IMG/VR virus record: IMGVR_UViG_3300030104_001024
Coordinates: 1-52,739 of that record
DNA from: a virus
Lineage: Duplodnaviria > Caudoviricetes
Strand: one strand, 5' to 3'
Length of the DNA: 52,739 nt
Shown here: in pieces, positions 1 to 52,739 of the stretch
Numbering within the stretch: the stretch's first letter is position 1
Layout: every line of letters starts with the position of its first letter
The notes under the pieces: model-generated
Told to the model about the DNA's origin: nothing
Seen by the model: only the letters and a program-made list of their open reading frames with translations
The model's database searches: none
Translations under genes and position numbers: made by a program

Positions 1-851
1 CCAAAGCCACCAGACCCATCTGCCGCTATAGCTGCTCCAAACCCAGAGGTGCTTATTGTACCAGACGTTGTTCCAAAAAAAACATTACCACTACCATCAA
101 TCCTCATGCGTTCTGCTGTTGTACCATCTATGGCTGTTTGAAATCTTATACTACCATTTTCTGAACCGTTAGAAACATCATCTGCTACTACTTTTATTTG
201 TGCAGGAACAAAGACATTACCCCCATCATCATCAGCATAAAACTGTATTGCCGCTATTTCATCATTGTCAGCAGGAGATGCACTATCTTTTTGAAATCGT
301 AAGAAGGGTGGATTTGCATCTGCATTTGTATCTAATAAAACCAAGCCCGGTCTACTTGCTGTTGAGCTAGTTAAAGTAAGTGTTTGGTCAGACATTTTTG
401 CAAAGTCTGCTCCTGCAATCTTAAAATCTATCTGGTCATCGGTGTCTGCTGTTATTGATGTGTCAGCATCGGCATCTAATATAAGCTCTTGACCATTTAA
501 ATCTAAAGCACCTGACATCGTTGCACCTGTAGTCAGGGCATACCGTGAATCACTATCTGTTCTACTGTAAAAGTTACCAACAGAGAACACATCATACACG
601 ATTATCTCTATGACATCACTTACAGATGCACCTGTAGTTAATACAACAGATGTGCCTGATGTAGCTGTGTAGTCTGTGCCACCACCTTTTAAGAGGACTC
701 CGTTCTGAAACACATCAACAAAATTATTATCTGTATAGGTCAATGTGAGATTGCCTAAGTCAGTGCCAGTGAACGTAGTCTGTCCTGCAGTCGCTGTGTA
801 CTGATAGCGTTGTCTAACACCTGCTGATGGGCTTTTTCCTATATACGGCAT
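1..851 (-). CDS. Tail fibre / receptor-binding protein, truncated at the window edge
   Basis: Manual translation from the ATG at 851: MPYIGKSPSAGVRQRYQYTATAGQTTF...VFQNGVLL...ELILDADADTSITADTDDQIDF...ERMRIDGSG. Open to position 1; shares the MPYIG start with 1174..2157. Not in the ORF track. Confidence 0.75.
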   Translation of the reverse strand, partial: MPYIGKSPSAGVRQRYQYTATAGQTTFTGTDLGNLTLTYTDNNFVDVFQNGVLLKGGGTDYTATSGTSVVLTTGASVSDVIEIIVYDVFSVGNFYSRTDSDSRYALTTGATMSGALDLNGQELILDADADTSITADTDDQIDFKIAGADFAKMSDQTLTLTSSTASRPGLVLLDTNADANPPFLRFQKDSASPADNDEIAAIQFYADDDGGNVFVPAQIKVVADDVSNGSENGSIRFQTAIDGTTAERMRIDGSGNVFFGTTSGTISTSGFGAAIAADGSGGF

Positions 852-855
852 TTAG

Positions 856-1134
856 TTATCCTATTTTTGATGCGTCATCTCTTGCTTTACGATTCTTGTA
901 GTCACTTCGTGCAAGAACTAATTTTACAAAGTCAGCTTGGTTGCTTGGGATTGAGTCAGTAAAAGAACTGTCGTTCATCAACTTAGTTGTCCACTCAGAT
1001 TGCATTCTTTTCCAAGCGTTGTTTATTTTTCCTGTCATTGCGTCTTGCACCCATGTGTTTATATCAAGCAAGTCATTGTTTAATATAGACTGTTGAGTGT
1101 CATCGACTTCAATTGTTAGTGTAAGTTTTGCCAT
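856..1134 (-). CDS. Small tail-associated protein (possible fibre chaperone)
   Basis: ORF track; GGAGG RBS; lies between two fibre genes. Confidence 0.55.
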   Translation of the reverse strand: MAKLTLTIEVDDTQQSILNNDLLDINTWVQDAMTGKINNAWKRMQSEWTTKLMNDSSFTDSIPSNQADFVKLVLARSDYKNRKARDDASKIG

Positions 1135-1173
1135 TGTTACCTCCTTTAAGATATGTTATTTCGCATTGGCATA

Positions 1174-2157
1174 TTAGGCTACTAGAAATATTGATAAATA
1201 AGTCTCAGCATAGATATCTGTTGTATTAGTAGAGCCTTGAACAAGAACTTTTACAATAGCTGTGTCACTAGCATCCATGTCTGCTAAAACAGTAAAAGGG
1301 AACGTATCATAAACTGGAGAAGAGTCATATTTATCTGGGTCTACTGTTGTATTATAAGTTCTATTTGATGTTTGAATGGCATATTGATAATAATCAGCAC
1401 CTGTTGGCTGTCCACCTATCGTAGCTTGTACACCTATAAAATACCTTCCAGTAACAGGAGCAGTAAAAGTGTAAGTAGAATTATTAAAATCTGCATTTTG
1501 GTCAAATACTTCTGTAGCAAATGGAATAGTATATAAACTACCTGCTGAAATGTTGGATTGTAAACTAGAAACTTTTGCTTGCACAGCAGGTTGATTTTCC
1601 ATTGTAATAATCTTGTTACTATCTACCTTTATAGCTTGAGAGTTACCAATGTTAATAAAGAGACTTTGACCACTTGATGAATTTATTTGTGTCCCACCTG
1701 ATGCAGTTTGCAGTATTGCGTAATTAAGATTACTACCTGTGCTTAAATCTCTATGTTGAAAAGACGCATGGTCACTGGCTTGGATAGTATTACCAATTCT
1801 CCCCCTACCTATTACTATATTAGAGTCTTCATCATCAAATACAGAAAAAGAGGAAGACAGTTGACTGCCTACAATGCTACCTGCAGGTGCTGTTACTGTT
1901 TGTTGTGCAGAACCCAAGAACACCACATAACATGAGTCTGTACTTGCTACTGCTTCAGAGAATGTAATTGTTGTGCCAGACGCTGTGTAAGACTTACCAG
2001 AGCCTTCTTCCTGTTTTACGTTGTTGATATACACAAGAAGCTCTTTGCCGTTTGCTACGGCTCTATCAAGCGTATAGCCTGTGCTACCGTCACCTGTTAT
2101 GGTTTGTGTGGCAAACGCTTGAAACTGCGTTGCTAAATCATTTCCAATGTAAGGCAT
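1174..2157 (-). CDS. Tail fibre/spike with a C-terminal C1q-like domain
   Basis: MPYIG N-terminal module; C1q-like signature F-x-TEVFDQNADFNNSTYTFTAPVTGRYF. Confidence 0.7.
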   Translation of the reverse strand: MPYIGNDLATQFQAFATQTITGDGSTGYTLDRAVANGKELLVYINNVKQEEGSGKSYTASGTTITFSEAVASTDSCYVVFLGSAQQTVTAPAGSIVGSQLSSSFSVFDDEDSNIVIGRGRIGNTIQASDHASFQHRDLSTGSNLNYAILQTASGGTQINSSSGQSLFINIGNSQAIKVDSNKIITMENQPAVQAKVSSLQSNISAGSLYTIPFATEVFDQNADFNNSTYTFTAPVTGRYFIGVQATIGGQPTGADYYQYAIQTSNRTYNTTVDPDKYDSSPVYDTFPFTVLADMDASDTAIVKVLVQGSTNTTDIYAETYLSIFLVA

Positions 2158-2165
2158 TGTTACTC

Positions 2166-2492
2166 CTATGTACTGATTGCGTCAACAACAGATACCCAAA
2201 CATCTGCAGAACTTGCTGTGTCACTCTTAACCTTGAGTGCGTCACCACTTTGCATCACTATCTTTGCACCACCATCTAAGACTTGCAAAGAAGAGCCAAC
2301 AGGAATGGGAGCATCTTTAACAAGATGTATATCATTTGAGCCATCGTTTATGTACACTTCAACATTTATCTGTGAAGTTGCTACATTAGCTACCATGATT
2401 CCCACTATTGCATCGTCTGAGTTTGCTGTACGTAGTGTTGCTGCACTTGTTCCTACAGCGTTTGATGTGTTTCTTTCAAAATCTTGTGCCAT
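2166..2492 (-). CDS. Small beta-rich virion (tail) protein
   Basis: ORF track; tail module context. Confidence 0.55.
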   Translation of the reverse strand: MAQDFERNTSNAVGTSAATLRTANSDDAIVGIMVANVATSQINVEVYINDGSNDIHLVKDAPIPVGSSLQVLDGGAKIVMQSGDALKVKSDTASSADVWVSVVDAIST

Positions 2493-2506
2493 TTATCTTT
2501 CTCCAA

Positions 2507-4933
2507 TCATAAGGCTATTGCCATAGCTGTGGCAAAGCCCTTAGTTGCTTTTGCATCTAGCTGTGTCTGTATTGCTGATGTTACACCGTTTACATAACCT
2601 ATCTCTGTTGAGGTAGTTGTTGCTGCTGATACATCACCACTACCGTCAGATACTAATGCTCTTGATGCTGTTAAGTTTTCCATCTTGCTAAACTCTAGTG
2701 CTGCAGAAGCATTTACATCAGCATTTACTATAACACCACTGCCTATTGCAGCCGTTCCACTAGAGATGGTTATGTCACCACTTATACCACTTTCAATGTA
2801 CGTTGCCACTCTTGACATGGCAGACTTTCTGTTTGTGCCACCTGCACCGTTGTCAACAACTATTAGGTCAGCATCTACTAATGCTTCACCTATATCTGTA
2901 CCACCGTCTATCTCTAATGCACTCAGAGCTACTTTACCTGCTGTGCTTATAGTGGCAAGTTTAGTATCTGCTATAGCTGCACTAGACTTGATGTCTGCGT
3001 TTACAATATTTGTAATAGTGTTGTTGTCAGAATCTATTGACTTGTTTGTTAGTGTAGCAGTAGACGCTGTTGATACTAAGTCAACGTCACCACCTGTGCT
3101 TGGCAGTGTTAGTGTGTTAGATGCACTCTCTGAGTGTGGTGCAGCCTGTAGTGCTTGTGCGTGAGCATTGCCTGACTCACAGTAAAACTTTATCTGTGAC
3201 CTTGAACCTGAGTTCTTTAGGTCAATCAATCCTGACTCAACACCTACGTTACCATCAAGTAAAACCTGACCACTTCCCTTTGGTGTCAGCTTCAAGCTAA
3301 TATTTGTATCACCACCTGTTGCAGATATTTCAGGTGCGTTACCTGTTGCAGCATTTGTTACATCAATCTGATTGACAGCAGATGCTGTGGTCTGAAAGAT
3401 TATCTGCTCATTACCATTCTCGTCTGCAATAAAGTGAGCATCATCTATGAGTATGTTGTGACTGTTGGTGTCAAGGTTGCCACCTAACTGTGGAGATGTA
3501 TCTGCCACAACATCTGTGATACCACCAAGAGCAGAAGATATAGATGCAAGTGTTGTCTTTCTTAATGCACTAGCAGACGCATCATGTATAAGTATAACGT
3601 CATTAGATGTATCAAGAGATGTTTCAGCAGTTTGTCCTGTTATAACATTTGCATTTAGCATAGCAGTTTCAACAGCGTTGTTAGCAATTGTTACTGCACC
3701 ATTTGCTGCTATGGTTACGTCACCTGATACAGCTACAGGGTTGAAGTTAGTTCCGTCAGCAACCATAATGTGACCACTGGTGTTCGTACCCATAGTGAGA
3801 TCATCACCACTTATTGTCAAGTCACCTGCTATGGTTACAGCACCATCTGCTAGTGTAATTAAGTCTGTGTCATCTGTGTGACCAATGGTTGTTCCATTTA
3901 TTACAACGTCATCAATGTCTAGTGAGCCACCTGTAATAAGCCCTGTGGTTGTTATTGTAGATGAGCCTGTGTCTATTGTGCCAAAGCCAGAAGTAATGCT
4001 ACCACTATTTAATGCACCAACAGTTGTGGCTGCAGTGGTTACAAGGTTTGGCATTGCTGTTATTTCATCGTCAAAGTATGCAGCAAGGTCAGTTACAGCA
4101 ACCTGCTTCATTGTTCCTGCATCGTTAAACACAACTCTGTCTGCATCTGCAACTGTTGTAGAAGTAGCAGAAGTATCGCCATCCATTATGTTAAGCTCAG
4201 TGGCAGTAGCTGTAACACCGTCCAAGATATTAAGCTCTGCAGCTGTAGCAGATATTGCTGTACCGTTGAAGTCAATAGCGTCTAAGTAGGCAACACCATC
4301 TATGTATATATCTTTCCACTGCTTACTTGAAGAGCCAAGATCATGTGTGTCATCATCGTCAGGTATAATGTCAGAGTCTACTTCACCACCAAACACGATA
4401 TTGTCTGTGTTGGCATCTCCTAGTGTAAGTGTACCACCGTTGAATGTAGTTGTTCCTGTAACAGTAAGGTTGCCACCTATACCTAAGTTACCTGAAATGT
4501 CAGCGTTACCATTGATGTCTATGGTCGTTGCGGCTATCTGTACTTCTGTGTCAGCTACAATGTCTAGCTGTCCGTCTGTGCTAGAGTTAAGATATATAGC
4601 TGTGTCACGGAACTGTAGCTTCTCTGTAGACGCTACAAGTATGTCATCAGAGAACTCAAAGTAATCTTCATCTTCCATCCACTTGAGTACACCATCATTT
4701 GACTCACCATCAAAGGTTACAGTAATGTCTGTACCTGCAGTGCCATCCCCAAAGGTTAGAGATGTGCCAAGTAGTTTTGTGATAGGACCACCTTCGGCTG
4801 TAGTGCCGTCATGTGTGTGTCCTGTTGAGGCTGCAAAGGCGGCTAATAACTGATTAAACTCATCATTAGTATGGGCAGCCGTTATAACATCACCGTCACT
4901 ATACGTAGACTGTCTTGTGTATGTTGCTCCCAT
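2507..4933 (-). CDS. Long tail fibre / structural protein (808 aa)
   Basis: T/G/D/A-rich; internal repeats (SGDVTI/SGDITI, IVNADI/IVNADV); follows the tail nozzle gene. Confidence 0.7.
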   Translation of the reverse strand: MGATYTRQSTYSDGDVITAAHTNDEFNQLLAAFAASTGHTHDGTTAEGGPITKLLGTSLTFGDGTAGTDITVTFDGESNDGVLKWMEDEDYFEFSDDILVASTEKLQFRDTAIYLNSSTDGQLDIVADTEVQIAATTIDINGNADISGNLGIGGNLTVTGTTTFNGGTLTLGDANTDNIVFGGEVDSDIIPDDDDTHDLGSSSKQWKDIYIDGVAYLDAIDFNGTAISATAAELNILDGVTATATELNIMDGDTSATSTTVADADRVVFNDAGTMKQVAVTDLAAYFDDEITAMPNLVTTAATTVGALNSGSITSGFGTIDTGSSTITTTGLITGGSLDIDDVVINGTTIGHTDDTDLITLADGAVTIAGDLTISGDDLTMGTNTSGHIMVADGTNFNPVAVSGDVTIAANGAVTIANNAVETAMLNANVITGQTAETSLDTSNDVILIHDASASALRKTTLASISSALGGITDVVADTSPQLGGNLDTNSHNILIDDAHFIADENGNEQIIFQTTASAVNQIDVTNAATGNAPEISATGGDTNISLKLTPKGSGQVLLDGNVGVESGLIDLKNSGSRSQIKFYCESGNAHAQALQAAPHSESASNTLTLPSTGGDVDLVSTASTATLTNKSIDSDNNTITNIVNADIKSSAAIADTKLATISTAGKVALSALEIDGGTDIGEALVDADLIVVDNGAGGTNRKSAMSRVATYIESGISGDITISSGTAAIGSGVIVNADVNASAALEFSKMENLTASRALVSDGSGDVSAATTTSTEIGYVNGVTSAIQTQLDAKATKGFATAMAIAL

Positions 4934-6466
4934 TTATCTTCTAGCTCCTGTTTGATATTCCATTTGAAATCCCCTAAGTGCGTAAGGGGCTGTTGTTCCG
5001 TTGTCATCTACTCGTAAGGCTACTGTAAATCCTGATCCTTCTACTGACTGCCTTAACAAAGGCTCTGACTGTCCACCATATGTTGCTGTTCCGTAAACTC
5101 CTGTGCCGTATACAGCCACAATGTCACTAGCTGTAAGAGAGTAGGCTGCAGGTCTTGGTGCGTTTGGGTCTTCATAGTCGTACCTAAGAAACATATCAGC
5201 ACTAATAGAAGACTCTGGTTTGTAGCTTACGAGAACACGGTGCATATGCTTTCGTATACCCGGATCTCCAAAACTTAGGTCAGGACTTCTGTACTTACCC
5301 CCTACGGCTGTGCCATCAAAGTCATTACCTGATTCTTGTCTGTACACATATCCACCATCACCACCGTGTATAACTATTGTTTCTGTTGCTGTAGTCACAG
5401 TGTCTGTTGATGTAGGTCGTATCCCTTTTATGTTAGCAAACTCAAAAGACTGTCCTCTTAGTGAGGTGAGCACCCCCTCTGTTGTAGCTTGTAAAACACC
5501 TGACTTTGTGAAGAACACTCTGTACTGTGTTTTGTTTGGTATCACTAAAGATCTAAACCCACTAGCATTTGCTATATTAGTGTTAAACACAGACTGCACA
5601 GGAGTGCTTATAGTACCAAGTTCAACGTCACCAATTCTTGCTGTACCTGCAACGGTTCTTAGTCCGTCTGGTGCAAGAAATATTAAATCACCTGCAAATT
5701 CCTGTATTGTCTGTCCGTTTACACATCCTATGTTTCTAGTAACAGGCACTACAGCAAAGTTACTTGACGATGTTCCTGACAGTTTGAATATTCTGTCTTG
5801 GCAAAACACAAACAAATCCTCACGGAAAACTTTCAGACCTGTTATAGTGTCGTCTACTTTGAAGCTACCTGCACCACTGCCTGTTGCAAAGTTATCTTCA
5901 TCAAACGGTACGCTAAATACAACCTCTTGTTTGTTATTAGCCATACCTGCGTAAAACATATGGTCTTTAAATACGGCTACAAATTTTGCCCCTGTTACAG
6001 CAGTGCTGACTTCTCCACCACCTGCTGATGTAACATCTGTAGCTGCAAACGATGTATTAAATACTGTAGGTGCGTTATTTCCGTCTGCAACTATAAGCTT
6101 GTCATTACCATCAAAGTTAAATCTTTCAAAAGTATACACACCTGCACTTGTTCTACCTGTATCTCTCTCTGTCCAAGAACCACTTCCTGCTGTGGCTGTG
6201 TGTATCTTTGTACCCCTTGCTGCAACTATTGTACCATTAAATATACAAGAAAGCAAGACTTCTTCTGTAGATGCACTCGTTATTGGTACTATATTAGTAT
6301 TATACTTAGCAAAACCGTTTATTCTTCTGTATCCACCATTAATGTCAGGCTCAAAGTTTACAAGTTCTATTGCCTCACCGGGTTGCATAGCAAAGGTAGA
6401 TTTATTTAGAACTAAACCTCCCTGTAGTGGAAATACGGCAGGGCTTGTCTGCGATAGATCAGGCAT
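4934..6466 (-). CDS. Tail nozzle / tubular protein B-like (beta-propeller)
   Basis: 510 aa, beta-rich, with GCV...IQE..GDLIFLAPDGLR pattern; follows the adaptor gene. Confidence 0.65.
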   Translation of the reverse strand: MPDLSQTSPAVFPLQGGLVLNKSTFAMQPGEAIELVNFEPDINGGYRRINGFAKYNTNIVPITSASTEEVLLSCIFNGTIVAARGTKIHTATAGSGSWTERDTGRTSAGVYTFERFNFDGNDKLIVADGNNAPTVFNTSFAATDVTSAGGGEVSTAVTGAKFVAVFKDHMFYAGMANNKQEVVFSVPFDEDNFATGSGAGSFKVDDTITGLKVFREDLFVFCQDRIFKLSGTSSSNFAVVPVTRNIGCVNGQTIQEFAGDLIFLAPDGLRTVAGTARIGDVELGTISTPVQSVFNTNIANASGFRSLVIPNKTQYRVFFTKSGVLQATTEGVLTSLRGQSFEFANIKGIRPTSTDTVTTATETIVIHGGDGGYVYRQESGNDFDGTAVGGKYRSPDLSFGDPGIRKHMHRVLVSYKPESSISADMFLRYDYEDPNAPRPAAYSLTASDIVAVYGTGVYGTATYGGQSEPLLRQSVEGSGFTVALRVDDNGTTAPYALRGFQMEYQTGARR

Positions 6467-6467
6467 A

Positions 6468-7397
6468 TTAGTTTAATGCTCCTGAGCTAAAGTATCCTGT
6501 AGGTTGTTGTATCATTGTTGAACGCACATACTCATACTTATTTACTAATAAACTTTGCATATTTTTTATGCCTTGTTCAAATCTTTCAAAGTTAAGCTGA
6601 TACTGTGTTGTTTCTCCTCTGTACTGATAGACGTAAGCAGTAGCTCCATCTATTATTACAGGATCAAATCGTGCAGGTATCGTTGTTGTGCTGTCTTGTG
6701 CAGAGAGATCTGTCGGAAAAGCAAAGTAGTCATACTTTAATGTGTAGGCTCTGTTAGGAAAAGGGAACAAAAGAAAGTTGTTATCTAATGTTCTAACTAT
6801 AAATCTAGGTACAGAACCCTTATCAAACTGTGCTACCTGAGTGGCATTATCATGTGTAGCAGCCGTTGTACTGTTAGCACCTCTTGTGCATCCTGTTAGC
6901 GTGTTAGTGCTAATACCTGTATATGTTATTTCTTCGTTTTCTATAAAAATAGTTCCAGTGCTACTAAAGCCTGTGGAACTTGTAATGTCTATCTCTGTTT
7001 CAGTAGCATCTAATGCTTCTGCTAGTGTTGTTGTTACTATCTCGTCTTCTTGTGTTACGTTTTCTCTGTTTATATAATCATTGTACTGCAGTATAGTTAA
7101 GTTTGCACCTGATGAACCTATCGTACTATCCTTAACTATTCTAGCTGTATTGTAATCTACATGCTTTGCATCATCAGGTATACTGTATCTAACCGTTCCC
7201 GGAGATAATGTTTGTGACTTAGTAGTATGATTAAATGGATATTGAAACTCTCTTTGATTTATATATCGTATTGATTCATTGACAGCGTTTTGTGCTTGTA
7301 TCTGTATACCTCTCGCGCTAGAGAAGTTTGAAGAGGTGAGTTGCACTTCGTTTAATCTTGCTAATACACTATTTGTTAATGATAAAAAAGTTGCCAT
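6468..7397 (-). CDS. Head-tail adaptor / tail tubular protein A-like, with an inserted beta domain
   Basis: N-terminus MATFLSLTNSVLARLNE typical of podovirus adaptors; internal insert TTLAEAL...IENEEITYTG...CTRG. Confidence 0.65.
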   Translation of the reverse strand: MATFLSLTNSVLARLNEVQLTSSNFSSARGIQIQAQNAVNESIRYINQREFQYPFNHTTKSQTLSPGTVRYSIPDDAKHVDYNTARIVKDSTIGSSGANLTILQYNDYINRENVTQEDEIVTTTLAEALDATETEIDITSSTGFSSTGTIFIENEEITYTGISTNTLTGCTRGANSTTAATHDNATQVAQFDKGSVPRFIVRTLDNNFLLFPFPNRAYTLKYDYFAFPTDLSAQDSTTTIPARFDPVIIDGATAYVYQYRGETTQYQLNFERFEQGIKNMQSLLVNKYEYVRSTMIQQPTGYFSSGALN

Positions 7398-7410
7398 TCA
7401 CCCTTGTCCC

Positions 7411-7440
7411 AATAATGTAAGGGGCAAGTTGCCCTGCCCC
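7411..7440 (-). terminator. Probable intrinsic terminator after the capsid and decoration genes
   Basis: GGGGCA-GGGCAACT-TGCCCC hairpin followed by TTACATTATT on the minus strand. Confidence 0.6.
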
Positions 7441-7454
7441 AAACAATAAGTAGT

Positions 7455-7985
7455 TTAAGCTAAGAAGTCTCTATCGACTTCGGTTGCCTTGTCTACTGCA
7501 CCGTGGTCATTACAGTTAATGACTGTTGCGTAGACTCGTAACCTACCTGTAGCTGCTGCAGCCCCTGCAATCGTACAATCAATCGTATCAGCAGTGCCGA
7601 TGAATTGAGTGTAAGTTGAGGCGGCTGAACCTACTACTGTGTTGGTTTGTCCGTTAGAACCTGCAGCACAGAACCCTGTTGATGTGATGTCAGCACCATC
7701 AATGATGTCGTCACCTCCACCAAAGTCCATGTCCAAAGTACAGCTTGAAGTAAAAGCTGCCATAACTTCAGCACCTGCGTTCAACACTAACGTACCTGCA
7801 GGAATCTCAAGCATTTGAAAGACATCTCCGTTAGCAATAGTGTTACCTGCTGCTATAAGAGCGTCAATATCCAAATACTCTTGGATTGTTCGCACATGAT
7901 GCGTTCCTGCGTTTGAAGGTAGTTGTGCAATAGAGTCAGCACCAACACCAGTGGTTGATTTTGCTGTTAAGTCAAAAGTTGCCAT
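7455..7985 (-). CDS. Capsid decoration / minor capsid protein
   Basis: Immediately after the MCP with a strong GGAGG RBS; beta-sandwich-like sequence. Confidence 0.55.
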   Translation of the reverse strand: MATFDLTAKSTTGVGADSIAQLPSNAGTHHVRTIQEYLDIDALIAAGNTIANGDVFQMLEIPAGTLVLNAGAEVMAAFTSSCTLDMDFGGGDDIIDGADITSTGFCAAGSNGQTNTVVGSAASTYTQFIGTADTIDCTIAGAAAATGRLRVYATVINCNDHGAVDKATEVDRDFLA

Positions 7986-7999
7986 ATTAGTACCCTCCC

Positions 8000-9070
8000 T
8001 TACGCTGCGTTATATTTAGCAGTCACGATAGCTTCTGGTCGAAGTATCTTTCTGCCATATAAGTGCATACCACGAACAATGTCAGCAAAGCTGTCAGGGT
8101 CACGATATGTTTCAGTTTTGCTAAGTTGTTCAGCAGTCGCAACAGCAGAACCATGACCTGCAACAAGAACACCAAAGTTTGAGTTTTGGTTAGCTGTTCC
8201 AGTTGTGGCAGGACCTGTACCAACAGAAGGCAGGTTGCTAGACACGTAAAGTCTAAAGCCTGACAAGTTTGTTAGTGCAAGACCGTTTTTAAGTTCGGCT
8301 GCGTTGAAGTCAGCGTTAACTAGCTTGGAGTTTTCGTCACCTAATAGCTCCATGAATACAGGGTCAACAACTAACCATCTATCCTGAGAATCAACTTGCT
8401 GTTGGTTTAACAGTCTGCTCATTCTGTTGATAAGCACCATTGGTGTAATACCTGCTGTAGAAACTGCAGTTGCACCCGGAGCTTGTGTTTGGATAGGGAT
8501 AGAGTGATCCCCTGCTGAAGAAGTAGTAATGCTACCAAAGGAGCTTTTGATTAACTTCATTGAAGAAAGAAGTTCGTCAGATCCTGCAGTGCTTACTGCT
8601 TTTGTGCCGTTAACTTGGTCGTTTACTGCACCTGCATTTGAACTTAACGCAGACTGTTTGTAACCTGCCATGTAACCAAGAACTTCTTGGTCGTAGTTGT
8701 CAGCAAGTCTGTAAGCAGCCCTGTCAGTTGCAAGTTGCATAAAATTCACATGACTGTGAGCTTCCTCGATGTCGTCCATTTTAAAAGCGTAGTAGTTAGC
8801 TTTGTCAACGACAAGTTGGAAGTCTTCGTCATCCAAATCTTGTGCAGTTACATGTGTACCTCGTGCGTACTGTTTGACTGAAATTTCAGGCTCTTTAATA
8901 ATTCGAACTGTATCACCTTGGTTAGAAATTTCACCAAAGTAGTCAGAATTAGTAATGTCACCCACAACAGTCGATTTACGAAACGCAAGCTGTACTTGTT
9001 TCGAATAGATTATTGGCGAAAAATTACCATTAGGTAAATTGCCATAACCTGACGTTGTTTGAAATGCCAT
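8000..9070 (-). CDS. Major capsid protein
   Basis: NFSPIIYSKQV, GEISNQGDTVRI, RDPDSFADIVRGMHLYGRKILRPEA motifs; AGGAGG RBS; follows the scaffold gene. Confidence 0.9.
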   Translation of the reverse strand: MAFQTTSGYGNLPNGNFSPIIYSKQVQLAFRKSTVVGDITNSDYFGEISNQGDTVRIIKEPEISVKQYARGTHVTAQDLDDEDFQLVVDKANYYAFKMDDIEEAHSHVNFMQLATDRAAYRLADNYDQEVLGYMAGYKQSALSSNAGAVNDQVNGTKAVSTAGSDELLSSMKLIKSSFGSITTSSAGDHSIPIQTQAPGATAVSTAGITPMVLINRMSRLLNQQQVDSQDRWLVVDPVFMELLGDENSKLVNADFNAAELKNGLALTNLSGFRLYVSSNLPSVGTGPATTGTANQNSNFGVLVAGHGSAVATAEQLSKTETYRDPDSFADIVRGMHLYGRKILRPEAIVTAKYNAA

Positions 9071-9234
9071 AATAAATCCTCCTATAAAAGTTGTTATGAC
9101 GTTAATATAACAAACTTACGATTATAGAGGCTACGCTTTTTTAGAGTTGCAATAATGTTTGATTACATGATTTCAAACAGATTGGGTCTATACTTGTCGT
9201 AGGTAGTCAGACAATCTATTGTTTGTACGTGTTA

Positions 9235-9262
9235 GTTATATTTAAAAACAATGCCTTGTCAA
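9235..9262 (-). promoter_or_regulatory. Sigma70-like promoter for the capsid gene
   Basis: TTGACA-N16-TATAAC on the minus strand, giving a ~160 nt leader. Confidence 0.6.
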
Positions 9263-9269
9263 CACTTTT

Positions 9270-10166
9270 TTAGCGTGCAGCACCAGATAAATCATATACA
9301 AACTTACCTGTTCGCATTGCTTCCATTATCGCCTCTTGGTTTTTAGCGTATTCCCCATCAGACATTTTATCTACTTGAGATTCCCTCATGTAGTTATTAG
9401 ACTCGTCTGAGGTAGGTGAGGCTTTAGATTTGGTGTTAACAGCAGTTGCAGCAGATTTGTTGTTGCTTCTTTTTGTTGAAACACCTGTGTCAACTTTGTA
9501 AAGATCTATAACTCTTGCTACAGACTTTGCATCGTCAACATTTTCGTATAGAGCATCCTGAACCCACTTAGGTTGTTGGTCTGCCCACTCGTGAAATTTA
9601 TCATCTTCACGAATTTCTGTAAAGTCAGGGTGAAGCTTTATTAGCTCTGCCTCTGCCTTTTCTTTTGTTGCTTGAACTCGCATATCCTCAATGTCTTGCA
9701 TACGTTTGTCTAAATCACTAGAGCGTTCTCTAGCTTTCTTGTCTGCTATAGTTTCAACTATACCTGCAACATCAGGGTATTTTTTAGTCCATTCAGCTAT
9801 CTCTTCTTCAGTTTTTGGAAGAACTAACTCATTTTTAGTAGCTTTTGATAATTGAACTTCGAGAGCTTTAATTCTCTCATCATTCTGTTTATCTTTGTCT
9901 GCCATGTGTCTACGCAGATCACCGTATCTCTTCTTAAAAGATAACTCCTCTTTAGAAAGATCTTTACCCTCTGCTTCAACTTCCTCTCCCTCTTTAGGAG
10001 TAGATGCTTCTTTGACCTCCTGAGTAGGCTCTGTACCTTCCTCTCTGGCTTTAAGTAGCTCTTGTAGCTCTTGCTCTTCCTTTTCGATGCGTTCTTTGTT
10101 TTTACTCCTGCGAGGACTAACAAATCCTGCAACTTTTACTTGTTCTACGTTTTCTAACTCTGGCAT
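9270..10166 (-). CDS. Capsid scaffolding protein
   Basis: Acidic coiled coil (FKKRYGDLRRH, LHPDF, C-terminal AMRTGKFVYDL); directly upstream of the MCP. Confidence 0.75.
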   Translation of the reverse strand: MPELENVEQVKVAGFVSPRRSKNKERIEKEEQELQELLKAREEGTEPTQEVKEASTPKEGEEVEAEGKDLSKEELSFKKRYGDLRRHMADKDKQNDERIKALEVQLSKATKNELVLPKTEEEIAEWTKKYPDVAGIVETIADKKARERSSDLDKRMQDIEDMRVQATKEKAEAELIKLHPDFTEIREDDKFHEWADQQPKWVQDALYENVDDAKSVARVIDLYKVDTGVSTKRSNNKSAATAVNTKSKASPTSDESNNYMRESQVDKMSDGEYAKNQEAIMEAMRTGKFVYDLSGAAR

Positions 10167-10199
10167 AATATTTACTCCTTTTGTTGGGGCTGACTTTCA

Positions 10200-13109
10200 T
10201 CAGGTAGCCATTTTACCGCCAAGACCTTTCTTAGCGTTACGCTTTTTTGGTTTAGTTTTTTTCGGCTTTGAGGCTAAACCACCCTCTTTAAATCCATAAG
10301 TAGGAGATAATTCTCCTGAAGCTGTAAAACCTGTAAATGCTTCGTGGTATGCTCTATCTGCAGCAAATGCGTCACCTGTTTGCATAAACACGTTTTGACT
10401 CGCCTCCCTTGCTTTATCCATACTTACTCCGGGAACTTTTCTCTCTTGTTTCTTGGGGGTTTCTTTTTTAGTTTCCTCTTTCTTTTCTTCTTTCTTTTCT
10501 TCTTTTGCCTTTTTAGTTCTTGTCTTTGGTTTAAATTTTAAAGCATCCTCAACAGCTTTTTGTGCTGCACTCCTTGTTTCTAAAAACTGCTTTGCATCTG
10601 TTACCTTTCTCTGTCCTGTAGTCTGTGGAGCAAATTCCATATCGTCTGCTCTTTTTCTAGCCTCCAAAAAAGATACTGCATCTGTTACCTTACGAGTATC
10701 TCCTATTGGAGGAAAGTCTGGTGTTAATTGTGGTACAAGCTTTGACACTGGTGATTTGTAATTTCTTGCTAACATGAGTTGTGTCTGAGCATCTGAATTA
10801 GTAGCGTCAGGTCCTATTCCTGCTTGTTTAGGAAAGTCAGACATAACACCTATATTTGTTGCTCTTTGATCCATGTCTTTAAATTTTTCAGCAGAGTAGT
10901 CTATATTTTCTCCTCCAACACCTACTGCAGGTATATTACCAACGGCAGGTGGTAGATCCATTTCTTCTACTTCAAGAGGTCTAATGTCTGGTGGTGTAAA
11001 ACCTCTGCTATAAAGTTGCGATACATCTTTAGGTTGTGGTTGTATTATGTTTTGAAAACCGCCCTGTGGTTGTATTATGTTTTGAAAACTTTCTGGAGTA
11101 GAGGGCGTAGGTAAAGGTGCTGTTATTGATTTGTTTGTTAAATCCACTATTTGTTTTTTGTTTGCTAAAAAAGGAGTATTACCTATGGCACTTACTACAT
11201 GATTTCTTAGCCCTATATCTGTTTTCTTAGCTCCGGGAGCATCAAATCGTCTAAAGCTTGTTGCATTTATAACTTCAAATATTTGATCTGTTTTTAATCC
11301 TTCTTTATAGAGTGCTTTTGCAAAATCCGTAGTGTTTGTAGCTAAAGCTATAGCGTTATCAACATCAATTTTTTGGTCTTTAGTCAAAACTTTATTTATG
11401 GACTTATCATCAACAGGTGAATATTGATATATTACATTTCCACTTTTCTGTGCTCGTTGACCATTTATTATATCATTAAATGTCAAATTTTCTTTAGTTA
11501 AAGTTCTAGGTGTTTGTGTATTTGTTCCTGATAAGTTTATTCCGGGATTAAAAGTATTTAGAGGCACAGCACCTGATTTTGTTAGACCATACCGTGTAAT
11601 AACAGATCTAAACACTGTTGCCATACCAACATCGCCCTCTCCTATGGCTTCAGAACGCACAAGCCTCTGTATTCTGTTTTTATCTGCATCATTTAAAGCA
11701 TTGTAATCTCTTAATCCTACATTGTATGCCTCACTGTCTAAAGAAGAATAATCTAAACCTTCCATTCCTCCTGCATAAGCTGCCCCCAATAATGAAAAAT
11801 TAGATGTAGCATCACCTAAAGTGCTAAGAGCAGCATACCCTGTGTCCATAATTTTTTGTACCAAAGATTTCTTCTCAGGCTTGTTCTCTAGTGTCTCTGG
11901 TGTTTCGTTTTTAAGAACCTCTGCAGCTTTACCTGCAACTGTTGCTATATCATCTTTTGAATCGCCACCTAGTTCTCCTAATTGCTCTTCCCCAAGAAAA
12001 TCATTTCCTGCTGTGGTCGTAGCTGATGTACCCTCTGCTACCGCAGATGTAGGTACGTTAGGGTCTGCAGATATAGTTCTGTCTTGTTCTAACTCTAAAA
12101 AGTCTGGTTGTTGTTGATCTATAACAGTTTGTAGTGACTCAAGTAAAGATTTGTTTAAAGGAGCAGTCGCCACGCTATTGAGTGCGTTTATTTCTTCTTG
12201 AGATAAAGCTTCACCTGTTTCTGGATTTTTACCTGTGCGTACTGCCTCTAATGCAAAGTCACGAGCAGCCTTTTCGTTTAACCCCTGAAAGTAGCCAAGT
12301 ATAGGTATTTTACGAGTAATGGATGTTAATGCACCTCTTCTCTGAGAGTTATACCTCTGCCAATCCTCTGCAGTAAAATCTGCAAAAGATGTTGGAGTTT
12401 CTTTCATGTCGTCAAAAGCACTTGGAAGACCAAAAGCAGAGTCTGTAGCACCAGTGGTTCTAGCTCTTTCTGCTTCATCTTCTTGTCTATCTCTATCGTC
12501 TGATACACCTCCTGTACCACCTGTACCTGCTACATCAGATGCCATAAACTCTGGTGGTATGTACTGCATTGGTTTACCATTAAAAAATGGCACAGTTATT
12601 GTTTTACCTGTGGTGGGATTAGTAAAGTTACGAAGTTGAAAACCTAGTCCCTCTGCACCCATAGAGCCGTATCTTTGATTTGGTGTGAACGGTTGTCCAA
12701 AAGCAGTCTCGTATGTTCCTGTATCACCACCGTCAGCAAAACCCATGATACCGCCTCTGTATGCTTCTGTTGTTTCTAATTCTTCTAAACTAAAAGGTAA
12801 CTCTCCCTGATCTTCATTTACTGGTGCTCCACCTATACGTCCATCCTGTTCCATTCGCATCATACCAAGTTTAGCTTCATCTCTAAGGTCTTCAAACTTT
12901 TGTATGCCGTGATATCGAACAACATCTGCAGGAACAACATATTCACCTTCGCTTAACATTGCAGGAACATCATCTCTAACTTCTTCTGCCATACTACCTG
13001 ACGGAATGTCATTACCGCTTACTGGGTCTTTACTCATACCATCATCTGCAAGTACAGCATCATCTTGCATAAAAGCCATTTCCATTTGTTCCTGCGTTGG
13101 TTCAGCCAT
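10200..13109 (-). CDS. Internal virion (ejection) protein with a SleB-like cell-wall hydrolase domain
   Basis: DDVPAMLSEGEYVVPADVV module; RLVRSEAIGEGDVGMATV...R...YQYS resembles Hydrolase_2; Lys-rich C-terminus. Confidence 0.6.
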   Translation of the reverse strand: MAEPTQEQMEMAFMQDDAVLADDGMSKDPVSGNDIPSGSMAEEVRDDVPAMLSEGEYVVPADVVRYHGIQKFEDLRDEAKLGMMRMEQDGRIGGAPVNEDQGELPFSLEELETTEAYRGGIMGFADGGDTGTYETAFGQPFTPNQRYGSMGAEGLGFQLRNFTNPTTGKTITVPFFNGKPMQYIPPEFMASDVAGTGGTGGVSDDRDRQEDEAERARTTGATDSAFGLPSAFDDMKETPTSFADFTAEDWQRYNSQRRGALTSITRKIPILGYFQGLNEKAARDFALEAVRTGKNPETGEALSQEEINALNSVATAPLNKSLLESLQTVIDQQQPDFLELEQDRTISADPNVPTSAVAEGTSATTTAGNDFLGEEQLGELGGDSKDDIATVAGKAAEVLKNETPETLENKPEKKSLVQKIMDTGYAALSTLGDATSNFSLLGAAYAGGMEGLDYSSLDSEAYNVGLRDYNALNDADKNRIQRLVRSEAIGEGDVGMATVFRSVITRYGLTKSGAVPLNTFNPGINLSGTNTQTPRTLTKENLTFNDIINGQRAQKSGNVIYQYSPVDDKSINKVLTKDQKIDVDNAIALATNTTDFAKALYKEGLKTDQIFEVINATSFRRFDAPGAKKTDIGLRNHVVSAIGNTPFLANKKQIVDLTNKSITAPLPTPSTPESFQNIIQPQGGFQNIIQPQPKDVSQLYSRGFTPPDIRPLEVEEMDLPPAVGNIPAVGVGGENIDYSAEKFKDMDQRATNIGVMSDFPKQAGIGPDATNSDAQTQLMLARNYKSPVSKLVPQLTPDFPPIGDTRKVTDAVSFLEARKRADDMEFAPQTTGQRKVTDAKQFLETRSAAQKAVEDALKFKPKTRTKKAKEEKKEEKKEETKKETPKKQERKVPGVSMDKAREASQNVFMQTGDAFAADRAYHEAFTGFTASGELSPTYGFKEGGLASKPKKTKPKKRNAKKGLGGKMAT
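11035..11089. repeat. In-frame duplication with a 30-bp period (FQNIIQPQ x2)
   Basis: tgtggttgtattatgttttgaaaac at 11035 and 11065. Confidence 0.9.
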
Positions 13110-13296
13110 TTTTCATTACTTCCTTTAGTTGCATCAGTCTACGAACTGAAGAAATAGCTCCTTGCAATCTGTATATGTCAGATGGCTTCTCTGTCTGTTC
13201 CATAGTTCTCTGATAATTTACAATAGACCTTTGTAACTCATCTACAAAAGCATCCCATAGTTCTTTATTATTCGTTAACTCTTTAATCTTAGACAT
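13102..13296 (-). CDS. Small protein downstream of portal (64 aa)
   Basis: Likely start MSKIKELTNN at 13296; IYRLQG motif. Confidence 0.6.
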   Translation of the reverse strand: MSKIKELTNNKELWDAFVDELQRSIVNYQRTMEQTEKPSDIYRLQGAISSVRRLMQLKEVMKNG

Positions 13297-15409
13297 TACC
13301 TGAAAATCCTTCTTCATCTGGTAGTGGTGCTGTGCCAACACCTATTTGTGATCCCCCACCGCCTGATGTGTCTTGAACATTTGCCCCTGCAGGTGCAGGT
13401 GGTACTTGTCCTCCTTCAGGTGGTTGTGGAGCTTGTGGTTGCTGTGGAGCAGGTTGTTGAAACTTCTTAAATATTTCAGCCTGTATCACAGCATCTTGCA
13501 GACTATTTGTAACCTTGTTTGGATCAAGATCCATAGCCTTTGCAATCTCTCGTATAATATAATCCATCTTAGCAAACGGTGCAAGTGCAGGGTTAGAAGC
13601 AACCTGTAAAAACTGCATAAGTCGTTGACTTCTTACTTCGTTTGCCATTAGACTTTCTGTGCCTTGTGCTCTTACTTCAAGGTCGCCCTTAATGTCTGAT
13701 TCATAATCAAACTGCATGTTAAAACTAAAGAACGCTTTACCCATTGGGGCTAACAGATAGTCGTCTACATTCTTTACAACATTACGAATAGAACCATTTG
13801 CTGCAGACATAAGCATGGATATACCAGAAGCTGTACGTCCTACTCCTTGTATGCCTGTCTGACCGTGGGCAAAGCTTGGAAAGCCTGTACTTTCGTCTGC
13901 TAACACTCTGGATTTATCAAATAGTTGCATGTTTTCTGCTGCTACGTTTGGAAACTTTGTGCCAAAAATAGCTTGTCCGGGAGCACCGCCTTGCCTCCTA
14001 AAGATTTTTCCGGGATAAACACTCAAGTCTTGTCCGGGGACAAGGTTAGTTTCGTCTACTTCCATTATCAAGTTGCCACTTAATGCAGCGTTGTCGATAG
14101 CCATACGCATAAAGCCGTTCATCAACGTCTGTGTATCGTCCATATTTTCTGCTATGCCAACACCAAAAAAGCTGTATGGGTTGTGTTCATAAGGAACAGC
14201 GTAGTAAGGTATACGTACTGGCTTAAATGGATTTAACACCATTCTTAGTACGTGACCTTGGCATACCCATATGTTACAGTTTAGCTGTTCTACATCTGCA
14301 AGTTCACTAGGAATGTCAACACCATTCTCTTCTAGCTTCTCTGCATCTACATAGCCCCAAAACTCTAATACTTCATAACGCTCTGAGTAGTTTTCTATAG
14401 CGTAGTCTTTCATGTCGTCTTCCCAATACTTCTTATCGTACTGAGCACCCATGTCAAGACACATTTCTATAGACTCTTCTCTAAAGTATGGTCTGTTCTT
14501 GAGATTACGCATTTGTGTTTTGGACAGTTTATGTCTTTGCACACAGTATTCTGCTTCATCCATATTGTAAGCATCAGGGTCAGGGTAAAAGTTCCATATA
14601 GATACGTGATCTGTAGAAGGCACTGTCTTTATAGTTGGGTCGTACTCTCCTTCTTCGTTCCAGTTCGGATACTCTTTATCTAACGCAAAAGGTCCTTTCA
14701 TAATGCCTGTGCCAAATAATGCCATCTCAAACGCTGTGTTGCGAAGCTGTTTGTTTGCTCCAGACTCTTCTAGTTGGTCATGTATCTTCTTTTCCATCTT
14801 CTTTGCTGCAACCATAGCAGGGTGAAAGGTAACAGTTGTTTGTGTCTGTCCATCTCCTTCTATAAGTTTTTCAGAAACATTACCTAGTTTTTCTTCTAAA
14901 GGTCCTAGCCTGTTCTGCAAATCAGCGATTGTTTCACCGGGCTTTAACTTTCCATTAGGTCCAAATAAATAAGGCTCTGAGGGTTTATCCTCAAAAGCCT
15001 GTTTTAGATCATCCAATCCTTGCTCTGCATTTGGGTCTATATTAATATGCACCGACTCTGCTACTCCGTCTGGTAACTTCGTTGGATTTACCGTAAGGGG
15101 GAATGTAGTGTTACCAAATAACACATCTATGATTTGACCATATGCCGCAAGTGTCTTAGTCTTTGTTACCTTTACAAATACTCTTGACTTCTCTGTCTCT
15201 GTAAACTGTACGTCAGGTCCATAAAGTCCTCTATAATTTCTATATGCTTTTAGCCACCTTTGCTCATCCTGTTGTCTCACATCCTCTGCTCTCTTAAATC
15301 TGTTTTGTACAAATGATACTACATCACTTTCTGATCTAAGAGCAGGATCATTGTCCTGCATTGCTGAGACACCATCTGTGTCAAATGCTACTTCATTGTC
15401 TTCTGCCAT
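13289..15409 (-). CDS. Portal protein
   Basis: 706 aa following terL; WLKAYRNYRGLY, PYEHNPYSFFGVG, GRTASGISML; P/Q-rich tail. Confidence 0.85.
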   Translation of the reverse strand: MAEDNEVAFDTDGVSAMQDNDPALRSESDVVSFVQNRFKRAEDVRQQDEQRWLKAYRNYRGLYGPDVQFTETEKSRVFVKVTKTKTLAAYGQIIDVLFGNTTFPLTVNPTKLPDGVAESVHINIDPNAEQGLDDLKQAFEDKPSEPYLFGPNGKLKPGETIADLQNRLGPLEEKLGNVSEKLIEGDGQTQTTVTFHPAMVAAKKMEKKIHDQLEESGANKQLRNTAFEMALFGTGIMKGPFALDKEYPNWNEEGEYDPTIKTVPSTDHVSIWNFYPDPDAYNMDEAEYCVQRHKLSKTQMRNLKNRPYFREESIEMCLDMGAQYDKKYWEDDMKDYAIENYSERYEVLEFWGYVDAEKLEENGVDIPSELADVEQLNCNIWVCQGHVLRMVLNPFKPVRIPYYAVPYEHNPYSFFGVGIAENMDDTQTLMNGFMRMAIDNAALSGNLIMEVDETNLVPGQDLSVYPGKIFRRQGGAPGQAIFGTKFPNVAAENMQLFDKSRVLADESTGFPSFAHGQTGIQGVGRTASGISMLMSAANGSIRNVVKNVDDYLLAPMGKAFFSFNMQFDYESDIKGDLEVRAQGTESLMANEVRSQRLMQFLQVASNPALAPFAKMDYIIREIAKAMDLDPNKVTNSLQDAVIQAEIFKKFQQPAPQQPQAPQPPEGGQVPPAPAGANVQDTSGGGGSQIGVGTAPLPDEEGFSGNV

Positions 15410-15411
15410 GT

Positions 15412-16977
15412 CTAATATCCAAAGTTGGGATCAGCGGCTTGAAATCCTGTTCGCTGATTCGCAGGGTTATAGTCCCAAATGGAACTTCTAGGTCGTGTCA
15501 TAATTCCGTATCGTAGTGCGTCATACATGTGATCCATTGCGTTTGTGTCTACGTCTTCGGAGTTTTTCTTGTCCAAGGGTAGACTAGGCAGTTGAGATAT
15601 AAGATTTGTGCAGTTGTTAAATATAACCATACGAGGTTCTTCAGTAAACTCATCAACCTGTAATCTCCTGTGTAATTCGTTTTTTCCTGCAACTCTACTT
15701 CCTTTACTTCTATCTGAAGGTCGCCATCTGCACCCTCTTACAATCATTTGTTCTGCTAGGCTAGGTCCTGTGTCCCCACGTTTGTGCCAAAGTGAACTGT
15801 CCAGAACTCCGTACTGTATTACTCCATCGTCTGCTTCTAACTGTAATATTCTATCTGCTAAATCTACAGCTAAAACTTTTGATACCTGCAACTCTCTATA
15901 TACTACGAGTTGTTCAGCAGGTGTTATGGCTAACCATACTACAGCAGAGTAACTTCCATAACCATAGTCACACGCTCTAAACTTTTTCCAACTAGCAGGT
16001 ATTTTGTAAGGTTCTACAACATGTACCTGCCTGTTAAACTCTGGAAACGCTGCACCTTCTGAAACGTCCCAATCACCCTCTAATAACTGTCTTCTCTGAT
16101 GTTCAGGTAGAGACAGTAGCATTGCCTCATAGTCTCCTGACTCAGCTAGATAAGGGTTGTCAAACAAATTAGCAGGTATGAAGCGTCTTCTAAAAAGAGG
16201 CTGCCCCTCTCTGCTATGCCCTTTTGGAAATGTAATAACATTACCTGATTCTAACTCCGTTGCCCAAAAAGAATTGTTTGGTGGAGAAGGGTCTACAAAT
16301 GTTTTCTTTACCCATTGATGTCCTATTCCTCCGGGGTTAGTTGTTGCTCTCATATAAAGACCCAACGAACTGTCTGCACTTCTAAGTCGTGAACGCATAT
16401 AGTCCCAAGCATAAGGTGTTGCCCACTGCGTTAACTCGTCAAATCCTATCCAGTTAAATGCCTGACCTTGGTATCGCATTACGTCTAGGTCACGGTCTAG
16501 GTAGGACATCCACAGTCTGCCTCCTTTAGGACTTACCCACTGTGATTTTCGTTCTGACCACTTTATTCCCGGAATTGCTTTTGGATATAACTCCTGAGAC
16601 TTTTGTATAAGTTCTCTTAACTCTTCCGTTGTGTGTCGTACAAGTAACCCACTAAAGTTTGGGTTGTTAATTCCACGAAGAGGGTCAGCTAACATGGCGA
16701 ATGATTTACCGCCTCCTGCTGCTCCTCCATATAGCACCTCTCGTTCTGATGAAGCTAAGAAGTCTGTTTGTGGTCCTTCATTTGGCTTAAACAATACTTC
16801 AGGTTCTACCTCACTTGGTTCTGGTAAAACTATGGGTGCTTCAAGCTTCTGCGGCTCTTCCTTCGTAGGAACTACCGAGGGACTCTTCTTCGAGTTTCTT
16901 AATTTCGTTAAGCGTCTTTTCGAGCCTTTTGGCGAGCTTGCGTTTAACTGTAGTTGTTGTCTTACGTTTTCTGTCAA
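15412..16977 (-). CDS. terL: Terminase large subunit (start uncertain)
   Basis: Walker A YGGAAGGGKS, Walker B IGFDE, ATTNPGG, nuclease motifs DYGY and DHMYDALRY. Confidence 0.92.
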   Translation of the reverse strand: MTENVRQQLQLNASSPKGSKRRLTKLRNSKKSPSVVPTKEEPQKLEAPIVLPEPSEVEPEVLFKPNEGPQTDFLASSEREVLYGGAAGGGKSFAMLADPLRGINNPNFSGLLVRHTTEELRELIQKSQELYPKAIPGIKWSERKSQWVSPKGGRLWMSYLDRDLDVMRYQGQAFNWIGFDELTQWATPYAWDYMRSRLRSADSSLGLYMRATTNPGGIGHQWVKKTFVDPSPPNNSFWATELESGNVITFPKGHSREGQPLFRRRFIPANLFDNPYLAESGDYEAMLLSLPEHQRRQLLEGDWDVSEGAAFPEFNRQVHVVEPYKIPASWKKFRACDYGYGSYSAVVWLAITPAEQLVVYRELQVSKVLAVDLADRILQLEADDGVIQYGVLDSSLWHKRGDTGPSLAEQMIVRGCRWRPSDRSKGSRVAGKNELHRRLQVDEFTEEPRMVIFNNCTNLISQLPSLPLDKKNSEDVDTNAMDHMYDALRYGIMTRPRSSIWDYNPANQRTGFQAADPNFGY

Positions 16978-17248
16978 TGTGTATTCTTTTTCTTAGTCCT
17001 ACGTGAGATATATACCTACCAGTTTCTTTAGAAAGCCAGTTCGCAACCTCTCTGTAACTATACTGCCTTAAATGCTCTTTTGCCTTATCTAGTGCGTTTA
17101 ACTGTATACTTACAGGAAGCAAAAAATCATTATCCTCTTCGTCTACCTCATAACCAAAAGGAACAGTTCTTGCTATTCTAGGTATTCTTCTCCAACTTTT
17201 TATATATGGTTTTGGTAATACCCAAAAACCTAATGCTTCGCTACTCAT
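16841..17248 (-). CDS. HTH DNA-binding protein between terS and terL
   Basis: PFGY motif plus SYREVANWLSKETGRYISHVGL helix-turn-helix; ATG at 17248. Confidence 0.6.
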   Translation of the reverse strand: MSSEALGFWVLPKPYIKSWRRIPRIARTVPFGYEVDEEDNDFLLPVSIQLNALDKAKEHLRQYSYREVANWLSKETGRYISHVGLRKRIHIDRKRKTTTTVKRKLAKRLEKTLNEIKKLEEESLGSSYEGRAAEA

Positions 17249-17609
17249 TTTTTCCTTCTTTAGCAGGTAATACGAATACTCCTCCTGAAGATTCCACATT
17301 TATCTTTTCAGTCTTCATAAACCCTGCTCTGTCTAGTAAATCTCTAGCTGCAGTCATTTTATCTCTTATGCCTAACTCTGTTGGATCAACAAGAGCATTG
17401 CCCATTGCTACAACAGCTTTTGGAGCAACACGAGCCATATACTCTTTTGTTGCATCCGCTATTTCATCTTTTAGTCCTCGTATAACGTCACTGGTGGCTG
17501 TGGTATCTGCATATCCTGCCATCTTCTTTGCAGTAACAACATCCCCTCCTGCTCCATCAAACAGAACAGCCATAAACTTTTGTTGTTTTTCATTTAGAAC
17601 TTTTGCCAT
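17241..17609 (-). CDS. terS: Terminase small subunit
   Basis: LNEKQQKF...A..MAGY N-terminal signature and AARDLLDRAG. Confidence 0.7.
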   Translation of the reverse strand: MAKVLNEKQQKFMAVLFDGAGGDVVTAKKMAGYADTTATSDVIRGLKDEIADATKEYMARVAPKAVVAMGNALVDPTELGIRDKMTAARDLLDRAGFMKTEKINVESSGGVFVLPAKEGKNE

Positions 17610-17778
17610 CTTTATCTTTCTTCTCTTGATCGTCTATTATTTTGTTTACCCATTCTCCATTATCACCAGAGTTCTCACAAAAGATACAGTGAGTGTGTCT
17701 ATGTTGATGTCCACATACTTCGCAAGTCACTAACTTTGCCCCTGCGATGCTGTAAGGACCATGCCTATATTCTGGCAT
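17590..17778 (-). CDS. Small zinc-finger protein
   Basis: CEVC...CIFC. Confidence 0.5.
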   Translation of the reverse strand: MPEYRHGPYSIAGAKLVTCEVCGHQHRHTHCIFCENSGDNGEWVNKIIDDQEKKDKDGKSSK

Positions 17779-18040
17779 CCAAGTTACTTATGTCTTGTTC
17801 TTCCACAAATCTGAGAACATTCTCTTCAGGTACACACATAACTCTTTGAATAGGTCTTTGTCCATATTGATTTGCTAGTGCCTTTATAATAGGAATCGGA
17901 TTGTCTCGTACAAAGTCTCGACACTCCATTGAACTGTGGAAGTGACCGTGTTCTTTCGGTTTCTCAAATATGTATACATCTTGCGTCCCATCCGAATGGA
18001 CTCCCAACATAATAGCTACTATGAACCAAGTTTCTAACAT
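17765..18040 (-). CDS. Small exported two-Cys protein
   Basis: Hydrophobic N-terminus; F-x-S-xxx-C...C pattern shared with 41579..41815. Confidence 0.5.
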   Translation of the reverse strand: MLETWFIVAIMLGVHSDGTQDVYIFEKPKEHGHFHSSMECRDFVRDNPIPIIKALANQYGQRPIQRVMCVPEENVLRFVEEQDISNLDARI

Positions 18041-18288
18041 CAGGTTACTTTTCTGTGTGCTCTTGTTTTTTTAGCAATATTTTTAGGTTGCTTAACAAAC
18101 TGTTTCCCTGCTGCTTTGCCTTTTCTTTTAGCTGCCGTTGTGGCTGCGTATTCTTGAGGTGATAGGGATTTGATTGCAGACGATGGAAGATAGCGTTCTC
18201 CTGTCTTTCCACTTGGCTTACCACTCTTAGTTCTCCATTTTTGTTTTGTCCATGATTTAAGACTACGTTGACTTTTTGCGAGTGCCAT
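18040..18288 (-). CDS. Small basic protein (DUF5872-like C-terminal half)
   Basis: SQRSLKSWTKQKWRTKSGKPS..TGERYLP motif. Confidence 0.6.
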   Translation of the reverse strand: MALAKSQRSLKSWTKQKWRTKSGKPSGKTGERYLPSSAIKSLSPQEYAATTAAKRKGKAAGKQFVKQPKNIAKKTRAHRKVT

Positions 18289-18568
18289 GCTTTGCCTTTA
18301 ATTGTTGCTTCGCCCTCTTAGCTATTCCTGCCTGTTGGGGCTTGCCTCCGTATTTACTTCTTTGCTCCATCACTGTAAGTATCTGTATCTTACGAGCATA
18401 GGGCTTCTTTATCTTCTTTACTTTTCTAGCCGTAGCCTTTGCGTCAGCAGGAGTCGCATACTTTATACGGACAGTATCTTTTGGATTTTCATCTGTATAA
18501 AGTCTGCGTCCTGAACCTTTTGGCTTCTTGCCTGTACCTAGCCTTGGGTCTTTAGCGATAGCCACCAC
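18263..18568 (-). CDS. Small basic protein
   Basis: K/R-rich; GRRLYTDENPKDTV; overlaps both neighbours. Confidence 0.6.
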   Translation of the reverse strand: MVAIAKDPRLGTGKKPKGSGRRLYTDENPKDTVRIKYATPADAKATARKVKKIKKPYARKIQILTVMEQRSKYGGKPQQAGIAKRAKQQLKAKHGTRKKST

Positions 18569-18839
18569 CCTTGGCTTTGTACTGCTTGGCTAACATCTGC
18601 GCCTTTCTAGCACTCCACTGTCCGGGATTACCTCCCTTGCCTCCTGCCTTTATGCTATTGAATAAACTCTTTCGCATAGTAGGCTTGGTGTAGTTACCTG
18701 CTTTATTGACCGTGCTACCCCCTTTGGCAAAGCCTGATAGAGATGATAATGATTTAGCCTGTCCTGCGTGTAACTTAGAAGCCTTCTTCAGCCCCTTAAT
18801 TACCTTTTTGACTTTGGCTTTGTTTTGTGTAGTAGCCAT
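18552..18839 (-). CDS. Small basic protein (DUF5872-like N-terminal half)
   Basis: NYTKP.MRK...IKAGGKGGNPGQWSARKAQMLAKQYKAKGGGY. Confidence 0.6.
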   Translation of the reverse strand: MATTQNKAKVKKVIKGLKKASKLHAGQAKSLSSLSGFAKGGSTVNKAGNYTKPTMRKSLFNSIKAGGKGGNPGQWSARKAQMLAKQYKAKGGGYR

Positions 18840-18841
18840 AA

Positions 18842-19141
18842 CTAGCCCTTCATTATCTTATAGCCTCTAGCTTTTGCTGCGGCTCTAAGTTGAGGAACGG
18901 TCATACCGCCTGATGCGTAGCCCTTCTTCTTCATACCGCCTTTAGCCATGCCTTTCTTTTTCATCATGCCACCCTTATTCATTTTGCCTTTTCCGTCCAT
19001 AGCAAACGCAGGAATCATTTTACCTGTCTTAGGGTCTTTAGCCATTGGTAACTTAGCACCACCCTTAGCGTATCCTTTTTTCTTCATGCCACCTCGTGCC
19101 ATGCCCTTTTTCTTCATCATTGGTTTTTTCTTCATCGCCAT
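18842..19141 (-). CDS. Lys/Met/Gly-rich basic repeat protein (99 aa)
   Basis: AAGGAG RBS before the ATG at 19141; five [GK][MY]xxGG units. Confidence 0.7.
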   Translation of the reverse strand: MAMKKKPMMKKKGMARGGMKKKGYAKGGAKLPMAKDPKTGKMIPAFAMDGKGKMNKGGMMKKKGMAKGGMKKKGYASGGMTVPQLRAAAKARGYKIMKG

Positions 19142-19142
19142 C

Positions 19143-19823
19143 TTACTTCTCCTTTTTAGCGTATAAGTTATCGAATACTCTCTGGGTGTCCCATACGTAT
19201 TCTGTCTCTTGTTTTGAATGGAACACCCTTTGGCTAGGCATAAAGTCTGGTGCTCCGTTCCCTGTCTCAAACCATGCAGGGTGTGTTACTCGTACTCTAT
19301 TATTAGGCAACGCTACTATGTTACCTGTATAATCTCCTGCTTCCATCAACTCTAACACATGACTTTGCTTGTGTTGAGCAGGGTCGTCAGCTATCTCACT
19401 GTCTGTATAGTCTACAGTGAAATAATACTTCGCAGGGTAGAACTCTCCATCTATCTTGGCTATCCAAGGAGCAGGAGTAGCTCTATTCAAAACGTAGACC
19501 GAATGCTCGTGAGACATACAGTCCCAAGGCTGTGCTACGTATGGTGGTAACTCTTTTGCCCATTTCTCGTAAGGTGTGTCACCAACCAATGCTGTAATGG
19601 GCATTCTCGCCCACATTGCTCCACCGTGTACATTTTCTTCTTCTGTATCGTCTGTCTCACATCCTGTAAATATTACTTGAAAGCTGAGACTTCGGTTCGG
19701 CATACTCGTCACGGCTATTACCATTGCATGAAGAAATTCTCCATGATACTGCGTAAAGTTGCAGGTGTATTCTCGTCTTACCCATGCCTTAAAGTATGGG
19801 ATGTTGCTCTGTAGAAATGCCAC
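19143..19823 (-). CDS. Globular hypothetical protein (candidate protease, see findings)
   Basis: ORF track; GGAMWARMPI, QPWDC, HKQSH, LPNNR motifs. Confidence 0.6.
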   Translation of the reverse strand: MAFLQSNIPYFKAWVRREYTCNFTQYHGEFLHAMVIAVTSMPNRSLSFQVIFTGCETDDTEEENVHGGAMWARMPITALVGDTPYEKWAKELPPYVAQPWDCMSHEHSVYVLNRATPAPWIAKIDGEFYPAKYYFTVDYTDSEIADDPAQHKQSHVLELMEAGDYTGNIVALPNNRVRVTHPAWFETGNGAPDFMPSQRVFHSKQETEYVWDTQRVFDNLYAKKEK

Positions 19824-20349
19824 TTAAACCTCGTTTATTACCAACTATTACTGTTTCCTGCGTGTTGTTCTTATCAAACAGATACCAACTGCAGTTGTCT
19901 TTTCCTGTCATCTTGCTATTAGGTATCCACTTTAGTCTGCCAACACTTACAATCTTCTTTAATCTACTTTGATAAGGTTGACTCTGCTTTGTGTGTATCC
20001 AATCTGCATCAAACAGTAACCACGTTGGAGCTAGATCACTTAGGTGTTCTATGATCTGATGTAGTAATTTTCGCTCCCAAGGTGGGTTGGTAATATAATA
20101 CTCTGGTTTTGAAAAAATGTCAAGTACATTTCTCTTTTCTACACTACTATCTTGCGGTTCTATGTCACTTTGTACCCAACAATCGCCATCTTTATACTTC
20201 ATTAGGAACATTACAAGTTGACCATTACCTGCACACGGCTCTATAAACGTAAATTTTTCTTCCAAGTGGGGTAGAAGTGGTAATATTCCCTCTTCTGGTG
20301 TTGGGTAGAAGTCCCTATCCCTTCTTTGGAACTCGCTTCTTTTTCCCAT
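19789..20349 (-). CDS. DNA amino-methyltransferase (m6A/m4C)
   Basis: DFYPTP, SAM-binding IEPCAGNG, catalytic ITNPPW. Confidence 0.8.
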   Translation of the reverse strand: MGKRSEFQRRDRDFYPTPEEGILPLLPHLEEKFTFIEPCAGNGQLVMFLMKYKDGDCWVQSDIEPQDSSVEKRNVLDIFSKPEYYITNPPWERKLLHQIIEHLSDLAPTWLLFDADWIHTKQSQPYQSRLKKIVSVGRLKWIPNSKMTGKDNCSWYLFDKNNTQETVIVGNKRGLSGISTEQHPIL

Positions 20350-20428
20350 TTGGCTTTTTCTTCTGTACTGCTACTACTGTTAAACTCATTATGGGTACTG
20401 CGGTCACTTTTTTCTTCTTTTTTGTCAT
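20315..20428 (-). CDS. 37-aa very basic peptide
   Basis: Manual: MTKKKKKVTAVPIMSLTVVAVQKKKPNGKKKRVPKKG; ATGA coupling to the upstream gene; fills the gap. Confidence 0.5.
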   Translation of the reverse strand: MTKKKKKVTAVPIMSLTVVAVQKKKPNGKKKRVPKKG

Positions 20429-20646
20429 TTCTTTGCCCTGTTTACCCTTTTACTTACTACTCTTAGGTTAGAACGGCTATTATTTCGTGGGTTTTTGTCT
20501 ATATGGTCTATATCTTTGCCATCACCCTTGCGAACTGCTCCTGTTTTTAGCATTCTGCGTCTAACTTTGTTGCGAGAAGCCCTATTCTTCTTTTCATTGG
20601 GCTTTGCACCGCTAAGTGCGTACTCTCTTTTGTAGTTTCTAACCAC
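20425..20646 (-). CDS. Small HNH-endonuclease-like protein
   Basis: GDGKDIDH...N...NLRVVS...NR. Confidence 0.7.
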   Translation of the reverse strand: MVRNYKREYALSGAKPNEKKNRASRNKVRRRMLKTGAVRKGDGKDIDHIDKNPRNNSRSNLRVVSKRVNRAKK

Positions 20647-20650
20647 TTAA

Positions 20651-21115
20651 TTACTTCTTGCCTTTTAAGTTATTGACTACTTTTACAGGGTTCATGTAAT
20701 TTTTAGTTACACTTCCTCCTCTGCTATAAGTTTTTTTAGGCTTAGGCTTAGGTAAATCAGGTCTTTTCATCATTTCAAATATTTTGAATGTAGGATCATC
20801 CCCTGCGTCTGCTCCACCTTTACCTCTCAATGGGTTTAGTCTAGCATCTGGTTTGGCAGGACCTCCCTTATATTTGTCCTTTGCTTCTTTTACTCTTTCT
20901 TGCATGTCACCTTTCATGTCACCAAATCTAGGTGTTCTAGCGTCTAGCCTTTCTATAGTTGCTGCCCCTACTCCTGCTTTAGTTGCTTTAGAAAAAGCTT
21001 TATCTAGTTTTTTCTCTAACCTGTCAACAGTAGCATCAGCACCTGACTTGATTGCCTGACCAATCTGTTTATTTAAACTGTTTATTTCCTTTATAATGGT
21101 TGTTTTCTCACTCAT
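20651..21115 (-). CDS. Basic hypothetical protein
   Basis: ORF track; Lys-rich; YSRGG near the C-terminus. Confidence 0.55.
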   Translation of the reverse strand: MSEKTTIIKEINSLNKQIGQAIKSGADATVDRLEKKLDKAFSKATKAGVGAATIERLDARTPRFGDMKGDMQERVKEAKDKYKGGPAKPDARLNPLRGKGGADAGDDPTFKIFEMMKRPDLPKPKPKKTYSRGGSVTKNYMNPVKVVNNLKGKK

Positions 21116-21128
21116 CGTTCTTTTCCTC

Positions 21129-21596
21129 TTAGTTTAATTCAAAGTGAGGACCATCAATAAAGGGTCTTCTACCTTGGCTTCGTCTTACGTCTATGTAGTG
21201 GTTCATTGCATCTTCCATTGGACGCTCCCATTCAGCAATATTGTCTATATTCCATGCAGCTCCCCAACGAATTTTTGCACCAGTAATCTTAGCCGCAGCT
21301 TTCATAGCGTCTGCAATGTCATCATACACTGTAAGTTCCCACGATGGATTTTTACCGTCATAAGCCATAAGGTCCACAGCATGTCCAGTGTCATCGTCTT
21401 GCAGAAGGTGTTTGGAGTTCATTGTCTGCGAGCGTTTTGCTTCATACAAACGCTTTTGCTCATCGAATGTACGAACTCCATATATCACTCCGAAGTCCAC
21501 TTTCGTTAGTTTAATGGCTTCTTTAACTGTATCTTGAAGTAGTTCATTTACTCCTGCTAATTTCTTAAAACTCTTTTGTGATAGGTTAAAACCCAT
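21129..21596 (-). CDS. Endolysin, M15-family peptidase
   Basis: G.RT..EQ..L, SKHL, GHAVDL, IRWG, DGPHFEL. Confidence 0.85.
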   Translation of the reverse strand: MGFNLSQKSFKKLAGVNELLQDTVKEAIKLTKVDFGVIYGVRTFDEQKRLYEAKRSQTMNSKHLLQDDDTGHAVDLMAYDGKNPSWELTVYDDIADAMKAAAKITGAKIRWGAAWNIDNIAEWERPMEDAMNHYIDVRRSQGRRPFIDGPHFELN

Positions 21597-21598
21597 GT

Positions 21599-21871
21599 TT
21601 ACGCTCTCCAATCTATAGATCTATGGTACTTCACAGCACCTAACATATCAAACATCTGATTCTTATATAATGTTTGCATTAATAACATATATAACAAAGC
21701 TCTCATTGCTTCCTGAAACCTTTGCTGTAAATCGAGTTGATACTTTTGTGTTACAACCCTATGGGTATTATAACTCGTATCAGGTGTGATTGTCAAGTTA
21801 TTTATTATATTATTAGTCGTATTATACGAATTAGTGTTGTTATACGAGTGCGTTGCTTGTATTGTACTCAT
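21599..21871 (-). CDS. Hypothetical protein with an N/T-rich N-terminus
   Basis: ORF track. Confidence 0.45.
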   Translation of the reverse strand: MSTIQATHSYNNTNSYNTTNNIINNLTITPDTSYNTHRVVTQKYQLDLQQRFQEAMRALLYMLLMQTLYKNQMFDMLGAVKYHRSIDWRA

Positions 21872-21942
21872 AAGAATGTATACACTACAAAGCAGCTAAA
21901 CACAAACATAAAGCAGTGAGTTATTAATGCTTGTCTATTCAT
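21868..21942 (-). CDS. 24-aa hydrophobic peptide in the lysis module
   Basis: Manual: MNRQALITHCFMFVFSCFVVYTFL; ATGA overlaps at both ends. Confidence 0.45.
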   Translation of the reverse strand: MNRQALITHCFMFVFSCFVVYTFL

Positions 21943-22298
21943 TTCTTCTTCTTATTAAAGAATTTACCTGCAGACCTTGTAGCAAAGCTTGCACTTACGA
22001 TAGCTCCTAACGCAATCTGATACCACTGCGGCATACCTGCCAGAGCTTCAAATCCATCTGCTACTACACCCCTACCCCACGATCCACAGAAGCTCAAGAT
22101 AAGAGGAATACTGAATAGCAAAGTTAGCCATTCGTCCTTCCACGAGCTTTGGGATGCCCTCATAGCAGCTAAGTCCCAATCTATCTCACCTGTAGCTTCT
22201 TTCATCTTAATAGTAGCTTCAGCCTTTTGTATGGCTGTCTTACCATCAATGTAGGAAGATGCTAAACTTGTTACTGAACTAAGTAGTGTACCTATCAT
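21939..22298 (-). CDS. Holin-like membrane protein
   Basis: SSWKDEW followed by transmembrane segments, MPQWYQ; upstream of the endolysin. Confidence 0.6.
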   Translation of the reverse strand: MIGTLLSSVTSLASSYIDGKTAIQKAEATIKMKEATGEIDWDLAAMRASQSSWKDEWLTLLFSIPLILSFCGSWGRGVVADGFEALAGMPQWYQIALGAIVSASFATRSAGKFFNKKKK

Positions 22299-22300
22299 TA

Positions 22301-22609
22301 TTAAGAGCCTTTTACCCATTTCTTAGACGGAGACTTTGTTTTGCTTGGACTCCATTTTACTTTATCTGCCCAGTATGCTGCAGACATTTTACCCTTTGCT
22401 ATGTTTTTAGCATGTCTGGATTTAAATGCTTTTCTCTGCCCTACTGTCTGGTTGGTCTTTACTCCTGCTTGACCAAACTTTATCTTTCTTACTTTGTCAC
22501 CAACCTTAGCTAATACAACGTGGGACTTACCACTAGAGTCATTGACTAGACGTTTTGGTTTGTTATAACCAGAAACACCTGCTCGTTTTATTCTTGGGTC
22601 TGCAACCAC
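22301..22609 (-). CDS. Basic protein with FG...F.SRH...SAAYWA...W motif
   Basis: ORF track; K/R-rich. Confidence 0.6.
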   Translation of the reverse strand: MVADPRIKRAGVSGYNKPKRLVNDSSGKSHVVLAKVGDKVRKIKFGQAGVKTNQTVGQRKAFKSRHAKNIAKGKMSAAYWADKVKWSPSKTKSPSKKWVKGS

Positions 22610-22683
22610 TATACGCAGTCGCAGTCATCATGGCACTTCTTGTTCCACAACGCACACCATAGTCTTTTAAAGTATTTTCTCAT
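22609..22683 (-). CDS. 24-aa Cys-rich peptide
   Basis: MRKYFKRLWCALWNKKCHDDCDCV with a GGAGAGG RBS and ATGA coupling. Confidence 0.45.
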   Translation of the reverse strand: MRKYFKRLWCALWNKKCHDDCDCV

Positions 22684-22907
22684 CGTTCTTCCCTCTCCAT
22701 TCTTGTTGGCTCTGACTTCTCCGCATTCATCCATATGGCGAAACTGCCTGTCATCGCTCCTGTAATCACTGATATAAGCCCTGCCTGTTGTGTCGTCAAC
22801 TCTGGCTGACTCAAAGCCCATTCGATACAGCGTATATAAACTCCTGTCATCGTCAGCATCATTAGTCGTGGGAGTATTCTCCATCTATCTAGCATCTCTG
22901 GTGTCAT
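22680..22907 (-). CDS. Two-TM membrane protein (holin-like)
   Basis: LDRWRILPRLMM followed by two hydrophobic helices. Confidence 0.55.
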   Translation of the reverse strand: MTPEMLDRWRILPRLMMLTMTGVYIRCIEWALSQPELTTQQAGLISVITGAMTGSFAIWMNAEKSEPTRMEREER

Positions 22908-23166
22908 ATGAGCAGTAGCCTCTTGGTCTTTCAGGGTCTAAAACGTCATGCTTGTCGAGGTGTCCCTCTAAAAACAAGGCACGTTCTACGTGGTCTAGGG
23001 AGTAAAGGTTTCCAGTCTTTGCATAGATGGCTTGACGGATATAGAAGACATCTGATTTAGGAATATGAAGTCTTTGAGCCTTGTTTGGGTTATTTTCACT
23101 GATAGCTTCGTAGAACTCTTCGAGAACATTATCAGATGAATATAGTTTTACTTTATTTTTACTCAT
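22885..23166 (-). CDS. Hypothetical protein, first gene of the late operon
   Basis: ORF track; downstream of the promoter at 23302-23330. Confidence 0.55.
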   Translation of the reverse strand: MSKNKVKLYSSDNVLEEFYEAISENNPNKAQRLHIPKSDVFYIRQAIYAKTGNLYSLDHVERALFLEGHLDKHDVLDPERPRGYCSYDTRDAR

Positions 23167-23301
23167 TGTCAATAGTTAATTTAGGTAGGAAGGGAATATT
23201 ATTATTATATATGGGGGAGTCTTAACATATTGTTATAACTATTATTATGTATATATTATATATGTTATAACTAGGTGTTTCAACTAAGAAGTCTTAACTT
23301 A

Positions 23302-23330
23302 GTTATACCATGTTTTTCACCTCCTGTCAA
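23302..23330 (-). promoter_or_regulatory. Sigma70-like leftward promoter
   Basis: TTGACA-N17-TATAAC with an extended TGn; shares TATAACTAA with the capsid promoter. Confidence 0.7.
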
Positions 23331-23643
23331 GTCAAAAAAACCACTTCTGTGTATTTGTACATATATACTAACTGGATATGGGGGGGTGTCCCACGCACTA
23401 TCACGCCCCGGAAAAAAGGGTGGGCAAAAATTACCAGAAAATGCGTGTGTATATTTTGGGAATAGTATTTTTAAAAAGCGGTAGGAATATAGGTATAAAT
23501 TATTGATTTATCTACCTTTATAAACTGATTAGTTATTAGTTGAGTCTGAAATATAACCATAAAAAGCGGTATCGTACCGACTCCAATGCAGACTCTAAAA
23601 ATATCTACAAAGGGACACTAGCGACTCCAAATATATCTATTAA

Positions 23644-23772
23644 AAATAAATAGTCTTCATGCAGTCGAAATAAATAGTCTTCATGCAGTCGAAATAAATA
23701 GTCTTCATGCAGTCGAAATAAATAGTCTTCATGCAGTCGAAATAAATAGTCTTCATGCAGTCGAAATAAATA
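23644..23772. repeat. Perfect 24-bp tandem repeat, 5 copies plus 9 bp
   Basis: (AAATAAATAGTCTTCATGCAGTCG)x5 then AAATAAATA. Confidence 0.97.
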
Positions 23773-23785
23773 ATTTATAAAAAAC

Positions 23786-23814
23786 TAGACTTTATTGTTA
23801 ATTTTTGAGAGAAT
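23786..23814 (+). promoter_or_regulatory. Possible early promoter
   Basis: TAGACT-N17-GAGAAT right after the tandem array. Confidence 0.4.
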
Positions 23815-23875
23815 GGTTGAAACAAACCAGATTCTCCTATTTTTGGCGAATCACTAAATATAAGGAAACGTAAAA

Positions 23876-24313
23876 ATGAATATAACAACTACACAAATAA
23901 ACACCGCAATTTCTACCGCTACTATTAACGGAAATTTCAATTCAGATCTTATTGAGAATGTAAAACTTAAAAAATTAGCTATTCAAGAATACATAAACCG
24001 CATTGCGGAATCTGGTGAGTCTTCTGTTTTAAATGATTATCAAAAACCTATTGAATCCCAAACTGCGACTCCGCTTGACTCTTCTACTGTTATTATTGGA
24101 GGTAAAACCGCTTTGATTATTGAGAAAAGTCAAGATTACATTTTAGCAAAATTTGATAGTCCTACTTTTTCCGATAAGGCATATTTTACAATATCATATG
24201 TTGAGGGGAAATATATAGATGAAGAAAACAAAGGTATATCATTTTTTAGCGGTCATTACGATCTTGACCTAACAACCGCTATTAATGATTTTAATAAAAG
24301 AATTGGTAAGTAA
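23876..24313 (+). CDS. Early hypothetical protein
   Basis: ORF track; TAAGGA RBS. Confidence 0.6.
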   Translation: MNITTTQINTAISTATINGNFNSDLIENVKLKKLAIQEYINRIAESGESSVLNDYQKPIESQTATPLDSSTVIIGGKTALIIEKSQDYILAKFDSPTFSDKAYFTISYVEGKYIDEENKGISFFSGHYDLDLTTAINDFNKRIGK

Positions 24314-24364
24314 AGATTATTCGAGTTTAACAAAAACCGCATATAAACCATATTGGAGGTAAAC

Positions 24365-24712
24365 ATGCAAAATTTAGACATAAACGCAATTCACAATAAA
24401 GAAGTTAAAAATCTTATTGAAGTAAGAAATAATACTTCAGATTTGGCAAAATTCATTTTTGATTTTTTAGAATTAAAAGGCATTGAACCATACAGAGTCC
24501 GCATTAATGACAAGACTCAAGAAGACTCTATTTACCTAACTTCTGGCGGTAAATCAAAGGAGGGATTTCTAGTTGTAAGAATTGGAAACCGAGTCAATTA
24601 CTACGCAAACTATTCCAGAAATGGCGGTACTAGAACTTATGATTATCTAGTACAGAAACAGCGCAAGTTGACGAATGGAAAGAGAATAACAACTGTTATC
24701 ACTCAACAATAA
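24365..24712 (+). CDS. Early hypothetical protein
   Basis: GGAGGT RBS before the ATG at 24365. Confidence 0.6.
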   Translation: MQNLDINAIHNKEVKNLIEVRNNTSDLAKFIFDFLELKGIEPYRVRINDKTQEDSIYLTSGGKSKEGFLVVRIGNRVNYYANYSRNGGTRTYDYLVQKQRKLTNGKRITTVITQQ

Positions 24713-24722
24713 ATTTAAACAA

Positions 24723-24751
24723 GCGGAGTCTGGTGCAATGCTAGACTCCGC
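24723..24751. other. Intergenic hairpin with a GAGTC/GACTC stem
   Basis: GCGGAGTCTGG-tgcaatg-CTAGACTCCGC; no U-tract on the plus strand. Confidence 0.7.
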
Positions 24752-24777
24752 CAATAATAAAAAATGAGGAAACAAAA

Positions 24778-25026
24778 ATGTTAAATAAAAATATTTGTAA
24801 AACTTGTTATTCTTACAATCCAAGAATTAAGTTTATAACAGACTCAAGAAAAGTTTGTTTTTATAATGATGAATATAATATTGATTGTATGGTTGATTAT
24901 AAAAAATATGATTATCACGATATGACCAATAACAAAATAAAAGCTTATTGTTTAGACACTCAACAAAACATTATTATTAATGGCAGTTTGTTCAATGTCT
25001 CTGAAACTTGGAGGATTCAAAAATGA
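24778..25026 (+). CDS. Early hypothetical protein
   Basis: ORF track; GAGG RBS; CxxC. Confidence 0.55.
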   Translation: MLNKNICKTCYSYNPRIKFITDSRKVCFYNDEYNIDCMVDYKKYDYHDMTNNKIKAYCLDTQQNIIINGSLFNVSETWRIQK

Positions 25027-25118
25027 TTATTGAAACAATAAAATGTATTATCTTTGTAGTTATACCTACTAGCATATTACTTTTAATACCAGAACAACCG
25101 CTATTAATTGGAGTTTAA
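25023..25118 (+). CDS. 31-aa membrane peptide
   Basis: Manual: MIIETIKCIIFVVIPTSILLLIPEQPLLIGV; GGAGG RBS. Confidence 0.5.
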   Translation: MIIETIKCIIFVVIPTSILLLIPEQPLLIGV

Positions 25119-25121
25119 ACA

Positions 25122-25307
25122 ATGGAATATTTTTTTAATAACTTAGATTCTTATCTTTTAATTTATGCAACCATAATTACAGTAATGATTTTATTTATGA
25201 TTATATTTGTGATTGTTGATTATATTAAATTAATGACTCCATTTTGGGAAATAGAAAAAAGATATAAAAAAGAATTAGAACAACTTAGAAAAACAAGGAG
25301 TCTATAA
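25122..25307 (+). CDS. Single-TM membrane protein
   Basis: ORF track; GGAG RBS. Confidence 0.55.
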   Translation: MEYFFNNLDSYLLIYATIITVMILFMIIFVIVDYIKLMTPFWEIEKRYKKELEQLRKTRSL

Positions 25308-26029
25308 TGCCTTTAGATAATACAACATTAAATAATTTCTATATAAAACATAATGTAAATTTAGATTTTTATGAATGGTTAGAAAAAAAAGGTAGAAAGA
25401 TATTTGAGAAAATCGGATTCTTAAAGGTTCATATTTCAAAAGGTTCTGGCAAGCTATTAGATATAGATTCTATCTCAACTAATACTTTAACGAATGAATT
25501 TTGTAAAAAACAACATACCAAACAAACTGATACAATCTGTAAAAATTGTTATTCATTCGCTTTGTTGTTAGGTATGCGCAAAAATATGCAAGAATGTTTA
25601 GAAAGAAATTCGCAACTATTAAGCGAGTCATTACTACCAGAGTCAGTATTACCATTAATAATGCAAAAATATTTAAGAATTGCGAGTCATGGTGAAAATA
25701 TAAATATGACACACGTCATGAATATTTTTAATATTATACACAAGAATCCTACAACAATATTTGCTTATTGGACAAAAAGAACCGATTTAATAAATGAATA
25801 TTTTAGACATTTTGAAAAACCTAGTAATGTAATTATGGTTTATTCGAATCCTAAAAAGAATCATATATTGAAAAAGATTCCGAAAAACTTTAACAAGGTT
25901 TTTAATAACGTACATAAAGACAAGTTTATTGAACAACAAAACTGTACAGGTCAAAAATGTAGAGATTGTTTAGCTTGTTATAATTTTAATACAGAGAATA
26001 TTATAGTTGAAAAGGTCAAAAATTATTAA
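25307..26029 (+). CDS. GP88-like Cys-rich (radical-SAM-like) protein
   Basis: C..(x11)..CxxCY, LRIASHGE, YWTKR, C-terminal CxxxxCxxCxxCY. Confidence 0.6.
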   Translation: MPLDNTTLNNFYIKHNVNLDFYEWLEKKGRKIFEKIGFLKVHISKGSGKLLDIDSISTNTLTNEFCKKQHTKQTDTICKNCYSFALLLGMRKNMQECLERNSQLLSESLLPESVLPLIMQKYLRIASHGENINMTHVMNIFNIIHKNPTTIFAYWTKRTDLINEYFRHFEKPSNVIMVYSNPKKNHILKKIPKNFNKVFNNVHKDKFIEQQNCTGQKCRDCLACYNFNTENIIVEKVKNY

Positions 26030-26049
26030 GAGTCGTTTCCTCCAAACTA

Positions 26050-26090
26050 GGCGAGTCGATAACCACCAAGACTCGCCACTTTTTTTCTTC
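26050..26090 (+). terminator. Intrinsic terminator ending the first early operon
   Basis: GGCGAGTC...GACTCGCC stem followed by a T-run. Confidence 0.75.
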
Positions 26091-26108
26091 TGAAAAAATT
26101 TGAGAGGT

Positions 26109-26205
26109 TTACTATCATCATGGATAGGGTAGGGTGCGACTTGGAAAGTTTGATAAAAACAAAAATTATGGCAAATTACTATCATAAGATAGGGTAGGGT
26201 AGGGT
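26109..26205. repeat. Direct repeat TTACTATCAT-N-GAT(AGGGT)n
   Basis: Copies at 26109 (two AGGGT units) and 26176 (three AGGGT units). Confidence 0.85.
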
Positions 26206-26219
26206 TCGAGAAATAAAAC

Positions 26220-26249
26220 TTGACCGAATCATTTAAAGTAGAGTAAAAC
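26220..26249 (+). promoter_or_regulatory. Possible promoter for the second early operon
   Basis: TTGACC-N18-TAAAAC with GAATC abutting the -35 element. Confidence 0.4.
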
Positions 26250-26283
26250 TAATTATAGATAATTTATTATAGGAGCAAAACAA

Positions 26284-26664
26284 ATGCTAGACAGACCAGA
26301 AATAAAAAACATGAGAAAAGAACTTGAACAACTACTAAACAAGTATAGTTCTGAAATAACCAAGTATGACATAGAATTGATGCAGGGTGGTTCATTCACA
26401 GAAACAGAAATGACCTTTAAGTTAGCTATGCGGTTAAAGGGTGGTGAAAGTCAATTACAAGTTGACCTAATACGTTTCTCGGCTCTTGACAATGTAGACA
26501 CCACCAAGATTGCAGACATACGAGGTACTAAATATAGTCTTGTAGGGTATAAAAGATCAGCTAGAGTTAGACCATACATTGCACAAAATTTACAAGACAA
26601 CAAACATTATGTATTTACCGAAGAACAAGCTAAAGAGCATTTTGGCAAGGGAGAGGTAGCATAA
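26284..26664 (+). CDS. Hypothetical protein
   Basis: ORF track; AGGAG RBS. Confidence 0.6.
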   Translation: MLDRPEIKNMRKELEQLLNKYSSEITKYDIELMQGGSFTETEMTFKLAMRLKGGESQLQVDLIRFSALDNVDTTKIADIRGTKYSLVGYKRSARVRPYIAQNLQDNKHYVFTEEQAKEHFGKGEVA

Positions 26665-26798
26665 TGGAATGGAAATATATAGTTTGGGTAGGTGGTGTAG
26701 ATGATTATTACACTACCTATGAGAGGGCAAAAGAGCATTATGACGAATGGATTGAACAAGGTTATGATGACGTAATTTTAGAGGAGATAACACAATGA
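26664..26798 (+). CDS. 44-aa acidic/aromatic protein
   Basis: Manual: MEWKYIVWVGGVDDYYTTYERAKEHYDEWIEQGYDDVILEEITQ; coupled to both neighbours. Confidence 0.55.
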   Translation: MEWKYIVWVGGVDDYYTTYERAKEHYDEWIEQGYDDVILEEITQ

Positions 26799-27166
26799 GA
26801 GCAATACTTATAGACCCAAAGCATAAACAGATAATGCAAATAGACTACAATGGAGATTATAAGACTATCTATGAGCACCTAAGTTTTACCAATTCGCTTG
26901 GCAATTCACATAAAATACGAGCCTTTGACATTGTGCGAATACCTGTAGGTAATGATGGCATATATGTAGATGACGAGGGATTGTATGCACCAAATGAGGA
27001 CAAGCATTGGTTTACCTACCGCTACAATGCCCATGAGATGCACCAGAATATACCGCTAGTAAACAGAGGTTTAATTATTGGTTGTGATGATAATGGAGAT
27101 AGTGTAGACTGTGATTCGACAGTTGATTCGATTAAATCGCAGATAACATGGGGATTAGTGAGATGA
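26795..27166 (+). CDS. DUF3846-like protein
   Basis: IYVDDEGL motif. Confidence 0.55.
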   Translation: MRAILIDPKHKQIMQIDYNGDYKTIYEHLSFTNSLGNSHKIRAFDIVRIPVGNDGIYVDDEGLYAPNEDKHWFTYRYNAHEMHQNIPLVNRGLIIGCDDNGDSVDCDSTVDSIKSQITWGLVR

Positions 27167-27681
27167 ATAGATTTATTATAGATTATGATGTCGTCAGCAT
27201 TGCACAATCATTATGTGACCAACATATTGTAAAGATGCCATTGGAAGAATCGCAGATGTTATGTACTGCTTTATGGCATCACGCACCAGACTACGCAGAG
27301 GAGAATAATCTATATAAACCTGTTCATCAAAAACACCCTTGTACACTATGGGCTATGCACAGTAGAGATAACTATGAGTTTGCTTGGAATTTATACTTTG
27401 CCATGTGTCAAGAGTATAGATTAAGATATAATAGATTTCATGGTTGTGGTAAGCATGAAGATGCACTAAGACCAAGTAGAGTAAAACATTTTTTACCAGA
27501 TTTGGGATTAACAAAACACCCACAATGCTTTAGCGGACATGATGATCTAAAGACAGATGAATTTATGCCAGTAAATGCCTATCGTAAGTTTTATTATGTA
27601 GACAAAATGCGATTCGCTAGGTATAACAAATGTAGACATATGCCACATTGGTTAAATGAAATGAGGGTTGATTATGCCTAA
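27163..27681 (+). CDS. Pyrimidine-dimer DNA glycosylase (DenV-like family)
   Basis: LCDQHIVKMPLE..QML.TA, H..HPCT.W, EY..RY...H. Confidence 0.7.
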   Translation: MNRFIIDYDVVSIAQSLCDQHIVKMPLEESQMLCTALWHHAPDYAEENNLYKPVHQKHPCTLWAMHSRDNYEFAWNLYFAMCQEYRLRYNRFHGCGKHEDALRPSRVKHFLPDLGLTKHPQCFSGHDDLKTDEFMPVNAYRKFYYVDKMRFARYNKCRHMPHWLNEMRVDYA

Positions 27682-27865
27682 AACATATTATAAAAAAGTA
27701 AAGACTCCAAAGCCTAGAAATCCAGAGTTTATTCGTAAGAGTACACAAATCATAGAGGACAAGCGACACAAGGAGCAACAACGTAGACACGAGAAGAGAG
27801 AGCTTGACCTAAAGAGGTGGAGAGCAGAATATGAAAAATCAAAAGGAGTTAAAGATAATGAGTAA
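27674..27865 (+). CDS. Small basic hypothetical protein
   Basis: ORF track; KPRNP motif. Confidence 0.5.
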   Translation: MPKTYYKKVKTPKPRNPEFIRKSTQIIEDKRHKEQQRRHEKRELDLKRWRAEYEKSKGVKDNE

Positions 27866-28028
27866 AACAATAGCAAGTGCTGAACACACAGAAAAGGTAA
27901 ACGATTTAACTATAAGTGATATACTTCAGATGAATAACGAAAACATAATACCTACTGACATTGTAGATAAATTGTATTATCATTTGTTGGATAGCAACAA
28001 AGTAAGAGAGGAGTTGAAAGATGAATAA
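27858..28028 (+). CDS. Hypothetical protein
   Basis: AGGAG RBS before the ATG at 27858. Confidence 0.5.
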   Translation: MSKTIASAEHTEKVNDLTISDILQMNNENIIPTDIVDKLYYHLLDSNKVREELKDE

Positions 28029-28158
28029 GGAAGATAAAATAAAATTTATAATTGAGTGTGAAAAGAACGCAGTTCCACCAAATAGTTGGGAATGGATTCA
28101 ATTAGCAGATGACAAAACTATTAATGAGTTATACGATTATTGGACACAAGAACTGTAG
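28021..28158 (+). CDS. 45-aa hypothetical protein
   Basis: Manual: MNKEDKIKFIIECEKNAVPPNSWEW...; GAGGAG RBS. Confidence 0.5.
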   Translation: MNKEDKIKFIIECEKNAVPPNSWEWIQLADDKTINELYDYWTQEL

Positions 28159-28171
28159 AGGAGTTGAAAGA

Positions 28172-28351
28172 ATGACATATATACTAGCACAGTTAAACTT
28201 TGTAAAAGTAGATGACGAGGGTAATGAAGAAACAGATAGCAAGGGTAACGTAATAACTTATGTTCCAAAAGGTAGGTGGAAAGAGTTAGAATACCTTTGT
28301 GAAGATAGAAATGATGATGACTTTGAAGTGGAGAAAACAGATGAAAGCTAG
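28172..28351 (+). CDS. Hypothetical protein
   Basis: GAGGAG RBS before the ATG at 28172. Confidence 0.5.
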   Translation: MTYILAQLNFVKVDDEGNEETDSKGNVITYVPKGRWKELEYLCEDRNDDDFEVEKTDES

Positions 28352-28535
28352 AGAATTAATAGAAAAGATTATGAAGTTAGATGACCTTAATACAGAGATA
28401 GATTTTAGGAAGTTTTTTAGTGATGGAGAAGATAAAGATTTACTTTTAGATTTCTGTCATATATTCTATCCAGATGCAGAGGATAAAGATAACGATAGAT
28501 TTATAATAGGTTTCAAGGAGAGAACAGATGTATAA
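28341..28535 (+). CDS. Hypothetical protein
   Basis: GGAG RBS; MKARELIEKI start typical of small phage genes. Confidence 0.5.
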   Translation: MKARELIEKIMKLDDLNTEIDFRKFFSDGEDKDLLLDFCHIFYPDAEDKDNDRFIIGFKERTDV

Positions 28536-29562
28536 AACAGTAGCAAGTTTCTTTGATGGGTTTTCTGGTACAATGCTTTCACTAGACAAGCTAGGTATCA
28601 CACCAGAAGAATACCATGCCTTTGAAATTGACCCTTATTCAAGTGCAGTTAGTCGCTACAACTATCCTAACATTATTCGTCATGGTGATGCACGAAATTG
28701 GGAAGTGTTAAAGGGTAAGAAGATTGACCTCTTGGTTGCAGGATTTCCATGCCAAAGCTACTCAGTTGCAGGGTTGCAGAAGTTTCAACAAGACCCAAGA
28801 GATATGTCAAAGGTATTACTTGATGCTCTCAAAGGTTTAGACGTAGATAAGGTTCTTATTGAAAATGTTGCATCTATGCCAAGGGTTTGGAAAGATTATT
28901 TTACTGAGATGTTTCAACGTATATTTCCAGACGTACTATGCCACGAGGTAAACAGTTCAGTAGTGTCTGCTCAATCTCGTAAGCGATTATATTGGACAAA
29001 CATTGACTTTGACTTAATGTCAGATAAGGGAATAGTAATGAATGATATCCTTGAAGATGGTGCAATCGCAGACAGAGATAAATCCTATTGCCTAGATGCT
29101 AATTACTTCAAGGGCGGTAGCATGAAGATGTACTACGAGAAAGCTAGGAGACAGATAGTATATGATGATAAAGGTAAGGTTGGTTGTAAACAAGTAGGTG
29201 AGGCAGACATCAAAGGCTATGACATTATTCGCAGAGTTTATAGCAGATATGGTAAAGCACCATCACTTACAACCATGCAAGGAGGTCACAGAGAACCAAA
29301 GGTTGAGTGTCGTAATTGGGAGAATATAAATCCAGAGGAGTTTTTCTGGAGAGCATTAACACCTCTTGAATGTGAGAGGTTGCAAACTGTTCCAGATGGG
29401 TACACTCAATATGGTGACATGGGTGGCGAGCAGTTTGATAAAGATGGTAACTTTATTCGTTACACAACAAAGCCAATTAGTAATTCACAGAGATATAAGA
29501 TGCTTGGTAATGGTTTCACAGTTGATGTTATATCTCACATATTAAAAGGAGTAGAGGAATGA
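28528..29562 (+). CDS. C5-cytosine DNA methyltransferase
   Basis: FFDGFSG (motif I), GFPCQ (IV), IENV (VI), QSRKR (VIII), LTPLECERLQ (IX), LGNG (X). Confidence 0.9.
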   Translation: MYKTVASFFDGFSGTMLSLDKLGITPEEYHAFEIDPYSSAVSRYNYPNIIRHGDARNWEVLKGKKIDLLVAGFPCQSYSVAGLQKFQQDPRDMSKVLLDALKGLDVDKVLIENVASMPRVWKDYFTEMFQRIFPDVLCHEVNSSVVSAQSRKRLYWTNIDFDLMSDKGIVMNDILEDGAIADRDKSYCLDANYFKGGSMKMYYEKARRQIVYDDKGKVGCKQVGEADIKGYDIIRRVYSRYGKAPSLTTMQGGHREPKVECRNWENINPEEFFWRALTPLECERLQTVPDGYTQYGDMGGEQFDKDGNFIRYTTKPISNSQRYKMLGNGFTVDVISHILKGVEE

Positions 29563-29795
29563 AGATAACTATTGAACCAAAAGACAGAGTAGACTTACTA
29601 AAATATGTTAACGTATTGAGAGAGTTTAACTGTAACACATCAGAGAAAATACCTATCTACTATGAACACATTTGTGAGATAGAGACTCTTATGTATAGAC
29701 TAGCAAACCTACTACAGTTTGAACAACCTCACAAGGGTGGGTGGTACAGTGACTACCAATTAAAAGAACATTTACCAAAGGAGAAACAAGAATGA
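29559..29795 (+). CDS. Hypothetical protein
   Basis: ORF track; ATGA coupling. Confidence 0.5.
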   Translation: MKITIEPKDRVDLLKYVNVLREFNCNTSEKIPIYYEHICEIETLMYRLANLLQFEQPHKGGWYSDYQLKEHLPKEKQE

Positions 29796-29995
29796 CTAAA
29801 GTATACGCAGTGATGTTTGAACCCTTTGAGATTGATGGGTTAGAGTACGTCAAAGAGGGGGGAAAAACTTGGACAGAGCATAGTCCTATTAAGACATTTA
29901 ACACTATGGAACAGGCACAGATAGAGGCTAGTAAGTGGAACACAGGTCAAGTGGTTCTCTATGAAGAACACGAACCAGATTTTATAATGGAGTAA
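29792..29995 (+). CDS. Hypothetical protein
   Basis: ORF track; ATGA coupling. Confidence 0.5.
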   Translation: MTKVYAVMFEPFEIDGLEYVKEGGKTWTEHSPIKTFNTMEQAQIEASKWNTGQVVLYEEHEPDFIME

Positions 29996-29999
29996 TGAT

Positions 30000-30098
30000 A
30001 TGAATGAGGGACAAAGTTTATTTCTAATGATGGCTATACTTATAGTTGGAACATTATTACTCAATGCGTGTTCTGGTTTCTTTATGAGGATATCGTGA
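30000..30098 (+). CDS. 32-aa membrane peptide / possible mini-lipoprotein
   Basis: Manual: MNEGQSLFLMMAILIVGTLLLNACSGFFMRIS; lipobox-like LNAC. Confidence 0.45.
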   Translation: MNEGQSLFLMMAILIVGTLLLNACSGFFMRIS

Positions 30099-30220
30099 TG
30101 GGCGATTTAGAGGACATTGAAACAATACTAGACGACTACTTTGATGAAATGGTTGATGATTCTGAATTGGATAAAATCAAATCATTACCTACAAAGATTA
30201 AAAAGGAGTTAGAGGAATGA
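30098..30220 (+). CDS. 40-aa acidic peptide
   Basis: Manual: MGDLEDIETILDDYFDEMVDDSELDKIKSLPTKIKKELEE; coupled at both ends. Confidence 0.5.
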   Translation: MGDLEDIETILDDYFDEMVDDSELDKIKSLPTKIKKELEE

Positions 30221-30645
30221 TATTAGAAACCGCACTTATGTGTATGGCAGTCAATATTTACCACGAGGCTAACAACCAATCTATGTTAGGACAGATAGCA
30301 GTTGGTCAAGTAGTGATGAATAGAGTAGAGGACAAGCGATTTCCTAGTACAGTTTGTGAAGTAGTAAAACAAGCGGTGACGTACAAGGGTACAAACAAAC
30401 CAGTTTTACACAAATGCCAATTTTCATGGTATTGTGATGGTGCAAAAGATGATGTGAACAAGAATAGCAAATCGTGGTCAAAAGCATTAGAGTATGCCTC
30501 TATTGTTCTAAGCGGTAGAATTGTTCTGGACATTACAGATGGTGCTACACATTATCACGCAACGTATGTAAGACCTGCGTGGAGAAAAACTAAGACTCGC
30601 ACAACAAGAATTGACCGCCACATATTTTATAGGTGGGAGAAGTGA
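30217..30645 (+). CDS. SleB-like cell wall hydrolase
   Basis: CMAVNIYHEA, VVMNRV, CQFSWYCDG, GATHYHA, HIFY. Confidence 0.88.
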   Translation: MILETALMCMAVNIYHEANNQSMLGQIAVGQVVMNRVEDKRFPSTVCEVVKQAVTYKGTNKPVLHKCQFSWYCDGAKDDVNKNSKSWSKALEYASIVLSGRIVLDITDGATHYHATYVRPAWRKTKTRTTRIDRHIFYRWEK

Positions 30646-30801
30646 GAAACAAGGGATTCTGGTTATTCATTGGTCTGGTTACATTATGTTATTTACTAGA
30701 CTTAATATTTAATACTTTACTTTAAGGAGAAGTTATGAAATTATTTAAATTATTTGTTCTTGATTTATTAGCAGTAATATTTATGGTATGGGTATGTATT
30801 C

Positions 30802-31023
30802 ATGTATTTTAAATATAGAAAATATCTTTTAAGATTATTAATCCAAGTGAGTTGCCTCCTAAATGTTATGTTGGGAGGTAAACTCAACCAATCCTTTTCC
30901 GCAAGGAACTATGGTTGGCAAATTAGTAGTAAACGCAATGTTGTTAGAACTATTGACTTTGTTTTTGGTAAAACACATTGCCAGAAAGCGTGGGAGAAAT
31001 GGGTATCAAACCAAAAGAAATAA
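30802..31023 (+). CDS. Hypothetical protein
   Basis: ORF track; N..LGG...QS.SAR...ID..F...HC pattern. Confidence 0.55.
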   Translation: MYFKYRKYLLRLLIQVSCLLNVMLGGKLNQSFSARNYGWQISSKRNVVRTIDFVFGKTHCQKAWEKWVSNQKK

Positions 31024-31922
31024 AAACAATAGGACAAATGGTGGAATATTACCTCCATAGCCCTCAATTTTTGGCTCTCAGACCTCGTTCACAGAAGGAT
31101 TACGAGTATGTGCTCAACAGAGCCTTACAGACCCCTGTTAGCGTTTCTAAAGCGTTTGAGAGCATACGGATAGCAAAGGTATCGGTGAGTGATTGTAAGA
31201 TTGTTTATCAGTCTTGGCTACAAAAGGGTAAACGTATGGCAAACAACACCGCTACTGTCTTGTCTGTGGTGTTTAACATGGCAGAGGAGCTTGAACTTCT
31301 GGCAAGTAACCCTATGAGGCGAGTAAAAAAGGCAAAACAAGAGGTGCGGAGGGTAATGTGGTCACGAGATCAAGTAAAATTATTCCTTGACACCGCATAT
31401 AGTCAGTACAAGTGGCGAAGTATTGGGTTAATTGTCCACATGGCATACGAATTTGCTCAAAGAGTAGGCGATATGCGACTACTTGAGTGGAAATGTATTG
31501 ATTTTGACACAAAAAGACTTGACTTGGTGCAGTCAAAACGTAGGGCAGAGGTGCATATACCTATTAATGCTAGTCTATTGGCTATGTTGCTAGAACAACA
31601 CAACGATTTTGGGTTTCAAGAGTACGTTGTTCCAAATGTTAGACCTATAAATGGTAGCTACAGACCCTACAATGAGTTTGAGGTGTCCATTTTAGTCAAT
31701 GAAGTCAAGACAGAGGCAGGTTTACCTAAAGAATTAACTGCTATGGACATGAGAAGAACCGCTATTACGGAAATGGTGGAGGCAGGAGTAGATACTACGC
31801 AGATTATGGCGGTATCTGGTCACAATTCGCCTCAATCAATGCGACCATACATCAAACATACGTTTAAATCAGCAAATAATGCACTTGCAAGGAGGGATTC
31901 ATACAAAAATGAAGTTTCTTGA
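30999..31922 (+). CDS. Tyrosine recombinase / integrase
   Basis: QRVGD (R), QSK (K), MDMRRT (HxxR position), SGH, RPY. Confidence 0.85.
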   Translation: MGIKPKEIKTIGQMVEYYLHSPQFLALRPRSQKDYEYVLNRALQTPVSVSKAFESIRIAKVSVSDCKIVYQSWLQKGKRMANNTATVLSVVFNMAEELELLASNPMRRVKKAKQEVRRVMWSRDQVKLFLDTAYSQYKWRSIGLIVHMAYEFAQRVGDMRLLEWKCIDFDTKRLDLVQSKRRAEVHIPINASLLAMLLEQHNDFGFQEYVVPNVRPINGSYRPYNEFEVSILVNEVKTEAGLPKELTAMDMRRTAITEMVEAGVDTTQIMAVSGHNSPQSMRPYIKHTFKSANNALARRDSYKNEVS

Positions 31923-32676
31923 GAATATAGAGTTAGCAGATGGTGAAACTTTGACAATGAATTGTCCAGTTTGTAAGGGCATCAAGAAGTTTACTATCAC
32001 TAAGGTGGATAGGGTGCTACTTTACAACTGCTATCGTAATAGTTGCACAGTAAAAGGAGCAAAGAAAGTGGATAGAACGGCAGACGACATAAAACGTAAG
32101 ATGAATGGACACTCAATAAAGTCTGAGCCTCTTGAATTTAAGATACCAGAGTATTTCTCTAGGGATTTAGACGAATGTGATGACTTTATTATGAAATGGA
32201 ACTTGTCAAGTGTAGATTTGTATCATGATGTAAAAAATAATAGGGTCGTGTTTCCTATTAAGAAAAAGGGTAGGGTCGTAGATGCCATAGGAAGAGCTTT
32301 AGACAAAAATGTAGTACCAAAGTGGTACAAATATGGTTCTCATGCCTCTCATTATTCTCACACTGTAGAGAGGCTACCAGTTTCTACTGCGGTGCTTGTG
32401 GAAGATGTCCTCTCTGCTATAACAGTAGCTACTTACTTTCCTGTAACAGGTTTTGGCATTTTAGGTACGGCATTATTGCAGGAACACATATATCTTCTAT
32501 CTAACTTTGATAGGGTCGTAGTCGCTCTTGACCCTGATGCCCTACAGAAAACGCTACAACATAGTAAAGAGTTGACAAATTATGTAAAAAGTGTTAGAGT
32601 CCTACGGCTCACGGACGATTTAAAGTATAAGAATTTAGAAGACTTTAACAAATTGAGGGAGATGTTAAATGAATAA
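31909..32676 (+). CDS. DNA primase (Zn finger + TOPRIM)
   Basis: CPVC...CYRNSC, LVED, ALDPDA. Confidence 0.85.
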   Translation: MKFLENIELADGETLTMNCPVCKGIKKFTITKVDRVLLYNCYRNSCTVKGAKKVDRTADDIKRKMNGHSIKSEPLEFKIPEYFSRDLDECDDFIMKWNLSSVDLYHDVKNNRVVFPIKKKGRVVDAIGRALDKNVVPKWYKYGSHASHYSHTVERLPVSTAVLVEDVLSAITVATYFPVTGFGILGTALLQEHIYLLSNFDRVVVALDPDALQKTLQHSKELTNYVKSVRVLRLTDDLKYKNLEDFNKLREMLNE

Positions 32677-33223
32677 ATGTAATACTTGTGGTGAAGAACT
32701 TACAGATAAGAACTGGCTTGATTCGTGGAAAGTTGTTAATAGAAAACAATGTAAGGATTGTTCTACAAAGAATAATGTTAGTAGCAATCCGAATCGAATG
32801 TATGTAGATGGGCATTATATACCACAAAGCCATCCTCTACATCAGGCAGGGCGGTACACTAGCTTTGCAGAGCAGTTAAGAGTGGTTTCAAGTCTTCCTG
32901 ATAATATTAGTAAACTTAATAAGAGTAAACGTGGTGAAGTCTATATAATACATAATCCTGCTTGGAAAAAGTGGTACAAGATAGGTATGGCGGTAGAATC
33001 AAAGAATAGGTTGAATGGCTATCAAACGTCAAGTCCCTTTAGAGATTATAGCTTACTTTATACCATCTCTGTGAAGAACAGATATAAGGGTGAAATTATG
33101 GCACATAAGGTAGCAGAAAAGATTTGTCTTGAAAGAAATAACGAATGGTTCTATACTGAGGATATAGGTAAAATTAAATATGAAATGGAAAAGAAATTAT
33201 ATGGGATGAGAATAAATGGTTGA
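32669..33223 (+). CDS. T5orf172 / GIY-YIG-like endonuclease with an N-terminal Zn finger
   Basis: CNTC...CKDC; VYII...YKIG...RL..YQT.SP...EWF. Confidence 0.75.
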   Translation: MNKCNTCGEELTDKNWLDSWKVVNRKQCKDCSTKNNVSSNPNRMYVDGHYIPQSHPLHQAGRYTSFAEQLRVVSSLPDNISKLNKSKRGEVYIIHNPAWKKWYKIGMAVESKNRLNGYQTSSPFRDYSLLYTISVKNRYKGEIMAHKVAEKICLERNNEWFYTEDIGKIKYEMEKKLYGMRING

Positions 33224-34451
33224 ACTAGCATTAATACGAAGTCTGCTTGATAAAGAGTTCTATGGCGATCATAAAGGGACACGCTGTCCTGATGAACTTT
33301 TTAGTAAGGACATTCGTAAGATAAAAAAGACAGTTGACTTTGCCATGCAGAATTATGGTAAGGACAGTATAACAGTAAGAGAGCTAGAGGGTTTATTCTT
33401 CTCTCACAATAGCACTCTTACTACTGCCTCAAAGCAGGTGTTTAAAGAACTATTCTGCAAATTAGAGCGAGAGCAGGTTATGGATAAGGAGATAGCTAAA
33501 GATGTAATGTCTAAGTTGTTTCAACAATATGTAGGAGAAAAGATTGCCAATATAGGGTTTGATTACGTAAATGGGGAAGAGGCTACACTAGAGCCATTAA
33601 GGAGAATCATTAGTGACCACCAAGACAACTTCCTTCCTAACTTTAAAATTGAGTGGGATGATATAAGTTTTGAGAGTATATTAGAACAAGCTAACCAGAA
33701 GTCTAAGTGGAAGTTTAATATACCTTCACTGGCTAGAAGACTAGAGGGTATAAGCGGTGGGCAACTCATTATAGTGGGTGCTCGTCCCAATACTGGTAAG
33801 ACATCTTTTCACGCAAGTATCATTGCATCCAGAGGTGGCTTTGTCGATCAAGGAGCAAAGTGTAGGGTTCTGTGTAATGAAGAGCCTTACTATAGGGTTG
33901 CATCTCGTTATCTTTGCACCAGAGCAGAGCTTTCTCTTGCGGAGATAGGTAGTGGCAGTGCAAATCATGCTTTGGCAGTCGAGCGATACAATAAAATACG
34001 ACACAATGTTAAGATTAAGGATGTTACTGGCAAGAAGATGGATTGGGTGGAGAATATGATAAAGGTAGAAAGACCTGACGTTGTTGTTCTGGATATGGGC
34101 GATAAGTTTGCTACTCGTACTGGAGAACGAATGGACTTATATCTCAAGGAGGCTGCAATTCACGCAAGAAATATTGCAAAAGAGTACGATTGTGCTATAA
34201 TCTGGATGTCTCAGCTATCTGCAGAGGCAGAGGGTAAAATCAATGTTGACCAATCTATGCTAGAAGGGAGTAAGACAGGAAAGGCGGCAGAAGCGGATTT
34301 GATGCTTTTACTAAGTAAGAATCCACAGATGGAAGGGCAGGAGGACAATGACCCACAAAGGCACATTGTCATAGCAAAGAATAAGATAAACGGATGGCAT
34401 GGAAAGATCCATGTTGAGTTAGATGTAGAGAGAGGTAGATATACTGCATGA
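33216..34451 (+). CDS. SF4 (DnaB-like) replicative helicase
   Basis: GARPNTGKTS, VVLD, MSQLS, IAKNK. Confidence 0.9.
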   Translation: MVELALIRSLLDKEFYGDHKGTRCPDELFSKDIRKIKKTVDFAMQNYGKDSITVRELEGLFFSHNSTLTTASKQVFKELFCKLEREQVMDKEIAKDVMSKLFQQYVGEKIANIGFDYVNGEEATLEPLRRIISDHQDNFLPNFKIEWDDISFESILEQANQKSKWKFNIPSLARRLEGISGGQLIIVGARPNTGKTSFHASIIASRGGFVDQGAKCRVLCNEEPYYRVASRYLCTRAELSLAEIGSGSANHALAVERYNKIRHNVKIKDVTGKKMDWVENMIKVERPDVVVLDMGDKFATRTGERMDLYLKEAAIHARNIAKEYDCAIIWMSQLSAEAEGKINVDQSMLEGSKTGKAAEADLMLLLSKNPQMEGQEDNDPQRHIVIAKNKINGWHGKIHVELDVERGRYTA

Positions 34452-36496
34452 AGATTATATTAGACGTAGAGAATACAACAACCAAGAGGGATGGCAAGTT
34501 ACACCTTGACCCATTTGAGCCTGACAATTCGTTAACACTTGTGGGTGTTCAAGACTATTTAGAAAATGAAAGCTCTGTATTTGTGTTTGACCACAACGAA
34601 AAGGTTATAACAGATGATGATGCAGACAAAAGATTACAAAGAGTTCTTGATAATACGACACTACTAATTGGTCACAACCTACAATACGATTTACAATGGT
34701 TGTGGGGATGCGGATTTAAGTATGATGGAGAGATATTTGATACAATGTTGGGTGCTTATATACTCCAACGTGGTCAGAAGGGGTCTGTGAGCCTTGAAAA
34801 CTGTGCTGAGAGGTACAATTTAGAGGTAAAGAAGTCTGATACACTCAAGGATTACTTTAGACGAGGTTTTCAGACAAATGAAATACCTCTTGACGAATTA
34901 TCTGAGTATCTACGTCAGGATTTAGTCGTTACAAAGGATTTATATTGGAAATTAATGGAAGAATATGACAAGCCAGAGGGAAAGACACTTGACAAAGTGC
35001 TAGATGTTTCAAACAAGGTGTGTAAGTCCCTTGCAAAGATGTATATGAGAGGGTTTGCTATAGATAAAGACGTATTAGAAGAAGTGAAGCAGGACTTTGA
35101 AACAGAGTTGAGAGAGATAGAAGAGAGATTGCAGAGCCAAGTGAAGAGACTGATGGGCGACACACCTATCAACCTCAATTCGCCAGAACAAGTGAGTCAA
35201 GTTATATTTTCTCGCATACTCAAGAATAAAAAAGAGTGGGTACTTGCCTTTGATAATGTGCTTGACAAAGACGACTTTCGTAAAACTGTCAAGGATAACA
35301 GTTACTTAATGGTAAAAACTAAAGCAAGTATTTGCCACACATGTAAAGGCAAAGGGCGAGTACACAAGGTTAAGAAGGATGGCACACCATTTGCCAAGCC
35401 AAGCAGATGTCCAGAGTGTGACACCAGAGGGTATCTTCTAACTAAGTCAAACTTCATGGCAGGTCTTGGGTTCTTCCCCTTGTCTAAAGATTGGGTAAGT
35501 GCAAATGGCTTTTCCACAAGTAAGGGCAATCTCGACATACTTATTAATATTGCCAAGTCTAAGGCTATGACTGAGGCAGAGGTGTTTCTGACAGACTTGA
35601 AGCGTCAGAGTGCTGTGTCAAGCTATTTATCCTCTTTTGTAGAGGGTATAGGTGCATACACAAAGCAAGATGGTAAGTTACATGTGTCTCTTACTCAGCA
35701 TGTTACCGCTACTGGTAGATTTAGTGGACGCAACCCAAATATGCAGAATATGCCACGAGGCGGTACATTTCCAGTAAAGAAGGTGTTTGTGTCTCGTTGG
35801 GATGGTGGTAAGATAGTGGAGGCAGACTTTGCACAGCTTGAGTTTAGGGTTGCAGCATTTTTGTCACAAGACCAAACTGCTATGGATGAAGTAGGTACAG
35901 GGTTTGACGTGCATTCTTATACCGCTAAGGTTATATCCAATGCAGGACAACCAACTTCAAGGCAAGACGCTAAGGCACACACCTTTGCCCCTCTCTATGG
36001 AGCTACAGGGTTTGGTAGGACAAAAGCTGAGGCAGAGTATTATAAACACTTTATGAAGAAATATAAAGGTATAGCAGGGTGGCATAAGCGTTTGGGGGAT
36101 CAAGCGTTAAATGAGGGCATTGTTACAGTGCCATCTGGTAGACAGTATGCCTTCCCAGATGTGGAGAGAAGAGCAAGTGGTTCGCCTACACATTTTACTA
36201 TGATAAAGAATTATCCTGTGCAGGGATTTGCAACTGGTGACATTGTTCCCATTGTACTTCTGGAAATAGACAAGAGACTAGAGGGTCTACAATCTTGTCT
36301 TGTCAATACGGTACACGACTCCGTAGTAATTGACGTACACCCTGCAGAAGAAACAGAGGTTATTAACCTTATAAAAAAGGTGAATTATGACCTCAATGAC
36401 ATTATAGATAGTTACTATGATGTAAAGATTAATGTTCCAATGGTGCTTGAAGCAAAAATAGGAAATAATTGGCTTGACACCAAGGACGTTATGTAG
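34448..36496 (+). CDS. polA: Family A DNA polymerase with a DnaJ-like zinc-finger insertion
   Basis: Exonuclease motifs DVE, HNLQYD; CHTCKGKG...CPECDTRG; DFAQLEFR, AKAHTFAPLYG, VHDS. Confidence 0.95.
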   Translation: MKIILDVENTTTKRDGKLHLDPFEPDNSLTLVGVQDYLENESSVFVFDHNEKVITDDDADKRLQRVLDNTTLLIGHNLQYDLQWLWGCGFKYDGEIFDTMLGAYILQRGQKGSVSLENCAERYNLEVKKSDTLKDYFRRGFQTNEIPLDELSEYLRQDLVVTKDLYWKLMEEYDKPEGKTLDKVLDVSNKVCKSLAKMYMRGFAIDKDVLEEVKQDFETELREIEERLQSQVKRLMGDTPINLNSPEQVSQVIFSRILKNKKEWVLAFDNVLDKDDFRKTVKDNSYLMVKTKASICHTCKGKGRVHKVKKDGTPFAKPSRCPECDTRGYLLTKSNFMAGLGFFPLSKDWVSANGFSTSKGNLDILINIAKSKAMTEAEVFLTDLKRQSAVSSYLSSFVEGIGAYTKQDGKLHVSLTQHVTATGRFSGRNPNMQNMPRGGTFPVKKVFVSRWDGGKIVEADFAQLEFRVAAFLSQDQTAMDEVGTGFDVHSYTAKVISNAGQPTSRQDAKAHTFAPLYGATGFGRTKAEAEYYKHFMKKYKGIAGWHKRLGDQALNEGIVTVPSGRQYAFPDVERRASGSPTHFTMIKNYPVQGFATGDIVPIVLLEIDKRLEGLQSCLVNTVHDSVVIDVHPAEETEVINLIKKVNYDLNDIIDSYYDVKINVPMVLEAKIGNNWLDTKDVM

Positions 36497-36502
36497 TATA
36501 TT
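36474..36502 (+). promoter_or_regulatory. Sigma70-like promoter
   Basis: TTGACA-N17-TATATT. Confidence 0.7.
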
Positions 36503-36532
36503 CAAATGATTCGTTTTAAGGAGAAACAAAGA

Positions 36533-37414
36533 ATGGAAAATAATTTAGCAGTTATGGGTACGAAGGAAAGCTTGGCAGACATTATGGGAATGTCCAACAC
36601 TCCTCCATCATCACGCTCTGCTCTTGCAGAGATTAAGCAGGTTCACCAGAACATCATGGGGACTAAGAAGGTTGATGGAGAGAACATGGAGGTTGCCGTA
36701 ATCAAGGCAGGTGCGTACTCTGTTACTTTCCCTGACGAGACTGTATATTACAGTTCTACAATAACCATTAGACCTTTCATGCAAAGGTTTCAATGGGAAC
36801 GGTGGGATGATAACTTCACCAGACCTGACGGTGGTTCTGGCAGAATGTTACGATCTGTAATGGGTAAGTCTCTTACAGTGGATTTAAAGGATAACTACGG
36901 AGGTTTTAACTGCGGTAGACCTTCTGGTTATGTCAAGGACTTTTCGTCCTTGCCACAAGAAACACAGGACGTTATGAGAGGTACTAAAAGGTACAAGATT
37001 ATATTCGGAATGTGTACGCTCGATGATGCTAAGGACGAGAACGGTAAATCTGTTGATGTTAAAGAGTTCCCCTTCTTTATGCGTATCAAAAATCGTGATA
37101 GCTTCAAAGCTATGGCAGACATATTTGGTATGATACAACGGAAGAACCGTCTTCCTATTCAGCATAATCTAAAGTTGTCTAGTGAATTAAAGAGTATTCC
37201 TAGTGGTGCGACATACGCAGTTGTCAAAGCCTCTCTAGGGAGTGAAGTAGAGATTACCACTGATGACCAAGAAACGCTGAATAGCTTTGTTGAGTGGGTT
37301 GAATCTATGAACTCAATCACTCTTTCCAAATGGGAAGAGCATAGAAGACCAGAGGAATTGTCTCAAGCAGACGAGGACATTGTATCTTCTATCGTAGAGA
37401 TTGAGGAAGAATAG
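36533..37414 (+). CDS. Probable ssDNA-binding / recombination protein
   Basis: Between polymerase and exonuclease; acidic C-terminus; AAGGAG RBS. Confidence 0.5.
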   Translation: MENNLAVMGTKESLADIMGMSNTPPSSRSALAEIKQVHQNIMGTKKVDGENMEVAVIKAGAYSVTFPDETVYYSSTITIRPFMQRFQWERWDDNFTRPDGGSGRMLRSVMGKSLTVDLKDNYGGFNCGRPSGYVKDFSSLPQETQDVMRGTKRYKIIFGMCTLDDAKDENGKSVDVKEFPFFMRIKNRDSFKAMADIFGMIQRKNRLPIQHNLKLSSELKSIPSGATYAVVKASLGSEVEITTDDQETLNSFVEWVESMNSITLSKWEEHRRPEELSQADEDIVSSIVEIEEE

Positions 37415-38287
37415 ATGAACCATCCTGCGGAACTGGCGATACACGAGTTTCTACAGAAAGTTTCACTTGGTAAAGCCAAGATGAATAAGGCTACCCTCCA
37501 CCACATAGCCAAAGATGTAGAGAGTGCTCTAGCTCGCCAGTTCTCAGGGGAAAAGCGTAAGTTTAAGCTTCGTATGTCTAACTTGGGACGTAAGAAGTGT
37601 CAGCTTTGGTTTGAAAAGAACCGCCCTGAGAAAAGACAAGCTAATTCGCCTTATTTCTTAATTAACATGATACTAGGGGATATTGTAGAAGCGGTATTTA
37701 AGGGACTTCTACGAGCATCTAAAGTAAAGTTTGAGGACAGTAAAAAGGTAGTGTTAAAAACTAAAAAGAAAGACATAGAGGGAAGTTATGACTTAGTTCT
37801 AAACGATAAAGTAGACGATGTAAAGTCTACGTCACCTTGGTCTTACGATAATAAATTCGTGGACTTCAGCACATTAAAGAGTAAAGATAGCTTTGGCTAT
37901 GTTGCACAACTCGCAGGGTATGCTAAGGCTAGAGGAGTAAAGGCAGGAGGTTGGTGGGCAGTTAATAAAGCCAACGGAAACTTCAAATATGTTGATGCAG
38001 ACGATCTTGACATGGAAGAAGAATTAAAGAAGATAGACGAGACTATTGCCTACATAGAAGATGACGAGCCTTTTGAAAGATGCTACGAACCCATACAAGA
38101 AACATATTATGGCAAGTCTAGTGGTAACACAAAGCTAGGTATAGAGTGTAGTCTATGTTCTTTTAGAGATGCTTGTTGGACAGATCTTCAAGTTTTACCA
38201 TCAAAAGTCTCCAGATCATCAAACCCTCCTCTAATTAATTATGTAAAGGTTGCAGATGGCGAAACTAAAGTTAAAGAGCAAGTTTGA
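37415..38287 (+). CDS. PD-(D/E)xK exonuclease
   Basis: LRMSNLG..C, G.YD, DDVKS, YVAQL..Y, C..C...C. Confidence 0.75.
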   Translation: MNHPAELAIHEFLQKVSLGKAKMNKATLHHIAKDVESALARQFSGEKRKFKLRMSNLGRKKCQLWFEKNRPEKRQANSPYFLINMILGDIVEAVFKGLLRASKVKFEDSKKVVLKTKKKDIEGSYDLVLNDKVDDVKSTSPWSYDNKFVDFSTLKSKDSFGYVAQLAGYAKARGVKAGGWWAVNKANGNFKYVDADDLDMEEELKKIDETIAYIEDDEPFERCYEPIQETYYGKSSGNTKLGIECSLCSFRDACWTDLQVLPSKVSRSSNPPLINYVKVADGETKVKEQV

Positions 38288-38645
38288 GTATGATGTAGCA
38301 AAGTGGCTTAGATCAGTTAAACAGAAGGTTAGGTATGAAGAAATTAGAATTAAATACGCTGTCTTACGACACAGGTACTATAAGCCTGACTTTATTCTTA
38401 ACAATGGTATTATTATTGAAGCGAAAGGATGGCTAAGACCGAGTGACAGAACCAAACATTTATTAATAAAAGAACAGTATCCTGACCTAGATATAAGGTT
38501 TTTATTTCAAAATGCTAACAACTTTTTAAGGAAGGGATCTAAGACACGGTATTCTGATTGGTGTGATAGACACGGCTTTTTATATGCACACCAAGAGATA
38601 CCAAAACAATGGTTGACAGAACGGAAAAAAAGGATAAAACTATAG
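38256..38645 (+). CDS. Endonuclease I (T7 gp3-like resolvase)
   Basis: SKFE, YKPDF, IIEAKG, LDIRFLF, YSDWC. Confidence 0.85.
   Translation: MAKLKLKSKFEYDVAKWLRSVKQKVRYEEIRIKYAVLRHRYYKPDFILNNGIIIEAKGWLRPSDRTKHLLIKEQYPDLDIRFLFQNANNFLRKGSKTRYSDWCDRHGFLYAHQEIPKQWLTERKKRIKL
38613..38640 (+). promoter_or_regulatory. Possible promoter
   Basis: TTGACA-N16-TAAAAC. Confidence 0.4.
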
Positions 38646-38649
38646 TCTC

Positions 38650-38973
38650 ATGGAAAAACAATACATAAAAAAAGATGATTATGCTCTGGTTATATCCGTT
38701 GACACAGATGATCTTGGTAGAGCTACAGGAGAGAGTACGTTCAATTTATTATATAATGACGACAATAAGTGGGACAAAGGGACGCATGACGGTGTAATTG
38801 ATATGTTGACAATTATGATGGAAGTGATTAGAATAATGGAGATTGATTCTGAGTTTAGACATATGATGTCAGGCTTCCTACAAAAGCACACACCTAAAGT
38901 GCCTAAGCTCGAAGTTGTAGAAAATAAAGATAACATTATTAGAGTAGATTGGAGTGATAAAGATGAAAGATAA
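38650..38973 (+). CDS. Hypothetical protein
   Basis: ORF track. Confidence 0.55.
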   Translation: MEKQYIKKDDYALVISVDTDDLGRATGESTFNLLYNDDNKWDKGTHDGVIDMLTIMMEVIRIMEIDSEFRHMMSGFLQKHTPKVPKLEVVENKDNIIRVDWSDKDER

Positions 38974-39190
38974 TGTAAACCATCCAGAACATTATACTAA
39001 CGGAAGTATAGAATGTATAGAGGCAATGAAAGCTATGATGGAAGGGTCTAGTGTGTCTCCTTTCATTGGGGATCTGTGGGGTAATGTGTTTAAATATGTA
39101 TGGAGATGGGATAAGAAAGGCATACCCTTAGAGCAATTACAAAAGGCTAGATTTTATTTAAACAAAATGATTAGTGAGTTAGAAAAATGA
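38963..39190 (+). CDS. DUF3310-family protein
   Basis: DNVNHPEHY...IECIEA...GN..KY.WR...K...L.KA..YL. Confidence 0.8.
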   Translation: MKDNVNHPEHYTNGSIECIEAMKAMMEGSSVSPFIGDLWGNVFKYVWRWDKKGIPLEQLQKARFYLNKMISELEK

Positions 39191-39360
39191 AGTTCACAGT
39201 AAATATGATAATAGAGGTAGACGAAGAAGAAAACATACTACCTATAAATTATGATGGAAAAGAACAAGATGAACAAGCATTAAAAGATTTACTAAAAGAC
39301 TATTTATTTGACATTGATGGAATAGCGTTGGAAGGAGTGAAAATTAAAAAGCATGGTTAA
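39187..39360 (+). CDS. 57-aa acidic protein
   Basis: Manual: MKFTVNMIIEVDEEENILP...; ATGA coupling. Confidence 0.55.
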   Translation: MKFTVNMIIEVDEEENILPINYDGKEQDEQALKDLLKDYLFDIDGIALEGVKIKKHG

Positions 39361-39679
39361 ACAAAAAATAAATATGAAAGTGTATGGAGAAGAAGTAGAG
39401 AAGTTAATTGTCACAGAAAAAAAGAATAGACTTATTGAGAATACACTAGGTCTAGTTGGTGAAGCAGGAGAAGTAGCGGAGAAGATAAAAAAAGTAGTTA
39501 GAGATAAAGAGTTCTCTAAGGAAGAAGTCGAGAAAGAGTTAGGTGATGTATTGTTCTATGTTACAGCTTTAGCTAATTATATTGGCACAGATTTACAGAC
39601 AGTAGCTACAATAAACTTAGAAAAACTACATGACAGACGAGATAGAAATAAAATACATGGATCAGGGGATAATAGATGA
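39353..39679 (+). CDS. mazG: MazG-like nucleotide pyrophosphohydrolase
   Basis: LGLVGEAGEVAEKIKK, ELGDVLFY, GSGDNR. Confidence 0.85.
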   Translation: MVKQKINMKVYGEEVEKLIVTEKKNRLIENTLGLVGEAGEVAEKIKKVVRDKEFSKEEVEKELGDVLFYVTALANYIGTDLQTVATINLEKLHDRRDRNKIHGSGDNR

Positions 39680-41577
39680 AAAGCACACTACCAACAGACT
39701 ATCAATCATTCATAGCTATATCTAGGTATGCTAGATGGCTACCTGATGAAAATAGAAGAGAAACGTGGGAAGAAACAGTAAGTAGATATATAGACTTTAT
39801 ATCAACAAAGGTCTTAGGTAACTTACCTTTAACGGAGCTAAAAAGAGCTATAACTGGCTTAGAAGTTATGCCAAGTATGAGAGCATTAATGACTGCAGGT
39901 CCTGCCCTTGAAAGGGATAATACAGCAGGTTACAACTGTAGTTACCTACCAGTTGATGATCCAAAGTCTTTTGACGAGGCTATGTATATACTATTGTGTG
40001 GTACAGGTGTAGGTTTCTCTGTTGAAAGACATTATGTAAGTAAGCTTCCAGACATTCCTGAAGTTATTGAAGAGGTATCTACTATCATAACTGTCCAAGA
40101 CAGCAAAGAAGGATGGGCAAAAGCACTGCGTAAGCTCATAGGACACCTGTATATGGGTGAGCTACCACAGTGGGACATATCAAATGTCAGACCTGCAGGT
40201 GCTAGGCTAAAGGTATTTGGTGGTAGAGCTAGTGGTCCTGCCCCTTTGGTTGACCTCTTTAACTTCACTGTGTCTTTGTTTAAGCATAATGCAGGACGTA
40301 AGTTATCAAGCTACGACTGTCATAATCTTATGTGTAAAGTTGGGGAGGTTGTTGTCTCTGGTGGTGTAAGACGATCCGCTATGATTAGCTTATCTAATTT
40401 ATCAGATGGACGTATGAGACACGCTAAGTCTGGCAAATGGTGGGAATCAGCACCACAGATGGCTCTTGCTAATAACTCAGTGTGTTATACTGACAAACCT
40501 GATGGCGAGACATTCTTACGTGAGTGGTTGTCTCTTGTGGAATCTAAGTCAGGAGAGCGTGGTATCTTCAATAGAGTGTCTTCTAAGGAACAAGCAAACA
40601 AGTATGGTAGAAGAGATCCTAACTATGACTTTGGTACTAATCCTTGCAGTGAAATTATACTTAGACCTTATCAATTTTGTAACCTTACAGAGGTTGTAAT
40701 ACGAGAGAAGGATAAGTTTGAAGACTTGAAAAGAAAGGTTGAGCTTGCTACTATACTTGGTACAGCACAGTCTACCTTAGTAAAGTTTCCTTACCTCCGT
40801 AAAATATGGAGAACAAATACAGAAGAAGAAAGACTTCTAGGTGTTAGCCTTACAGGGATAATGGATAACGAATTGACAAGTGGAAAGAAACATGGACTCG
40901 ATAAAACACTCGAAAAGCTCCGACAAGTTGCCGTTGACACAAACAAAAAATGGGCAGAAATATTCGGAATACCGCAAAGCACCGCTATCACCTGCGTTAA
41001 ACCCAGTGGGACAGTATCACAGCTTGTTGACTCAAGCTCTGGTATCCACCCTCGTCATAGCCCTTATTATGTTAGGACTGTCAGGGGTGATAATAAAGAT
41101 CCTCTTGTTGAGTTTATGAAGGACAGTGGTATACCAAATGAACCAGACTTTATGAAGCCTGATGGACAGACGGTATTTAGCTTTCCTATGAAGTCACCTA
41201 AGACATCTATTATGCGAGATGATATGACAGCAATACAACAGCTAGAGACTTGGCTCATATACCAGAGGCACTGGTGTGAGCACAAACCTTCTGTAACGGT
41301 TTCTGTACGAGATGACGAGTGGATGGAAGTTGGAGCGTTTGTGTTTAAACACTTTGACGAGATGTCAGGAGTGTCCTTCTTACCACACTCCGATCACACT
41401 TATCAACAAGCACCCTATCAGGAATGCACAGAAGACGTATACAATACATTTAGCAGTAAATTCAGAAAGATAGATTGGAAATCCTTTATGAGTTATGAGA
41501 AAGAAGATACAACAAAATCTTCACAGACTTTTGCCTGTTCTGGTGATAGCTGTGAAATAGTAGATATAGGAGCATAA
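39676..41577 (+). CDS. nrdJ: Class II (B12-dependent) ribonucleotide reductase
   Basis: PSMR, YNC, GGVRRSA, TNPCSE, CNL, KPSGT, C-terminal CSGDSC; no beta subunit gene. Confidence 0.9.
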   Translation: MKSTLPTDYQSFIAISRYARWLPDENRRETWEETVSRYIDFISTKVLGNLPLTELKRAITGLEVMPSMRALMTAGPALERDNTAGYNCSYLPVDDPKSFDEAMYILLCGTGVGFSVERHYVSKLPDIPEVIEEVSTIITVQDSKEGWAKALRKLIGHLYMGELPQWDISNVRPAGARLKVFGGRASGPAPLVDLFNFTVSLFKHNAGRKLSSYDCHNLMCKVGEVVVSGGVRRSAMISLSNLSDGRMRHAKSGKWWESAPQMALANNSVCYTDKPDGETFLREWLSLVESKSGERGIFNRVSSKEQANKYGRRDPNYDFGTNPCSEIILRPYQFCNLTEVVIREKDKFEDLKRKVELATILGTAQSTLVKFPYLRKIWRTNTEEERLLGVSLTGIMDNELTSGKKHGLDKTLEKLRQVAVDTNKKWAEIFGIPQSTAITCVKPSGTVSQLVDSSSGIHPRHSPYYVRTVRGDNKDPLVEFMKDSGIPNEPDFMKPDGQTVFSFPMKSPKTSIMRDDMTAIQQLETWLIYQRHWCEHKPSVTVSVRDDEWMEVGAFVFKHFDEMSGVSFLPHSDHTYQQAPYQECTEDVYNTFSSKFRKIDWKSFMSYEKEDTTKSSQTFACSGDSCEIVDIGA

Positions 41578-41578
41578 C

Positions 41579-41815
41579 ATGGGAACTGTAATTATATACG
41601 CAACACTCCTTTTAAATGGTATGGTTGATGTAGTTCAATATAAGGGCAATACATTCCAAACGAGTGAGGCTTGTATCACTTACTTAGAAGAATATAACGT
41701 GCATATAAACAAAACACTTAAAGAACATATAGAAAAGAAAGAGAAAGGTGCTACGGTTCTTTTTATTGGATGTTCAGAAATAGGTAAGCTTACTAATAAT
41801 GAAACAACAACTTAA
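41579..41815 (+). CDS. Small exported two-Cys protein
   Basis: Hydrophobic N-terminus; FQTSEAC...C. Confidence 0.5.
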   Translation: MGTVIIYATLLLNGMVDVVQYKGNTFQTSEACITYLEEYNVHINKTLKEHIEKKEKGATVLFIGCSEIGKLTNNETTT

Positions 41816-42050
41816 AGAAAGAAAAGAGACTCCTTTTAGTCAGGGATTCAGGGTCTTCAGAAAGGGAAAGCTAATTCCTAACACGAAGATGCTGATGGGT
41901 AATCCATTCTACCCACAGAGTAGGTCGTTTAAAGAATGGGAACGTGGCTTCACTGTCGCATATTATCGAAACTTGGAGAGGTTGGATGAACAGAGCGAGA
42001 AAAGAAGCAGAGAAAGCTTTCAAAAAAACGGAGGTAAAGATGGAAAGTGA
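41799..42050 (+). CDS. Hypothetical protein
   Basis: G...F..G....NPF......EW.RGF pattern. Confidence 0.5.
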   Translation: MKQQLKERKETPFSQGFRVFRKGKLIPNTKMLMGNPFYPQSRSFKEWERGFTVAYYRNLERLDEQSEKRSRESFQKNGGKDGK

Positions 42051-42297
42051 CGTAAGTATGGAAGAAATGGCAGATCAAATCAAAGAGTTGGAAAAACAAC
42101 TGCTTGAAATGAGAAGGGTTTATCGTGAAAGAAAAATGGCAGGTCTTAAATCTGCTATGGAAGCACGTAAATCTGCAGAGGAGGCTGTAAAAGAAGAGCT
42201 AAAGGCTCTTGGCATTGAATATAGTTACTCTAAGAAAAATCATTCTTGGACAGGTTTTGACCCTTCCATGCCTTTTCATCTTAACTATAAACTATAA
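42040..42297 (+). CDS. Coiled-coil hypothetical protein
   Basis: GGAGGT RBS before the ATG at 42040. Confidence 0.55.
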   Translation: MESDVSMEEMADQIKELEKQLLEMRRVYRERKMAGLKSAMEARKSAEEAVKEELKALGIEYSYSKKNHSWTGFDPSMPFHLNYKL

Positions 42298-42300
42298 ACT

Positions 42301-42332
42301 AAAAAGGGGGAGCTTTGTCTCCCCTTTTTTTT
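42301..42332. terminator. Bidirectional intrinsic terminator between convergent arms
   Basis: AAAAAGGGGGAG-cttt-GTCTCCCCTTTTTTTT. Confidence 0.85.
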
Positions 42333-45300
42333 CTACTTCGTTGTTCTCTTAATGTAGTCGTCACTACTATCCATATAAGCCTCTAATAACTCTAGTTGGT
42401 CATAGCTGAGGTTATCGTAGTCACCTTCCATGTCTATGTTCTTCATAGCCTTACGTATATCTCCATCCTTATACTTCGTATTCAAACTATAAAGTTTTTC
42501 TAACTGCCTGTCCTCTATAATTACAGAACTCTTCATGGAGTCTTTCGTATTCTTCTTCGCTAATTCTAATATTCTGTCTACCTTTTGTTTTTTCTCATTA
42601 GTTGATAAATCTTTAAATCCTTTACTTAACATCAAACTCTTAGCTCTATCTTCTAAGAAGTAAAATATTCTTTGGTTTAAAGCTGAATCAGCCTCTGGTA
42701 CACCCCCAAAAAAACCAACCCTCCAATTAGATCTACCAATAGAATTAAACATTCTCTCCGTATAGCTCTGTTTACCTATCTCTCTGTAACCTACAACTTT
42801 GGTAAATTGAGAGGGTTTAGATATATCTGTTGTGGCACTCTTCTTTTCAGGTGGATTTTCAAGGGCAAGTAAATTTTGGAATATTTCATCCACATATCTA
42901 AAGCTATTATTAAGAACTTTATTGCCCTGTCTCCTGTCTACGTTTACATAATTCTCTCCCTCCATAAACCCTAAAAATTGATTTATTGGGTCAAGTGGTC
43001 TTGTTAGACCTGCACTTACAGTTGTAACAGCCTCTCCAGTTACTGCACCAACAGCATTCATAATACCCTCAATGTCTCCCATTTCAAGACCAATAGCTAT
43101 ATTACCTATTCCTCTTTCGTACACACCTAAACTTCTGTCTACCTGACCTAGACCAAACACATCCCAAAATACTCTTTTTAAATCTTGTGGTGTTTCCTCT
43201 CCTCTAGTCTTATGTGCGACTATTCGAGCAGTGTATTTAAACAAAGAAGCAGGAAAGTCATATTGTTTAGTTACCGTTTCTCCTCCTGAACCTTTTTCTT
43301 GATCCCAAGAGAGTCCTTGATCTATGTATTTTTCTTCTTGTCGAGATAAATAACCTACATAGCTCAACCCTATAGCTCCTTTTATGATACTTTCAACTAC
43401 ATCACCTTCTTGATAAGTTCGTTTACTAAACTTTTCCATTTGAGCTAAAAATTCTTCTGTTAATTCAGCGTTATAACCATTCTCCTCATTAAACTGTTTC
43501 AGCATTTTCTCTTTTATTTTTTCTTGCTTATAATAACCAACTCTATTCCATATTTTTGCAGGAGCATTTAAACCAGAGTAATCTGCAAAAAAAGCCACAG
43601 TGTTATTAAAGAATTGTCCAAATGGTAGAACCAGACCAAATAAAGGAAAACGTCTAGCTTCTTCTATAAGGTAAGCCCCTTTTGCAATGTACCCTGCTTC
43701 TTTTGACATATTACCATACTTTTTACCAAATACAGCTTTTAGAGTGTCATCAACGGCTCTGCTTTCTAGGGCTATATATTCCTTTGTAGGCATTAACTCT
43801 TCCATTCTACCAGAGTTAATGAAATCATCATAAGACATATTATACTGAGTTCGTATTCTCTTATCAATATTGTACATAAATTCTATAGATTTAGTAAGAA
43901 CATCTTGAGCTTGAACACCATAAAGTGCCTGAAAGAAATTTGTGGTTTTTTCACCTGTTCTAAAAAACACATTTTCCATTGGGTCAAAGCCCAAATCTTT
44001 TATCATTTCTTTACTATCTACACCACCTGAAATATAACGCATAAGTTTATCCTGTACGTCAGGTCTAACAGCTAAGTAGTCTGTAAAATCATTGTAGGTG
44101 CTCTCAGGGTCGAGTACGTTACGAAGCTTGTCTTTCTGTAAGCTAAACAAAAGTTTAGCCTTCTGTATAGAATTTGTAGCATTTGCTGTTTTGCCCACTG
44201 CAGACTCAAAAAAAGCTTGAGGGACATAGAGGGAGGCTTTAATAAAATCTGTTATAGATTGCATTACAGTGTAGTTTGACCACCCTATTATGTTTAACGC
44301 AGACGTACCGGGGTTTGTAACTAAACTTCTAATTACATTTCTTTGCACGTAGTCTACACGCTTTCTTGTAGCTGTTAAATAGTCATCTGCCATCAAAGGT
44401 TTAAGAGCTTCCTCCATAGTTTTTGAAGCTTTAGGTGTCTCAATTTTCCCCCTAGCACCTAATGCTTTTGCAACAGGACTAAATAATCTAAGACCTCTAC
44501 CTTGCAAACTGGCATAAGAGGAGAAGTAGCCAGAGAAAAATTCCATAATCTCTTCATCTTCTATTTTTGCTCCTTCAGGTATCCCCCTTTCTTTCATATA
44601 CTCTTTTAAGGCTCTGTTGTAGTCAGGTAGTCTCTTTCTAACATCCGCTTTATTTAACGTGGCAAGAAATTTTCCCATGTCTCTTGGGTTCATTTGTGAT
44701 ACAATGTCAGCTAAAAATTTAGCAGGTTTACCCTCAAAGTTTGCCTCTAAATAATCATCTGTTATACGTACTCCATTTTCTTTAAGATTGTGAACTAACC
44801 CTTGTACACCTAGTTCATCATTTCCCCAGATAAATGTTTTAAAGAAATCATATTCTGCGTAGGAGTCTGTAGGACCTAAAAATTCTCTAACAAGTTTTCC
44901 CTGTGCTTCCTTTTCCTTCATAGTTAAGGACACACCTTTTTGTAACAAATCCCCAAGCGGTGTCAGAGTTACATCTAGATTCTTAGTAGCTTGTTCTACC
45001 CTTATCTGTTTCTCTGCCCTAAGTTTCTCATATATTTGTTTATCCTCACGGCTCAACTTTTTTGATAATACAGTATATGCAGGTGCTACTATACCTGAAA
45101 AAGCAGCTAAACCAGTTTGTATCTGGCTGTACTCCTCTTGTCTCATAGATTTTATCATACCACTTTGATACGCAAGGTCTATGCCCACAGATACCCCCAT
45201 ATCTGTAACTCCTGCGGTGGCTAATTCTTTACCTATTCTTTTCTTACCCTCTTGTTCAGCGAAGTCTTGCATACCCTTTTTAACAAAGTATCTCTCTGCT

Positions 45301-46022
45301 TCTTTTGCTGTAACCTTTTGTGCAGTTCCTCCCACAATTATCTCAGGCTTTTTTGTTGCCAACTCCAGTGCCTTTTTCTTTGTTAGTTGACTGCCTTTTT
45401 TCTCTAATAACTTTTGTGCTGTTGCTTGTATAGCTAATTTCTTTGCTGTCTGAGCCGCAGCTTTTGCTCCAAAAAAGGTTACAGCCTTACCTGCACCAAT
45501 ACCCACTAAGTTTGCAGGGTCAACTATTGCAGCTCTTGCATAATCTCCTACAGCATCTAACCTCTCTAGGAACGTACTTCTTTTCCCTGTAAATATATTT
45601 TCCATGTTGTCAAATAACTTGTACGCTTCACCTGCTATTTGTCTTTTGTTTTCATCCGCTTTATTTAACCAAGCCACCTCTCCTATAGTTACGACAGACT
45701 GTCCTGCTTGAAACCTACGCATTTTGTTTACAAAAGCCGTAACTATTTCTTTATCGGTAAGATCTGTCAGTTCGTCAATACCCTCTCGTTCTTCCATATA
45801 TGTTTTGATGGTAGTTAAAAAGCGTTCATCTTCAAGAAGGTCACTCTGCGTTAGCTTAGGCAAATTGTCTTTTGAAATTTTAGCCTGTTCTTTTTCTTGA
45901 GACTCTTCATACAACTTGTTTTGTGATGGGTTTAATTTCTGTAAATACCTATTTGGTTTTGTGATAGGAGGTGGAGTTGTAGTGTCTGTTTGAGAGAGCC
46001 TTTCTAAATACCTGTTAGTCAT
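42333..46022 (-). CDS. Large internal virion (ejection) protein, 1229 aa
   Basis: Size, helical composition and last position in the structural operon (T7 gp16-like position). Confidence 0.6.
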   Translation of the reverse strand: MTNRYLERLSQTDTTTPPPITKPNRYLQKLNPSQNKLYEESQEKEQAKISKDNLPKLTQSDLLEDERFLTTIKTYMEEREGIDELTDLTDKEIVTAFVNKMRRFQAGQSVVTIGEVAWLNKADENKRQIAGEAYKLFDNMENIFTGKRSTFLERLDAVGDYARAAIVDPANLVGIGAGKAVTFFGAKAAAQTAKKLAIQATAQKLLEKKGSQLTKKKALELATKKPEIIVGGTAQKVTAKEAERYFVKKGMQDFAEQEGKKRIGKELATAGVTDMGVSVGIDLAYQSGMIKSMRQEEYSQIQTGLAAFSGIVAPAYTVLSKKLSREDKQIYEKLRAEKQIRVEQATKNLDVTLTPLGDLLQKGVSLTMKEKEAQGKLVREFLGPTDSYAEYDFFKTFIWGNDELGVQGLVHNLKENGVRITDDYLEANFEGKPAKFLADIVSQMNPRDMGKFLATLNKADVRKRLPDYNRALKEYMKERGIPEGAKIEDEEIMEFFSGYFSSYASLQGRGLRLFSPVAKALGARGKIETPKASKTMEEALKPLMADDYLTATRKRVDYVQRNVIRSLVTNPGTSALNIIGWSNYTVMQSITDFIKASLYVPQAFFESAVGKTANATNSIQKAKLLFSLQKDKLRNVLDPESTYNDFTDYLAVRPDVQDKLMRYISGGVDSKEMIKDLGFDPMENVFFRTGEKTTNFFQALYGVQAQDVLTKSIEFMYNIDKRIRTQYNMSYDDFINSGRMEELMPTKEYIALESRAVDDTLKAVFGKKYGNMSKEAGYIAKGAYLIEEARRFPLFGLVLPFGQFFNNTVAFFADYSGLNAPAKIWNRVGYYKQEKIKEKMLKQFNEENGYNAELTEEFLAQMEKFSKRTYQEGDVVESIIKGAIGLSYVGYLSRQEEKYIDQGLSWDQEKGSGGETVTKQYDFPASLFKYTARIVAHKTRGEETPQDLKRVFWDVFGLGQVDRSLGVYERGIGNIAIGLEMGDIEGIMNAVGAVTGEAVTTVSAGLTRPLDPINQFLGFMEGENYVNVDRRQGNKVLNNSFRYVDEIFQNLLALENPPEKKSATTDISKPSQFTKVVGYREIGKQSYTERMFNSIGRSNWRVGFFGGVPEADSALNQRIFYFLEDRAKSLMLSKGFKDLSTNEKKQKVDRILELAKKNTKDSMKSSVIIEDRQLEKLYSLNTKYKDGDIRKAMKNIDMEGDYDNLSYDQLELLEAYMDSSDDYIKRTTK

Positions 46023-47401
46023 TACTTTTTAGTTCCATCTGAGTTATAATATTTACCCCAAGTCCTATCCCACTTTCTAACATTTACTCTTCCCCCTCCT
46101 AGTAATACGGAAGGTCGCTTTTTATCAATTTTAGCAGGTAGACCCTGAACTTTGAAAGCTTCTACAAAATCATCTACATCACCATACTGTAACAATTCGT
46201 TTATATCTTGTTGTGTTGGCACAGGAATTTGAACTGTTGGGGGCTGTTGATTTGTTGAGACATTTTGATTATTTATTTGTTGACCAGAACCTATCTGTGA
46301 TGTTCCAGTTATTTGTCCTGATGATGAAGCTACTTTTGTTACTTTTAACCCTATGCTCTCTGCTTTTTTGAGTATTTCTTCTTCGGTAAAAGCAGCAATA
46401 CCTGCTTCATTATTATAAAGGTATTGTAATGCTCCTTCTAAAACGTCTTTACTTAAAGCTCCAAGTTTAGTGTTAAGGTATTTCTCCATACTATTATCTT
46501 GAAGCATTAGATCCCCTATAAATTTACCACCAAACTCAGCATTTACTCTGTTAATAGTTGCTAGATCATTGTTCTTATAACTATCTCGATCCCTTATTAA
46601 ACTAGCAAATTTTTGCTCTCCATTTTGCCCATCCGCAAAGTTTAATTTTTTTCTAGCTTCAGGCTTTAACTTTTGTAATTCCTGTATCTTCAGGGTAAAT
46701 TCATCATAAGCTCTGCTATTAAGGTTATCTTGTATAGCTTTTGACTCCGTAACGGATAGAGGAGTTGGGAAGTAACTATAGTCTAAACCACCTTCTGCTT
46801 GTTCAGGAGAGGTATAATCCCCTCCAAGTCCCATTGTATAGAGGTCATACATACTATAATTCTGCCCTACCATCTTCTCTTTTAGCTTTTCGTTCTCTCT
46901 CGCATCTGAGCCAAAGCCTAGAGCAGATAAGAAGAAGTTGTTTTCCATAAGTCCAGAGTCTTTTTTCTCTGCGTCTAAATTAGTATTAAGAATAGCTAAT
47001 CCTGACGCTTTTCTTGCGGCTTGTTCAACAGTCATACCTTTTTCTGGTATAACTAGGTCAAGCGAACTTAAAAAACCATCTATTCTTTTTTTGGTTATTT
47101 TAGTGTTAGGAAACTTTTTGCTGAAGTTCTTTATATAGGCATCAGCTTCTGCTAACATAGTTGGATTTGTGGCTAGTCTTACAACTGCATCTATATCAGC
47201 ATCATATCTATTTATTAAGGAGTTGGCTATATTTTTATACTTGTTAAAATTAGCTTGTCTTTTTAAATACTGTTGCAACCCTGCAGTTTCAGCAATTCGC
47301 TCCTTACGTATTCTTTCTTCTTTTGCTGTTTTTCTACTTTCTAAAATTTGACCTGTCAAACCAGTTAAGAATGCAGTAGCAAATGCTTGACCAAACGCCA
47401 T
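46022..47401 (-). CDS. Internal virion protein
   Basis: MAFGQAFATAFLTG N-terminus followed by a coiled coil. Confidence 0.55.
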   Translation of the reverse strand: MAFGQAFATAFLTGLTGQILESRKTAKEERIRKERIAETAGLQQYLKRQANFNKYKNIANSLINRYDADIDAVVRLATNPTMLAEADAYIKNFSKKFPNTKITKKRIDGFLSSLDLVIPEKGMTVEQAARKASGLAILNTNLDAEKKDSGLMENNFFLSALGFGSDARENEKLKEKMVGQNYSMYDLYTMGLGGDYTSPEQAEGGLDYSYFPTPLSVTESKAIQDNLNSRAYDEFTLKIQELQKLKPEARKKLNFADGQNGEQKFASLIRDRDSYKNNDLATINRVNAEFGGKFIGDLMLQDNSMEKYLNTKLGALSKDVLEGALQYLYNNEAGIAAFTEEEILKKAESIGLKVTKVASSSGQITGTSQIGSGQQINNQNVSTNQQPPTVQIPVPTQQDINELLQYGDVDDFVEAFKVQGLPAKIDKKRPSVLLGGGRVNVRKWDRTWGKYYNSDGTKK

Positions 47402-47967
47402 TACTCACCTCTCCTTGCCATTAAACCCATAGGCTTTTCCTCCACCACAGCCTCTTCTTCTTCTTGTGCCTCTATAGGCTCTTCTACCCTATTCTCTTCT
47501 AAAAACTCCTGTGTTTGCTCTAATATGTCTGTTCCTGCATCAGGTGTTTCCATTTTATCAATAGCTCTTTGAAGCCTTGACACGAGAAGTTGCTTCTCTT
47601 TCTTAGCCATCTCTTCTTTCTTGTTTCGAGCTTTGAGTGTTATATTCTTTAAACCTGCTTGTCTAGCCTGTACGTGAATATACTCGACTAGGACAGGATG
47701 TACTAATAAGCTTATATCAATAGAGTGAATACCTTCCATCACACCATTTGTAAGTATTGATTTAACTAATAAATCTAATGGAAAGCCCTCGTCTAGTGCA
47801 GTAAATATGTCATCTAACACTTCATCTTTTGACATATTGTTTATATAAAATGTTAGTGCTTCTTCTGGCTTATCAATCTGTGGAGGTCTTTCCCAAGGAA
47901 AACCTTTTGGTTCTGTTGTGAGTGATTGTCCCGGAATGGGTGCATCAAATGTTACTTCTTCTACCAT
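47401..47967 (-). CDS. Virion-module protein
   Basis: FDAPIPGQSLT.EP...PWERPP; C-terminal GLMARR. Confidence 0.55.
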   Translation of the reverse strand: MVEEVTFDAPIPGQSLTTEPKGFPWERPPQIDKPEEALTFYINNMSKDEVLDDIFTALDEGFPLDLLVKSILTNGVMEGIHSIDISLLVHPVLVEYIHVQARQAGLKNITLKARNKKEEMAKKEKQLLVSRLQRAIDKMETPDAGTDILEQTQEFLEENRVEEPIEAQEEEEAVVEEKPMGLMARRGE

Positions 47968-47969
47968 AA

Positions 47970-48470
47970 TTAATCTCTTTCTGGAAAGTCTAAACCAATA
48001 GATTCTTGCATAACAGCTTTAGGTGCAGGAGCAAATGTAAACCCTGCCTCATCAAGTCTAGCTTTGTCTTCTGCATCTATAAATATTTCACCATTTTCAA
48101 CATCTGGATTGTCCATGTTTAAAGCATATAATTCTAAAGCAGGTATACCTAACTCGTCAGCTATTTCTTGTAATGTTCTGCCTGAAGGGTATACAGAAAC
48201 TAAATTGCTCTCTTGAAATGGTATTTCTTGTGCTAAAGACCTGAAAGCGTTGCTTACGGCTGCTGTAAACCCTTTAGTTTGTCCCAATGCCATTGTCTGA
48301 GCTTCAGGCATAGAGGCTAAAGGAGTTGTCTTTTTACCACCTAACCCTTTTGCATCTCTCGCTATGGTGTCGGTTACTTGCACTTGCTCACCTGTTTCTC
48401 TGAGCATTACACCGCCTGTGCCAATAGTAAACACATCATCTATAAAACTACTGCCGTTATACTCATCCAT
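47970..48470 (-). CDS. Protein with a LysM-like segment
   Basis: SGRTLQEIADELGIPALELYALN. Confidence 0.45.
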   Translation of the reverse strand: MDEYNGSSFIDDVFTIGTGGVMLRETGEQVQVTDTIARDAKGLGGKKTTPLASMPEAQTMALGQTKGFTAAVSNAFRSLAQEIPFQESNLVSVYPSGRTLQEIADELGIPALELYALNMDNPDVENGEIFIDAEDKARLDEAGFTFAPAPKAVMQESIGLDFPERD

Positions 48471-48473
48471 CTA

Positions 48474-50984
48474 TTATGCTCCAAAAAAGTATTTAGGGTT
48501 ATTAAATATACCACCAACCACAGCACTTGCAAATCCACCCAAGGCTGTACCAAATGCGTTATCACCTGACACATCCGCTTTCATGTCTGCAACAATAAGT
48601 TCTTGTCGTCTACCTGCTGCACTTTCTGCAGAAGCAAATGCGTAAGCCATTAGGTCACGCTCTTTTTGCCACAACTCGTCAAGACCTTTTTGTGTAAGGT
48701 TATTTGCCTGTAGTGCATTCTGCCTGTTAGCTTCGTTAAGGGCTGCGTTGTTTATTGTAGCTAAGTTCTGTCGCCACTGTGCGTTAGCCTGTGCTATAAC
48801 AAGTTGGTTTTGAGCGTTAAACTGATCACGTTGATTGTTTATTTGCTCTTGAAACATCTCTAATGCGTTGTCTTCCTTCGCATTAAACTGGTTCATAGCG
48901 TTAGATTGAGCAGAGTTAAACTGCTGTACTTGGTTTCTAAGATTAGCAAAGAACTGATTTGTCTGGTTTTCACTCGTTGCGTTGAATTGTGATGCGGCAT
49001 TTTGTGCTGAAGCGTCCGTAAACAAGCTTTGTATTACCGATTGGTTCTTAAACATATCTGCTTGTTGTGATATGTCAAGATTACGGAAGTCCATCTGTAA
49101 GAAGTTCTGTGCGTTTTGAACCGCTGCCTGTTGTCTATTACTCAAATTAGCCATATCAGCTTGTGCTATCGAAGAAGCTTGAGCCATTGTCACAGCTTGG
49201 CGGTTACTTAGGTTAGTTAAGTCTACTGTCTGAGCAAGTTGTGCATTCTCAAGAGCTACCTGCTGTTCTGCAGAAAAGTTCATATTAGCTATATCGGATA
49301 TCTTGGATGCGTTTTGTACTCGTGCCTGAAACGTCTGGTCAAACTCCATACCAAGAAACTGTGCTCTCTGTTGGGCTGAAAGCATTGCACGTTGTTGTCT
49401 ATTACTAAGGTTTTGTTCTTCAAATCGTGCTACAGTCTGAGCATCCTGTAAAGCTATTGGTAACGCACTTTCCATCGCAGCTTGAGTTATAGCTTGTCCT
49501 GCCATAGAACTAGCTGCCAACCCTCGTTGTGCCATGATTGCTGTAGCTTGACGCATAGCTCCTGCAGCCCAAGGTGGAGGCTCTCCTCCCTCAAACTGGG
49601 TCATAAGGTTGGTTAGTTGTCCTTGAACTGTTGCCGCAGAAGATGGTGCTCCTGTAGCTGCCTCAATACCTTCTAAGAACTGTGCGGATTGTTCTGCGTT
49701 GGCTGCCCCTGATACAAGCTCTCCTTGGTTTAATGCTCTTTTAGCAGGAGAAACAATCTGTTGTCCTGTTCCTTGGGATGCTTGTATATCTCTTATGTTA
49801 AGGTCAGCAGTTGCCTGTTCTTGTGCCTGTGTAACAGCATTTTGAGATATAGTGCCAAAGCGTTCTTGAGGGGCGAAAGCTTGTACGTCTTGTGCGGTTG
49901 TTGTTACACCTGCTTGTGTCGAAACCATTGGTGTTGGAGCGTCAGCAGTAGTTGTTTGTGCCTGTGTACCCTCTGCTGTCACAGTGCCTGTAAGTTGCCC
50001 TGTTCTTGGGTCTATAGTTTGACCTGTAGTTGCTGTTAATTGATCTACAGGTTGTCTTGTAATTATGTCTGCAGGTGCTGAAACAGTAGACCCCACCGCT
50101 TCCGCAGCAGTAGGTATAGCAGATGATTGAAATGCCTGAGAAGCATTGGCTACGGCAGCCTCTGCTCGTGTTATCTGAGGCATAGCCTGATTAATTTGCT
50201 CTATTATCTTGTTTCTAGCATCTTCATTTTCTATGGGTGTGTTAGCTAGTTGTTGCTGTAGTGCAGATACTTTACTCTGCTCTGTTGATAGCTGTTCTTG
50301 AGCTAGATTTAGCTTTGACTTAACCTCTGCTACTATCGGTTGTATAGTAGTAGGTGGTGTCGGTAGTGGATCTCTTCTTTCCATTTGCTGTGCTTGTTGC
50401 AAAGCCCTTCTTCTTTCCATTTCCTGTGCTTGTTGCAAAGCCTTTTTTATCTTTTCACTACCGATTGTAAAGTTTTGCTGTAATATAGCCTCTTCTGCAG
50501 GAGATCTCTTAACTGGAGTAACTCGTACTATTCTATCTTTTCCTAGTTCTCTATCACGAGTTTCTACACGTCCACCCTCCTGATATCCTTGCAACGGATC
50601 AGCAGTGGTAGGATAAACCATTGTTGGTCTACCACGAGTTTCAATCACGTTGTCAAGGTAGCGTTGTATCTCAGGGGTTTGAGGCTGATTACTTGCAGAT
50701 CTCTTAACTGCAGCATCAAATAGTTTTTGAGACTTATCGTCAAAGCCTCCTACAGAGCCACCATACTGAAACCCTTGTCCTTGGTAAAAAGTATTAGCCT
50801 GAGATTGCATCAGCATCTGTTCAGCCTTGTCTGCCATTGCACCAAGGTATTCTGCAGCCTCACGAGTGTTTGCTCTTAGTCCTTTTCCTTCAAGAAGTTT
50901 ACTTATCTGCTGTGGTGTAAATCCTGCAAACCGCCTCATGTTTGTCTTCTTCTCAACGGTTGGTATATTCTGTTCTTCTCTCAT
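48474..50984 (-). CDS. Q/A/N-rich internal virion (DNA pilot-like) protein
   Basis: NLSNRQQ and QFNA repeats; Gly-rich hydrophobic C-terminus. Confidence 0.6.
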   Translation of the reverse strand: MREEQNIPTVEKKTNMRRFAGFTPQQISKLLEGKGLRANTREAAEYLGAMADKAEQMLMQSQANTFYQGQGFQYGGSVGGFDDKSQKLFDAAVKRSASNQPQTPEIQRYLDNVIETRGRPTMVYPTTADPLQGYQEGGRVETRDRELGKDRIVRVTPVKRSPAEEAILQQNFTIGSEKIKKALQQAQEMERRRALQQAQQMERRDPLPTPPTTIQPIVAEVKSKLNLAQEQLSTEQSKVSALQQQLANTPIENEDARNKIIEQINQAMPQITRAEAAVANASQAFQSSAIPTAAEAVGSTVSAPADIITRQPVDQLTATTGQTIDPRTGQLTGTVTAEGTQAQTTTADAPTPMVSTQAGVTTTAQDVQAFAPQERFGTISQNAVTQAQEQATADLNIRDIQASQGTGQQIVSPAKRALNQGELVSGAANAEQSAQFLEGIEAATGAPSSAATVQGQLTNLMTQFEGGEPPPWAAGAMRQATAIMAQRGLAASSMAGQAITQAAMESALPIALQDAQTVARFEEQNLSNRQQRAMLSAQQRAQFLGMEFDQTFQARVQNASKISDIANMNFSAEQQVALENAQLAQTVDLTNLSNRQAVTMAQASSIAQADMANLSNRQQAAVQNAQNFLQMDFRNLDISQQADMFKNQSVIQSLFTDASAQNAASQFNATSENQTNQFFANLRNQVQQFNSAQSNAMNQFNAKEDNALEMFQEQINNQRDQFNAQNQLVIAQANAQWRQNLATINNAALNEANRQNALQANNLTQKGLDELWQKERDLMAYAFASAESAAGRRQELIVADMKADVSGDNAFGTALGGFASAVVGGIFNNPKYFFGA
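50374..50442. repeat. In-frame duplication with a 36-bp period (ALQQAQxMERR x2)
   Basis: Two 33-bp copies at 50374 and 50410 with one mismatch. Confidence 0.85.
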
Positions 50985-51217
50985 TTAAGATCCCTACTTA
51001 ATACTCTGTCTAGCTTATCTTCTAATCTGTGTAGTGCTTCCATCACCCCATGCATCTCATGTTTTACTTCTGCCCTTGATGCGTACTCCTCTCTTGTTTT
51101 ATTAAGAAGTATGTCTATTCTTTTTAACTCTAGCATGACATTACGAAATGTCCATATCGCAGGAGCTATCACAAGGGTTAGAATTAAATTCCAAAACATT
51201 ACTGGGTCAATTTCCAT
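50981..51217 (-). CDS. Small TM plus coiled-coil protein
   Basis: N-terminal TM; LLNKTREEY...LEDKLD. Confidence 0.6.
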   Translation of the reverse strand: MEIDPVMFWNLILTLVIAPAIWTFRNVMLELKRIDILLNKTREEYASRAEVKHEMHGVMEALHRLEDKLDRVLSRDLK

Positions 51218-51688
51218 TTACTTAAAACTCTTATTCATTGAGTCAAGAACACTATCTATGTTAGGCTCTTGACCATCTGGGTTATATTTACAACGGTACT
51301 CAGTCGGACATTGACCTTCTACTACAAGTGTATATGTATCGTTTGCTCCTTTGTACAGACATATCTGTTGTCCATTTTTAGCTTGTACTCTTTTGTATCT
51401 ACGGCATGTTATATACTTAGGGTCTTCCCTCATGCCTAGTCTTTTCTCTTGCTCCCAAGTCCAGTCGCTGAACTTCTTGAGGAAGCAGGTAAAGCATTGT
51501 TTGATGTTCTCTGATTGTGCTAGGTGTATTGTACCATATTTATCTGCACAAAGATACTCAAATGTATGCTGTCCCCCATCTTTTCTTACGCAGTTATCCG
51601 AACCAACCCCTGTCAAACCCCATAAGTGTGTATACAAAGCCACCCAAAACACCAGTACCGACAACAAGAACCACTGCCAAAGCGACAT
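51218..51688 (-). CDS. Exported Cys-rich protein
   Basis: Signal/TM N-terminus and eight Cys; overlaps the upstream gene by 95 nt. Confidence 0.55.
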   Translation of the reverse strand: MSLWQWFLLSVLVFWVALYTHLWGLTGVGSDNCVRKDGGQHTFEYLCADKYGTIHLAQSENIKQCFTCFLKKFSDWTWEQEKRLGMREDPKYITCRRYKRVQAKNGQQICLYKGANDTYTLVVEGQCPTEYRCKYNPDGQEPNIDSVLDSMNKSFK

Positions 51689-52091
51689 ACATTATAACCT
51701 TTTCTCTGAACACTTGTTTATCATACACTTCCTTCTGTCTTCTTTTACGGATTTGCCCTTCCATCGCAAGTAGGTCATCCCAAGATTTTGAACCATGAGT
51801 GAACATTAGAAACTGTTTTAGTTCATACCTCTGTTCTTCTAACTTCTTCTTGGCAGTAAAAGCTTCAATGGCTTCTTGTTCTATACTGCCACCACCAAAC
51901 ATCTTGCGAACCATTGATGGGTTCTTGGCTGACTTGTGTGCGTTGTCTACATCACTGACTGCTCCCATCCATCTTGACAGGTCTTGTGACATTGCTTCTA
52001 AGTCTCGTCCTGCCTGAAACATACGCTTGATGTTTGTGAAAGCTGTGGATGCAATCCCAAGACTAGCAGATATAGTAATGGGGTCAAACAT
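51594..52091 (-). CDS. Membrane protein with a C-terminal TM
   Basis: MFDPIT start; helical body; hydrophobic tail. Confidence 0.6.
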   Translation of the reverse strand: MFDPITISASLGIASTAFTNIKRMFQAGRDLEAMSQDLSRWMGAVSDVDNAHKSAKNPSMVRKMFGGGSIEQEAIEAFTAKKKLEEQRYELKQFLMFTHGSKSWDDLLAMEGQIRKRRQKEVYDKQVFREKVIMYVALAVVLVVGTGVLGGFVYTLMGFDRGWFG

Positions 52092-52092
52092 T

Positions 52093-52275
52093 TTAGTCTG
52101 CAGCTTCGGCTGTGTTACCTTCTGCTACCCATTTAAGGTATTCTTGATAGTCGGCGTTGTCTTCATCTAAAGGTATATGACTATGGGAAACACCATTCTT
52201 AATTTTAACTCCTGTAGTTTCACCTGTCATAAGGCTTTTTACTAATTTATAAATTGGGTCTGTTGGGTATGCCAT
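52093..52275 (-). CDS. Tail fibre assembly-like small protein
   Basis: IPLDEDNADYQEYLKWVAEGNT motif, directly after a fibre gene. Confidence 0.65.
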   Translation of the reverse strand: MAYPTDPIYKLVKSLMTGETTGVKIKNGVSHSHIPLDEDNADYQEYLKWVAEGNTAEAAD

Positions 52276-52276
52276 A

Positions 52277-52739
52277 TTATAACTCCGCTGAAAATTCTAT
52301 TTTAGCACTTCCACCTGCTGATGGATGACTTCTAACTATACCTGATACTCCTGAGTTTGCTGTAGTACCTACTTCAGAAGCATTATAAGCACTATATTGT
52401 TCTGTACTCGCATTTTCCCAAGTAAAACTATTAAACCCATCTCCTGCATTTTCTCTATAGACTATATACATATTAGTTCCTGACGTAGAAGTGGCAGTAG
52501 GTGATGCTCTCATGGTGGTTGGAAATCTAAATATGGTACTCATGTATGTGGTATTATAAAACCAAGCTACACCAATCTCTTTTGTAGCACCTTCAAGAAA
52601 CTTAAAGTAATACCTCTGACACTTTGCCAACGTCCTCTCAAAAGGCTCATGCTCAAACTCTGTTGCGTTCTGCCCTACTTCTAACTGAACACCTGTGATG
52701 AAGAAGGTTCTGTCTGTGCTGTCAAAGAATGAGGATATA
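52277..52739 (-). CDS. Tail fibre C-terminus, 5' truncated at the window edge
   Basis: The frame is open to the edge: FFITGVQLEVGQNATEFEHEPFERTLAKCQRYY. Confidence 0.75.
   Translation of the reverse strand, partial: ISSFFDSTDRTFFITGVQLEVGQNATEFEHEPFERTLAKCQRYYFKFLEGATKEIGVAWFYNTTYMSTIFRFPTTMRASPTATSTSGTNMYIVYRENAGDGFNSFTWENASTEQYSAYNASEVGTTANSGVSGIVRSHPSAGGSAKIEFSAEL

Follow-up and report, generated by a model that had tools for sequence, protein, structure and literature searches.

Why would a phage that has purged a methylation word from most of its genome concentrate that same word about fivefold in its first operon? The word is GANTC, the target of N6-adenine (m6A) methylation by CcrM in Alphaproteobacteria, and the question is raised by the 52,739-base phage sequence analysed here (the window), in which 35 of the 119 GANTC sites fall between positions 23542 and 26230, the same tally as an earlier count by hand. 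The phage is an HMO-2011-type podophage, in agreement with the preliminary description of this DNA. Its DNA polymerase is 57–62% identical to those of CRP-603, CRP-2, CRP-207, CRP-345, HMO-2011 and CRP-1 and carries the Pfam DNA_pol_A, exonuclease and DnaJ_CXXCXGXG domains together, and the genes for integrase, primase, DnaB, endonuclease I, MazG and RNR follow the same order as in CRP-2. The features that define the type are all present: a family A DNA polymerase with a partial DnaJ insert, the gene order and the lack of an RNA polymerase gene, which had been reported before and which we find again by Pfam (74 of 76 ORFs scanned) and by PHROGs.

The GANTC island covers a control region and the operon behind it, which is the first on the rightward arm, has a terminator of its own and consists of small ORFan genes. 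The relevant features of the window are as follows.

19789..20349, minus strand: putative N6-adenine DNA methyltransferase, 186 aa, in the leftward operon; proposed writer of the marks
20425-20646: HNH gene adjoining the methyltransferase gene in the leftward operon
22885..23172, minus strand: gene that opens the leftward operon, 95 aa; anchor for aligning relatives
23173..23875: control region from which the leftward operon and the island operon diverge
23378-23404: G+C-rich 27-base box within the control region, identical in four relatives (alignment with loci L004–L006)
23542..26230: GANTC island; 35 sites over 2.7 kb, a density of 13 per kb
23644-23772: tandem repeat, 5.4 x 24 bp, in the control region; strain-specific, iteron-like
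23876..24313, plus strand: island ORF 1, 145 aa, no family match; 5 GANTC
24353..24712, plus strand: island ORF 2, 119 aa (115 aa if the ATG at 24365 is used); 4 GANTC
24723-24751: hairpin with one GANTC site per arm
24778..25026, plus strand: island ORF 3, 82 aa; missing from the variant seen in one run
25122..25307, plus strand: island ORF 4, 61 aa, single hydrophobic helix; 3 GANTC
25307..26029, plus strand: island ORF 5, 240 aa, Cys-rich; 9 GANTC
26050..26090, plus strand: intrinsic-terminator-like hairpin (26050-26077) whose 8-bp stem is formed by two GANTC sites, then a T-run; closes the island operon
26109..26249, plus strand: twice-repeated element with TAGGG repeats at its end, followed by a promoter-like site; the next operon begins here

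The control region contains the first six GANTC sites, beginning at 23542. Homologues of ORF 1 are confined to L004–L006 (49–59% identity), a search for relatives of ORF 3 found none, and ORF 5 has weak matches to GP88 and DUF5131, under both cut-offs. At the promoter-like site, a TTGACC −35 hexamer (26220-26225) abuts GAATC at 26226-26230, which on the opposite strand reads TGATTCG, and a −10-like hexamer lies near 26243-26249. Terminator and promoter are kept in all four subclade loci, with compensatory stem changes that preserve both terminator GANTC sites. The anatomy first described, with sites in coding and non-coding DNA, in both hairpin stems and beside a −35 hexamer, is thus borne out.

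Shuffling controls show a genuine enrichment, with selection acting at codon level. Segment 23500–26240 contains 35 GANTC against a zero-order expectation of 7.0 (5.0×), whereas the remaining window contains 84 against 177.2 (0.47×); earlier comparison counts of 6 sites in 26240–28500 and 7 in 1–2000 also hold. Dinucleotide-preserving shuffles of the segment (n=2000) gave a mean of 7.25 sites (sd 2.54, maximum 18). Under first-order Markov correction, GAGTC/GACTC stands at 11.7× and GAATC/GATTC at 2.3× in the segment, versus 0.56× and 0.48× in the rest of the genome. The five ORFs hold 23 of the sites and 786 non-coding bases hold the other 12, so that density is about equal in the two classes (11.8 per kb coding, 15.3 per kb non-coding). 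Synonymous shuffling within the ORFs yielded 12.06 ± 2.06 sites (maximum 20) and resampling from pooled codon usage 11.61 ± 2.06, and neither reached the observed 23 in 5000 trials. The excess therefore survives both codon- and dinucleotide-preserving controls, and among 16 palindromic XXNXX words GANTC is the sole outlier in the segment. The segment also differs in base composition (G+C 25–31% versus 35–44% elsewhere; CpG observed/expected 1.0 versus 0.50). The sharp boundary claimed for the island stands in part: density drops at 26240, but the next 1.9 kb (26240–28100, 6 sites) is close to random and the depleted level is reached only beyond it.

The selected word is exactly GANTC, as supposed at the outset, and matches CcrM/HinfI-type specificity. 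In 11 pooled dense relatives, GAWTC (132 observed, 57.4 expected; 2.3×) and GASTC (203 observed, 25.3 expected; 8×) are both enriched, and all 12 one-letter variants of GANTC stand at 0.64–0.80×. Bases flanking the island sites are nearly free and spacing is near random, with one peak only, at 10 bp (z 4.3). The exact word, free flanks and near-random spacing point to a methyltransferase-type word more than to an operator.

We compared the corresponding region, +250 to +2750 from the anchor gene, in 33 non-redundant loci of relatives. With dense set at 2× or more and void at 0.3× or less, cut-offs chosen after the distribution was seen, 11 loci are dense, 16 void and 6 at background, so that the pattern does recur among relatives. 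The dense loci contain 300 GANTC against 74.1 expected (4.05×; flanks 0.43×). Sister lineages without the island show the opposite, emptied state at the same position: the void loci contain 10 sites against 123.6 expected (0.08×; Poisson 6e-16; flanks 0.50×). No GANTC occurs in the opening 7 kb of HTVC115P or the opening 4 kb of CRP-2. Homologues of ORF 5 at the same position in void relatives have 0 GANTC; a Ser-Glu-Ser stretch spelt AGC GAG TCA in the window, for example, is AGT GAG AGT in a void homologue. Island-region proteins are merely 24–38% identical between clades, and in an alignment of the 240-aa gene just one column has GANTC in both gene types. Between diverged homologues the sites thus change position while their density persists, indicating that density itself is selected. 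Recent transfer of one nearly identical block is ruled out, the dense loci not being nearly identical. At least three changes are needed to place the dense state on a tree of 91 columns, itself weak, and the island state perhaps arose three to four times.

The preliminary description took the marks to be those of the host. They need not be, because the phage has a gene of its own, overlooked until now, that tracks the island. The product of 19789-20349 (minus strand) matches phrog_799, 'DNA methyltransferase' (E 4.9e-30), and carries the motifs DFYPTP, EPCAGNG and then NPPW, the last invariant across 29 aligned homologues, fitting the small type (~180–220 aa) with a SAM-binding motif and (N/D)PP(W/F/Y). 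Alignment by hhalign to phiLM21_p027 gave a probability of 92.8% (E 4e-7) over 106 columns, covering the catalytic two thirds only, and BLASTP gave 28% identity over 79 aa. The published accounts report that phiLM21_p027 and the 179-aa NPPW/F/Y enzymes of Paracoccus aminophilus prophages methylate GANTC (Decewicz 2017 PMC5537653; Dziewit 2014 PMC3925955). Sequence comparison therefore suggests that the 186-aa protein is a putative small gamma-class N6-adenine methyltransferase, a distant relative of phiLM21_p027, and we infer that its target would be GANTC. At E <= 1e-10, 38 of 39 phage records with homologues have alphaproteobacterial hosts, the other being a Microcystis phage. A search for a CcrM-family phage gene found none.

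Co-occurrence of gene and island is close among records that cover the place where the gene is expected. The gene is present in six of ten dense records searched whole; the other four are 41–54% complete and do not cover its place in their clade, so that it is found in 6/6 island-bearing records that do. It occurs in all four dense records that are at least 90% complete and in 0/10 non-dense records, counts that come from records related by descent and not phylogenetically independent. It occupies two different genome positions in different clades and still accompanies the island. The methyltransferase does not imply an island, however: of four cultured phages with the enzyme, CRP-6 has one and Caulobacter RW, Labrenzia vB_LagS-V1 and Rhizobium RHph_N3_2 do not.

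CRP-6, a cultured siphophage (roseophage) of Rhodobacteraceae FZCC0042 whose enzyme belongs to the same family at 50% identity, provides a case independent of the HMO-2011-type islands. Its island places 38 GANTC in 2.45 kb at a divergent junction, with the remaining genome at 0.19×, and the coding part holds 21 sites against 10.7 ± 2.0 under synonymous shuffling (0/3000 as high).

How might such marks be read? CcrM/GcrA epigenetic promoters were reportedly described by Fioravanti in 2013. A specific link between the island and GcrA, as originally proposed, is not supported, since the extended motif YGAKTCK is not enriched and coding and non-coding site densities are alike: YGAKTCK fits 82 of 334 pooled island sites, against a chance fraction of 0.25, although this preference comes from measurements in Caulobacter and the phage's host may have another. 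The commonest island 7-mer, GGAGTCT, ranks 30 of 32 for Caulobacter GcrA. The promoter kept in 4/4 subclade loci does place the top GcrA consensus, TGATTCG, against its −35 hexamer, but this is one promoter at the island edge, and a general promoter scan found sites no more numerous than in shuffles. A search of the window and of five island-bearing records turned up no GcrA gene. In the known CcrM/GcrA promoters of Caulobacter and other Alphaproteobacteria the word is the same, and m6A is read by a sigma-70 cofactor that aids RNA polymerase; the cases set out in that work involve a single site or a few within a promoter, whereas here ~35 spread over 2.7 kb with five genes (Haakonsen 2015 PMC4647560). 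Such promoters do not require site density inside coding DNA, and the island differs further in that its writer is probably a phage enzyme.

The suggestion that the island looks like self is likewise not supported. According to the genome data of Hiraoka 2022 (PMC8919816), marine alphaproteobacterial hosts are GANTC-poor (log2 observed/expected about −1.14), so the depleted remainder of the phage genome, rather than the island, resembles the host; the same source reports methylated GANTC in marine Rhodobacteraceae and SAR116 genomes. Of the interpretation offered at first, the exact word, the HMO-2011-type assignment and the recurrence in relatives stand, self mimicry and a specific GcrA link are not supported, and the host origin of the marks needs revision.

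Other roles for the island have to be weighed. The pac site of phage P1 carries a cluster of sites for P1's own Dam methylase, and a phage methyltransferase with a cluster of its presumed sites repeats that layout; the island would then surround a pac site or genome end, with a terminase that cuts methylated DNA only. In CRP-6 the small ORF gp65 and terL follow immediately downstream of the island, many metagenome contigs of relatives end 30–1400 bases from the anchor gene, and deposited relatives begin there, though the account in Qin 2022 has genomes rearranged to a common start gene. Against this, contig ends may merely mirror the region's hypervariability, terL is 6 kb distant in the window, and the window contig assembled straight across the island, with no molecule ends seen in the contig-level data of the 21 runs found. 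The island also runs for 2.5–4 kb through five genes, mostly coding, whereas pac sites measure about 0.1–0.2 kb, and we consider a packaging role improbable. Methylation might instead time replication, the island being or flanking an origin at which full, hemi or no methylation governs initiation. GATC clusters act with SeqA at E. coli oriC, and GANTC sites occur at the Caulobacter origin. Both P1 pac with P1 Dam and oriC GATC with Dam/SeqA likewise set a cluster of methylation sites at a methylation-dependent cis element, and P1 encodes its methylase, but word and enzyme class are other and those clusters are non-coding and 0.15–0.25 kb long, whereas the island is kilobase-scale and mostly coding. 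The island sits at the strand switch, which is the cumulative GC skew minimum, and is AT-rich with an iteron-like 24-bp repeat; phage GANTC methyltransferase genes are usually beside replication modules and have been suggested to act in replication, both according to Decewicz 2017 (PMC5537653). Yet GC skew tracks transcription direction, the tandem repeat is not conserved (two runs gave 25 other letters in its place in relatives), the L027 and CRP-6 islands are not AT-rich, and sites run evenly through coding DNA with phasing limited to the single 10-bp peak. A replication role is therefore quite improbable in our judgement.

Restriction offers another pressure on the word: the island could be a methylated decoy or sensor for GANTC nucleases, or self-methylation could have lifted the cost of restriction while some other force raised the word. 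Relatives lacking the enzyme have almost no GANTC in their early regions, as if first-exposed DNA avoids a nuclease, and islands occur only alongside the methyltransferase in records covering the gene's expected place. Relaxed selection would give 1×, however, not 4–8×, and methylated sites would not be expected to retain a nuclease as a decoy must. Enzyme-bearing genomes, moreover, purge GANTC outside the island (0.43×; CRP-6 0.19×), so that protection from restriction alone is inadequate and a signal role is suggested. Seong 2022 (PMC9516812) reports that SAR11 lack R-M systems, although GANTC is depleted in pelagiphages too. Restriction we likewise regard as having only a small chance of explaining the island. 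The sites might also be a binding array, methylated or not, for an island-encoded protein such as the 119-aa family, which occurs in 10/13 dense loci and 0/24 others (0/16 void, 0/8 mid) and has a basic, conserved C-terminal half. It is missing, though, from L003 and L027/L028, CRP-6 has no hit (50,697 phage records searched), and the sole cultured-phage match is weak (E 5e-3) and comes from pelagiphage HTVC115P, in an early region free of GANTC. The protein has no fold or family match (AlphaFold pLDDT 67, no structural match; 33 metagenome homologues, none with a Pfam domain), and the co-occurrence may reflect shared descent of a single cassette, making a binding array very improbable. Strongly disfavoured, and scarcely credible, is an island with no function, whether a relic of GANTC-rich donor DNA or a side effect of base composition or of amino-acid usage. 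The segment does deviate from the genome in G+C and CpG, but the excess outlasts dinucleotide, Markov and synonymous controls, persists across lineages despite protein divergence and site turnover, occurs without low G+C in L027 and CRP-6, and is absent from the homologous genes of void relatives, which have no sites.

To account for the observed enrichment, its selection, the sharp difference between island and remaining genome, the emptied sister lineages and the co-occurrence with the methyltransferase, we tentatively favour a two-part device, quite possibly the right explanation though short of an even chance, in which the selected GANTC island and the phage methyltransferase together would leave the first operon m6A-marked and read in cis, with GcrA–RNA polymerase the favoured reader. 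The phage methyltransferase, perhaps with host CcrM, would methylate progeny DNA prior to packaging, so that virion DNA would carry the mark. At the next infection, the first operon would enter as a dense m6A patch on a genome otherwise nearly unmarked. This patch would be read in cis, the reader most plausibly being host GcrA, the methyl-GANTC-binding sigma-70 cofactor, with RNA polymerase; polymerase would thereby be loaded on the one genome that has entered and would switch on the first operon, and replication products without methylation would lose the signal. A literature search found no paper describing such a GANTC island.

The nearest published enzymes are the 'CcrM-mimic' methyltransferases of alphaproteobacterial phages (phiLM21_p027 and the 179-aa enzymes of Paracoccus aminophilus), which are small orphan N6-adenine enzymes with NPPW/F/Y, unrelated to CcrM (Dziewit 2014 PMC3925955; Decewicz 2017 PMC5537653; Decewicz 2020 PMC7139368). 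The window's 186-aa protein, known here from its sequence, resembles phiLM21_p027 at the profile level. The passages of these papers that deal with the enzymes report no cis-acting site cluster and call the enzymes' role still to be elucidated (PMC3925955; PMC5537653; PMC7139368). Genome-wide GANTC depletion, as surveyed in pelagiphages and marine Alphaproteobacteria (Seong 2022 PMC9516812; Hiraoka 2022 PMC8919816), is matched at about host level by the rest of the window (0.47×) and by relatives (0.43–0.50×); the depletion results in PMC9516812 and PMC8919816 describe neither a local 4–5× reversal nor a regional 0.08× purge in early DNA.

Taken further, the two-part device could be a self-contained epigenetic switch of the phage, a possibility we rate as unlikely though still worth setting out. 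A kilobase-scale GANTC 'landing pad' over the first operon, fully methylated by the phage enzyme, would mark the parental injected genome and recruit GcrA–RNA polymerase or another m6A reader to start the pre-early genes, and replication would dilute the mark and silence the operon without a repressor; lineages without a writer would have scrubbed GANTC from the corresponding region instead. If true, such a switch would explain what the 'CcrM-mimic' methyltransferases, widespread in alphaproteobacterial phages, are for.

An earlier count by eye had put about 35 GANTC sites in some 2.7 kb of this phage's early DNA, and a site listing gives exactly 35 within 23542-26230, out of 119 in the window. 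Composition predicts 7.0 sites for 23500-26240, and dinucleotide shuffles of the segment (n = 2,000) gave a mean of 7.25 (s.d. 2.54) with a maximum of 18. The remaining 50 kb holds 84 sites against 177.2 expected (0.47x), and when the entire window was shuffled with dinucleotides preserved, none of 100 replicates fell below 119 sites (mean 165.6), indicating that the genome overall is depleted of the word. Under a first-order Markov model, GAGTC/GACTC and GAATC/GATTC stand at 11.7x and 2.3x in the segment, and at 0.56x and 0.48x outside it. When 16 palindromic XXNXX words were compared in the segment, GANTC was the sole outlier. Twenty-three of the sites lie in five island open reading frames (ORFs) and the other 12 in 786 non-coding bases. 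Synonymous codon shuffling within each ORF, a control suggested in the preliminary description, leaves the coding enrichment standing: shuffles gave 12.06 ± 2.06 sites, and 0 of 5,000 reached 23. Since the synonymous mean itself exceeds the compositional expectation, the choice of amino acids (Asp/Glu-Ser pairs) and that of codons each add to the excess.

The window is the whole viral record, with a CheckV completeness of 97% and no terminal repeats. The phage is an HMO-2011-type podophage; its family A polymerase carries a DnaJ-like insert and shares 57-62% identity with the polymerases of CRP-603, CRP-2, CRP-207, CRP-345, HMO-2011 and CRP-1. Genes run leftward from 23172 (lysis, packaging and structure) and rightward from 23876, so the island comprises a divergent control region, the first rightward operon and a terminator-like hairpin. 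A promoter-like site past the terminator opens the conserved early and replication genes. Sequence inspection found both hairpins, the terminator and the GANTC site adjoining a -35 hexamer where the preliminary description had placed them. The elements of the region are as follows.

23378-23404: G+C-rich box of 27 bases within an AT-rich non-coding stretch; the window and three relatives (L004-L006) share it without change
Between the leftward and rightward arms: divergent control region, 0.7 kb
23644-23772: perfect tandem repeat, 5.4 x 24 bp, in the divergent region
From 23876, + strand: first rightward operon, five small ORFs of 145, 119, 82, 61 and 240 aa
26050-26090: terminator-like hairpin at the end of the island operon
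26109-26249: twice-repeated element ending in TAGGG repeats, right upstream of a promoter-like site kept in four relatives

The segment has a G+C content of 25-31%, compared with 35-44% elsewhere, and a CpG observed/expected ratio of 1.0 versus 0.50. Relatives in two sequencing runs carry 25 other letters at the tandem repeat, which marks it as strain-specific, and a contig from one run that joins 24775 to 25019 reveals a natural variant lacking the 82-aa ORF. No molecule starts or ends appeared in contigs from four of 21 sequencing runs, and the segment may be the first-entering DNA that the preliminary description proposed. An exact search of 185,579 species genomes for the 21-base core of the G+C-rich box gave no match; the box may act as a pac, att or operator element. 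A regulator of the second operon may bind the twice-repeated element. None of the five island ORFs matched PHROGs, Pfam or PADLOC above cut-offs. For the 119-aa family, AlphaFold models reached a pLDDT of 54 (9 sequences) or 67 (32 sequences), the best Foldseek E value (0.5) and VIA-align Z score (3.0) gave no usable match, and the Atlas returned unnamed clusters only. The 240-aa Cys-rich protein (25307-26029) has 49% identical homologues in the RCA roseophage CRP-5, at the start of its record, and in the pelagiphage Greip, and resembles GP88/DUF5131 and two PADLOC candidate families weakly, below threshold. An Rfam search for RNA gave a single sub-threshold chance match (SCARNA4, 27 bits versus a gathering score of 60). 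A promoter scan, uninformative in such AT-rich DNA, found 20 sites versus 20.8 in shuffles; the scan overlooked the terminator, whose loop is longer than its limit.

The same region was compared across relatives by using the first leftward gene (22885-23172, - strand, 95 aa) as an anchor. This gene has 422 relatives in viral contigs, of which 80 were kept, turned to the window's orientation and scored for GANTC in the interval +250 to +2750 bases beyond the anchor; 36 loci were long enough to score, and 33 of them, counting the window, were non-redundant. These fall into three classes, with limits (dense, at least 2x; void, at most 0.3x) that were fixed after the spread was seen and with several counts taken from incomplete metagenome contigs. 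The relatives share the enrichment in part: 11 of the 33 loci, the window among them, are dense, and the 16 void and six mid loci do not show it.

GANTC past the anchor gene, by class of locus (columns: class; loci; sites/expected; ratio; ratio in flanks)
Dense; 11; 300/74.1; 4.05x; 0.43x
Void; 16; 10/123.6; 0.08x; 0.50x
Mid; 6; 24/55.5; 0.43x; 0.49x

The void state has a Poisson probability of 6e-16 at the flank rate. Among cultured relatives, the first 4 kb contain 0 sites in CRP-2 and 9 in HMO-2011. A tree of the 95-aa protein, weak at 91 columns, requires at least three changes for the dense state and places the window's dense clade as sister to a void clade. Identity is 36-38% between the two types of the 240-aa gene and 24-35% between clades for the 119-aa gene, and both 240-aa gene types have a site in one alignment column only; judged by these alignments, a single copied block does not account for the dense loci. 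Two void genomes encode, at the same position, homologues of the 240-aa protein that are closer to the window's (52-56% identity) and contain no GANTC. Matching residues use different codons: the window encodes Ser-Glu-Ser as AGC GAG TCA, a void homologue as AGT GAG AGT, and Tyr-Ser-Asn-Pro is TAT TCG AAT CCT versus TAT AGT AAT CCT. Overall, the comparison of relatives indicates that GANTC has been selected for in some lineages and against in others, in the same place. In the unrelated pelagiphage HTVC115P, GANTC depletion forms a gradient along the infection programme, with no site in the first 7 kb (the expectation for the first 6 kb is about 15), 11 versus 33 expected in the replication module and 75 versus 94.5 in the structural module.

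Pooled over the 11 dense loci, GAWTC occurs 132 times against 57.4 expected (2.3x) and GASTC 203 times against 25.3 (8.0x), and all 12 one-letter variants of GANTC stand at 0.64-0.80x. Flanking bases are nearly free. The commonest 7-mer, GGAGTCT, partly overlaps ribosome-binding sites, and the second is TGATTCG. Spacing is near random bar one 10-bp peak (11 versus 3.3, z 4.3), and a lattice or phasing of sites was rejected, as 65 gaps of 20 bases or less compare with 58.8 ± 6.1 at random. Caulobacter GcrA, the cofactor that reads methylated GANTC, is reported to prefer YGAKTCK (Haakonsen 2015, PMC4647560); 82 of 334 island sites fit this motif where a fraction of 0.25 is expected, an absence of enrichment for a preference that may differ from that of the host's GcrA. 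With its bare five-letter palindrome, free flanks and lack of phasing, the word looks like a methyltransferase or restriction word and not an operator.

Other words also depart from expectation. GCGGT/ACCGC occurs 11-12 times at 23478-25097 against 0.8 expected (13x after Markov correction), an excess that involves both orientations and is confined to the window, L004 and L005 (12-14 versus 1). A Chi-like reading of GCGGT/AGCGG was rejected because AGCGG occurs four times on each strand, with no orientation bias, and depletion of CCGC outside the island follows from CpG depletion. Outside 23400-26240 some words are avoided far more than GANTC, including CGNCG (1 versus 75 expected, zero-order), CCNGG (18 versus 75.5) and GGNCC (16 versus 75.5). 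The window also encodes a C5-cytosine methyltransferase (28528-29562).

Phages of Alphaproteobacteria frequently encode orphan methylases that mimic the target choice of the host's cell-cycle enzyme. A PHROGs scan of the remaining ORFs found such a candidate, overlooked in the preliminary description, at 19789-20349 (- strand; phrog_799, 'DNA methyltransferase', E 4.9e-30). Pfam gave no match to this 186-aa protein even at E 10; its motifs DFYPTP, EPCAGNG and NPPW follow the order of gamma-class N6-adenine enzymes. At E ≤ 1e-5 it has 5,735 homologues, most of them unnamed and with a typical length near 173 aa, and of the 39 among 50,697 phage records with a homologue at E ≤ 1e-10, 38 are phages of Alphaproteobacteria. 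Three 179-aa NPPW/F/Y proteins from Paracoccus aminophilus prophages, unrelated to CcrM, are reported to methylate GANTC (Dziewit 2014, PMC3925955), as is phiLM21_p027, a 218-aa phage enzyme also unrelated to CcrM (Decewicz 2017, PMC5537653). A profile of 29 homologues matches phiLM21_p027 at a probability of 92.8% (E 4e-7, 106 columns), spanning the N terminus and both catalytic motifs, and the pairwise identity is 28% over 79 residues. From this distant homology and the family context, we infer that the window enzyme is specific for GANTC. Its gene adjoins an HNH homing-endonuclease-like gene (20425-20646; the pair spans 19789-20646), and in Caulobacter phage RW the homologue (L093, 8593-9123) is flanked by two fragments annotated as large terminase. 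The methyltransferase gene may travel as a mobile cassette. Pfam and PHROGs scans detected no RNA polymerase gene in the window, in agreement with the preliminary description, and no CcrM-family enzyme or GcrA gene was detected there.

Enzyme presence was scored by protein search of whole records, which are not phylogenetically independent: 6 of 10 dense records (the window, L003, L004, L012, L014 and L027) and 0 of 10 non-dense records (L008, L009, L024, L029, L041, L043, L063, CRP-2, HMO-2011 and HTVC115P) carry it. The four dense misses (L005, L006, L010 and L019) are 41-54% complete, with contig ranges that stop short of the clade's gene place; all four dense records with a completeness of 90% or more have the enzyme. 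In the window, L004 and L007 the gene is found 2.8 kb down the leftward operon, and in L012, L014 and L027 about 19-20 kb down the rightward one, so the association holds across two positions and about 58% protein identity.

CRP-6, a siphophage of a Roseobacter RCA strain that is not HMO-2011-type, carries the same enzyme family (gp24, 50% identity) and an island with 38 GANTC in 42433-44882 versus about 10 expected. Outside the island it has 31 sites versus 164 expected (0.19x). GAWTC (19/5.4) and GASTC (19/4.8) are equally enriched, and the island's G+C content of 0.47 indicates that low G+C is no part of the phenomenon. Its coding part holds 21 sites versus 10.7 ± 2.0 in synonymous shuffles (0 of 3,000 reached 21), and the island sits at a divergent junction, covering the first small ORFs of one arm and 0.6 kb of non-coding DNA. 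The enzyme was rejected as a sufficient marker of an island, as only one of four cultured carriers has one; Caulobacter phage RW (59/208), Labrenzia vB_LagS-V1 (30/142) and Rhizobium RHph_N3_2 (58/160) do not. An island implies the enzyme; the converse is false.

Restriction protection alone is insufficient to explain the pattern, since enzyme-carrying genomes remain at 0.2-0.4x GANTC outside the island and the methylated word is thus not neutral. A kilobase-scale patch beside divergent promoters, without positional order, fits a local-density signal, and enzyme-less lineages clear GANTC from the same patch far below their genome background. Taken together, a non-neutral word, a single unordered patch and its clearance where the enzyme is lacking lead us to interpret the island as an m6A label that acts in cis on the first operon. 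The label would be written by the phage enzyme, alone or together with host CcrM, and read early in infection. GcrA is described as a sigma-70 cofactor that accompanies RNA polymerase and reads methylated GANTC (Haakonsen 2015, PMC4647560). Through it, the dense methylated patch could load polymerase onto the one genome that enters the cell, and copies left unmethylated by replication would no longer carry the signal. Rival readings would make the island a P1-pac-like packaging gate, an element of origin control, a restriction-related feature, an array for an island-encoded protein or a neutral relic.

We consider an m6A label coupled to the phage enzyme probable. The complete chain of writing and reading is put forward tentatively, and reading by GcrA-polymerase for early transcription is a somewhat more doubtful proposal still. 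The recruitment of GcrA and RNA polymerase envisaged in the preliminary description gains from TGATTCG set against a -35 hexamer, in a promoter kept in 4 of 4 subclade loci; it loses from the unenriched YGAKTCK and from coding GANTC being as dense as non-coding.

The window contains no tRNA genes. Relatives of its TerL in genome collections lie in metagenome-assembled genomes (by label, uncultured bacterium, Methanobacteriota, Blastopirellula and Clostridia) that probably took in phage contigs through binning errors. The close relatives L086-L088 (70-76% identity) come from such assemblies (uncultured bacterium, a Methanobacteriota archaeon and Blastopirellula).

Pelagiphages are reported to be depleted of GANTC genome-wide (Seong 2022, PMC9516812), and marine Alphaproteobacteria are described as GANTC-depleted, with GANTC methylated in SAR116 and Rhodobacteraceae, and SAR11 carrying CcrM homologues specific for GAWTC (Hiraoka 2022, PMC8919816). 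The purpose of phage CcrM-mimic enzymes is presented as still open (Decewicz 2017, PMC5537653; Decewicz 2020, PMC7139368). A full-text literature search found no account of GANTC being locally concentrated in, or cleared from, one region of the early DNA of phages. New here are the split of one homologous region into dense, void and background states, its link to a phage methyltransferase and a cultured example. For annotation, local motif-density maps expose phage control regions that gene-based annotation overlooks. A cis-acting island that occurs with the enzyme, and an emptied sister version, offer a concrete target for CcrM-mimic activity, and the same enzyme-island pair in CRP-6 makes the idea testable at the bench. 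The implication is that methylation state would be read in the first minutes of infection in some of the most abundant marine phage groups.
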